Positions 1-64,000 of a DNA stretch of 64,000 nt are shown here, one piece after another; the stretch's first letter is position 1, and each line of letters opens with the position of its first letter. A program made the translations under genes and the position numbers. The notes beneath the pieces are model-generated. The model worked only from the letters and a program-made list of their open reading frames with translations. It searched no databases and was not told the DNA's origin. The stretch is from the human T2T-CHM13v2.0 reference genome, Homo sapiens, in assembly GCF_009914755.1 (NCBI RefSeq), contig NC_060930.1; one strand, given 5' to 3'.

Positions 1-18
1 TTGTGAATTTGAGTTATA

Positions 19-600
19 ATGGCCTCGGTCGGGACTGAGAGAGCCGAGCTTCCACGAAAGAGCTTTGCCTGCTTTGTCCTACAAATCGGCGGAGGGAGTA
101 GCATCCTGGCTTTTCTAGGGCGCCATTTCCCTGCTACAGGCAATCTCCCCTCCCCCACGCTGTCAATGATTTGTGGGATTCTTAGGCAGGCGGGGCAGGC
201 CGAGCCCAGGGAATGCACGCTGAGTCCTAGACACAGAGCCAGGCCGGGTGGAAAACAAAAAGAGAAGAAGTGATTATGAAATAATAAGACGGACCGTGTG
301 CCCCTTGCAAGGTGCGGCCTGCGAAATCAACAGACTTATAAATAAGGTCTGGTGGAAGCGCAGGAGCGCACGCGGGAGGCTATGGCGGGGGAACCTCTGT
401 GAGTTCCGCGGCGGAGGCTAGAACATCGCTGTGGCTGCGGGACCCTCACCCGGCGCTGAAAACCCTCCACATCAGCTCCTGCTCGGAAATGTCTCCGCAG
501 CTCACCAGTGCTTTTCGAAATCTGCCCAAGACCTTTGTTTGCCATTTAAATGAAATGAAAACGTGCGTATCCAGGTGGACACATCCATGCAGCAACACCC
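19..600. promoter_or_regulatory. CpG-rich promoter-like region with TATA box and candidate short first exon
   Basis: High CpG density; TATAAATA at 337-344; NRF1-like GCGCACGCG at 366-374; donor-like CTCT|GTGAGT at 398/399. Confidence 0.5.
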
Positions 601-714
601 CTGCCTCTGGGCTCTAGATGCTTGGTGGGCGGGCAGTCACTGTGGCCACACTGCAGAGACAGCAGTGCAGTTTCCAAACGGAGTTCTTTGGGCTTCACAT
701 GCCCAGCCTGCTTC

Positions 715-1690
715 TTTTTTAAAATTTCTATTTTAATTTTAGATTCAGGGAGTCCATGTGCGGGTTTATTACGAGGGTATATTGCATGATGCTGAGCGTC
801 CGGGCTTCTATCGACCTGGTTACCCAGATAGTGAACGTAGTACCCAATAGGGAGTTTTTCAGCCCTTGCTCTGCTCCTTCCTTCTCTCCTTTTGGAGTCC
901 TCAGCGTCTATTGTTCCCATCTTTTTGTCCGTGTGCACCCAATATTTAGCTCCCACTTATAAGTGAGAACATGCAGTATTTAGTTTTCTGTTTCTGTATT
1001 ATTTCGCTTAGGATAATGACCTTCAGCTGCATCCATGTTGCTGCCAAGGACGTGATTTTGTTTTCTTTTTTTTAAGGGCTGTGTAGTATTCTGTGGTGTG
1101 TGTGTACCACATTTTCTTAATCCATTCCACCATTGATGGGCACCTAGGTTGATTCCATGTCTTTGCTATTGTGAATAGTGCTATGAGGAACACAGGAGCT
1201 CATGTGTCTTTTTGGTAGAATGATTTTTTTGGGGCGGGGGGTATATACCCAGTAATGGGACTGCTGGGTTGAATGGTAGTTCTATTTTTAGTTCTTTGAG
1301 AAATCTCCAAACTGCTTTCCACAGTGGCCGAACTAATTTACATTCGCACCAACAGCAAATAAGCATTCCTTTTTCTCTGCAGCCTTGCCAATATCTGTTT
1401 TTTTTTGTTTTGTTTTGTTTTTACTTTTTAATAATAATGACTGCTGTGAAGTGGTATCTCATTGTGATTTTGATTTACATTTTCCTAATGATCAGTATGT
1501 TGAGCATTTTTTTCATGTTTGTTGGCCACTTGTATGTCTTCTTTTGAAAAATGTCTGTTCATATCCTTTGCTCTCTTTTTAATGGGGTTATTGATTCTTT
1601 TCTTGCTGATTTAAGTTCCTTATAAATTCTGGATATTAGTCCTTTGTCTGCGGCATATTGCAAATATTTTCTCCCATTCTGTAGGTTGTT
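715..1690 (-). mobile_element. LINE-1 3' fragment (L1PB-like)
   Basis: Antisense L1 3' end motifs (ctcccacttataagtgagaacatg, ctgggttgaatggtagttct); minus-strand ORF fragments resemble the L1 ORF2 C-terminus (PLWKAVWRFLKELKIELPFNPAVPLLGIYP). Confidence 0.9.
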
Positions 1691-3203
1691 CATACATCTC
1701 CATCAACTCTGTATTGCTTATAGTATGTGGTCCAAACACTTATCATACAATTCAGGTCCTTCAGTCTGGACATTACCTACCTTTCCAGTGTTATTTGCCA
1801 CCCGTCTGGTATATGCAGTCCATTCCAGGGGACATTAACCTGCACACTGATCTCCAAAAAGGACATGCTCTCTGAAGTTTCTGAGTCTCTGCTCACACTA
1901 ATCCATTACCTGGAATGACCCTCTCTGCTTCCTCGCCTGGGGCATCTCACTCATTCTTCATGATGCAGCTCATCTATCTGTGATACGTCCCACTAGTTGC
2001 CAGGAGCAATGGACTGCCTATGCTCTATGCCCCCAGTTTGCATCATAGGACTGGTACAGGTTTTGCATTTATTACATCAGAGCAGTGGTGTAATGAGTTT
2101 TCATTGTATATCTCTATTAACAAAAGAAAAAGGAGGGTATACATTCCCAATATATGTATATTTATTTATTCTTAAATTATATATATTTATTCTTATAAGC
2201 TAATATTCCAAGGCACAATATACTTAGTATGAGGTACATTGTTAATGATATCAGATATTAATATTTCCAACTTTTCTATTACTTCCAGTTTTATTTTGGC
2301 CAACATCTAGGCAGACTTGGGGTTCCTCATGACTTTCTTACCCTGAAATGGGCTTGACAGAGAGCTTATATAAAGGAGCAGAGTGTCAACCTGGCCATTT
2401 CCTTATTTTTTGTGCGTGTTCATATCACTAATGTCATCTTCATTTTGCAGCTTCTTTGCTGTCGGCTTTAAAGCCGCTTGCCAGTTGTGCAAGTCAGGGG
2501 AGCAAACAGGAGATAATATGCTCAGCAAACCCAGCTACAGTTCCTCCTTTATGGATCTCCCTTTCCAGGGAACAATTCATGACACATGGCCACAAAACAT
2601 AAGCATCCTGTGAGGGCACCTGTGTCATTTTGAACTCTAACTACCTAAAGCATAATTTCTTTATTTTTATATGAAACAAACAGAGGTTCTGATTTTCTTC
2701 CCATGCTCCAACAGATGCTCTTGCCTGCCCCATTCTGAGAACTCCTGATTGGATTCGAGTTAGTTCATTGGCCTTTATACCTTCCACATTGCCTGAAACT
2801 AAGCACGGGCAAATAATAACAGAACTTGGGTTAAAAAAATCACAAATATAAGGCAATTAGGAAAAGCCCCCAGGTACCTCTAACCTGAAGCAGGAGCAGA
2901 TTGTTCTGCAGATTAAGTACAAAGAAACCTTCCTCCTCTTTCTCCATAATTACCTCTTGGCCAGGTCCAGCCCACATCCCATCCTTCCCAGACTTTGCGG
3001 CTCCTGGCTGTGGTGAGCGTGGAAGGGCCTGGATGATATGCCCTCCTCTGCAATCATCTTTCACTTCCCTATAGCCATTTTCCTACGCCTGCGTTTTCAC
3101 CCTTGTTTGTCTATGTTGGTAATGCATAACTAAGATTTCTGGTTAAGACAGAGTGGAAGGAGAGAAGGAAATACTTCCTCAGGAATCAGAGTTGAATTAC
3201 TAG

Positions 3204-3577
<374 letters not shown>

Positions 3578-3635
3578 CCCTGCACTTTCTTGTTTGCTTA
3601 TTTGTTTTTTAATTTTTTTTTTCTTTTTCTTTGTT

Positions 3636-4052
3636 TCTTTTTTTTGAGACAGAGTCTCACTCTGTTGCCAGGCTGGAATGCAGTGGCGTGATCGCAGTGC
3701 AACTTCCGCCTCCCAGGTTCAAGCAATTCTCCTGACTCAGCCTCCTGAGTAGCTGGGATTACAGGTGTGCCCCACCACGCCTGGCGAATTTTTGTATTTT
3801 TCGTAGAGACAGGGTTTCACCATGTTTGTCAGGCTAGTCTCGATCTCCTGACCTCATGATCCACCCGCCTTGGCCTCCCAAAGTGCTGAGATTACAGGGG
3901 TGAGCCACTGTACCCGGCCTATATTTTATTTTCTTAGAGACTAGGTCTCCCTATATTGTTCAGGCTGGTCTCAAACTCCTGGGCTCAAGCTATTCTCCTG
4001 CCTGGCCTCCCAACATGCTGAAATTACATGCGTGAGCCACCCCAACTGGCCC
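3636..4052 (-). mobile_element. AluS (3636-3920) followed by an Alu monomer or AluJ fragment (~3925-4052)
   Basis: Antisense Alu consensus motifs. Confidence 0.9.
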
Positions 4053-4229
4053 ACTAGTCTGCACTCTCTTTCTTGGCATGCAAATCAGGGGTGTTAAACA
4101 GACTACTGTCTTGGTGATGAGGTCTGGAGAAGACAGAACCAAGTAAACTTTCTGCTTCTTTCAGAAGTCACTCAATGGAGGAAATGCAAACCCCAACTTT
4201 TAGGAAATTGAGGAAAGATAAAAAGTATC

Positions 4230-4490
4230 AACTTCCTGGAGCTCTTTGATAAAGGAAGGATCTTCTGGGCAAGTTAGAAAAAAGATCAAGTCACTCTTAT
4301 AAGGTGGGGTGGGGAAATCAGGGTTGTTTCAGACTTTTCTAAAACAATAGTCAATGCTAGAAGATAATAAAACAATTTCTATAACATTTTCAAGGAAAAT
4401 GTGCCCAAGGATTTTTTAAAGGTAACATATATTTTTGAACATAGAAGAACTAAAAAAATATTGTTCTTGTGAATCCTGTTTAGGGGAAAA
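4230..4490 (+). mobile_element. Ancient L1/HAL1 ORF1-like fragment
   Basis: Degenerate match to the ORF1 C-terminal region (gaaatcagggttgtttcagacttttct...aatgctagaagat). Confidence 0.45.
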
Positions 4491-5083
4491 AAAGGACCCC
4501 AGAGAATGTAGAAGTAGGTCTCAGAATGAAAGTACCATACAGAGGTTTGCAGGTACTGGCAGAGGCTGTGTGACAGCCTGTGAACTAAGGAATGAGGTGC
4601 CTCTGAAATGGCCTAGAGACAAATGCAGAAGTCCCTCAGCTGTGGAAAGCTCTGCGCCTTCAGGAAGGATGTTGACAGGCTCTTTCGAGGTGCTGCTAGG
4701 GGTCTGCCAGGTTCCCTGGCGGTTGGAATTATTACCTTGCAGGGAACTGGCTGTTTGTCAGTTTATTCTGGAAGCTATTCCTGCTACAAAGAGTAGAAGA
4801 CATCAAGGGATGGAACAATAGACCGCATAAAACTACACTACCACATGAAAACACTGACTCTTAAACAATTGTGAGATTTTAGGCAGAAGATCAAAGCAGC
4901 AAAGCATCTTCTCAGGAACTCAGGGTACAGAACACAACTGTGTTTGAGGTGAGCAGGATGAGACAGTCAGGGGGCCTAAAGAAGGGAATCGGATTCCTGG
5001 AGAAAAGCTGCTTCTTATTTTTGCTGCTAAGGACAAATGTCACATAAAGAAACAGGACAAACTACTAGAAAGCCAAAACTCTG

Positions 5084-5446
<363 letters not shown>

Positions 5447-5706
5447 TCACAATAAAGGCTAAGTTAAAAAAAAAAAGGCTAAGTTCCAACAAGCATAAGA
5501 AAAAAATAACCAAATTTCAGAGGTGCATGGAACAAATACTGGGGAAAGATGATTGGAATAAGAAATACACTGAGCTCAGGGAACTAACAAACTCGAATGT
5601 GAAATCTTTGAAAGATATATAAGAAACTACTGCTTACAAAGAGAGGGAAATTAAAGTTTTAAAACATTGCATTTTATAGTTGAAGCAGATCACTGGAGTG
5701 AGAAGG

Positions 5707-6006
<300 letters not shown>

Positions 6007-6903
6007 TCTTTTTCTTTTTTTAAAGAAATCAGAGAAGGAGGAGGATGAAGTGCTGATGGACAAATGTTTGCCAAATCCTTTGTTTCCAACATACCCTGAC
6101 TGATGAGGGGTCATGTAGGCATGACATTCGACCAAAATTCTGCCAGAAAGCAAAAGAAAAAATCTTGCAGCAGAAAGTGGAGAGATTCTTAACGACCTCT
6201 ACCGAGAGAAATGCATGGTTCTGAAAAAGAAGCTGATTCAGGACTGGTATAAATAGGAAAAGAAATGACAGAAGCTACCAGCTGCAGAGGAAATGAAAAC
6301 TTACAAGCAGAGAAGTGAAGAAATGTTGAATGAATTATGGCCAACAGTGAGATCTCACCACCCCAGACCATCCTCGTGGTGAGAAGGCTCGTGACAGCTG
6401 GCCCGAGGTCATTGCTGGAGTGGAAGGTGAGCTATGCCAGCCTTGGATAGAAACTAATACAGCTGAATCCATGATTTCAGAGAGAAACCTTCACCAGGCT
6501 CCCCTGCTCTGTACGCTGATATTGGAGGAAAACAAGCTCTGCCCACTACCCACGTGGCCACTGGTCACTCCTACAGAATACACTTGGATGCATCCTCGCC
6601 ATGGGGGGCTTCCGGGCCTCCTTGCGGTCTGCCTGTCATTCTCACTGGGCTCCGCCTCCTCCAGACTTAGAGAACATTGCAATGGTGAGACACGCTTTCC
6701 CATGCAGTCAGGGCCATCTCTTGGGGTTCTGGAGGGAGCTCGCCCTTGAGAATCAGAGGTCCCCAAGGCTCTGCTTCTGACCTGAAGTCACCACTTCGCC
6801 CTCATCCTGTCCCAGCGCAGAAGGACTCTTTGTCTCCACCTCATGCAAGATAGGAGAATGTCGTCAGGTTCCAGAGCTGCCCCTTCTCCAGCGGCGGCTT
6901 ACA

Positions 6904-6993
6904 GGAGGACTCACAGCCTCCACCATCCTTCGGTGTGACAGTGGGCGGAGGACTCACAGCCTCCACCATTCCTTCGGTGTGACAGTGGGCGGA
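6904..6993. repeat. Two-copy 43/44-bp tandem duplication
   Basis: ggaggactcacagcctccaccat(t)ccttcggtgtgacagtgggc twice. Confidence 0.95.
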
Positions 6994-7064
6994 ACGTCCT
7001 CCCTGCTTCGAATCCATTTCCATTTCCCATTTTTTATTTGCTTAGGCTGTCCTGAAATTGTGCT

Positions 7065-7356
<292 letters not shown>

Positions 7357-9412
7357 AAATTGTGCATTTTGAGTCACACATGAAGAAGACTCTGAAGATG
7401 AAGCCATCTGAAGTATTACTTGCCTGTTTTATTTAGCATCAATTCCAGTAATTAACAAATTAAACATTATGAAACTGCTGTGAAAACACCTTTAATAAAC
7501 ATTTTTGAAGTTCAAAACTATTGTCAAAGTACTTCAGAATGGAAGAGAAAACCCTTACAACCTTATTGCAATTTGGAATGTAGTAAGGAGGTCCCCACCT
7601 CCACACCATAATAATTCCTTCGCTCAGGAATCAAATGATCTGGAATGCCACTCCCTGGGACTTGTTCCTTTGTGCTACGAGTTGCCTTTATCCTAGAAAC
7701 CTATTTAAATCATGCAGTTCCTGAGTGGGCACCACACTGCCTCTAGTACCTTTAAAGGTACAGGAACTTTTCAGACTCAGCTGCCTTCAGGATCAGAAGA
7801 GCACAGGGCTAGTGCGTTCTGCTGAGTGGGAGGTGAGGGGGAGAAGCTACTCCTTGCCTCGTAATGCCTGCTCCTGAAGCCCCCGTGATTCTGGGTGTAG
7901 GACCGAGCAGACTACACCGGGGCTTTTCCCAGACAGACATTGGGAAAAGGCCTGGCTGACCTTCCCAGGACAATGCAGGTGACTGCAGTCCTCCTCCTGG
8001 TGAATGGGACAGTCACTGGGGAGTCCTACAGGCCTTTGGAAGTATTGCCGTACAGCCGGGCACACCCAGCTTTCATCCTTGCAAATGGCATTAGAAGCCA
8101 TGGGATGTATCTGACAAATACTTCCCGTGCATCAGGCAGTGTTCTAGGCATCGGGAAGACAGCAGCAGACGAATCAGACAAAAGTCTCAGTCCTCCAGGA
8201 GCAAACACGGCAGGTGAAGCTGTAAAGTTAGAAGAGCGCGATTCCTCAGGTCGGCAGTTTCCCATGTTTTTGTTGTTTCCTGCTCGTTGCCCTTTATTGG
8301 ATTTTTTATGCCAATTTCACTCTTTTCCATACCTTCCTCTTTTCTCTGTTAAATAGAGTGTGGTGAGACTGAGTAATTAAAGGCTGCAGATGACTTTGAT
8401 GACAGTGTAATGAAAAGTCTGTGACAGCTTATTAGACCAAGTGCCATCAAGGTTATTTGAGTCACACTGACACTTTCAATAATGACACTGTTCCATCCCT
8501 GACCTGACTTCCCTTCGTCGCCCCTTTTTGTTCTCTCTTTCTCTCTCTGAATGATTGTAGATTACCTGGCACAGGAAAGTAAGTAACTGATACTGGGGGG
8601 AAAAAACCAAACAAACAAATAAACAAACTCTCAGCCTAAAAACCCATGTCTTTAGTCATTGTAGGATCCTCACCAAGGTGATCTCTAAATCAAAAGCCAA
8701 ATTGTGTTGGAAAACACAAACTAAACAGTGCTAGCCACCTGTAACAACCACCCAAAATTTCTCCTTTATACCATAGCTATAGCCAGGAAAAACTGAAGCT
8801 TCAATACAAAATGAATTTTACCCCCCGGGCTCTCCTCCACGTGTCATCCCACTGCAGAAATACTGCGCAGAAGGACGAAGGTGAACTTATTTTCCCAAAC
8901 TTACAGGTCCATTGTCAAGTTAGCCAGGGGGAGGTTTGGATGGCAGGCCCTCTTGGCAGGTCACTGTTTTTACAACAGCAATTTGATTTTAGAAGGCAGC
9001 AGGAGGCAGCTTAATTCACTCAGAAGAGGAGTTGCCCACCCAAATTTGCTTCCTCTGCCTTTTGCAGACTTGAGCTAAGAGGCCTTGGACACAATGCCCA
9101 GCCTGTCCCTGCCTCGCATCTGTAAACGAGAATAATAACATGCTTCCTCCTTTCCCCCAACACTGGGGAGCTGTGAGAAGAGATGGGATAGGCCGCTGCC
9201 ACGTGTGGCCTTGCTCATCACATCGCACCTCCTCGTGTCAGATGGTAAGCCCTGGATGCCCTCATCTTATTCTCATTGTCTTCACAGGTCCAAGCTCCGT
9301 AACTGTCACATTCCAGATTTCAGATATCTGATGTCCTCCACACCACCACCACCCTGCCTTTGTCTTAAATCATTTTCTTTCTTTGATATATAAGTGTCAT
9401 TTTGGGGGAAAT

Positions 9413-9714
9413 ATTTTCTTTTTTTTTTTTTTTGAGACAGAGTCTGGCTCTTTCACCCAGGCTGGAGTGCAGTGGCTGATCTCAGCTCACTGCAAGCTCT
9501 GCCTCCCGGGTTCGTGCCATTCTCCTGCCTCAGCCTCTGGAGTAGCTGGGACTGCAGGCACCTGCCACCGCGCCCGGCTAATTTTTTTGTATTTTTAGTA
9601 GAGACGGGGTTTCACCGTGTTATCCAGGATGGTCTCGGTCTCCTGACCTCGTGATCCACCCACCTCGGCCTCCGAAAGTGCTGGGATTACAGGCGTGAGC
9701 CACCACACACGGCC
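9413..9714 (-). mobile_element. AluY-like element
   Basis: Antisense Alu with gcaagctc and ccaggatggtctcg diagnostics. Confidence 0.9.
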
Positions 9715-9971
9715 AAAATATTTTCATTTTAAGTTACTTCATGCCTCAGTTTCCCAACCCCAATATTATCTTCCAGTGTTCGGGTTCTCAAATATTTAAA
9801 ATAAGTGGTCACAGACTTTGTAAATCTTCTGTCTCTAGGACATGGGTGTTGCTCCTTCACCTTGCTGCTTGTTCTCTGGGTGCTCACTTACTTGACTTTC
9901 TTTCTTTGCTTTGCCTCTCCTTCCTTCTCTTCCCTCCTCCATTTCTTGAATCTATCTAGTTTCTCCAAAAA

Positions 9972-10402
9972 TTATTTTTTATTTTTATTTTACTGTAAGT
10001 TCTGGGATACATGTGCTGGACATGCAGGTTTATTACATAAGTATACGTGTGCCATGGTGGTTTGCTGCACCTGTCAACCCGTCGTCTTAGGTTTTAACCC
10101 CCCCGCATTAGGTATTTGTCTTAATGCTCTCCCTCCCCTTGCCCCCCACCCCAACAGGCCCCGTGTGATGTTCCCCTCCCTGTGTCCATGTGTTCTCATC
10201 GTTCAGCTCCCACTTATGAGTGAGAACATGTGGTGTTTGGTTTTCGGTTCCTGTGTTAGTTTGCTGAGAATGATGGTTTCCAGGTTCATCCATGTCCCTG
10301 CAAAGGACATGAACTCATTCTTTTTTATGGCTGCATAGTATTCCATGCTGTATAAGTTCCACATTTTCTTTATCTAGTCTATCACTGATGGGCATTTGGG
10401 TT
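9972..10402 (-). mobile_element. L1PA 3' end fragment
   Basis: Antisense L1PA 3'UTR (gtgtgatgttcccctccctgtgtccatgtgttctc, gagaacatgtggtgtttgg). Confidence 0.92.
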
Positions 10403-10577
10403 GATCAATAATTATTCTTAAGTGTGATTAGCCTAACCACTGAAAGTACTCCAAAAAAGACCAAGGGTAGTTGCGGGCCCATTTCTGTGCCTTTGGCAGG
10501 TGATTGAGTATATGGGTGTGTGTGTGTGCATATGTGTAACCAGCAAGCTGCACATAGCTGTCTTCACTTCTGCCTGA

Positions 10578-10930
<353 letters not shown>

Positions 10931-12064
10931 ACCCTTTCTCCTTCTTATGTGTATGAGATGTTTGCATTGTCCCTCCTTTTGAAAAATTGTCACCTTAAAC
11001 TATATTGCCATAATAAGTGAATGTAAAATTCAATACTATCACCCCTCTATGTTTCTACATATAATTCAACTCAATTCTTTGTTAATAACTGATGATGATT
11101 TCTACTTTTTCCAGTGATTTCCACCTACCATGCCTTTCTGCTGTTCCTCATCTGTGTATACTTCTTTCCATGAACCCATCCAGCACTTCCCTATGATACT
11201 CTCAGCAGGCCAGTCTGATCACGTCCTGAGTCCTTTCCCATCCACAAAAGGTGTTTTTGTGCTGTAAGACAGAGGGAGCGCTGAGGCCTGGAGGCTTGCC
11301 GGGGCTTTGACTCTGGGATGAAAGGATGTTGTCCTTTCCACATCACTCACTAATTCTTTTCTCACTCTGCTTTGCCCTCCTGGGACTCAGGTGCCATTTA
11401 TTCTTGAATTGTCCCTTGTTTGGTGTCAGAGAGTTTCCACTCTCTGGAGTACTGCCCATGGTGCGATTCCAGAAGGGAAGAGGCTTGCATTTCTTCTGTG
11501 CAATAGGGGAAGCTTGAGCTTGAAAGGGCAGTTGATAAAGAAAGACAAGCTCTCAGAACCAGAACACTCGCCAGTAGAGCATGTCTGTATAGGAAAGACT
11601 ATAGGTGTCAATTTTAGATCTGGAAACCAATCCTTGACAGCTATTCATGACTCTGCACCCCTCCAACGTCTTCATGTCCCCAGTCTACTAGCTTCACTTT
11701 GAAGCCCACTGTTATAGCCCAGTCGCCCAATGAGGGAGAGGAAATCTCTGTGAGTCCCAAATGCTAAGTCCTGGAAAAGGGATTCTGTTGGCTCCAGTCT
11801 CTGGGTTGGAAACTTAGAATCTTCAGTCTCCTGGATGAGCACTTTGAGGAGCCCACTGTGGCAAACGTGGGGTGGCAGAAGGGGTCTCTTCTAGAAAAGT
11901 GTTCGTGGCAGGGCACAGACAAAGTTGGAGTGTGGTAGGTTGGGAGGCTGGGGGTCGGGAGCCCTCCAACTACTATAGGGAATTTTCATTTCCAGCTGTG
12001 AGAAGACAGTTTACCCTAGCATAAAGCCAGATTGTAGATCATTTAACTTTAACGGCGATTAGAG

Positions 12065-12360
12065 TTTGTTTGTTTGCTTTTTGAGATAGGGTCTCCCACT
12101 GTTGCCCACAGTGACGCCATCTCAGCTCACTGCAGCCTCAACCTGCTGGCCTCAAGTGATCCTCCCACCTCAGCCTTCTGAACAGCTGGGACTACAGGTG
12201 CATGCCATGATGCCTGGCCAATTGTTTTTTATTATTATTTTTCGTAGAGACAGGGTCTCACTATGTTGCCCAGGCTGGTCTTGAACTCCTGAGCTCAGGT
12301 GGTCCTCCTGCCTCAGCCTCCCAAAGGGCTAGGATTACAGGCATGAGCCACCACACCCCA
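12065..12360 (-). mobile_element. AluJ
   Basis: Diverged antisense Alu (cagcctcaacc, gatcctcccacctcagcc). Confidence 0.9.
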
Positions 12361-13074
12361 ACCTACCTATTAGAATGGAAAGATTCTGCCAGGATTTTAT
12401 GAGTCTGTTTTCTCTGCTCTCAGCTCTGTCTCAGCCATGAAGTCTGGAAAGATAAAGGAGGAATCAGTGAAGGTGCCATCTCTCCTCTCAGGTTCCCTTC
12501 CACTCTGCTCCAAGAATTTCCATGATGAAGAGAGCTGGCTGGAGGGCAGGATTCAGGTGGTGACTTACTCATTCTTCAGCCTCAGATAGGCTTTGCTCCA
12601 AGCGCAGGGCAGCACCTGGGAGGCTGTGGGAGCTCTTTCAGTCAGCAAGTAGGCAAGTACATTGTATTATATGCAGAGGTGTTTTGTTTATGGGTGTTGT
12701 GCTATTGTTGTTGTTGGACTAAATACAAGGTCCTATAAAAGGCCCAGAGGGAAGGGGTAAGCTGGGCAGGGTATAACAGAAGCAGTGGGTGACATCATCA
12801 GGCATGCTGCCACATTCTCTCTAACCTGGAGAGAACCTTAAATACACACTTCCGAGACGAACCCAGATTGCACAAACAAAACAGAAGAGCCAAGTGGGAA
12901 GAGCATAGCATTTGGAATCAAATGGCACACTAAAAAAAAAGGCGGAAACAAGGAATATTAATACCTCCCGATATGGTTACTGTCAACACCTAAAGCTCAT
13001 AAATGCAGTTCCTGACACAGGGTAGGTGCCCAGTGATTGGAACAGTTATCATCAGTGTTATATTACACAATGGG

Positions 13075-13662
13075 TGTCAGTCTCAGTCCATTTAGGTTGC
13101 TATAACAAAGTATCTTAGACTGGGGAATTTATAAACAACAGAAATTTATTGCTGATAGTTCTGGAGGCTGAGAAGGCGCCCGCAGATTCCATGTCTGGTG
13201 AGGGCTCTTTGCTTCGTGGCACCTTGTTGTTGTGCCCTTATGTGGCTGAAGGAGAAAGCAGCTCTCTGGCGCCTTTTAATTTTTTTTTTTTTTTTTGGAG
13301 ATGGAGTCTTGCTCTGTCACCTAGGCTGGAGTGCAATGACGCAATCTCGGCTCACTGAAACCTCGGCTCACTGCAACCTCCACCTCCTGGGTTCCAGAGA
13401 TTCTCCTGCCTCAGCCTCCCAAGCAGCTGGGACTATAGGTGTGTGCTACCATGCCCAGCTAATTTTTGTATTTTTGGTAGAGACGGGGATTCACCATGTT
13501 GTCCAGGCTCGTCTCGAACTCCTGACCTCAGGTGATCTACCTGTCTCAGCCTCCCAAAGTGCTGGGATTATAGGCGTGAGCTATTGCACCCAGCCTGGGG
13601 CCTTTTTAATAACAGCACTAACTTCCCAAAGGCCCTATCTCTTTATCCCATCACCTTGGGGG
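13075..13662. mobile_element. MaLR LTR (MST/MLT1A-like) interrupted by antisense AluS (13280-13597)
   Basis: MaLR motifs ttgctataacaaagtatcttagactggg and agaaatttattgctgatagttctggaggctg, resuming after the Alu. Confidence 0.8.
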
Positions 13663-14244
13663 TTGGAGGGAAAAGTCTAGGAGTCAGGACTGAGAAGACG
13701 GATCTGCACTTCAATGCCATCGCCATGGAAGAAAGCACTAGGAGCTACGTGGAATGAGTGGGAAAAGCGCAGACTTTATGCCAGGAATCCTGGTTTCACT
13801 CTCAACCCACTGCATGGACCCGGGGGCAAGTTACACAACTGGTCTGATGTTTGGCCTCCTCAGCCTGACTTTGAAATAATATCTTCCTCATGGGGTTACT
13901 GTGAGGGATAGAAATGGTTTAAAGAAGGACCTAGGATAGTACTAGGCATAGAGGAGGCAATGGCTAAGTCATGGTTCCTACCATGCTGAGAAGCTGGGGA
14001 TGGTGGGTTCTTAGCAACAGCTTCAAGAGAGGAGTGTTCAGAAATTGGGCTACTTACCCAACAGGGCTCTTGGAAATGAAATTGATTCATAAGACTGAAA
14101 AATTATAAAATAAGATATTTGTAGAGTCGGTAACAATCTGTGAATTATTTTGGGTTATTGGAGGAGGACCTGTTATGGTTTGGGCAGCAAAGTATACAGA
14201 ATCTCATTAGGGTGATGGGACTTCTTGGTTAAAAATATACCTAA

Positions 14245-14985
<741 letters not shown>

Positions 14986-15234
14986 GTGCCCCAGGCGTTC
15001 AGCTGAGGGTTTTTCCATAGGATCTGGTCAACTGGGAGCATTTTGCTGAATTTAGTTCTGCTTTTTCCTGTACCCCCGATGCCTTCCTTACCTTGGCATC
15101 GCTGTCCTGATTCCTGTACCAGCTTCCTAACCTGCTCCATCCTGTGCTCTCCCGCCTTTGTGCTCAGTCTTGCCCCCATCTTCTAATCACCTTGCAGTTC
15201 CCAGAGCTGCTTGTGTCTCTTACCTGTTCATCTG

Positions 15235-15533
15235 GGCCCGGCGTGGTGGCTCACGCCTGTAATCCCAGCACTTTGGGAGGCCAAGGCTGGTGGCTGGCTT
15301 GAGCTCAGGAGTTGGGGATCAGCCTGGGAACACAGTGAGACTTTGTCTCTACAAAAAATAAACAAAATTAGCCAGGTGTGGTGGCATGTACTTGTAGTCG
15401 CAGCCACTTGGGAGGCTGAGGTGGGAGGATTACTTGAGCCCAGGAGGTCAAGGCTGTAGTGAGCTATGATCACACCACTGCACTCTAGCCTGGACAACAG
15501 AGTGAGACCCTGTCTCAATTTGGAAAAAAAAAA
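15235..15533 (+). mobile_element. AluJ
   Basis: Sense Alu with J diagnostics (gagcccaggaggtcaaggctgtagtgagctatgat). Confidence 0.93.
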
Positions 15534-17252
15534 GGTGCACTGACCACGGGTGTCCAGCATTCCAGAAGCCCACTTGGTGTTCTCCTCATCTCCTACCCCA
15601 ACAAGCAGCTACTGCCTTGCCCTCCAGCAGTAGGTGTTAGCTCTGCAGGCTTCAGGAGTTGATAGAAATGGAATCCGACAGTATGTACTCCGTGTACATT
15701 CTTTTTGTGAGACTCACCCGTGTTCTCGCACATTCCATAAGCATCCCATGCATTCCTAGCTCCTTTAGATGCTGTGAACTGGGGACGGTTGACTGTGTCG
15801 TATTTATGTGTGTGTCTGCCTCCCGGTTCCAGCGGAGGGCGAGGCGGGGGTCATCGTTCTGAAGGGCATCTTTGTGTCTTCCCAGCACTCAGGACAGTGC
15901 CTGGCACACAGATGCTTCAGTAAATGTTTGCCGAGTGAACCCGATGAATGGGCATTTTGTCACTGGGTCTTTTCATTTATTCCTTGGCTTGCTCCCTGTC
16001 TCCCCTTGAAACACAGCTGCTTTCATTGACCGCGTCTTTATTTGTTGGGTGGATGTGCTTGTTTTCAGTGCCAGGAAGGAAAAACAAGCACAGAAGTCGC
16101 CCCTCCCGGGCAGCCATATTCCCGGCTAAGAAGCCCTCCTTTGTGCCAAGAGCAGAACCGTCTATGGCTGGGTGGAGGGTCACAGCCTGTGGGACGGTGC
16201 GGAGAGGCAGGGGGGTGCGGCGAGCTCTGGGCTTGCAGGCAGGCGGTGACTCATGCAGAGTCCGGCCACCGGTGCGGGAAAAGGGCTTTGACGTTCTCAG
16301 CAAAACCCCAAGGCGAGCTCCGAGCAGCCCACCTGCCCCTCCCACCCACGCAGGGCCTTGCAGATGAATCTGCTTCTGTATCACATGATCCGTTTCAGCA
16401 GGAGAGAGACGGAGAGAAACAGCCTTTTGTTCTGCCAGCCTCCATGATTGCGTATCTTAGGCACAACGCTCTGAAGTCAGGCTGAGGATTCTAATAAAAC
16501 TTGGGAAGCTTTACCCGGAAGACAAGGTGCTCTTTCACTAGGCATGATTTGGACCCAGGATATAAATTCTCTTTCGTGGGACGGGAGAGTTGTGTCTTTG
16601 CTTATCCTCGGGGAGTCTCACTGTGCCCCACTGATCATGCGTGCCTTCCAAAGCTGTCAGGTAGCCCCTCCACAATCACACATATGTGCAACCACATATT
16701 TTCCAACCCAAACGAGGGTACACACCATCTGGGGAGGGATTCCCCCTTCCCATATGCGTGAATTCGTTTAGCTAAAAAGCATTAACAGTCACAAAATAAA
16801 ATCACATTGAGACCCACATTTTAATGGAAACACTGGACCTTTGGGGTTGTGCTGGAGATTTTGAGATCTGGGATAAGAAACCCAGAGTGAGCAGGTGGAA
16901 CAGTTCCCACTGGCTTTGGTGACATGGCCCCAGGACTGCTGTCTACCTGGAGGGCCTGTTTGGAGCTGATTTCGGAGAGGTGGTGGCTACACTCCTCGCC
17001 ACTGTGTGCACGGTGCCTGACCTTGCCTGGAAGCCTGCGTGTTCACTTAAATTCAGGTCCTCTGTTCAGCACCCCATAGCTCCTCACGGATCCTCACCCT
17101 CCATCCCTGCCTGGGATCCCCACTCTTCCACCTGGAAAGGGGTGCAGGGAGGTGGTCCAGGATCCAAGCCTCAGCTCCACCCTCAGCGACTAAGTGCCTT
17201 GTGGGCTCTTCATTTATTCAGCGTTCAGTTCCTTTTTTGAAAAGTGAGTCAT

Positions 17253-17559
17253 GGCTGGGTGCGGTGGCTCACGCCTGCAATCCTAGCACTTTGGGAGGCT
17301 GAGGCGGGTGCATCACCTGAGGTCAGCAGTTCGAGACCAGCCTGGCCAACATGGCAAAACCCCGTCTCTACAAAAAGTACAAAATTAGCCAGGCATGGCT
17401 GTAATCCCAGCTACTAGGGAGGCTGAGGCAGAAGAATTGCTTGAACCCAGGAAGCAGAGGTTGCAGTGAGCCGACATCAAGCATTGCAATCCAGCCTGGG
17501 CAACAAAAGCTAAACTCCATCTCAAAAAAAAAAAAAAAGAAAAGAAAGAAAGAAAAAAA
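17253..17559 (+). mobile_element. AluS with 14-bp TSD
   Basis: TSD gaaaagtgagtcat at 17239-17252 and 17560-17573. Confidence 0.95.
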
Positions 17560-17604
17560 GAAAAGTGAGTCATTATACCTGCTGCCTCGGGATTTGTATT
17601 TTAT

Positions 17605-17793
<189 letters not shown>

Positions 17794-19352
17794 TGAGGCT
17801 CTTCAAATATATGACCTGACTCTTACCCCACTAGGCTACTCTACCCCCCGTCCCATGCTGCCCTACAGCACTGCTCACCCATTTCCCCTGCCCAGCACAC
17901 CCTCTTCTCTTCCTCTAGCCTAACTCACCCTGACATCTCAGGCCCAGCTACCTGACCAGCCTGGCTCAGCCCCTTCTTACTCCTGAACTGTGTGGTGTTT
18001 CATGCTCTGTCTTCTATTGTTGGTTTTCATTCTGTGTTTGCTGGTCTTGTCTCTGCAACAAGCTGTCTGTGCCTGGAGATCCAATCAAATACACAATAGT
18101 GTGCACGGAGCTCAGTGCATAGAAAATCTGCTGGAAGAAAGGGTTAGCAAGATGAGGACCAACTACCCAACTGCTCTCATGCTGGAAATCTCCTTTCTGT
18201 TGTGCTGTGCTTAATCTGCCATCTTGTTACTGCCCTTCCCTAAAGCAAGTGGGTAAAAAAGCTGGGCTGCCCCCCAGGCCTAGCCTGATGGGGAGGAATC
18301 TTTTTATTCATCACTCATGGTTCCTACTGAGCCACAGCCCAGGGCTGGCCCTACACCGCAGGGGCAGGGTTGGGGAAGGTAAAATTTGGGCTCCTGCTGC
18401 CCCTGCCTCCACAGCAGCAGGGGTCGGGTGGAGTGAAGACAGGGTGCCTCCCTAATGCCCTTCATGGGGTTGCCCAGGGTCTAAGGCCGGAGCTGTCCTC
18501 TGGGTAGGGCAGGGCTGTATTGACACTTGCTCGGTTAAGAAAACTGTATTGACATTTTAGGAAGAGTTATAGAAAAATCTCATTCTGGTTGATTCTGCCT
18601 GTGAATCACAGTGATGTGAGGCTTAACTTGTTTCCATCCACTTTAAGCCTTTTTCCTCTGGACGAAACAGGATTATCCTATTTTTCCTTTTGAACCAGGG
18701 CCTGATGACATCAGAACTTGGGCAAGCCTTCTTCTTTTGTGTACTGGGAAACGGCTGCTGCTGGCCAAAGTGTTTTGTCTGTGCTTGTGAAGGGTGAGTG
18801 GGGACAGCTGGGACCCACAGCTGGAAGAATGCAGGTGCTGCTGAGATGGGGAAGCCTGTGGGAAAGCAGGCTTGGAGGGAAACCGCACAGTAAGTTGGAG
18901 GTTTCTGATGGAGATGCCGAGTAGGCAGCTGACCATATGCACTGGAGCTCAGGCGAGAGGTTGGCTCCAGAGAAACCAGTGTGGGAGTCATCCGCGTGCA
19001 GAAGGAATTAAGCCATGGGCCGCGGAGCTGGAGAGAATAGGACGCTGGACGCTTCTGCTGCACAGGTGGGACTATGACGAAGAACCAGCCAAGGAGCCTG
19101 AGAAGGAGGGACCTGGAGGGACGAGGCACCAAGACAGAGCAGCGCCCCAGAAATCAAATGCTGCCCGTTGAGCAAGGAAGAGACTAAGATGTGGCGTGGT
19201 GACCTTGGTGGAAGCAGTTTAGTGAAATGTCAGGAAAGAAGCGAGTTCACAAGAGCAAGGGAAGAGAGGAATTGAAAACAGCACATATGAAGCCTTTTTC
19301 CAGGAGTTTTGCTGTAGAGGGAAGCAGAGATACGGGGAGGTAATCAGAGTGA

Positions 19353-19667
<315 letters not shown>

Positions 19668-21239
19668 GGTCACGGAGCAGTTTTCTTATCCATCATCTTT
19701 GAATCTTTGTTCTTAATGAAATTCATGCCAGACAAAGGCTCACAATCTAACCTGGTCGGAGAAAGAGGAGGGGGTGAATCAAACACCCTAGGAAACCTTG
19801 CTTTTTCTCTTCGAATCGGCCTCTTTCGCCTTCTGCTGCTGGGCGGTTTTACATTTGTGGGCTGTGAACTACCCGGGGACCAGGACCCCCGTGCTTCATC
19901 TGCAATTGCAGAACCTGGAGAAATAAACTGTCCTGCCCGAGTGATCTGCAGGAGCAAGAATCCAGTAACTCCCATCGCTTTCTGAAAGCAAAGGCAGCTC
20001 TCAACCTGCCCGCTTCCTTCCCACCTGCCACCTAGTGGCCCCCTGCAGAATGACATGGGCGGCAGTGAAGGGCTCCAGTTACCATTCGGCTCTCTTATCT
20101 GATCTTCATAGGGTATTAGCTCGGGAAGGCGCCTTAGAGACGATCTAAGCCAATCGTCTCAATTTACAGCTAAGATAACAGACCTAGAATAAAGGTATAG
20201 AGATAATTAGTGGTAGAGCTAGGACTAGAGCCTAAGACCCTGATGAGGCCTGCAGTGAGGTCCTTCTGTGTTCTCTCACTCAACCATTCAATCAACTTTA
20301 GCTATCTGCCTTACATGCAGAGTCCAAGGCTGTGCACTGCACTGCAGACGAAAGGCCCTGTCGCTATCCTTAGGAGCTTCCTGAGAGGAAGGTGGGCATG
20401 CAGAAAGACCATTACATAAAATATATCTTATTTTACATTGCATACAATGATTGCTCTATAGGAGGTAAAAATGAGGGCCAAGAGAAGCTGCCGCCAGCCT
20501 GCCTGGAGCCAGGGAAGGCTTCCCTGAGGGGTGGTGTTGGGGTGAACCTCAGGAGTACTAGTCTCTCAGGCAGGTAAGGCAGGGCAGGCCCAGGCCCAGT
20601 GGCGCCGTGTGTGGTGGTACACGGGGCAGATACTGAACTGTGGAGTTATTGCCTGAGCGTGACATCAGGGACAGACACGAAGGGGACCAGCAGCTAGGTG
20701 AGGGGCCTTGTGTGTCTGCAAAGGTGTTTGGGCTACACATCACCAAAGAATTATTAGAAGGCGTAGCATCATCAGACATATTGCTTCAATAGATCTCTCT
20801 GGCAATAGTGAGAAAGAAAAATTGGAAGCCAGTGAAACAAGAAGCAAGGAAACATCAGAATGTCACAGCAGCAGTGCAGGCCAGTGTGGGAGATGTGAGC
20901 AGGCAGCGCTGCTGCAGTAACTGGGAAGAGTCTCATATTTACGGTTGGGAAATGAATGCGTCTGGTCTGTGCACCACTGTCCGGAACACAGTCAGGCAAG
21001 CTGGCCGCGGGTAGGACAGGAGAGGAAGGGAGGAGCTGCTCAGTGTGGTTGCGCCGAGGGGCCGGTGCTGTGAGTCAGGTGGGAACGCCTGCAGGCTGCT
21101 GGGTGTGCCTGTGGCTCTGAGAGCAATGCTAGCCACAGATTCACTTTAGTTGAGGAACAAAATCAGCCAGAAAGGGCGAAAGCGGCTGTCAGAATTGACC
21201 ATGCACATTGCGCCCAAGTGGCCATGCCTTTAATCCGTT

Positions 21240-21803
21240 GTCTTCAACAGAAAGTTCCCACAGGAAAGACCTTGGGCAAGGCAGTTCTCAGGAGCTGAAC
21301 AAATCCCTATGGGGGATGACACTTGAAGGCTCTGTGCTCCCAGCAGCTGGGCGACAGTTCTTCCCTGGCAAGGGGATCTGCCCTTCCCAGGCTGGAGTTG
21401 CTGTTTCCTCCATTTACTGTCACAGTTGGGCAAGGGAGTCCCCTGTGGCGCCCAAGTAGATCAGCTGAGTACCGAATACCTTCCTTGCTCCTCCCACAGG
21501 GTGTCAACAGCCCTCTTCCTGCTGATGACCAGGGTGGATCTCCCTTGCCAGGATGGTGACTGTTCTCAACTCACCAAGGAGCCCAAAGTGCCCCACAGCA
21601 GCCATGGCTTACTGCTTAACGGGGCTCTTGCTAAGTCTCAGGTGGAAGTGTTCTCCCTTTGGGATATGGGGCTTCTAATCCTGCAGTCCACAGGCGCAGG
21701 TTTGGGAAGCCCACTCTCCTCAGTGGACTGTTGGAAGTGACAGCCATTTTTGCCTCCACTTCTTGGTTCCCTGTTTCTTGTAGTCTTTTCACTGGGGACA
21801 TGG
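21240..21803 (-). mobile_element. ERV-L internal remnant, integrase tail and dUTPase region
   Basis: Minus-strand peptides SPVKRLQETGNQEVE, TAGLEAPYPKGRTLPPET, GHFGLL, VTILAREIHP and LPCPTVTVNG resemble the recalled HERV-L dUTPase region (SAGLEVLVPEGGTLPPGD, GHFGLL, VTVLAGVIDP, LPCPVIKVNG). Confidence 0.8.
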
Positions 21804-23228
21804 TAAAAGGTGACAACCTGCTAGCTGCCCTCGCTCGCTGTCGGTGCCTCTTCTGCCTCGACGTCCTCTCTCGCCGCGCTTGAGGAGCCCTCTAGTCCGC
21901 CGCTGCACTATGGGAGCCCCTCTCTGGGGCTGGCCGAGGCTGGAGCCGACTCCCTCTGCTTGCAGGAAGGCGTGGACCGACAGGCGCGGGCGGGAACAAG
22001 GGCTGCGCGGGGCGCTCAGCGCGAGTTCCGGGTGGGCGCGGGCTTGGCATGCCCCGCGCTCGGAGCAACCGGCCGGCGCCACCGGCCCTGCACAGTGAAC
22101 AACTTAGCACCCCGGCCAACAGCTGTGGAAGGGGCCCCGGGTCCCCCAGCACTGCCGGCCCGCCCGCGCCGCGCTAGAATTTTCACCGGGACTCAACCGC
22201 CTCCCCGCAGAGCAAGGCTCGGGACCTGCAACCCGCCATGTCTAAGCACCCCCGCGGTGGGCTCCCGCGCGGCCCAAGCCTCCCCGGCAAGTGCCACCCC
22301 CTGCTTCTCGGCGACCGGTCCCATCGACCGCCCAACGGCTGAATAATGCAGGCGGTGACTGGCAGCTCCGCCCGTGGCGCTGGCGGGGGATCCAATTAGG
22401 AAACCCAGCTGGGCTCCTGAATTGGGTGGGGACTTAAACAACTTTCATGTCCCTCTGGAGAATGATATATGCGCTAATCAGCACTCTGTGTCTTCCCAAT
22501 CTGGTAGGGACTTGGAGAACTTTTATGTCTAGCTAAAGGATTGTAAATACACCAATCAGCACTCTGTGTCTAGCTCAGGGATTGTAAACGCACCAATCAG
22601 CATCCTGTCAAAAAATGGACGAATCTGCTCTCTGTAAAACGGACCAATCAGCTCTCTGTAAAACGGACCAATCAGCTCTCTATAAAACAGACCAATCAGC
22701 TCTCTGTAAAATGGACCAATCAGCTCTCTGTAAAATGGGCCAATCAGCAGGATGTGGGTGGGGTCAGATAAGGGAATAAAAGCAGGCTGCCCGACCTGCT
22801 GTTGGTGGCACATCTGAGGAGGTGTGGCTTTGTGCTGTAATAGTTTTCTGCTTTTTTTTTGTGTGTCTTTTTAGATAGATATTGCTGCTGGTGGTTTTTT
22901 GTGTGTGTGTTGGGTTTATGAGCTGTAACAGTTATCGGGAAGGTGTGCAGCTTTGTTCTCGGGGTTTGTGAGGTTGGGAACCCAACGATGGAAGTAAATA
23001 ATTCCAGTAGGCGTAGCTTTAAGAGGTGTAACACTGATTGTGAAGGCCTACAGCTTTGTTCCTTGAAGCTGCAAAACCACTAAACTCAACAGAAAGAAGC
23101 TGTGGGATGCGCCTGGACACCAGAAAAAACAAACTCCCCCTGTGCCTCTTTCAAAAACTGTAATGCTCACCTGTAGGGTCTGGCTGAATGCTTGGGGTCA
23201 GAGCAACAAGACACCAATTCTGGACACA
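21804..23228 (+). mobile_element. Solo LTR12 (ERV9 LTR, LTR12D/E-like)
   Basis: Starts taaaaggtgacaac (consensus tgagaggtgac), ends ccaattctggacaca; GC-rich 5' U3; CCAAT repeat array; AATAAA TATA-equivalent at 22775-22780; 4-bp TSD atgg/gtgg. Confidence 0.95.
22617..22748 (+). repeat. 24-bp CCAAT (NF-Y) tandem array in the LTR12 promoter, about 5.5 units
   Basis: ggaccaatcagctctctgtaaaa(c/t) units at 22617, 22641, 22665, 22689, 22713 and a partial unit at 22737. Confidence 0.95.
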
Positions 23229-25500
23229 GTGGGACCTTAGAAAACACTTTAACTCAGGGTGAACATGAGATGCTGGAGGGTGACTCCGACCTTGTAAGTG
23301 AATGATCTCTGAGCTGGTGCTTCAGCCATTTTCTCACTGGGTGTCAGCTGTTGGGTGTTGCAGAGCATGTGATGTGGCTGTGGATCCCATGGACCTAGCG
23401 CACTCCCATGTGGGAGCGCTGGGATAATGGCGCTTTCTGATTCTCTGGACAGGAACAAACACACTTGGAATATGCTTCTATTCCTAAGAAGTTGACTGCA
23501 TAGGAGCCCAACATCACCAGCTTACCACGTATTGGTCATTCTCTTTGAGGAGCAGGGCCATACTGACGGCTTACATGTGCGCTCTGGTGGAAGTAGGATG
23601 TTTGGTGGCAGCAGGAGCAAAATCAACTCTGGTAAGCCTTCCATGCTGTTGGGTTCTGTGTTACCACGGCTGTCTTACGGGTCTATCGGTGCCCATCCTG
23701 GGAGAGTGGTGGATGAGGCTAACGGCAACTGGTGGAGTCATTCTATGTAGTTGCTTAATTTTTCCTGTGGTGGATGATGTTTGTTGAGTGATAACATGAC
23801 AAGGATTTTCACACTTCGTGGACACTCCAGCCACATGCCCCTTCTCAGACCACCACCTCTTATCTTCCCGTCTTTCTCCCCAAAGGTACCTAAACTGCCT
23901 GGCCAGGTCGTTCCCCACTGCCCATGAGTCTGTATAGACTCCAACCTTGGGCCGCTGTTCTGTTTACATGAGATGGTTACCCAGACCCACTGCCTGAGTG
24001 AGGCAGAAGTGCAGCTGTCATCCATTTGTAGCTTGTGCCCACAGACAAACCAGTCCGAGAGCCTTAAGTGACTTGTATGAGATCCCTCCTATGGCCAAAA
24101 GCAGGAACTGAAGAAGGGGTATTGGTAAAACAGGTGGCAGTGGGCAAATGCACCAATGTGATATTCTGTGGAATGTCCAGAGAGTCCCAATCTTTTCAGA
24201 CAGGGCAGAGATTAGAATTGTGGGCAAAACTGTAAATGAATGTCGTCCATCTCACGTGAAAGCAAATTGTTTCTCTTCCTCTTTCCTGATTGGGATAGAG
24301 AAAACATTTGCTGCATCCTTGGTCACATACCATGTACCTATGGCATTATCACACCACTCTAGCAAAGATTCTACATTTGCTATGGCAGCCACAATGGGGA
24401 TTGCTTCTTGGTTGGGTTTATAGAAGTCAATTGCCATCTTCCAGGACTTGACTGAATTAAATAGCAATATGAAGTCTACCACCACTGCATCCTTTGGCTC
24501 CTGAAGGGTGGCACAAATTTTCACCATCCTCCCCAGGATGGAATACTGTTTTTGACATGCTTGCTTGGCTGGGGGAAGGGCAATAATTCTAGAAGCTTCC
24601 ACTTGGTTTTCTCCACTATGATAGCTCCTACCCTATAGGGCACAGATCCAATGTGGGTGCTGGGCTAATTTCTAGGTATATATATCCCAGTTATACATTT
24701 GAGGACCAGGGAAATGACCCCTGATGGGTCCACAGACCCAGTGGACCTTTGGCGAGGACTCCCTTTATTTTTTGTTCCTGTATGGATGGTTCCCCACTCG
24801 AGAAGGACTGTGATGACACTTCAGTTTCCCCAGATCTCAATTCCAGCTCTAACCCTTCAAATGTTGCATCTTGCTCCTCCTGTGATGTGTGGCCAGCCAC
24901 TCGGTCATTTGGGGAACGGCTGGGGCGATTGTTACGGCACATGGTGGTGCCGGGGACCTGGTCACCTCTCCAGTTGTTGGGTTCCAGGCCCAGGCATCAT
25001 AATGTTTTTGGGGGGTGACAACATTCAGCCGCCTGACCATCCATTCTTGATTTCTTTTGGTAGTGTAAGGTGAATACCGCCCTTGCAGTAGGCAGGGTGG
25101 GCTGACTCCCTGGGCACTCTGGAGCCAAAATGGCCCATCAGAGTTGTGAGTTGTTCTGCACTGGGGCAAACTGGCCTGGCTTTCATAGTCTGCCTCCATC
25201 AGTTATTGCATGTGGGCTGCCACGGGGAGGGTGTGCAGGCTCTAGAGGAGGCCGTGGCAGAAGGTAGGATTTGTAGCAGTTGGGACAAGTTTTTTTTGAA
25301 GTGGACCTAGGTGGCACATGCAGGCTCTTTGGAGACGCATCACAGATAATGAGGGGGGGTTCCTGAGGACGTGAAAGGACAGGGTCAGAGCACAGGTGGA
25401 TGGATTGACCTTCTGTACAAGGAGGGACATCTTTATCTTTCACTGTCACAGAGTGAGCAGAAGGAAAGATAGGGTCCAATGAAGATAAGCATTTTAGGAG
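23229..25500 (-). mobile_element. ERV-L internal remnant (gag end, protease, RT, RNase H, integrase; deleted and frameshifted)
   Basis: ORF 24252-24602 (KQYSILG...WKMAIDFYKPNQ...GTWYVTKDAANVFSIPIRKEEEKQFAFT) matches the class III ERV RT N-terminus; VYTDSWAVGNDLA (RNase H); QQHGRLTRVD (integrase). Confidence 0.88.
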
Positions 25501-25904
25501 AGGGACAAGGAGCTGGGAAAATCTGGCTTTGTCACCTCTATTTTCTGCATAACATCAGAAGCAAGGGCATCTGCTGAACTTGGGTTTGGGTCAGCTCAGG
25601 GTTTGGGGAGCATAGTCAAGGGGAGTGAGAGAGGACGCTGTCTAGGGACTGCAGGGCAGTGTTCCAGGGCCGCTGATGTTGGGCATGACTGGCTGTGACC
25701 CTCTGCCTGTGTGTTTCCCGAGCAGTGACAGCAAAGCTGGAGAGAGAGAGGAGCATTGAGGTTTTGAGACATGTATAACCAGTGAAACCATCATTACAAT
25801 CCAGATTGAGAAATTTGCCATGCCAGCCAGGCCTTGAACTCTCCACCGGTCGGTAACTTTGTTTCCTTAATCTTTGGGTCCTCCTAGCTGATTGAAGGGC
25901 CTCA

Positions 25905-26290
25905 AATCACAATGTAAAGGGATAAAACAATTATGGTGTAGCCATACAATGGAACACTGCTTAGTAATACAAAGACACAAGCCATTGACACACAAGCAGA
26001 TGAACCCAAGATAATTATGATGAAGGAAAGAAGCTGGACAAAAAACAGTACATACTGTGTGATTCCACTGATACAAAACTCTGGAAAATGCAGACTAATC
26101 TGTGTGGCAGGAAGCAGATCAGTGGTTGGGGGCAGGAGTCATTACTGAGGGCAGGAGGGAGTACTGGACGCGTTCACTTTGTGGATTCTGATGATGATTT
26201 CACTGGCTATAACGTGTCAAGACTTCAATTTGTACACTATATACGTGCAGTTATTGTATGTTAATCACATTTTAATAAAGCTGTTAAAAT
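25905..26290 (+). mobile_element. L1ME-like 3' end
   Basis: Motifs ccatacaatggaacactgc and acatactgtgtgattccac; terminal aataaag. Confidence 0.75.
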
Positions 26291-26599
26291 AGTGACCTGA
26301 AAATTAACTGTATTATTGAATCATCGATAATTAGCAAATAGAACTATGGAAAATGCCCTCTTAAATTTCAATTTAGTCAACTTAGATCTATTAGAGATTT
26401 TTAAAGCAGACCTTTTATAGTTCCAAGTTAAATCTCTAAAGTCAGTTGTAACAGAATCTGACAAAATGGGCTGTTTTACCACCTTCTCTCTTAACCCATC
26501 AAGGCTTCCTTTTTTCAACTCTGTAATGTCCTGAAGTGTTCAAGGGGTCTCCCCATAGGTATGACAATGGGATGATTGTTGGTGCTTCCCATTAATCTC

Positions 26600-26760
26600 T
26601 CTTGAGATCCTTTCCACGTCTCCGAAAGGCACCTGTTCTTATTTGCATTTTGCAGATGAGGAAACTGAGTCTCAGAGAGGTTAAGGGGGTAGCCCGAGGC
26701 CATGTACATGACTGCAGCTTGGGACTCGGCGTCCAAAAGGGTGCCTGCCCATCCTCCTGC
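26600..26760. mobile_element. MIR
   Basis: MIR core ttttgcagatgaggaaactgagtctcagagaggttaag. Confidence 0.8.
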
Positions 26761-26979
26761 CAACTTAGTTGACACAATTTTCCTTTCTAAAGGCTTTCTC
26801 CCAATACCGTTGCCATTCTTAATTAGGGCTGGGTGCCGTCGAAGCCTCCTTGGAGTTAAAGGGCTGCTAGGAGGAGGAGGTGGGACGGGAGGTGGCCGTT
26901 CTCAGAGTGCTTAAAGAACTAATTAAAAATCAGTCTTTTTAAATTTTTAATTAAATTAATGTCTGTAGGGCGAAGTGTC

Positions 26980-28260
26980 ACGGCCTGGGAGGACGGTGCG
27001 GCTGGCTTCAGCCCTTGAATGCCCCGCGTCAGTAATAATTAGGGGGTGGGGGGAAACAAAGCGAGGGTGAGTTCTGCTGGGCGCCCGTGGACTCCTAGAG
27101 GTCACTGTCGCACTCTGCTACTCAAGTGGGTTTCCCCAGCCCGTCCAGAGAGGTACTGGTGTGCGGGAGAGGCCAGCAAGACAACCAGGGACAGCTACTC
27201 CGCCCAGGGCCGGCAGCCGCCCCGCCTCGACCACGCCCCCAACCCAAGCCCGGGATCGCCCCTCCCCGACCACGCCCCTCACCCCCGCCCTTCCGGGGCC
27301 GAAAGCGAAAGCGCGCTCGGTCTCTCGGTGCTCGCTCCATCGGGTCTGGCGGGGCTGGCAGCGGCGAGGACCCGGGTCTGGCGCTGTGGGCCGGGAGCCG
27401 TGGGGCGGCATGGAGGGGCTGGTTGTCGCCGCCGGCGGGGACGTCTCCCTGCACAACTTCAGCGCGAGGCTGTGGGAGCAGCTGGTCCACTTCCACGTCA
27501 TGCGGCTGACGGACTCGCTGTTCCTGTGGGTGGGGGCCACGCCGCACCTGCGCAACCTCGCCGTGGCCATGTGCAGCCGCTACGTGAGTGCCTGGCGGCC
27601 GAGGGTGCGGGCGGCTGGGCGGGGGCGCGGGGGCGCCGGGCCTGCGCGAGCTGCAGCCCCCCAGGCTTCTCTTGGGTCCACAGGGCGCCCTACTCCCCCG
27701 AAGCCCACCCGTGGGATGTCTTAGGAAGCCCGCGGGCGCCAGGGCCTGCACCACCTCGGGAGCTGCGCGCGGGCCCCGGGCCCCTCTCCTTGTCCCGCCG
27801 CCCCGCAGCTGCGTCCCGCACTGGTCTCTGTAGGTCAGAATGTCTTGGGTCTGTCCTCGCCACACGCGCGCTGGGGGACGCGTCTGCCTCGTAGCTCTCC
27901 TGCCATCTGGATTTTGAGCACACTGATAATTTTTTGGGGACTCTTGCGTCTCCACTGGATGTCTCAGGCATTTCGCACTAGGCACACATCAGGCTCTCTT
28001 CTCCAAACCTGCTCCCTCCTCCGCCTGACTGGCGCTGTGATGGCAGCTCCATCTTCCTGGCTGTGCGTTCAGAGCCTCGCAGTTGTCTTTGATTCCTCTT
28101 TCTTCACACTCCACGTGCTGAGTCCCTAGGCACTGCCGCCAGTCAAAGCAGACAAAACCCAAGCCGCCCTCACCTTCACCCTGCCGCGCTGGGCCAAGCC
28201 TGGGACATTATCATTTCCCCTCCTCTCCCGCCTTTCCGGCTTTGCATGTCGCCGCCTGGT
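26980..28260. promoter_or_regulatory. PSMG4: PSMG4 CpG-island promoter
   Basis: Very high GC and CpG content; SP/KLF boxes (ccacgccccc at 27231, ccacgcccc at 27270); IRF-like gaaagcgaaagc at 27301-27312. Confidence 0.9.
27410..27583 (+). CDS. PSMG4: Proteasome assembly chaperone 4, coding exon 1
   Basis: Kozak ggcATGg; MEGLVVAAGGDVSLHNFSARLWEQLVHFHVMRLTDSLFLWVGATPHLRNLAVAMCSRY; donor TAC|gtgagt, phase 0. Confidence 0.97.
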
Positions 28261-28284
28261 TTCTCCTGGTTTCCTGAGGCAGCT

Positions 28285-28665
28285 GTAAGAAAGTGCCACA
28301 GACCGCGTGGCTTAAAACAACAGAGGTTTATTCTCAAAGATCTGTAGACAAGGTCTCTCACTGTCACCCAGGCTGGGGTACAGTGTCATTATTATAGCTC
28401 ACTGTCACCTCAAACTCCTGGGCTTAAGTGATCCTCCTTCCTCAGCCTCCCGAGTAGCTAGGACTACAGACATGTGCCACCATACCTGGCTAATTGTGTT
28501 TTTTGTAGAGATGGGGGTCTCACTATTTTGCCCAGGCTGTTCTTGAACTCCTGGCCTCAAGTGATGATCCTCCTTCCTCAGTGAGCCCGACTCTTTTCTC
28601 ATAAGGACATCAGTAATGTTGGATTAAGGGCCCATCCTACTCCAGTATAACCTTGTCTTAAATTT

Positions 28666-28706
<41 letters not shown>

Positions 28707-29156
28707 GAAGCAAAGTCATGCTCTGTCGCCCAGGCTGGAGTGCAATGGCGTGATCTTGGCTTACTGCAACCTCCGCCTCCCAGGTTCAAGCAGTTCTGCC
28801 TCACCCTCCTGAGTAGCTGGGATTACAGGTGTGAGCCATCACGCCGGGCTAATTTTTGTAGTTTCAGTAGAGCTGAGGTTTCATTATGTTGGCCAGGCTG
28901 ATCTCGAAATTCTGACCTCGTGACCCGCCTGCCTCGGCCTCCCAAAGGCAAGCAAGTCCCTTTGGAAGTAAAGAATCTTTATGCTAATCTTTATCCTAAA
29001 GTGCCGGGATTATAGGCGTTAGCCGCCGCGCCTGGTCTAAATTACATCTTATTTACATCTGCAGAGACCCTGTTTACAAACAAGGTCACATTCATAGGTA
29101 CCCAGAGGTTAGGACTTCAACATATTTTTTGGGGAGACACAATTCAGGCCACTACA
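28285..29156. mobile_element. MLT1 LTR interrupted by two antisense Alus (~28345-28580 and ~28681-29036)
   Basis: MLT1 motifs (gtggcttaaaacaacagagg, aaggtcacattcataggtac, gttaggacttcaacatat) flank Alu consensus sequence. Confidence 0.8.
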
Positions 29157-30136
29157 CTGCCTTGTAACCAGGGCAACAGAATGATAGTTTTAAGACTGAA
29201 GTTGGATATTTTCATTTCTCTGCTCAAAACCTTTCACGAGGTGAACTCGGAGCACTCGAAGACTCCAGTGACCTTCGGGCTCTGTTACCTCTTAGAGCTC
29301 CTGCCTGTCCTCGAGCTGGGCAGTGCTGGCCTCCCAGCCGCATTAGCTCCCTCTCTCAGCCGTTGAGTGTTTCACGGTGAGGCTTGTCTGCTTGCCCAGG
29401 GTGAGCGTCTGTTTCTCTAGCTCCTGATGCACCGCTCTCTAAGTCCCTGTGGAATGAATGAGTGAGGCCCCCTCAGCGAGACCCTTCTGAAGCCAGTGAG
29501 GCAGTGATGACTGAGGGTGCTGGGGGCAGGAAGTCATGGGTGAGCCTCTTAGCTGTGCACAGCGGCACCTGGGAAGGCCTTGGGAAGGAGATGGCATCTG
29601 GATTCCTTTCTTGCTTTTCTTTTCCTTGTTTCCTTTTTTCTTTTTTTCTTTCCTGGAGGGTCCTGGCAGTGGACCTTTGAGCAGGCGGCAGCGGAAGAGG
29701 CCTGGGGGACCAGGGGTGATGGGTGGGGCTGTGTGCTCTGTGCCACCTCACATTCTCTCTTTATCCCAAGGCATAGTGGGCAGGGCTTTGGGCACTGGTC
29801 AGATCTGGTGTCGCTGCCTTGTGCCACTTTGTGCAGTGCTGGTTTGGGCTGGTAAGTTTGGAAGAAGTAGGCTCCTCCTGTGGGTGGTTTTGGTCACCCG
29901 ACCCCATGGTGGTCACAGCTCCCAGTGAGGTATATTTTCTCATCTGGAAAGTGCCCCTCCAGCAAAGCCAGGCAGGAAAAGGAACAGGGGATTGATTGAG
30001 TTACCTGACTTGTCAGAAGTCCAGTCCCTCTCACTGGCCACAGTGTGCCTGGATGTTCTCTCCAGGGGCAGAGGGCCGAGCCAGCTGGGGAAAAGAGGTG
30101 TAGGCATTAGCTTAAGGCAGGAAGCCCAAGGTTCCT

Positions 30137-30207
30137 GTGACCCATGGGCCGGCCCTCCATCTACTGTCCACCCGTGACCCGTGGGCCAGCCCTCCATCTA
30201 CCGTCCA
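30137..30207. repeat. Two-copy 37-bp tandem duplication
   Basis: gtgacccatgggccggccctccatctactgtcca and gtgacccgtgggccagccctccatctaccgtcca. Confidence 0.9.
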
Positions 30208-31227
30208 TGCAGGTAGACTCTGTGGAGCTCTTGTACCTTGGTGGCAGGGCTGAGCAGTTGTAATAGAGACTTTGTAATCCATAAAGCCTGAACTAGTTAC
30301 TATCTGGTCCCTCTCAGGAATTTTGCCAGCCCACACGTGGAGAATGGCACCAGACGGTCTGTGAGGTCTCTTCCCTCCAGCTTCCCTAAACTCCCACATG
30401 TGAGACTGTAGAGAACAGACACCATGCAACCTGGAGCTGGCTGACCTTGGGTTGAGCAGGGATTTTTGGTGCCCAGAGAGGCTGCAGGACTAGTGACACT
30501 GAGTCCTACCAGCTTGAGGGAAGCTGGCCTGGGACCTGGGCCCGTGCCTGCTCAGGGATTCTTGGACCCCCCGCCCGGCTTCTAGGAGTGGAAGGTGGTG
30601 CTTCAGCTGCAGCAGAACTCCCTGGGCATCTGCTGGGAGACCACAGTCCTAGTGTGATGTCGGAAATAATGAACTATTAAGGGTGACGCGATGGGGCTTT
30701 ACATTTTACTTTTGGTAGAAAAAGGCCACCCTGGGTAAGGTAGATTTTCTTTTTTCTAGAAGGTTTAACTGTACATACTATTACCATGCAGCTAAATGTT
30801 GAACTTGAGGAATCTGTAAACAGCAGGCTCATTAAGATATTTTTGTATCGTTTTTAGTGAAGAAGCATACAGTAAATGCTTTCATTCTTCTCCTGTGTTT
30901 TTTGATCTCCTGCCTTTTACTGTCTTTTGTGGAAGTGGCTTTGAACCTTTAGGAGATGAGCAGCGCCTGTGGTCTGTGCCCTGCCATACTGTCTGGCACA
31001 CAGTAGCTGTTCAGTTAACTTGTCCCCACCAGGACAGTTGGGGTGGCAGGGGAACCAAACCCCAAAGTCTCTGTACCTCTAAAAACCTTGCCACTTTCCA
31101 AGATTCTCAGACCTCTGTAGCCAGGCTGCTTCTCCTAGAAATCTGCTATTTTGATAAAAGCAATTTTGGCCATATTACCAATAAGTGGTTTTTTTTTTTT
31201 TTCCCTTTGGAAGCTAGACCTTCTTAC

Positions 31228-31355
31228 TTTATTTTTTTATTATTATTTTTAATAAAAATGTAGAGACAGGGTCTTACTTCATTGTCCAGGCTGGTCTCAA
31301 ACTCCTGGTCTCAAGCAGTCCTCCCTCCACAGGCTCCCAAAGTGCTGGGATTGTG
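31228..31355 (-). mobile_element. Alu monomer (FLAM-like)
   Basis: gtagagacagggtct...cccaaagtgctgggatt. Confidence 0.8.
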
Positions 31356-32081
31356 GGACTAGCTAGACATTGTTAATGGTGAGAGATTACTCCCAAAGTA
31401 GTTGGGAGCAGTTACTCCCACATCGCCGGAGGGCCCATTTGTTGATCTGAGCATCATTTGTACTGCTTGTTTCACCTTACTGCTTCTTGTCTGAAATGAG
31501 GTTGGCCAAGCATGTTCAGAAGTTATTTTCCCTATTTAGATGCTGGTGCTGGTGCCCTTTGTATCAAAGTCACAAGGCACTCGCTGACCCTGAGGAGCCC
31601 ACAGGGGCTGGAGCAGCATGCTCCCTCACAGGCTGAGATGAGGAGATTAGGCATTCTGCCTCTGAGCCAGCTGCTGTGGGGCACGAGGCACCAGTGCACA
31701 GGTGCCCCGACTGTGAGTCACTTTCTTCTTGCTGTAGCCTTAATGATCTTGTTTGCTTCCCTTTTGGTTGTGGTGTTGCCCTTCAGCATGCTTTGGAGTT
31801 TGAGACACTAAAACGAGCCTTTCGTGTGAAACTGGTCCTAGAACTTAGTAGCACTGTGGTTCCAGCTTCATCTTTCCCAACTCCGCTGACCTCGTATGCG
31901 ACATGGGGTCCACCTACTTGGTTGTTGACGGACGCCACCCCTCTTTCCCTCGGCACCTGTGCCTGTCCTCTCTGAACCTGCCACTGCCATCGTTGTGAAG
32001 AATCAGAAGCCCGGAAGCCAGAAGTGTGGCTGGCCTGCGGGGGGTGGAGAAGCTGCAGTGTGCCCTTTGCTTTTCTTTTAG

Positions 32082-32157
32082 GACTCCATCCCCGTGTCTA
32101 CCTCCCTCCTTGGAGACACTTCCGACACGACCTCTACTGGCCTTGCCCAGCGCCTAG
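32082..32157 (+). CDS. PSMG4: PSMG4 coding exon 2
   Basis: Acceptor ttttcttttag|GAC; DSIPVSTSLLGDTSDTTSTGLAQRL; donor CTAG|gtatgt, phase 1. Confidence 0.97.
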
Positions 32158-32603
32158 GTATGTACCCACAGCTGGCGCTGCATGGCCAGCCAGGTGGGGC
32201 CCACTCTTTAATGGAACCATGAAGCAAGTCCCTTCGGAAGTAAAGCATCTTTATGCTAAGAACCGTCACCTCATTGCTGCTGGGAAGCACAGACCTTTGC
32301 ACGTTGGGTCTTATTTAAGGGGCACATTCCATGCTCGCCTGTCATCACCACCGTCCCAGGGCTGGCCTGTTCCCAAAGGACTCCCACCTCGTCCTTGGGT
32401 GTGTCCTTGAGTCCATGAGCTGATTTAGTTGCCTTCCGTAAGTGCATCACCTCCTGGGAGGAGAGCATGAGAAGTGCCCACAGCCCCTGTGGGTGGTGGC
32501 TCAAGGTAGCCTCCCGGGCCTTAGGAGGAGTCAGTGCAGCTGGTGGAGCAGGTGTCACCTCTGTGCAGGAAGGACTGTCCTCACTCAGTGTGATACCGTT
32601 CAG

Positions 32604-32720
32604 GGCTCGGAGGGAAGACTGGCCTGGCCTGTGAGTGTGGCGTAGAGCGGGGATTAAGCAAACGTCATGAGGCTGAATGCTCCACTTCTCCCACACCCCA
32701 ACACACTTCCTGTGGGCCAG
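32604..32720 (+). CDS. PSMG4: PSMG4 alternative in-frame cassette exon (+39 aa, 162-aa product)
   Basis: gttcag| acceptor and strong CAG|gtaagg donor; 117 nt, phase 1-1, open frame GLGGKTGLACECGVERGLSKRHEAECSTSPTPQHTSCGP. Confidence 0.7.
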
Positions 32721-35230
32721 GTAAGGCTTCCATGTGCTCTGCAACCCCCAGCCCCAGTGCCTGTGGCCAGTGTGCACAGGATGCCTGTCTCCTGCCCAGG
32801 CCTGGCGTTCTCCAGTAGGCCCAGCTGCTTCCGCTCTGGAGTCTTCTCTGTGTCTCAGGCACAGGACCTGGTACCTGACAAGCAGGAACCTCTGTGTCAG
32901 TCACACTGAGGCAAATGCACACGAATAGCATGGCACGTGGCCCAGGGGGAAGGCAGGGCAGGGTGGAGTGTCACCAGCAGGCCCATGACAGTATGTGGAT
33001 AGGACAGGTCAGGGAGGGCACAGGTCAGCATTTCAGGAACTCGCAGTATTCTTTTTCCCTCCCTTGGAGGTGGGGACCTGACTTGTAAGTTAATTTGGTA
33101 ATTTTTAACTAGGAAGTAAATTTAAAATTTACAGAAAAGTTGCAAAGAAGATAGAATTTCTGCTTAGCTTTTGCCCCAATTTCCCACTTGCCACCCTTCC
33201 CTCTTTGTGTTTGTATCTTTTTTTTTCTGAGCCACATGAAAGTAAAGCCGCCTTTTGTGTCTGTGTCACTCTGTGTGTGTGACTGTGTAAGGGGTAGCAC
33301 ACTTACATGGAACAGGTTACTGCGTGTGGGAGAAGGCTCAGGAAGGTATTCATATTTATACAGACGGAAAGCTGGGTGGGGTTGCGGACACACTCCCATA
33401 GAGAAGGTGGTGTGAGCTTGTCTGGCAGGCCGTGAATAACTTTCATATCAATAAGGTAAATTAGTCTCCAGAATATTTGCGAGATGGAGGCCTAGTATCT
33501 ATATGCAAAAAAGAGGGGTTCCCAGTATCTCGACTGTCTCGACAAGTCACGGGTGTGCCGTGGCTTCCAGCGTCTCTTAAAGGACTGGTGCTGCAGATCT
33601 CGGACCAAGAAGGTTTTCCAGCAAAGTCCCATGCTTTGCCAGTTGCCTTGAGCCTGGGTCTGGGCCCTCAAGTTGAATATTAATGCACTATAATGAAAAG
33701 GGAGAGGTGTCCTGAATCAGTATCTTATATGAGAGATGAAAGCAGGTAGGGAAAGAGAAGGCCTGGGGGGTTCTCAGTAGCTCTGGAAGCATCGCAGGAG
33801 TTGGTGTGGCCAAGGGGACCCAACCTCCTATGGCCCTGGAGGGGCACAGCTTGGGTCTGAGGGGCTCAGTGCCTCCAGACACAGCGTTGTTCCTCAGAAA
33901 TCCTGTCTCTGCAGTTAGAACAGTTGGAATACCAGGGGGGCCCCCTTGGGGTAAAGGGGGATGTTCCTGCCCCTGGGATATAGGGCAGGGTGTGACTTAC
34001 AGGCTCCTCCTAGGCAGCCTTGGTGAGCCCCAGCTTCTTACCACACTGCCTGCTTTAGATCACCCTCTACATGAGTGGTCCCAGCCTGCCTAACACAGCT
34101 AGGAAAGGATGAGGTTGGTCCCTAATGGTGGGGGAAGCCTAAGAGGCTTCCTCACTCCCCGCAGGGCTGAGCAGATAACTGGGCACAACTCTCCGCCTCA
34201 GGGGCACACTGCACCCAGCACACTGGTGGGAGGCTCTGTGCTAAGTACTGTAAGCTGTTCTTTAAACACCAGCTCTTGGAATAACCGAACAGCTGCCTTT
34301 GTCCAGACACATTCCTTTTTTTTTTTTAATAAAAAAACAGCTTTACCGAGACGTAAACACATGTCATACAATTCAGCAGCTGTCCTCAGGCAGAGGCTGT
34401 GCTTGCCGCCGCCTTGCTTTTCCATAGGTGCGTTGGCTGCCTTGTAAGGACAGTCAGTGAGTTAATACCCAAGACCTTTCCAGCCCTAAAAATCACGCAG
34501 CCTTGTACAGCGGAAAAACAGGCTTTTGGGGTCCTGGGCTCTCCCTTTCCTCAATTTCCAAACAAAGCTGGGAGAGGTTTCCAGGCCACGGTGGGGACTG
34601 GGCCTGCTCCTGCACCTGTGCCCCTGAGCCACACTGCCTCTCAGGGTTCTTGGTGGGACCATAGCTCAGATGGCAGCAACTGAAAGGACAGAACTGCTGC
34701 CCAGATGAGATCCCATGATGTGTGTTCTAAATCGGCCTTTAGTAATGGTGCAGGTGGCCTGGTGCCCTCAGCCTCACCGCACCACCCTTTTGCCTTTTGG
34801 TGATGAGGCTAAGTACATGCTTGCCATATGTTGAGGTGGGGGCGGGTCAGTGCCTCTCCAGGGGTGAGTAGTTCTGCACTGGCCCTGCGTATGGGTGAGG
34901 CTAAAGGAGGAGGCCGCACAGTGGGGCAGGCAACATCCAACTGCTTTAGCCTTTTTGCCCACGTATTTTCAGGATATTGGCTTTCAGATTGCAGGTATAT
35001 GACTCTGCTTGATTTTTGCAGTTGGCCCGATGTGCACCTCAGCCATTTTCTATTGATTCTGTAGAAAGGGACTCAAACTTACATTCAGTAGAAAATTACG
35101 TGTGTGTCCATATGCCTATCTGTGCGCACACACACACACACAAATATATTTGTGTGTATACACATATATGCAAATGCATGGAAATGTAGGAGGGAGGGAA
35201 GTGGAACTGGTTGGGGTGGGGTGGTGCTGA

Positions 35231-35558
<328 letters not shown>

Positions 35559-35993
35559 ATTTTTTGTGTTTAAATTTTTTTTTTTTTTTTAAATCAAAAC
35601 ACCAGAAACCCCTCTGTGTAGGGCAGAGGTTCTTAAGCAGTGCGGGGCACCTGCAGGATCTGTTCCAGCAGACAGCTGGCCCCAAATCCTGGCTTTCTGG
35701 GTCAAGAGGGCTGGGTGGGGCCCAGGAGCTGCCTCTCGAACAAGTTCCAGGGAGGCTGCTGAGGTGGGGCCTGCCCTTCAGAAGCCCGGGTCTGGTGGAG
35801 AGACTGGGAGAGGCCTGAGTGACTCGTCTGCATTTGCAGCACCTGTCTGAAGAGAGGCATGGAGATTAGAGCTTTCTTCTCTCCCTACAACCCCATCCTC
35901 TTTCTGAGCATTTCCCAGCTGCACGTGGCTGTGAGGAACACGGGGCCTGCAGTATTTCAGGAGTGGCTGTATCAATGTGTTTTCTCTTTTTAG

Positions 35994-36115
35994 CCAGGAA
36001 GACCAACAAACAGGTGTTTGTCAGCTATAACCTTCAGAACACAGACAGTAACTTCGCATTACTTGTAGAAAACAGGATCAAGGAAGAGATGGAGGCTTTC
36101 CCCGAAAAGTTCTAG
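35994..36115 (+). CDS. PSMG4: PSMG4 final coding exon
   Basis: Acceptor ttttctctttttag|; (A)RKTNKQVFVSYNLQNTDSNFALLVENRIKEEMEAFPEKF*; the three exons give 123 aa. Confidence 0.97.
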
Positions 36116-36164
36116 CTGAGTGGCAGAAGTGAGAATTTGTAAACTTATGTACAATGTACGTGTA

Positions 36165-36436
36165 AATAAATGGATTGAATTTCAGTTTGTCATCAGGCCG
36201 CGCTCCCGTTTTGTTTTTAAGGGGTTAATCTTTTGAGCTTCCTTCTCAGCAGTGTGTGGGCCAAAAGGCTCATACTGACCCACCTGGTGAAGGAGAGGCA
36301 AAGTGGGCAGTATATACTTCCTCATTTGGCTGTGAGTGATAGAGGGATGAAATGGGATTTTTGTTGGGATTGAAGACTGTAATCTAAGAGTTTCAATCAG
36401 ACATGACTGTAACGTGCATCCTCAATTAGAATTAAA
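36165..36436 (+). terminator. PSMG4: PSMG4 polyadenylation signals (AATAAA 36165-36170; ATTAAA 36431-36436)
   Basis: Hexamers with upstream TGTA elements and downstream T/GT-rich sequence. Confidence 0.75.
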
Positions 36437-37369
36437 GTGATATATAAATATGCTTTAGATTTGTGTGTGCATTCCTCAGAATTCTGCCTTGTGAATTGAT
36501 GCATTTATCTCCTCATTGCAGTGAAACCCCAGGGCACGTCTCTTCTTGCTGTGTTCTCCCTAAACCCCTCCTCTGGGCACTCCTTTTTTGCTGTGTTCTC
36601 TCTTGGGCCTACATTTGAGCACCTCTCTACACTGCCCCATTACTGCATTTGTGGTCTTGTGAAGTCTGACTTCTCTAGGCTTTGTCTCCTCATCTATAAA
36701 GTTGGAGTAATCCCCACCTTGGTGGGTTCTTTTTAGGATTAAGCAGGTAGGTAGAAATGCTTTGCAAACTATAAGTGCCGTGGCACTTAGATGTCAATTA
36801 TAGTTTGATCTCCTTCCTTTTTATGGATTCAGAGGCTTCAGGTCCTTCTTTCTCTTCCTGTTATTTCATCGTCTTCCCTTCTCCCCTGTCTTCTATCCCA
36901 AATCCAGAGTACCTCAGGTACCTGCTTTGGTCATTTGTACTCTTTAGGGTTTAATCTTTAATCCTACCACTTGGAGTGGGTTCCAGTCTTGGGCCTTCTC
37001 CAGAGGTTCAGATGGTCTGGGGCCCAGGCTTTGGCAGGATTGAAAGCTCCCCTGGTGCCTCCGTGCAGGCAAGGTTGAGGACCACTGGCAAAGAACTTTC
37101 TAATCTTTGGGGTCCGTCTGAACCCTTTTTGTTCATCCAGAGGCAAAAGTCTTGCACTGAGCCAGCAGCAGGCAAGTGAAGGTAGTGACCCTGGCCAGGA
37201 TGGAAAGGCACGTCGGAGGAGTGAGTCTGTAGTTCCGGGTGCTTCCCTCCTTTGCAGACTTCCCGTGCTAACCTCGAGGCCCCGGCCAGCCTCGTCGCAG
37301 CTTGCAAAGCTGAGTAGACACCTCTCTAGAAATATAATAGCGAGTGACACAAAATCAGGGCTATGGAGA

Positions 37370-40300
37370 GAAGAGTTTGGTATAAATACTTTATTAAAGA
37401 AATATTGTCATTTTCGTTAAAAAATACATTAGAGAAGAGAGTTTTGGGTTACCAGTCTTTCCTCACAGAATCACAGTGTAAGATATTCATTTCTTGACGT
37501 CTCTAGGAACCTTCAGGCCACGGATCAGCAGAACATACACGAACAAGGGAAAAAAATTCCTCTTAATTTTACTGATGGCCCCCCGTCTCTCAGGTGGTCT
37601 GAGAGTGGCACTTGGTAAACAGTGTGTGTTTAATCCAGCCTCTGCCTCTGACTACCTTTAAGACCAGGACTCGAAGCAGAGTGAGAGGCCTCCCTCCACC
37701 CACCTCGGGGCGAGTGAAGACACAGCTTACAGAGGCGTTCAAAGTAGTGACGCAGTGAGGTCTGAATGAACACGGAGGATTTTATTACTCACCATTAATG
37801 GTAGTGAAATGCCCTTCGGTGGATACCATCAGGTGAGGTAGGGAAGACATTCCAGAGGAAATCTGTTAATGGGGCAACGTTTTTATTTCTGTACATTTAC
37901 ATACAAATTTTCCCCAAAGGTACAACAGATGCGACACCATGCAGACACGCAGCTGTGAACGACAGTTCAGAACTCAGCGTAAGCTTGTGCTATGAACGAG
38001 CACCGTCAGAGAATTCCCACCCACACGTACAGAAACACAGTTTTTATATTACAACCTCAAGGACAGAGGGAGGGAAGTGTTCGCCGCTAGACATGACACA
38101 CCATACTGCTTTTCCAAAACACACGGGACATGAAAGCGAGGTGGTGCCTTCTAGACGAGAGGACAGCTGTAGTGTGGGCCTCCCCCGCACATGCGATACC
38201 TCGGGCCGGGCGGTGTGACGTCACAGGCCCACTTACGGCACTTGCAGTTTGGGATTGCTCATTTGGCTCTAGGAAGTGGTGGTGTCTGAGTGCGATACTT
38301 CCCTTACGAGGTTTGTTTTTGTTTTCTTTCTGTTCTGTAGCCAAACCAATTTACCAGCCCGTCTTCCAGATGCAGGTGATCTTACTCTCAGTAAACAAAA
38401 ACATGTAACCTTTTTCCTGTTTCTCTTGGGTGGTAATAATTTTAGGGCATTTGATAAGAGTTTGACTTCAGAAAAAGAACAAAGTGAAGAAATGTTCAGC
38501 TCCATCTCAGGTGTTCACATTTGTGCATAACTTTTATTGAAAGGCTGACAGGGTAGGCTAGCGGAACGGAGGGGTGTGTGGAGGAGAGTAGCAGGGGGTG
38601 GGAGGGTCAAGTTGAAACAGTGGGTGCCTGCGAAGGGTCTCCCTATTAGCCAGGAAGGGAACAGCACAGAGGGGTTCAAGCCTGACAGACGGTGCTGGGA
38701 AGTGGGCAGCCGTAGCAGCCTCCCCTGCTGAGCCCGGCGGGCCCAGATGCGTATCAGGCTTGGGTGGGTCCTGCCACCTTGCTCACTTGGTACCGGATTT
38801 CCCGGGGCTGTGCCCACAGGGAAGTGTTGCTGCTCTGGCAACATTTCATAAAGGTGTTGCTCAACAGCTTCAGGTATCCCTAGGCTGAAGCTGCCACCAA
38901 ACAGGCACCCGGCCTCCTCCTCCTCAGGCTGCCCTGGGAGGAGAGCTGTGGGACCGCCTCGCCGGCTGAGAGCCATTACCTGCCGACCGTCGGCAAGTCA
39001 GCCTCACACCCACTGGACTCTGCTCCCAAGAGCCCAGGCTGTTTTCCTCAAAGCTAGCCTCTTTTCCAGTCATCGATGGATTAGTCCTGATGGCTGAAGT
39101 GCTGAGCAGTGTCTTCGTTGGACCAGTTTTTTATTGTCATTTGAGGTGGAGATCAGAGATCATGACCAGAAGAGTGTGAGTGCTGTCCCTTGCCACCAAC
39201 TTCCTAGAGATTTCGGGCAGCACTCTACAGCTTCAATTTCCAAAAAAAAAAAAAAGTTTACACGACCAGTGAGACTGCTCGCAACTTTCATCACTTAGCA
39301 TATCCTTCCACAACACAGTACAGTAAGTGGACTGCAGGGTGGCCTGGTGCTGAGGGTGATGGGTGCAGACGTACACCTGTCCAGGTGCAGGCTCAGGGGC
39401 CTCGCTGGATCCTTCCCACCTTCCCCAACTGCCTACTGGCCTGGCTACTGGATAGGTCCTATTCTGTACATAATGGGGGTTTGTTGACAGGTGGCTTTAT
39501 AGCAAGTACTCCAAAAAAGGTAAAAGGAATTTCACAAGTTTGGCACGCAAAGGCTGCACAGATCTAAAGAAAGGCCTTTGTAAAGGTGAATGCAAACTAA
39601 TGTTGAAACATGGAAATGTGACTTTAAAAAAGAGGGAAGGTGAGGATGAGCTGGACGTGGAGCAAGTGGAGGCAGGGAGAGGCTGGCCAGACAGCCTCCC
39701 TTCCTGGGTATCTCAAGATCCCAGGTGTCGGCGTGGTCCAGCCACTGGAAACACGTGGCCAAGAGTCTGCTTGCCCCTTGCTGTGTCTTTACACATCTCC
39801 AGGCCCTTACTGATGTGTGGACCGCATGTGGAGGAGACATGAGTGGCGACAGCAAGCAGCAGGCCGGGTGGAAAGCCAGAAGGGGAGAAGGTCAACCCCT
39901 TTTCTGCCCTGTGAATTCTAGCAACTGTCGGTTGGAAGTCACTTCATTGTCTCACCCAGGCCGGAGACCACAATTTCCCTGGAAGGACACAGCCCATGGC
40001 AAAGACATGCTTCGAGAAGGGATGAGTTGGACAATGCCAGTAAGAAGCCAGGCTGTCCAGAAAAGCTGGTGCCCAAGTTGCTACAAAGTGGTGCCTGCCC
40101 TTGCCAAGGAGGCTGTCTCTTAGTCGCCTTGGGTGTCCTACAAGTTTCCTCCGAAAATGCCAAGAGGAAACCTCCACTTTCTGGGGTGAAACGAGGAACA
40201 CGAAGAGACCCATGGAGGTCGAGGCAGGGGCAGCGTTGAGCTTTGGTGAGTTATTGCTTTCTTTCAATTTGTCTTGATGCCTTCGAGAGGCTGGAGGTCA

Positions 40301-41463
40301 TTTGGACTCACCTATGAGGAATCTCCGCTCCCTGCCCGAAGCCCCACCTCTGTGCTATGCGAGTGACTGCAAGCAGGAAGCTGGCCCAGGAAGGCAGGCG
40401 TGAGGGGGCCCAGCTCCTGCGGGTGCTCCCTGGAGTGATGTCTGAGGTGACGGCCATCCAAGCTGGTGATCTTCATGGTGTGTGCTCAAGGTGTGGGTGA
40501 CGGGCGTGTGTGTGTGGAGGGCAGCCCCCCTTCTGTGGATTTGCCTCTGCCATCTTTTTGAGTTATTTTCTAATGGTTTGTAGCTTAGAAAGTAGCCATG
40601 TTTTCAAGTAGTGCCGGCACAAGAGCTGCCTGTGCACGAGGGACTTTTCTGCTGGAGCCAATCTGGGAGAGGAGGAATAAAAACGAGCACATCTCAGGTC
40701 TCGACGCATCTGTTAGCTGTGTACTCACAAAGCTGTGGCGATATGACTGCTGCTCAATTAAGATTTCTGGTGAAATGTTTAAGCTTTTTCTCCAAGAGCT
40801 TCCAGCATCAAGTACAAAAGGATGATCCTGAAGGAAAGATGAAGCTGGTTTTAACGGCGTCTGTGAGCTGCTTTCCCTGCACACGAACAGAAGCTCTTAC
40901 CTTACAAACAGAAAGGGAAAAAGGACCTTAAAAAACCATACACAGACTCTAGCAAAAGCCAAATTCATGTACATTTCACTCCGTCTAAAATGCAGTCCCG
41001 GAAACGCTCCACGGTCCTCTCCTGCCTCTGCACGCAGGCAGGCAGCCTGGGGGGCTCCTGGGTGCTGCCAGGAGCCGTGTCCCATCTCCCCAGAGGGACC
41101 GGCCATGGCCCTGGTCACTGTGGCATCTTCCCAGAGCAACTGCGTCTCGCTGCCCAGGGAGGTGATTCCATTTGTGATCAGTGAGAGGGAGAGGGAATAA
41201 AGTGCTTCTCGTAAAAATGACCAAAATAAATACACACATTTAACGGCAGAAAAGAAAGTCTTGAAAGGGTTATTTCCAAAGAGTTTGTCTCCTCCGACCC
41301 GCGCTCCTTGGACTTTTGGAAAGACAGGATTTCCCCACACCAGTTGAGAGGCTCAGCTTGGCTGAGGCAGCTTTCCCACCCCTGGCTGCGTGTTCGGTCC
41401 CTGGTCTGTAAACCTGTGCCCAAGCTGCCCCAGACCCTGGAGCCCCGGGTTCCGCAGGCCGGG
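37370..41463 (-). other. SLC22A23: SLC22A23 3'UTR (~4.1 kb) with tandem poly(A) signals
   Basis: Minus-strand AATAAA (plus-strand tttatt) at 37390-37395, 37882-37887 (preceded by several TGTA), 38533-38538 and 39130-39135; follows the stop codon; no Alu seen. Confidence 0.75.
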
Positions 41464-41821
41464 CTACATGGCCTTCATGCCGTTGGCCGTGGCACCCTCG
41501 GGCAGTGTGTCACCCGCGGCTGCGGCATCGTGGAGGCCCGAGTAGTCCTTGAGCTCGGCGTTGGTGAGCAGCAGTGGCTGCTCCCCCTTCTTGTGCGGCA
41601 GCAGCGGCTGGCGCGTGTAGTGCTCCCCGTTAGAAATGTTCTCAGGCAGGTTCTGGTCCCTGCTCTCGGGCAGCAGGAGGATGCAGATGATGCAGATGAG
41701 CGTGCAGCAGGCAAAGATGATGTGGTGCAGGAAGTAGCCTTTCTGGTTGTGCAGCTCGATGATGGGTGCCGTCAGCATGCCGAAGCCCGCGCTGGCCAGC
41801 ACCAGCCCCAGCCCGCCACAC
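41464..41821 (-). CDS. SLC22A23: SLC22A23 last coding exon
   Basis: Acceptor cccctgcag|; (R)CGGLGLVLASAGFGMLTAPIIE...LLLPESRDQNLPE...ATANGMKAM*; SLC22/MFS LPE motif after the last TM. Confidence 0.96.
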
Positions 41822-43044
41822 CTGCAGGGGGAGGGAAGCACAGGGATTGCTGCTGTGGGCTAGCGGGCTGGATCCCGGGAAAGCTCGGGGTGGACCAGGA
41901 AGCCACCTCTGCAGGGGCCCTGCTGCCCTGGGCACTGCCCAGTATACCCCGACCTCACACGTCCCATGTCACCAGCACCCTGGCTGTGTCTGTACAAGGC
42001 CACTCTACGGCAGTGACTGTTTTTCCTCATCAAATCAAAAGCTTTTACTTAATTTATCTTTTTCTTTAATGTTTCCTATTTTTATTGTTTTTTCAGGGCT
42101 GGGGACCATGAGAACTTTATTTTGAAAGGCAGCCTTATATAATACTACTGTAAATGGGAAGCTGATATTACTTGCCATAAGTAGTATACAAGGAAAAACA
42201 AAAGGGATTGAAATTATGCCATTTCCTGAAGGCCTGGGGGATTACCAAGGGTTAAAGAGGGTACTAAGGACATACCAACACGAACAGAGACTTTCTCTTT
42301 GTCATAACTGGAGAGACTGCAAGATACTTTAAAAGAGTAGTTTCCTCACTGTGAGTTGATGGCCCACGTGTCTCCTGAAATTGCTCACATACCACCATTG
42401 GAAACGGTCCCATCTCTGAGGATTGTGCCTGAAGGGTCCCCCAAATGAAGCTGTGCACTGACAGAGAGGAACTCACTGCAGCTCTGAGCTCAGGATAACC
42501 AAAGTCCAGAAGGCAAGCCATTGATTTCCACTCCCTGCCTTGTACGGGAGCAGCCAAGAGTCCCAGGGATTAGTAGATACGCAAAACTTACAGAACCCCT
42601 ATCCCTCAAACCTCTCCACTTTGACCTAAAAACACATTACTGGGACAAAGGTGTTCTGTGGCCCCTGAGAAAGCAGTGCTGTACCAGGCTGCAGTGGGAC
42701 CGTGGCGCTCAGGTGTCAGGCCAGGCTAGAGAGGGCTGCCTGGTCCCCAGTTCTGGGGCCTCATTGAAGGAGGCAGGCAGAGGTGGCCTTGTCTCAAGGA
42801 AGAGGGAGTGGAGTTGTGTGCCTCGCTCCACAGCAGCAGGTAGACTGGTCCTTTGGTTTGGGGAAGCTTTCTAATGGGCTGCTCGTTAGGCACCCCCTTG
42901 AAGTGAAGAGGGCTGTATCCTTTGAACTGCTGAGGCTGAGTGGGCTGAAAGGGAGGTCCCTGCAACAGGTAGGAGGCAGGTAGATAACTCCAGCTCTTGA
43001 CTAGTCTGTGGTTCTCTTGGTTGGCACTATAGGTAGCTCCTAAC

Positions 43045-44335
<1,291 letters not shown>

Positions 44336-46141
44336 GCCAGACACAGTGGCTCATGCCCAAAGAGGCTTGGGCAAAGGTGACCTGGGCAGGGAGGATGGGA
44401 GTCCCAGGGTTCCCAGGTGGCCCTCATAAACCAGATATACACAGGTCTATGCTAATAACCCCAGGAAGATTCACAGATTTGGAGCCTTTTTCTCAGAATG
44501 CAATGGAAGAATGGTGATTGTGTGTGTGTGTGTGTGTTGGGGGCTTTTGTCCTGTAACAAAATAAGAGAAGACACTTTGCTCTGCCTTTTCTCCCTCTAA
44601 TGTAGAAATGACTGCCTCTCTGTTGGTTGCAGTCCACCCATCTGCATCCACCATGGGCACAGGGCTTGGGGGCACAAGGGCAGCCTTGCCAGGCTTGCAG
44701 CCCTAGGGGACAAAGACTCGCTGGATTCTTCCCTTTCCCAGCTCCTTCCTGTCCAGCCCATGACCAAGTCCTCAGGGCCTCCACTCCAGGCCGCCTGGGT
44801 CTGCGCTCCTCCCTGGCGCATCTTCTGCACCCCCTAGACTTTGTTTCCTCACCATTGCCAAACCGATTTTCCTAGAACACAGAGCTAATCATATCACCTG
44901 GCTGCTCAGAGTCCTCCAAGGGCTCCCTCCTGCCTGCAAGGTGATGCACAGGTCCTGGGGGCCCCACCTCTTCCTCCTGTCCTCTGCCTTTCAGTCCCAA
45001 TACTCATGGCACCGGGGTCCCTCAGCTCTGTCTGGTGCTCGCTCTGTGAGGTTGGCCTATGCTGGCTCAGCCGAGCTCCCACAGGCTACCTGGGTAGGGC
45101 GCCGTCTGTGCATTTCTCGAGGAAGGAGATGCCTTCTGGTACAGGGTCTTCGTTAATGTTTATTCCATTAGATGATTGTCAAGACTGGGGCATCAGCCAT
45201 TAGCCTCCAAGCCTTGAGTAAACCCACATAAAAAGAGCCAGCCCAAAGTGAGCTACAGAACAGACTTTTGCTGCCACAAAGGTGCGAGTGCCGTGGCTGG
45301 GAGCAGGAGTTCTGGAGCCCATGAGCCTGGGCTAGAATCCTGGCCCCCGCCCACCAGCTTCACTTCCCGAAGCCTCGGTCTGCATCTATAAAACAGGGAT
45401 GAGAAAAGCTCCAATGTCCAAGTGCAGTGGAGGTTAAAGCACGAATGTGACTAGCATGGGGACAGGAAGATCTGTGGCTTGATTGGTTCCAGGTGGCATC
45501 CATTGAGTGCCGGGAAGGGGCCACCCAAGTCTTTCAGGGTCTAGGGGGCAGCTGGGTGTAGGAGGAACCAGAGCTGGAGAGGTTCAAGAACTGGGAGGCG
45601 AACAGGATGAGCCTCTCCCATGGGCCTAAAGCCTCCAGGCATGACATGGAGTCCTAAAAGTTGGCAGAGGGGGCTGTGCCACTGGGACCCTTCTCCTCCA
45701 CCCTGGCCTTCCTCTCGGTGAGGCACCAAGCTCTGCAAACACTGCCTCCTCAAGCTGCTTCACACCCGCCCACCCTCACCCTTCCAGGAACCTCTGCTCC
45801 TGCTCCCCGAGCCCTAGGAATCCAGCCTCACCTCCTCCCGCCGCAGTGCACTTGCCAAACACGCATCGCCTCTAGAGCCACTATGTGCGGGCTCCAGGCC
45901 ACATCCTGGGAATCCCGTCCCAGCCACCCTTCTGAGTCCAGACTGAGCAGGCTCTCTTGGGCACTTCCCCTGCATCCTCAGGACACTTGTGTAGCCCGAA
46001 GACACATTCGCATTGCGTGTCTGTGTGTCTCTAATAGACACCAGATGTTTCCAGGGCAGGACCAGGCTCCACTCCGTGTGCTGTCCCCAGCACCTGCCCA
46101 GCCACTGAGACCTGGCTGGCACCTGGGCATCTACTCAGTGC

Positions 46142-46610
46142 TATAGTCGGATTTCTAGACTGGCCCCAGTAATTCCCACCCTTGTGCCTTGAGTGTGCGC
46201 TGGGCCTCAAGGTACAAGGTACAAATAACGTACTTTTTAGCAATCAAATTTACGGCCAGGATAGTGAGATGTTCCTTCCACAACAAGGTTCCAAAAGGCA
46301 GATTCTAGCAGACTCTTGCTAGCTTTGACGAAGCGAGCTGCCTTGTGACTGTGGTCCCTATGGCCAACGGCCAGCAAGGAGCTGAGGCTGCCAGCCCCAC
46401 AGCCCGTGAGGAAACAGCCTACCAGTGCCTGACTTGGTTTAGTGGTGGGCCCTACCCACTGATGGTAGCCTCTGAGAGACCTGGAGCAGAGGACCCAGCC
46501 AGGCCGTGCCCAGACTCTGGAGCCATGGAAACCATAAGATAGTAGATGCATGCTACTTCAGGCCCCTGTTTTGGAGCGATTGGTTATGCAGCAATAGAAA
46601 ACCAAGATAC
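46142..46610 (+). mobile_element. MLT1 (MaLR) LTR
   Basis: Terminal ttggttatgcagcaatagaaaaccaagatac; internal ggccaacggccagcaaggagctgagg. Confidence 0.75.
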
Positions 46611-47637
46611 TCGGTGAGTGACAGATTCCCCTGCCTTAGCCACGGAGGGAGACTGACAGCCACCTCTCATGCAGGCTGTGACAGGCATCAGCACTTCATA
46701 TTAGAAAGCCCTTCCCAGGGAGAGGCTGAAAGAGTTGCAGGAATAGCCACACCACTGTGCTTCTGGGCCTGAAGACGATATGGATGAGGAAGAGCAAGAA
46801 TTTGGGGGATGTCTCCCAGATACTCAAACTCCTCCCAGGCTGAGGGTCCCAGACCACCGTTCAAAGACACTCTGCATCTTTCTGTCACTATTTGTTCATG
46901 TGCCTGTCACCTTACTAGTCTCTGAGCCCTTCAAGGGCAAGAATTATTTTCTAGGACATCAACAGGCACGTGCTGTTTGTGCTTAATAAATACCGGATGC
47001 TTGCGGATCACACGGGCTTCCTGGATAGGAAGGTCAGCTCACCCAGGTGAATGGGACAGGTTAAATAGAGACAACCACGGAAATGAGCAATAAGACCAAA
47101 TCCTTCTGTAAGATGAAGACTGAACACCTAAAATAGCCAATTAAGTCTTTCTGGTAGACCTGGCTCTTTCAGGAAGCCACAGGGCATATCAGATGCTAGG
47201 GATAATGGACATGATTTTAATGGGGACAGCATTTTCTCGGAAACCTCCCAGGTTTCTGCCTGACCTTCCCGGCACTAAATGTGGACGGCACTGACAAGCA
47301 GTGAGAGGACTCCCCTTACTCACACGGGAGTCACATACAGGAGGGCAGAGTACAGACCCCCAGGAGGGGTGGGCAGAGGGCCACTGTTAAAGGGCAAACT
47401 GCATGGAACAAAAGCCTTGCATTGTGCCTGGTGAACCACATCATACTGATCTATCTTGTTAACTGTGCCAAATAAAATGAAATATATTTAATTTGCAGAT
47501 CATTAGAAAAATGTCTATGTATATGTATATACATAATATGCAACAAATGTACACATGCATATATAATATAGAATATATCTTTTTATTTTTTTCTGTGGGA
47601 GCAATTCTCTGGTTTTCTATCAAAGATTCCTTGATAT

Positions 47638-47966
<329 letters not shown>

Positions 47967-48913
47967 TCATTCAATACGATTAGGAAAAATTTTGGCAGAA
48001 GTTGGTATGCCATTTTTGGCTTTGTTTTTTTTTCTCTCTTGAAATCTCAGAGAAAGAGATTGTTACATCCTTGGTTTTAAGGTGTTGGGTTCCTTTCCTG
48101 CCCCTGAAATGTGGGCTCTGCCAGTGCCTTTTCTGCTTTTCTCTGGGTTGTCACTAGAGGGCAGCATACGCCCGTGTTTAGAAGTCAGAGCTGCTTGATT
48201 TACGGACAGAGAACCGAGGGCGCACACTGCCTCCTTGGGCTTTAGGAGCACAAAATTGTAATACCCACGGGATATCTTTATTTTACTAGCAATAGGATCT
48301 CAATAAGGTAGGAAAACTGATATGCAGGCCGACTTCTTACTAGAAACGGCAAACTTCATTGAATTAAGGATTCCAGAATCAAATTGCTGTTAGCCATGTG
48401 AACGTTACCATCTCACATTGAAACACCGGAGGCGAGGCTCCTGTTCTAGCTCCTCTTTTATATTACTTAATGTGACTTGACTAAATTTCTGTGAAGTTGA
48501 GGATAAGCAAATATTTGTACCATTTTTTATAGAAATAAATACAACTGCTGAAGATGCCCAGCGAAGAAGAAGAATATGAACTGTCCTGTGCTGAGCCCAG
48601 GCCCTTTGCACATGGCCTCCATTCTCCACCCCCGCCTAACAAGGTGCCTGTAGTCAGTTTTGTTTTAAGACAAGGACACTAAAGCCGGCCGAGGGACCCA
48701 CCCAAGGCCACACAGGGAGGCGGCCTCAGGATCATGGGCAGCTCCGTCTGGTTCCTTCCCAGGCTCCGGGCCATATCCTCAGCACCGTCCCCTCATCCTG
48801 CCCCGCTCCTCATCGCTCGCACGCCACAGGTGCTGCCGGCATGGGACGCATGCTGGCTTCCTGTCTGCTACTCAGTACTTGTTTTCAGATGTCAGACATT
48901 TTTAAGACACAAC

Positions 48914-49224
48914 TTTTTTTTTTTTTTTTTTTTTTTTTTCCTGAGATGGAGTCTCGCTCTGTCGCCCAGGCTGGAGTGCAGTGGCGCGATCTCGGCTCAC
49001 TGTAAGCTCCGCCTCCTGGGTTCACGCCATTCTCCTGCCTCAGCCTCCTGAGTAGCTGGGACTACAGGCACCCGTCACCACGCCCAGCTAATTTTTTTTG
49101 TATTTTTAGTAGAGACAGGGTTTCATCGTGTTAGCCAGATCGTCTCGATCTCCTGACCTCGTGATCTGCCCGCCTCAGCCTCCCAAAGTGCTGGGATTAC
49201 AGGCGTGAGCCACCGTGCCCGGCC
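48914..49224 (-). mobile_element. AluY
   Basis: Antisense Alu; TSD tttaaga(c/t)acaactt. Confidence 0.96.
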
Positions 49225-51553
49225 TTTAAGATACAACTTTTTAAAGAAGTTGAACAGACTCTGATACTCCCTTAACCCCAGGTCATCCTGGCCCTCGGTG
49301 CCTATTCTTGAGGCAGCATTAGAGCGGAAGACAGATGTCAGGGAGTCGTCAGTCAGGGAGTGTCTCAGGGAGGCCTGTCCGACTTATGATCTAGAAAGGT
49401 CCAGGGCTGCCGGAGTGGGCAGGGCAGGAGAAAACAGGCGGGTGTCATGATCACCAGCGCCTGCCTCTTCTCTCACCTGGACCCCTCCGTGAGGGCAAAG
49501 GAAGCCTCGGAGCCCACCTGGAGCATCCAGATGGACAGTGGATAGAAAAGATCCGCCCCAGCACAGCCAGCAGCTGCTTCCAGATCTGCCCAGGACCCCA
49601 GGCCACTTCTGCCCATGTCAAGCTGGGAGATGGGCACAGTCAGATAGACTTGCAAAGTCACCCAACTCCCAATGTCTTACAGATGAATCAGAGCTGTGCA
49701 CTGGCTGATGAGAACCACCACCTGGCCTGGGCCTGAGCGGGTAGCTGGTTCTGTCAACGCGAGGTCTGAACAGAATCTCATGAAACAATATTTAGTTAAC
49801 TTGGCCTCTATCATCCTTGGGGCAATAGATTTCTGCAGGCCTTTGTTGCTTTTTGTGGTGGAACAAGTATGAAAAGTATAAAAGCATTTTTTGAACTTTT
49901 TGCAGAAAATTTCATATCCTCATATTTGCTTCCAGGCAGTCCATCCTGGCCCCTTACCCTTTGCTGCCAGAAGGCTTGTCTGTAATAGTGTCACAGGGAA
50001 AGGCTAGTTCTGTGCTAAGAAAGATGGAGCTCACGGGCCCCAGGCTGCCCATCGTGGCTTATCTTGGAATTTTCTCTGTGAAGTGGGGGGATGGTAGGGG
50101 AGTCTACTTCCATCCTAGGGCCTCCGTGGGAATTGTTCCTCAGTCATTTGCAAGAAAGAGCTGTGGCCTCCCGATGGCACGGGTGAAAAGGGCTCCCAGC
50201 GAGAAGAGGGATTTGTCAGGAACGCTAGACATTCTCCCAGCCTGGCCCAGGGACCCCCTTTGGACTTAATTTCCTTTCATCCTCTGCAGGCACAAAAGCA
50301 TCACCAAGGGTCACATATTTTTTCCAGTTTGTCATCTTGGCAAGCTGAATCTGAGAACATGTTTGTTGAATTTCTATCCTCAAATCTTTCCAGGTTTGCG
50401 TCAAAGAGGAAAAGCTTACAGCATTTCCTTCCGTCTAGCTTGCTAAGCCAAATCTAACAGAGAATAATGATGCCTACCAACTGCCAGAGTTAAGGGGTAC
50501 CCGCTAGCCACCCCCTCCCCCAACAAAATATGCATAATCATGCAAAGGCTGCAGGAGGCCAGCTGGAAACCCAGAAGGTCTGACTGTGGATTCTGGTCTA
50601 TTGAAAGACTTGGCTTTGCTGTTTTGTTTGATAAAGGAGAGAAATTTCACTTTCCGTCCTTTAGACAGGGAGTGAGCCTGCGGTCGGCCTGAGGTATCCT
50701 GCAACTGCAAGCACTAAATAAGCTCCTGACTCATCTCTCCCCTGTGGCTGATGCAGAAGGTAGGGACAGGATGAGTTCCTTGTGCTTAATCATACAATGC
50801 CTTGGCATTTCTGTCCAGGTGCCCAGTAGCTGTCAGGCTGGGCCTGTAGGATACGATCCAAGAGAATGAATCAAAAAGTGTGGACGTGAAGATGCTGTTG
50901 TTAGCATGGCTACTGGAAATGTGGAAAGTAAGAAAGTCCACGGACCTGCCTACTTGCTCCCAAAGCCTTCCCCAGCTTAGCCTCCACATAGTCTGCCTTG
51001 GACTGGAATAGCCGCTACTGGATTTTCCCAAGGGTGTCATTATGCGGACACCTGGGTTTTGACTCACGGCTGAACTACTGCCATTACTCTCAAGTTCTGT
51101 TTTATGAAGGCACGTGCATGAGAAATGCTGATACTCCTTTAAGAAGTTCAGTGTGGTATAACTCAAGCTCCTCAGTAAGTCACAAACAGTGTAGGAAAAT
51201 GACTGCAGCTGAGTGATGCCCTTTTAGTGGAGGCGTGCCTTTTTATTAACCTATAAGCATGGTGGCAACAGTAAATGGCGTGTAGCACCCATGAACCACG
51301 ACCCAGGGGCAGAGACGGCACCAGGAAGGGGTCAGCCTCACTTTCCGAACTAAAGCAAAAGTGGCTGAGCACAGGTTAGTCACACCTTTTAGGGAGGTAT
51401 GAAATGGCCGCAGACTCCACGAGGGCGGGACTGTGCTGCTGTGTTTTCTGGGCCTAGTGTCTGGCGCGCAGTGGGCTCTCCATCCATGTTTCTTACATGA
51501 GTCAGTAATCTCACTCGCTGTGCTCGCTTTGGATTCATGACATCAACTTCTCA

Positions 51554-52144
<591 letters not shown>

Positions 52145-52280
52145 CTATGAACCACGAAGCTGATGTGTCCAGAGCCAGAGACAGAGCTGACGCTGGTTAA
52201 TCCCACACCAGCCTGGAGCCAGGGACTCGTCTTTGATTTCCGAGAAGCCGGCGTCCCCTGGGGTGTCTCCCATGACGCAC

Positions 52281-52404
52281 CTTATCACCGTCGGGGTGAT
52301 CTCCGCACAGAAGAACACGCTGAGGCTCCCCACCGCATGGGAGGCAAACATGCCCACGATGGAAAACGCGATGGAAAATTTGTCCTTGACGCTGTCACTC
52401 ATCC
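52281..52404 (-). CDS. SLC22A23: SLC22A23 penultimate coding exon (124 nt)
   Basis: ccccag|GG ATG...; (G)MSDSVKDKFSIAFSIVGMFASHAVGSLSVFFCAEITPTVI(R), an SLC22 ELxPTxxR-like motif; donor AAG|gtgcgt. Confidence 0.96.
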
Positions 52405-53507
52405 CTGGGGGAAGGTCAGAAGAAGGTGGTGAGGGAAGAGAGGAAGCCAGGCCAGGGTGGGAGGGAGGCCTGGGGCTGCACAGCACAGCTCCTTCCCAGT
52501 GTCCAGCTTGCGGCATGGATGGGTATGCAATTCCCTCTGGGGACCAAGCAGCACCTCAAGGACTAGAAGCCCAGAGCCCCTGCAGTGGGTTTTGTGGGGC
52601 TTCTATGAGTCCCTGTGCGTCAAGCATGCTGAAGCTCATGGTGGCCTCTATTGGAATTCCTCAGCCGGGAGCCATGCCTGGTGGGAGGGCAGGCTGGCAT
52701 GTCCCTGGTGCCACAGCGACATCCCTCTGCCCTGGCCTATGTTTGCTCCAGTCAGGTCTGATGTGCCCAACGTGTGGGACAGGGTAGCTGAGTCAGGGTT
52801 GATTTAAGGAAACAAAAACTCAAGCCACAGAATTTATGGGCCCAGAAGGCAAGTGTTCAACCCATCAAAGCCCTCGTAAATGGCACCGGAGACCGACCTC
52901 GCGCCAGGACAGGGTCTGGCACAGTGCACGGGCATGCTGTCAGGACCATACAGCTGGGGCTCAGCTCAGCTTCCCCAAGGCTGCATAGAGGGCAAGCACT
53001 CTCCAGGGACACGGGCGAGGGCTGGGGCAGGCCAGGCGGGTGCAGCAGCAGCTTCGAGGTGCAGGGCGGCACTGTGCTGTCCCCATGGGCTGCAGGGCAG
53101 CAAGCTTACATGAGCCAAAGGGGGACAGCGGCTTCCCCTGGCAGCACAGACAGCCGGGCCCCAGCACTCCCAGGCTTTCTCCCCCCACCCAGACAACTGT
53201 CCCTAAGACAAAGCATGTTGGCGCCGGGCCAGGGCCTGTGCTGAGCCTGGTGCCAGGGGAAGGGGCGGGGGCATGCGTGCCAAGCAGCACACAAACAGGG
53301 AAGCACCAGTCGCTCTTTCTAGAGGCAAGAGGGAGAATACAAATGTATCCGTATAGTGTCCAACCTACGGCCAACTTCAGCTGCAGTTCTTGGAGGGCAA
53401 CGGGGAGAAAGAGAAAATGGAAACCACAGGTCCGTGAGTCTTCGAGAAAACACCCATTTAGATGTAATATGAGACGAGGAGGCACAGCCCACGCGCTTGG
53501 GACTCAC

Positions 53508-53540
53508 CTGAGTCTGGGTGCTGGCTGTACTTTCCAATCA
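53508..53540 (-). CDS. SLC22A23: SLC22A23 33-nt coding exon
   Basis: ccag|TG ATT GGA AAG TAC AGC CAG CAC CCA GAC TCA G|gtgagt; (L)IGKYSQHPDS(G); phase 1-1, fits the flanking exons. Confidence 0.85.
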
Positions 53541-54528
53541 CTGGACCCGCAGACATGATCGCACCCACACGGACAAGGGCCAAGCAAGCGAGAAGAGAGA
53601 AGAGAGCACATTAGGTGTGGAGTTAGCCTAGCGTGTTCCCATGCGACTTGGTTCAAGCAAACTCCCTTCCGTGTCTGGGATGGCGCTGGCCGCCGGGGCA
53701 GTGGAATTCATACTGCGCTAAACAAAGATCTTTTTGTTAGGAAGACAGGAGTGAGACCCTGCTGGCCTCAGAGCCTGAGGAGAAAATGGAACCTTCACAG
53801 TGAGACCCCAGCAGGTGCAAAGGGTGAGCTTCCTTGCATGTAAAGTCACCCACAGGTCACTGCCGCCTGCATTCAAGCTGCGTCAAGTGCTGTGGGGTGC
53901 CCCTGCCAGCCCCAGCTCTGCTCCTCACGGCTGCTTGGTGTTCGCCTGGGGCTCCTGTGCATTCCTGCTCAGGGCCAAAGGGGCACCACAACACCCGGGG
54001 GCTGAGGCACCCTGCCACTTCCGTCCCAACTGTGTGAGCAGAGACTCCCTGGAAGGGCAGCTGGGGAACGGGGATGGAGGGAGACAGGCGCCACGTGTGC
54101 AATCCATTAGCTAAGCCTAACAGCAGTCTCCCAGCAAGGTATAGATTGCATAAGAACTGTCCAAGTTAGAAAGCTGCTCCTGAGTTTGAAGTGAGCCATC
54201 TCTAATCTAGGCTGCACGACAAGGCCGCTCTGATCTGGGTGCGGTGGACAGCCCTGGCGTCTAGTTCTGAGAGCCCGGGTTCATTTTCCTTGTAAAGGCA
54301 GGGGAGCTCTGTGGGGTCGATGTTCCCACAGTGTCCTGAGCCTGTCCCAGGAGGACCGTGCCAGGGTGGGAGAAGAGGCTCATCGGTCCTGCCTGTTCAC
54401 GTCGCGCCCTGGGCTGGCCACGGAGATGCTGTGGTGGTTTGTCCATACACGGGAATGGGTATTTGTTGGTGAGGAGCTATACAGAGCTTGCTGGAAGGGC
54501 CAGATGGACTCTCTAGCTTTGCCTTAGA

Positions 54529-54826
<298 letters not shown>

Positions 54827-55285
54827 AGATTATTTTTAACCTTTACTGAGAAATTCTTTGGTCCAAAGAGAAGCTGATGAACTCGGGAACATCTGCTGAA
54901 AAGCAGGGCCCTAATGCAAGGGTGACAAAACAGATTTATTTCCCCCTTAATGTCACTCGAAAGAGACAATCCTTTGTTCTTCTTGGTCATGTGATGAATC
55001 ACACAGAAGCAGTCTACCTATTAGCAAAGACTGGGCCACCAGGACTCGGAAGGAATCATGGTGCAGCCCGGGCCGGGGCAGGGGCAGGGGGAGGCGGGAA
55101 GGCCCAGTGCCCTCTAAGGCGGGCTCCACAGATGCTCTCAACTGAAGCTCTGTTCTCCCCAAAGCAGCTCCTTCCAGCAGTAGATTTTAGAGTGGCCAGC
55201 GGAGTCTTATGCAGCCCTTTCAAATGCCCTTGGGGATCTGCCAGCTTCCCTCCCTGCACCCAGCCCACCTCCCCGACCCACTCAC

Positions 55286-55518
55286 GGTTGAGGAGGCCGA
55301 GCTGCAGGAGCGAGGCCAGGGCGGTGAGGATCATGAAGAGCAGCAGCCCTCCCCTGCGCCCGAGGAATCGGACCACCACGCACATGGCCAGGCAGGACAC
55401 CAGCGCGATGCTGGCCGTGGTATAGTAGTCAGCATAGAAGTTCTCCAGGAGCGGCACCTTCACCTCGTGGCCCATCATGCTCCTGGCAAAGCAGTGGTGG
55501 ATCCCGTACCCCGTCAGC
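55286..55518 (-). CDS. SLC22A23: SLC22A23 coding exon (233 nt)
   Basis: ctccacag|G CTG ACG; LTGYGIHHCFARS...VVRFLGRRGGLLLFMILTALASLLQLGLLN with the MFS GRR loop motif; donor AACC|gtgagt. Confidence 0.96.
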
Positions 55519-56102
55519 CTGTGGAGACATACCGAGCGGCAGTGGGTGGGCTGCCCCCATGCCAGGGGCTGCGCTGCCTCCTGGGAGTTCGTGCTGTCAG
55601 GTGACCAGGAGATGAAGAAGCAACTCAATGTGTCATAGAAAAGCCCATCATGACCGAACCACGAGCAGATTACAGAGCCAATGCAAAAGAGGAGACGTGG
55701 GAGAAATATGGAATGCTTCTCCTGATGGAGGTCCAGGCTCATGCCCCACTACCATGGCTTTAATAGACAGGTGTGGGCACAAGAGCAGTGAGTCCTTTTG
55801 TTAAAACACACACTTTCATGGGAATCCTCCAAGACAAAGCGCTTTCCAGGTACTGACTCATTTAACCCAGGGCTGCAATCCAACAGCCACTGCACACCCA
55901 CTTCACAGGGGCAGGGGGGCAGAGCAGCTCGCACGAGGCTCTCGGCGGGTAAGCGGCAACTCAGAGACGCAGCTTTTCTGGGCACTTAGGGTTCTGGAAG
56001 GGTGGAGATCTATCCATACCAGCCTCAACTCCACCCACACAGCCTGGAGGAGTCGGGCAGAAGCCAGGCCAATGGAAGACATATAGGGTCCACAGGAAAC
56101 TG

Positions 56103-56419
<317 letters not shown>

Positions 56420-58191
56420 TGATTCTTAATTTATCCCTGTTTCCCCTCCACTGCCCTGGGTCAAGCTTCTTTATTGCCCCACACGAGCGTATCAACCTGC
56501 TGGAAAAACGTGTCTGCCCTGAAAACAGGAACAAAGGCGTGGCTGCACCCTCCCACGGAGGCTGCTGATGGCCATCCATGGGGTGCCTCAGGGCTCTCAG
56601 GAACCTTTGGGGTGTACCTGTGATGCACCCGTGGTGCCTCGAGGGACCCTTCTTATGTCTGCTCTTGGCAACCATCCCAGAGCCAAAAACTGCCCCCTTC
56701 TCTCCCCAAACACCCTTTCGTGCTTCAGGGAAATCTACGTCCTTCTCATCTAACCTTGAGAATGCATCAAGGTCAACTGTAACAGACCCCGTCCCTGCCC
56801 CATAGGGGGAAGCCACCCCTTGCCAGGTGAATGCCTTTCCTCTTGGGAAATAGGCAGAGGCCCCAGCCCCCGCACAATGGCTTTATAATCCAGCAACTGA
56901 TTTGGTTCAGTTAGCCTCCAGAGTTCCTCTTCTGGCCTGCTGAGATAGCAGGGCAATCTCCTACCTTCTTGCTCTGGTAGAAATGAAGTCTCCCCTGACC
57001 ACAACAGGTCATCTGAAGATAACAGAGCCAGAGAGCTCGGTTCCCCGTCTCCACAAAACGAATCATTAAAATGGAAACTCACCATCTTATGTCAAATTTC
57101 ATGTTTTTTTCCAACATAAAATGTAGAGAAGCCGTTCAACTCCTAACAGTGCCGCCAGCTCACCCAGCATCTACCTGAACCAGGCAGCAGCAGAGTGGCC
57201 AAGGCTGAGGCCCTGGGCTTGGCCTGATGTGGCCGTGGCCGGTCCCTGGCCTTGGTCTCTCTCCTGAGCTCAGGATGAGGCTCTACTGTTGTTTGGGCAG
57301 TAGAGCCTCTTGTACTCCTCACAAATCAATTTCAACCCAGAACCCCAATATGGAGAACTGATGAGCTGCTTTGACAGAAAAAGCCATGGGGGATGCTTGG
57401 CCCCTCGCCCTCACCCTGGGCCTGTCTTTACCTGGTGGCAGCTCGAGACCTTTCACAAATGAGTGCAACACCCCAGGTGACCTCTAACCCAAATGAGTCA
57501 AATCCCTTCCCTCCGCCACCTTGGTGACCTCTGACCCTGAACAAGGGACCACCTTGCACAGTCAGGGCCACTGAGCTCAAGACAGGAGTGACCTTCTAGG
57601 TACACACCAAGTCCAGGGACTGGGCTGCAAAGAACCTGCGTGAGTGATGCCCCCAGCCCCTGCAGGACCCAGCAGGCGGGGCGACCTGGGCCGGTGAGGG
57701 CCCTGGGAGGAGGTCTGCGCTCACTGGCCTGGCTCAGGCCCACCTGCCTCCACCCACGGCTGTCCTGGGGCCTTTGGCCAGGCTGGCTGCAGGTTCAGGA
57801 AGGGCGGGGCCGGCTACAGGCAGGGGCCAAGGCCTCATGGGTCTCAAATCCCCTGTCCTGAGACAGGGCCCAGAATTTCCAGCCTTGTGGCATCCCCCAC
57901 TGTGCCCCTGAGGAGGTGCGTCCATGTGCATCTTGGTTTCCTGGACCTCATGGGCACGTGGTGGGGAGGCCCTGCTCACAGGATTTACACGCCTGGGCTG
58001 GGGGGCACCGGCTGCTTGAGGCTTCCGGGAGCGGGGGAGGTCAATATCTTCTAGCCCGTGTCACTCTTCACACACACACCCTTAGGATTCCAAGTTCAGC
58101 GGGGTGGGGAGCAGGGCCCTGGGCTTCACCACTCCCCACCTTCTTCCCTGGCCCCCTCCCACCCAGCTGGCACTTGTCCTCTGTGACTCAC

Positions 58192-58294
58192 GAGTTCACA
58201 CACAGGACCACAATGTTCTTCCACAGGTTCCGTGTCCCCACCACCTTCACGATGCAGACCTTCTTGGGCCTCCGGGAAAGCTCTTTCTCCAGCT
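58192..58294 (-). CDS. SLC22A23: SLC22A23 coding exon (103 nt); upstream exons lie beyond the window
   Basis: tttctttgcag|AG CTG; LEKELSRRPKKVCIVKVVGTRNLWKNIVVLCVN(S); donor AACTC|gtgagt, phase 2, matches the next exon. Confidence 0.93.
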
Positions 58295-60506
58295 CTGCAA
58301 AGAAACAGACCCTGTGAGCCCTGGGCAGGCCGCCCACAGAGGACAGGACAGCAGCTGCAGTCACAGCCCTGGTTCCCCAGTTCGGGTACCACAGAAGGGA
58401 GAGAGAAGCTTTTTTTTTTTTTTTTTTTTTGCCAGTGGATAGGGTCTAGGTTTCCAGGATAGAAAGGCACTCATAAGACCCCAGCTTTGCAGTTCAGGTT
58501 TCGCTCGGGTGCCTGAGAGGGCACCAAGGTGCACCGTCAGCAGAAGTTTCCATCACAAACCCTTGTTTTGGAACCAGTCAGAGTGCACACAAACGGTCTC
58601 GACTCAGTTCACTTTTGTCTGAGTACAGAGCTCAGCGATGATATTCTAGGTTACTGAGGCACTCATTAGGCCCTGGGCAAATCTAAACATGCAGTTCTTT
58701 TCCGTACACTCTACATCTGCCTGTGTCACCCCCGGCTCGGAGACTGGGAAGGCCACATGCAGATATGCTTCTTAGCCTTGTGGGGTGGAACTATGGCTGT
58801 AGCTACTTCTGCTGAAACTGCCCTTAGGACATCATATGCATCTTTGAAAGCCAAATACATAAGTGAACACATCTGCGTGTATGTGTATACACCATACATG
58901 CACACATTCATACGCATGCATATACGTGTGCATGTTTTAGTTAACAGAAGTCCTTGGGGGCTGGACAATATTTTGGCTCCAAGGGATGTGAGCAACTATA
59001 AAGTCATGAGACTGAGTTTCTTGTGCGGCTCCAGCGGCTCTGAAAGCCCCTCTGAAGGGAGTCCACCAGCGCACAGTGTTACATTCACCAGGCCAAGGGG
59101 TCTGCAGAGGTGCTGGTGTTGATCTGGCAATTTACAGGGAAGATTCAGAATGGTGGGGGTGCTGGCCTCCAGGAGCTGTCTGCTTGCACGTCTGGGAGCA
59201 GGAATGCCACCTCAGCCTTCTGTTGCCTCTCTGCCTTCCTAGCCTGGCATGTCTTCATGGAGTAATCCCCTACTGGGGAGCTAAAAAAGAAAAGGGAGAC
59301 TTCCCGAAGCGGAGGGGAACCAGGACTCTTCAAGACTGTCAAGGTCACCAGAAACAAGAAAGACTGAGCAGCTGTCAGACCAGGAGACTAGGGAGAGGGG
59401 AGGACAAGACGCAGTCCTGGGCGGCATCCCGGGTGGGAGGAGTCGTCATGGAAAGCACGATGATGGGAGGCACCAAATAAAGGCTGGGGTTTGGTGAATG
59501 GTAGTGTTCCAATGTCACTCTTTTAGTTTCGACAACAGTACCACGACAGTATCAGACATTCGCAATCTGGGAAGTCGAGTACTGGGAGGTCTGTCGTTGC
59601 CTCTAGAGGGATCCTTCTGCTCCCTCGGGGGCTGTGTCTCCAGGACCCTGGCCCTGTGCTTCCGAGGGCCACTCTGAACCCTGGATGGCTCAAGTTCAAC
59701 CCTCCTCTTCCACCTCCTTCCTGCCATCCAGCGGTAGGAGGGTCACAAAGCTCTTTCATTATAGTTTGAAGAAAAAATGTGTTGCTAAACCGTAGGGATT
59801 TGAATAAAGCAATGATGTTTTTATTCAAACATTGTTTTTGAACTGAGTGTCACCAGCCAGGGCACAGAAGGGAGAAGGAGAAACCTTTCACTTGTCTGAG
59901 GGAGCTCATGTCTACTGAGTTTCCAGAACTTTCTCCCTTGCCATACTTGGGTGCAAAGATTGAGGTCTGTGTGTAAGCCCACAGGGCCGGCGTTTCAGCT
60001 GCTGGTCCACGGACCCTCTCAGCTCCCAAGGTCCATTATTTTTCCTCAGCAAAAATGGGCTACTTTGACTACAGGCACAGTTTCTCCATGGTTAAAATAA
60101 CTAATTTTATAAAGAGCTTGAAAATATCATGGTTAACAGAAAACCTTGGATCCAATGATCTGAATATCTTTGCTATTATAGAACTCATCAGAAACCAACT
60201 GTAATAGCTACGTTTTCTCACCATGGAAGACTTCCGAGAAGAAAATTTCAATGTCCATTAGCAAGTCCATATAAGTTTAAAGTTTTAAAAAGTATATACC
60301 CCAAACTGAACTCCTGATATGTTATTGTTTACTAAGTATGATGTTAAAGAAGCAATAACAACTGCATTATGACCTGAGCTTTTTAAATAAAATTAAACCT
60401 AGAACCCAGTCTAAAAAATTGACTGTAGTCTGCAGAGGTAACTGAATTCTTCTAAGTGGAATTAGATTAACCTTTCCAGGGCTATTGATATGTTTTCAGG
60501 AAGCAC

Positions 60507-62698
60507 ATGAAGCGCTTCCTCCCATGTCTGGCAGAGTCACTGTCCAATGACTTTGTGCTTATCTTACTACCAGTTACTCACATCACCAGCCTGTCAACAA
60601 CAGCATGAAGCTTCCGCAGCATTATATCTGTTCTTCTGGGCCTCAAATCCTCGAGTGCTTCTGGAGGCCGTGCCGAGTTCTCCCATCCGGCCCTCAAGGC
60701 AGCGCTCTATGTTATAGGACACTTCAGATGGTTCTAACACCCTCAATGGTAGCTGAATCCAAGAGGCCTTTTTGTCTGTCCAGGTATCAGATGGACATCT
60801 AGAGACTTCTCTAAACTCCTCACACATGGAAATGAATGGGCAACAGGGAGCCCGGCCAGGTTGTGGGACACTGGCATCTAGGATTTGCTGCTGCGAGCAC
60901 CCAGCTCCCATGCTCTCCTCGAGACAGAGGAGGAGGAGGACACATCAGCCTGCTTGACTTAGAGCCATCAGAAAATTTTCCAACCAAAACCCACGTCGAG
61001 CCGACTGAATTTTGATGAGCCAGGTATGTCCAAGGCCATCCTGCAGCCCCTGTGCCTCCACATTTTCACGGATCCCCGTGTGGTCGGGGCTGAGGTCTGG
61101 GTGCTGTGAGGGGCCCGATGAGCCTGGGCAGGAACCCAGCTTCTGCACTTCCGGCAAAGCTACGCTCTCCTTGGAAAAGCTACGCTGTCCTTGCTCTGAG
61201 CCCAGCTGCTCGTCTGTGAAGTAGGATGAAGCGCTGCCTTGAGGGCCGGATGGGAGAACTCGGCGCGGCCTCTGGGAGCACTCGGGGAGCACGTGTCTTC
61301 CCGCCCCGTGCTCAGTGAGCCCAACATCTCCCAGCTTCTCTTCACCAACAGAGGGAGGGAAAGGAGGCCCTGATGACCCTGCTGACCCGCTGGGAGGAGG
61401 GCACGGCCTCTCCACATTTGGCCATCTGGTGTGAGAGGTAAACCAGGCCTCCGAGGACAGCAGAGGACGCAGTGGCCACTCGCCCAAGACCAGGCTCAGG
61501 AGGAGCAGGGAAAACACACGCAGAGGAGAATTGGAATTGGCTTGCGTGGGGGTATGAGATAAACCGGCTTTGTTGTCATCCTAGTGGACGATGCTAGTGC
61601 GTTAGGGGTGAAATTGGAAAAACATCAGTTATAGAGACGGAAAGCAAGAAAAGAAAAAGGAGGAGGACAAGGAGCAGGAGGAGGAGAAAGAGAATGAAAG
61701 GGAAGAAGGGATGCTGCCATCTCTGCCACATGAGTCATTAAAAAAGCACACCAAACGCTCCAAGGAGGCAGCCCTGAGCCCCACACCCGTGTTGGGAAGT
61801 AGAAAAAGCACCTGCTGCCTCTTCCCCACAGCCCCTCACCCCTCCGGGACGGATTTAGAATGGGGCCACTCGGCCACTCGAATAAATGTGCTTGAAAGCA
61901 AGTGGAAGATAAGCGTCCACAGGAGTCTTATCACGAAGTCACCTCAGACAGCACAATCTTCAATGTCTAGCCAAGCTTTCAACAACTGACCGGGCACTGC
62001 CGACCTCTGTCATCTCTGTCCTCGTCTGCCCAGACACAGGCTCCACCTAACCTGAGCCCTCTGAGTGAGCCGTGGCGGTCGCCTGTGGAGTGAGGGCCCT
62101 GTGCAGCCTGCCTGGGGTCATACCTTGCTTTCATCACTTACAGGTGGTGTGACTTGGGCAAGGTACCTAGCGTGGAACGTGGAGGTGGCCTGACATATCC
62201 ACCCTCTCGTCATCTTAGGATCTGAACAGATTGTTAAGGCAGAGTGAGGCAGGCCAGGACAAAACCCAAGCTCTGTCATTGCTAGGGGTAGTAGGGAGCC
62301 CCACATGGGGCTAAGATGGGGGCGCTCGGATCACACAGACTCAGCCGTGCATCCTGGCAATGCTGGGCAGGTTGGCTTCTCCGGGGTGAGGTGTGGGGCT
62401 GCCCGGAGAGGACTGATGCTGAGGACGGAGGATGCCTGCACCCTGCACGTGGCTCCCCACAAGGAAGAAGACAGGAGTGCATTTGCCGTCCTTCCCCTGG
62501 GGCTAGCCTGACACTGAGAGGTATCATGGAGTTACTGCTCCCCACTGCTCAGCCTCTTTGGGCCCGTTCTGTTCCTGTAAAGTAGGGAGAATGGCTCCTC
62601 TCCCTCATGAAGCTCAGATGCAGATGAGATACATATGAAGCGCTTCCTCCGATGCCTGGCAGTCACTGTCCAGTGACTTTTTGCTTATCTTACTACCA
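60507..62698. repeat. Dispersed ~65-bp direct repeat (60507-60572 and 62635-62698)
   Basis: atgaagcgcttcctcc...gcttatcttactacca; four substitutions and one 2-bp indel. Confidence 0.93.
60652..61284. repeat. 55-bp inverted repeat (arms 60652-60706 and 61230-61284)
   Basis: 51/55 complementary; inner 35 bp perfect. Confidence 0.95.
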
Positions 62699-62965
62699 TT
62701 TGAGCATTCGACATTCTACATTGAGTTACATTACTACCATTTGAGATTCTACAAAATCTGAAGCCTGAAATGCTCTAAAATTGAGAATCTTTTGAGCACC
62801 CACATGATTCTCAAAGGAAATGCTCACTGGAGCATTCAGATTTGGGATTTTTGGATTTGGAAAGCTCAACCAGTAAGTATCATACAAATATCCCCAAATC
62901 CCAAAACATCCAATCCCCAAAACACTTCTGGTCCCGAGCATTCTGGATAAGGGATGCTCAGCCTG
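62699..62965 (-). mobile_element. Tigger4/MER46-type DNA transposon with disrupted left end
   Basis: aaacacttctggtcccgagcattctggataagggatgctcagcctg terminus; ctcaaaggaaatgctcactggagcatt. Confidence 0.85.
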
Positions 62966-64000
62966 TGAAACTGAAGGCACAGTGCCGTGTGTGGCACTCA
63001 TCCCGGGTCTCGTTTTTGCATTAGGCTGCTGGCCACACGGCCACATTGGGAACCAGCGGGCCTTCTACTCCTGCTTTAAACGCTCAAAACCTCAGGAACT
63101 AATGACACAGGAGTGCTCTCAGCAGTTGGGCACGTTATGTGATATGAAGGTTGCAGGACTGACATTGAGAGAATGATGCTCAGGAACACACCCACATATC
63201 TAAACTCAGCTGCACAGGCCAGTAAGAACTTCACACTTGCTAGGAGATAAACCAAGGACAGCTTTAAAAGAGAAAAGGAAATAAGAAATTTGAGAACATC
63301 AGGTTTTCCCCCGGCATAAGTCCAAGGTTAGGATGTACTGATGGGGCAGTGAGCAGCCCCACTGGACCCCTACACGTACCTCCAGCCAGGCCCGAGACGC
63401 TTACTTACCCAGTGGCAATGCAACCGCAATCCTAACCCTTCCTTCCTATAGGAGTCCTGGGTTCGTTTAGCCCATAAATATTCATGGCACACCTGCTACG
63501 CGTCGCGTCAGGCCTTCGGCTGGGCTGCTGCTGGGGGCACAGAAGTGTCTGGCTCTACAGACGGGCCCTGCCTTGCCTGGCCTTGCCGCTCTGCAGGGGT
63601 GACAGGCAGTAATAAGGAACCCTGCAATTACTCGTCGTAGCTGGGATGAGGGGAAGCGGGGAGAAGTGCTGAAGTTGTAACAGTGAATAACTGGGGGCTG
63701 ACTTGGTCTCTGAGGAGCTGGGCAAGGCAAGAGTGGGGAGCTGAGAGGACAGGGAGTGTGCACCGGGAGGGACCTGTGGAGAGGGAGACGGTGGTGTGTC
63801 CTGGGAGCCAAACGAAGGCCAGGGTGTGAGGTGGTGGGAGGCAGAGATCAGAGCCTCTGCAGTGGCCTGGAGGACCTGGGGTCTACCCGAAAGGCACTGG
63901 GAGGCACTGGAGAGGCTTGAAGCCGGTGGTGATGTGATCAGATCATGTGTGACCTGGTGGCAGGGAGGATGGAACAAAGCTGGGAGCCCAGCCAGCCGGC

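What the first reader, a model, noticed from the sequence alone, without database searches (positions are those of the whole stretch)
21804..23228. LTR12 with localised, strand-switching hypermutation around a well-preserved promoter core
The strongest anomaly in the window. The core (~22500-22795, CCAAT array to AATAAA) is near consensus, but both flanks are heavily mutated with opposite bias. Upstream, plus-strand G is lost (G>A, G>C): the internal repeat gggacttggagaac (22507) appears as gggacttaaacaac (~22429); recalled tgagagg reads taaaagg, gagggag reads gaccgac, gaggggc reads gaacaac; even the left TSD is atgg vs gtgg. CpGs are largely retained, so this is not ordinary methyl-CpG decay. 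Downstream of the predicted TSS (~22800-23070), plus-strand C is lost (C>T, C>G, some A>G): 22861-22980 has 43 G vs 10 C, and recalled aacactcaccgcgaaggtctgc reads aacagttatcgggaaggtgtgc. G loss returns at ~23070-23160. Inference: cytosine damage on the non-template strand of divergent transcription (R-loop or ssDNA) from a germline-active, unmethylated LTR promoter, with the NF-Y-bound core shielded or under selection. Pre-integration APOBEC3 editing predicts only plus-strand G>A, and resection at a central break predicts the opposite polarity, so neither fits well.
Basis: partly seen in the sequence, partly recalled or inferred. Interest (0 to 1): 0.85.

Follow-up and report, generated by a model that had tools for sequence, protein, structure and literature searches.

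The report
Lopsidedly mutated retroviral LTR beside PSMG4
An old retroviral promoter remnant just upstream of the human PSMG4 gene kept its core promoter letter-perfect while the DNA on either side picked up unusually many changes, biased to opposite strands, as if long-term transcription outward from the promoter had damaged it.

Summary
Window 21804-23228 (+) is a solo ERV9-type LTR (LTR12C/D/E group) in single-copy host DNA, ending 225 bp before a predicted alternative first exon of PSMG4.

- **Divergence:** 26.2% of sites downstream of the promoter (22779-23228) carry a base held by 10% or fewer of the other copies (others: median 3.6%, maximum 11.8%). Upstream (21804-22478) the figure is 11.0% (median 3.9%).
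- **Strand flip:** upstream losses are mostly from G, downstream mostly from C and A (Fisher p = 3e-6). The switch falls within about 20 bp of the predicted start site.
- **Preserved core:** 22701-22795 has 1 such site in 95, and its 40-mer is identical in 64 other copies.
- **CpG island:** the 5' 600 bp is still a CpG island.
- **Not a subfamily:** no other copy shares these changes.
- **No enzyme signature:** no APOBEC3 or AID sequence context is enriched.

The best reading is transcription-linked damage to the non-template strand at an unmethylated, divergently transcribed LTR promoter (confidence about 0.5). Its size is unexplained. CpG-retaining and promoter-annotated sister copies show far weaker effects. 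Burst versus gradual origin needs ape orthologues.

The parts
21800..21803 (.). Left target-site duplication candidate (ATGG)
   Evidence: Matches 3 of 4 letters of the right-hand GTGG.
21804..23228 (+). Solo LTR of the ERV9 / LTR12 family, of the type with the 5' extension (LTR12C/D/E group); 1425 bp
   Evidence: Aligns over query positions 5-1425 with other genomic copies. Both flanks are single-copy host DNA. Architecture matches print (PMC11853044, PMC8767690).
21804..22400 (+). 5' extension of the LTR, still a CpG island (62 CpG in 21800-22399, o/e 0.78-0.92; host flanks 0.13-0.20)
   Evidence: A ~600-nt 5' extension of LTR12C/D/E is described in PMC8767690.
21804..22478 (+). Upstream arm with excess divergence biased to loss of plus-strand G (G>A 23.9, G>C 10.8 vs C>T 6.7, C>G 4.9)
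   Evidence: 74 private of 674 scored; G-versus-C loss Fisher p = 0.0011.
22479..22700 (+). CCAAT-bearing tandem-repeat enhancer part of U3; poorly alignable
   Evidence: 8 CCAAT motifs lie in 22496-22744. The private share depends on the alignment, 10-22%.
22586..22748 (+). 24-nt CCAAT-bearing tandem array, 6.7 units
   Evidence: This is the most units among 65 panel copies with such an array (others 2.4-4.7).
22701..22795 (+). Intact minimal-promoter stretch, including AATAAAAG at 22775-22782
   Evidence: 1 private site of 95 and 0 of 80 in 22700-22779. The 40-mer 22750-22789 is found exactly in 65 genomic places including this one.
22796..22815 (+). Predicted U3/R border and start site (about 22805), where divergence jumps
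   Evidence: AATAAAAG lies at 22775 and print places the start about 30 nt after it (PMC11853044). Private sites are 2 of 20 in 22780-22799, then 8 of 17 in 22800-22819. The start site is inferred, not measured.
22796..23069 (+). Downstream arm with the strongest loss of plus-strand C and A; peak at 22854-23003, where 23.0 of 39.4 expected C are lost against 3.5 of 31.1 G
23070..23228 (+). Rest of U5: still highly diverged (39 private of 158 scored) but without clear strand bias
23229..23232 (.). Right target-site duplication candidate (GTGG)
23453..23631 (+). Predicted alternative first exon of PSMG4 (model XM_054355411.1), starting 225 bp past the LTR
   Evidence: RefSeq table read. The canonical PSMG4 start is at 27334.

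Best explanation
A solo LTR12C-type LTR inserted in the ape lineage and escaped the DNA methylation that silences most of its family. It has since behaved as an unmethylated CpG-island promoter with transcription running outward in both directions from its CCAAT/AATAAAAG core.

On each side the non-template strand was repeatedly exposed as single-stranded DNA, in transcription bubbles, at paused polymerase or in R-loops. It therefore lost C (to T and G), and downstream also A (to G). Read on the plus strand, this appears as G loss on the left and C/A loss on the right.

The stretch between the two start sites is never melted and is occupied by factors, so it stayed intact.

Shown here: the element, its bounds, the excess, the flip, its position, the CpG retention and the absence of deaminase motifs. 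Inferred: the transcription, its two directions, single-strand exposure as the cause, and the timing.
For: 1. The strand bias flips across the promoter: up G 40 / C 17, down G 20 / C 50, Fisher p = 3.2e-6. This is robust to threshold and panel and is seen in independent pairwise alignments (downstream C>T 31.1 vs G>A 10.4, C>G 18.4 vs G>C 3.2, A>G 21.7 vs T>C 7.3 per pair).
2. The boundary is sharp and sits at the start site predicted from print: 0 private of 80 in 22700-22779, then 8 of 17 in 22800-22819.
3. CpGs are kept (63 against a median of about 36), and C next to G is the least-hit context. The copy was therefore not methylated in the germline.
4. The changes are private. No other copy shares more than 14 of 114 downstream or 6 of 74 upstream, and no genomic copy exceeds 72% downstream or 78% upstream identity.
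5. Six sister copies with an annotated same-strand gene 5' end at or just past the LTR start region are more diverged downstream than 65 others (median 5.4% vs 3.4%, one-sided Mann-Whitney p = 0.013).
6. A predicted PSMG4 transcript starts 225 bp past the LTR. The LTR's own AATAAA/ATTAAA hexamer, present in 46 of 68 other copies, is absent here, so read-through is possible.
7. Print describes a human germline mutational hotspot spanning several hundred bp on both sides of start sites, linked to divergent transcription, polymerase stalling and R-loops, with excess C>T on the coding strand (PMC12658150, abstract and passages). LTR12C is the top LTR source of chimeric gene transcripts in oocyte and testis (PMC8767690, passages).
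Against: - No expression, start-site, R-loop or methylation data were available, so transcription from this LTR is inferred.
- Other CpG-retaining copies (L002, L035, L019, L012; o/e 0.68-0.79) are only 3.6-5.7% private downstream. Across 68 copies, CpG retention correlates weakly with downstream GC skew (rho 0.25, p = 0.04) and not with private share (rho 0.02).
- The six promoter-annotated copies reach only 3.2-11.8%, and their strand bias is not significant (p = 0.15). The window's 26.2% is therefore not explained by promoter use alone.
- Downstream, G and T are also lost at raised rates (G 0.25, T 0.16 of expected), which points to a strand-neutral component.
- Upstream, the G-loss is spread evenly over 675 nt rather than decaying away from the core.
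- The direction of each change rests on shares in sister copies, not on an outgroup.
- The six-copy test uses few copies.
Confidence: 0.5

Rival explanations
1. One or a few episodic events of single-strand DNA damage produced the clusters. These would resemble kataegis, arising for example at a stalled or restarted replication fork or at an origin firing in this CpG island, rather than from steady transcription. An origin in the core would expose the lagging-strand template, which is the minus strand to the left and the plus strand to the right. That gives the same polarity as observed.
For: The size of the effect: 23.0 of 39.4 expected C are lost in 22854-23003. This is far beyond what sister copies with promoter annotation show and is easier to reach in bursts. 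C>G is frequent (14.8 downstream), as expected from abasic-site bypass. The polarity argument rests on established knowledge of lagging-strand exposure, which is my inference. Print records clusters of concurrent mutations that arise in a single generation in hominid evolution (PMC4864454, abstract and passages).
Against: There is no TC, CC or WRC preference, whereas the published hominid clusters carry the CCC motif (PMC4864454). No larger-scale skew jump is seen around the LTR in 2-kb bins. The switch coincides with the predicted start site to within about 20 bp, which a fork model does not predict. A is also lost on the same strand as C.
Confidence: 0.2
2. The copy belongs to an older or rare LTR12 lineage, or is a mosaic made by gene conversion. 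Under this reading the 'private' bases are lineage differences, not mutations of this copy.
For: Even the poorly alignable repeat part and the upstream arm are 2-3 times more private than the family median. Subfamily could not be assigned with a reference library here.
Against: No genomic copy is closer than 78% upstream or 72% downstream (40 scored of 3563, 379 and 2593 candidates). No panel copy shares more than 14 of 114 or 6 of 74 window-private bases. The core 40-mer is identical to 64 other copies. A lineage difference would not flip strand bias at the start site.
Confidence: 0.08
3. Editing occurred before integration. APOBEC3 acted on the minus-strand DNA during reverse transcription, with or without RNA editing, and the LTR was fixed already hypermutated.
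For: G>A is the largest class upstream (23.9 of 74). Print reports APOBEC3G-type footprints in LTR12C (PMC11853044, passage citing Ito 2020).
Against: It predicts plus-strand G>A only. Here G>C (10.8) and G>T (5.5) are common upstream. Downstream the bias is C>T, C>G and A>G on the plus strand. No GG or GA preference is seen (read on the minus strand: CC 0.20, TC 0.24, all 0.18).
Confidence: 0.07
4. The differences are an assembly error, or a haplotype private to the CHM13 source.
For: Only one assembly could be read. Part of the downstream arm is T- and TG-rich low-complexity sequence.
Against: The differences are substitutions spread over 1.1 kb with a coherent spectrum. The flanks and core are normal. 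The assembly's own soft-mask treats only the core as repeat, consistent with real divergence.
Confidence: 0.05

Closest known systems
Germline mutational hotspot at human transcription start sites (PMC12658150; abstract and passages read)
   Same: It spans several hundred bp on both sides of a start site. It is linked in print to divergent transcription, polymerase stalling and R-loops. Print reports excess C>T on the coding strand and a deficit of CpG>TpG because the CpG island is unmethylated.
   Different: That is a statistical excess of rare variants averaged over genes. This is one locus with fixed changes at 26% of scored sites downstream, far above six promoter-annotated sister copies (3.2-11.8%). 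The start site here is predicted, not measured.
GC-skewed, R-loop-forming unmethylated CpG-island promoters (Ginno et al. 2012; only its title seen, in the reference list of PMC12658150; content recalled)
   Same: An unmethylated CpG island with positive GC skew just downstream of the start site: +0.62 at 22860-22979.
   Different: Here the skew demonstrably arose by change from a C-rich state. Sister copies have a downstream skew of about -0.20 to +0.04, against +0.19 in the window. The CpG island lies upstream of the start site, inside a retroviral LTR.
APOBEC3 footprints in LTR12C/D, including an unexplained excess of G-to-A on the negative strand (PMC11853044 passage, citing Ito 2020 and Anwar 2013; Anwar 2013 is not held)
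   Same: Same family. Plus-strand C>T (that is, negative-strand G>A) dominates the downstream arm.
   Different: No APOBEC3 context is enriched, transversions are frequent, and the bias flips at the promoter. In 65 other copies the composition-corrected asymmetry is weak (downstream C>G/G>C 1.5, p = 0.03; the rest not significant).
APOBEC3G-type clustered mutations in hominid evolution (PMC4864454; abstract and passages read)
   Same: Clusters of C- or G-coordinated changes, enriched in transcribed regions and regulatory elements.
   Different: Those clusters carry the CCC motif. Here C after C is the least-hit context downstream (0.28 vs 0.39 overall).
LTR12C solo LTRs used as germline and alternative gene promoters (PMC8767690, PMC11853044)
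   Same: A 5' extension, CCAAT/NF-Y repeats, an AATAAAAG box, and a position just upstream of a host gene exon.
   Different: PSMG4 is not among the loci of Table 1 of PMC11853044. No held paper has both LTR12 and PSMG4. Print describes the family as highly CpG-methylated, and this copy kept its CpGs.

Membership tests
ERV9 LTR (LTR12 family) | Homology over its length to the multi-thousand-copy family | tested here: met
   hits over query 5-1425, 3563 first-look candidates; the core 40-mer occurs in 1872 places at 3 or fewer mismatches, 65 of them exact, and 0 in the reversed-pattern control.
ERV9 LTR (LTR12 family) | U3 enhancer of tandem repeats carrying CCAAT (NF-Y) motifs (PMC11853044, PMC8767690) | tested here: met
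   8 CCAAT motifs in 22496-22744. Tandem array 22586-22748. The 41-nt unit of print was not seen as such in the window; its best array has a 24-nt period.
ERV9 LTR (LTR12 family) | AATAAAA box about 30 nt before the start site, within a minimal promoter of -70 to +6 (PMC11853044) | tested here: met
   AATAAAAG at 22775. The surrounding 95 nt are family-typical.
ERV9 LTR (LTR12 family) | Start-site inverted repeat GCCANNNNTGGC (PMC11853044) | tested here: not met
   No match inside the LTR. However, only 11 of 56 other copies with the box have it exactly, so it is a weak criterion.
ERV9 LTR (LTR12 family) | 72-bp repeats in U5 (PMC11853044) | tested here: inconclusive
   Tandem Repeats Finder reports no array in 22800-23228. 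At 70% identity to sister copies, such repeats would fall below its threshold.
ERV9 LTR (LTR12 family) | LTR termini TG...CA and a short target-site duplication | tested here: inconclusive
   The window starts TA (61 of 68 others start TG, 6 start TA) and ends CA (55 of 68). The flanking ATGG and GTGG agree at 3 of 4 letters.
LTR12C/D/E subgroup | About 600-nt 5' extension (PMC8767690) | tested here: met
   21804-22478 aligns with the 5' part of the 1.3-1.7 kb copies.
LTR12C/D/E subgroup | Assignment to C, D or E by a curated repeat library | not testable with these tools
   No repeat library or family names are available here. Two hits lie by genes that Table 1 of PMC11853044 links to LTR12C (LINC01194, SCIN), but no lift-over was possible.
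Transcription-start-site germline hotspot | Excess changes on both sides of a start site, with coding-strand C>T excess | tested here: met
   relative to a start site predicted from sequence.
Transcription-start-site germline hotspot | Actual initiation, divergent transcription and R-loops in germline or early embryo | not testable with these tools
   No expression or R-loop data are available. Only a predicted transcript starting 225 bp past the LTR was seen.
APOBEC3 editing / kataegis | TC (A3A/B/F) or CC (A3G) context of the mutated C | tested here: not met
   Downstream TC 0.46, CC 0.28, all 0.39. Upstream TC 0.24, CC 0.20, all 0.18.
APOBEC3 editing / kataegis | For pre-integration editing: plus-strand G>A only | tested here: not met
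   G>C 10.8 and G>T 5.5 upstream. Downstream C>T 28.9 and C>G 14.8.
AID-type hypermutation | WRC hotspot preferred over SYC coldspot | tested here: not met
   Downstream WRC 0.36 vs SYC 0.36 (Fisher p = 1.0). Upstream 0.16 vs 0.22.

The most novel reading that the evidence does not exclude
This would be a retroviral promoter caught turning into a host-style, GC-skewed CpG-island promoter by a self-reinforcing mutational ratchet. Transcription exposes the non-template strand, C is lost, the strand becomes G-rich, R-loops form more readily, and exposure grows. Because sister copies give the starting state, this single dated insertion would record the direction, spectrum and rate (several-fold or more above its family) of start-site mutagenesis over millions of years. 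It would show that promoter GC skew is made by mutation rather than by selection. The same burst in the 5' extension may have removed repressor binding and so caused the escape from methylation.
Probability: 0.2. Interest if true: 0.75.

Novelty: new member of a known kind. Interest (0 to 1): 0.5.

Why it matters
Start-site mutagenesis in the human germline has been inferred from averages over thousands of genes. Here a dated insertion with dozens of sister copies gives the starting sequence. One locus can therefore show which bases changed, on which strand, and where the process begins and ends relative to the promoter. If ape orthologues confirm gradual accumulation, it becomes a natural experiment on how promoters acquire GC skew and how an LTR becomes a host CpG-island promoter. 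If they show a burst, it documents a heritable hypermutation event without a deaminase signature. For annotation, only the core of this LTR is recognised as repeat in the assembly's mask. The element, and its possible role at PSMG4, is therefore easy to miss.

Tried and rejected
- **Subfamily explanation, rejected.** Separate genome searches with the two arms found nothing closer than 78% and 72%. No panel copy shares the window's private bases.
- **Deaminase contexts, rejected.** 5' and 3' neighbours, TC, CC and WRC/SYC show no enrichment. A after A or T (the polymerase-eta type context, name recalled) is disfavoured for A losses.
- **Misalignment, rejected.** Pairwise global alignments give the same result as the multiple alignments.
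- **Large-scale replication skew, not seen**.
- **Family-wide flip, at most weak.** In 65 other copies only downstream C>G/G>C reaches 1.5 (p = 0.03); the rest are not significant.
- **CpG retention as predictor, weak**.
- **Start-site inverted repeat from print, uninformative.** It is absent here but also absent from 45 of 56 other copies.
- **Dating from divergence, abandoned.** The arms are hypermutated, and the 'private' measure undercounts recurrent CpG transitions. By simple distances the window's own branch is about 0.23 downstream and 0.13 upstream, against about 0.07 and 0.08 for a typical copy (my arithmetic). Age is therefore taken from print for the family.
- **Literature, nothing found for this locus.** No held paper has LTR12 with PSMG4, PSMG4 appeared in none of the 12 top-ranked papers listed when searched with LTR terms, and none has LTR12 with NFU1, LGSN or LINC01511. 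Supplementary tables are closed. Those of PMC8767690 list LTR-driven chimeric transcripts and might name PSMG4.
- **Rows dropped before counts.** L031 and L043 are the window itself. Including L043, 11 loci were duplicates of earlier ones. L053 and L071 were incomplete and L060 was below the length filter. Three copies more than 97% identical to another were dropped only. Alignment columns with fewer than 60% of copies (or fewer than 18 of 29) were not scored.
Full report
**What is there**

Window 21804-23228 (+ strand) is a 1425-bp long terminal repeat. With this stretch as query, the window's own genome gave 3563 first-look candidates. The 40 that were scored gave 77 matches, several spanning query positions 5-1425.

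Both flanks (21230-21803 and 23229-23800) are single-copy. It is therefore a solo LTR in host DNA, bracketed by ATGG and GTGG.

The architecture matches what print gives for the ERV9 LTR family, LTR12:
- a ~600-nt 5' extension found in LTR12C, D and E (PMC8767690, passages)
- CCAAT-bearing tandem repeats
- an AATAAAA box about 30 nt before the start site, within a minimal promoter of -70 to +6 (PMC11853044, passages)

The window has 8 CCAAT motifs between 22496 and 22744, and AATAAAAG at 22775.

No repeat library was available. Two hits lie by genes that Table 1 of PMC11853044 links to LTR12C (LINC01194, SCIN), but I could not lift coordinates. I file it as LTR12C-type (C/D/E group).

**How copies were compared**

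I aligned the window copy with 29 other copies, then with 68. Twenty-six of the 68 were found only through an exact 40-mer of the core, so they were chosen blind to the arms.

For each window position I used only the shares of A, C, G and T among the other copies. A site is 'private' if 10% or fewer of the others hold the window's base. The source base is counted fractionally from those shares. Every other copy was scored the same way as a control.

**The excess**

| Region | Window copy | Other copies |
|---|---|---|
| Whole LTR, 30-copy panel | 211 private of 1365 scored | 30-99 per copy |
| Downstream 22779-23228, 69-copy panel | 114 of 435, 26.2% | median 3.6%, max 11.8% |
| Upstream 21804-22478, 69-copy panel | 74 of 674, 11.0% | median 3.9%, max 15.7% |

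Pairwise global alignments, independent of the multiple alignment, agree. Downstream identity is 0.699 window-versus-others against 0.853 among the others. Upstream it is 0.783 against 0.831.

By simple distance arithmetic on those medians, the window's own branch is about 3 times a typical one downstream and about 1.6 times upstream. The upstream figure is held down because the window lacks the CpG decay that the other copies have.

The assembly's own soft-mask covers only 22502-22604 and 22626-22796 of the LTR. This fits arms too diverged to look repetitive.

**The flip**

- Upstream, losses come from G (40.1) more than from C (16.9); G>A is 23.9 and G>C is 10.8.
- Downstream, losses come from C (50.2) more than from G (20.4); C>T is 28.9, C>G is 14.8, and A>G is 19.6 against T>C 7.8.
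- The 2x2 table (40, 17; 20, 50) gives Fisher p = 3.2e-6. It stays significant at thresholds of 3, 5 and 20%, and with the blind panel alone.
- C loss peaks in 22854-23003, where 23.0 of 39.4 expected C are lost against 3.5 of 31.1 G.
- The interval 22861-22980 now reads 43 G and 10 C.
- Downstream GC skew is +0.19 in the window, against about -0.20 to +0.04 in the 68 others.
- Past 23070 divergence stays high but the bias disappears.
- G and T are also lost at raised rates downstream, so part of the excess is strand-neutral.

**The core**

- 22701-22795 has 1 private site of 95.
- 22700-22779 has 0 of 80; 22780-22799 has 2 of 20; 22800-22819 has 8 of 17.
- The 40-mer 22750-22789 is identical in 64 other genomic places and occurs 1872 times at 3 or fewer mismatches.
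- The jump lies within about 20 bp of the start site predicted from the AATAAAAG box (about 22805).
- The repeat part 22479-22700 cannot be scored reliably: 10% private in one alignment and 22% in the other. Its 24-nt CCAAT array has 6.7 units, the most among 65 copies, which disturbs the alignment.

**CpG island**

The 5' 600 bp hold 62 CpG at o/e 0.78-0.92, while the host flanks are at 0.13-0.20. The upstream arm has 63 CpG against a median of about 36 in 29 others. C followed by G is the least-hit context.

Print describes the family as highly methylated, even in primordial germ cells (PMC11853044, passage). This copy is an exception.

**What it is not**

- **Not a subfamily in the panel.** No copy shares more than 14 of 114 downstream or 6 of 74 upstream private bases. 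Searches with each arm alone found nothing above 72% and 78% identity (40 scored of 379 and of 2593 candidates, so closer copies are unlikely but not excluded).
- **Not APOBEC3 or AID by context.** TC, CC and WRC show no enrichment.
- **Not pre-integration editing.** That predicts plus-strand G>A alone.
- **Not a replication-scale skew jump**.

**Link to transcription**

A predicted PSMG4 transcript (XM_054355411.1) starts at 23453, 225 bp past the LTR. The canonical start is at 27334. The window copy has no AATAAA or ATTAAA downstream of its core, whereas 46 of 68 others have one, so read-through is possible.

Among the 68 other panel copies, three have a same-strand annotated gene 5' end at the LTR start region. 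Three more were found by annotation alone among 69 further places and then fetched.

These six are more diverged downstream than the 65 others (median 5.4% vs 3.4%, one-sided p = 0.013). Their strand bias is not significantly larger (p = 0.15).

Copies that keep their CpGs are not otherwise hypermutated. In 65 other copies, composition-corrected asymmetry is weak. The window copy is therefore an extreme case, not the tip of a clear family trend.

**Interpretation**

The best-supported reading is transcription-linked, non-template-strand mutagenesis at an unmethylated, divergently transcribed LTR promoter. The untranscribed core is spared by occupancy, by never being melted, or by selection.

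This matches a published germline hotspot at start sites (PMC12658150, abstract and passages). It also matches the known use of LTR12C as an oocyte and testis promoter (PMC8767690, passages).

The size of the effect, the strand-neutral component and the lack of any expression data keep confidence near 0.5. The main rival is an episodic single-strand-damage event, possibly replication-linked. It gives the same polarity and explains the size better, but it does not explain why the switch coincides with the start site.

**Age**

Divergence cannot date this copy. From print, LTR12C expanded mainly in Hominidae (PMC8767690, section 7). The family's major expansion ran from after the split of lesser apes until the gorilla divergence, and fixation of new copies ended about 6 million years ago (PMC11853044, passage). 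The intact core gives no sign of greater age than its sisters. Orthologues are needed.

**Limits**

- Only one assembly was read, and there was no outgroup.
- The direction of each change is inferred from sister copies.

Noticed in passing
window 22586-22748: The 24-nt CCAAT-bearing tandem array has 6.7 units. This is the most among 65 panel copies with such an array (others 2.4-4.7), so there are extra NF-Y-type motifs right before the intact promoter.
   Followed up: partly
L083 = G000:C5:1290043-1291049 (-): This is the second most diverged copy (15.7% private upstream, 11.8% downstream). Downstream it has the same bias (from C+A 31.9 vs G+T 14.7) but no flip upstream. The annotated 5' end of lncRNA LINC01511 lies inside it, near its start region.
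   Followed up: partly
L002 = G000:C7:133227900-133229365 (+): It keeps 70 CpG upstream (o/e 0.79), and the 5' end of lncRNA LOC101928782 lies at its start region. Downstream it shows a mild bias in the same direction and 5.7% private sites.
   Followed up: partly
window 22502-22604 and 22626-22796: The assembly's soft-mask marks only these two core stretches of the 1425-bp LTR as repeat. The two arms are unmasked.
   Followed up: yes
window 19874-20168 and 20914-21208: RefSeq functional elements (one silencer, one enhancer from reporter tiling) are both labelled with chromatin state 'PromP'. They lie 0.6-1.9 kb left of the LTR. By my recall that state means a poised or inactive promoter; I did not check this.
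   Followed up: no
window 22779-23228: There is no AATAAA or ATTAAA hexamer anywhere in the R-U5 part. 46 of 68 other copies have one, typically at offset 82 of that part.
   Followed up: partly
65 other LTR12 copies (panel), part downstream of the core: After correction for base composition, plus-strand C>G exceeds G>C 1.5-fold (p = 0.03). C>T/G>A is 1.11 and A>G/T>C is 1.17, neither significant. This may relate to the unexplained negative-strand G-to-A excess reported for LTR12C/D in print (PMC11853044 passage).
   Followed up: partly
L037, L038, L039 (G000:C9 at 79.88, 77.67 and 40.48 Mb): These LTR copies on chromosome 9 gave nearly the same values on every measure and are presumably segmental duplicates. 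In one search, 3 of the 68 other copies were dropped as more than 97% identical twins; the call did not list which.
   Followed up: no
window 23453-23631: The predicted alternative first exon of PSMG4 has its own start codon region (coding 23575-23631) and is followed by gtaagc at 23632. Only a computational model supports it.
   Followed up: no
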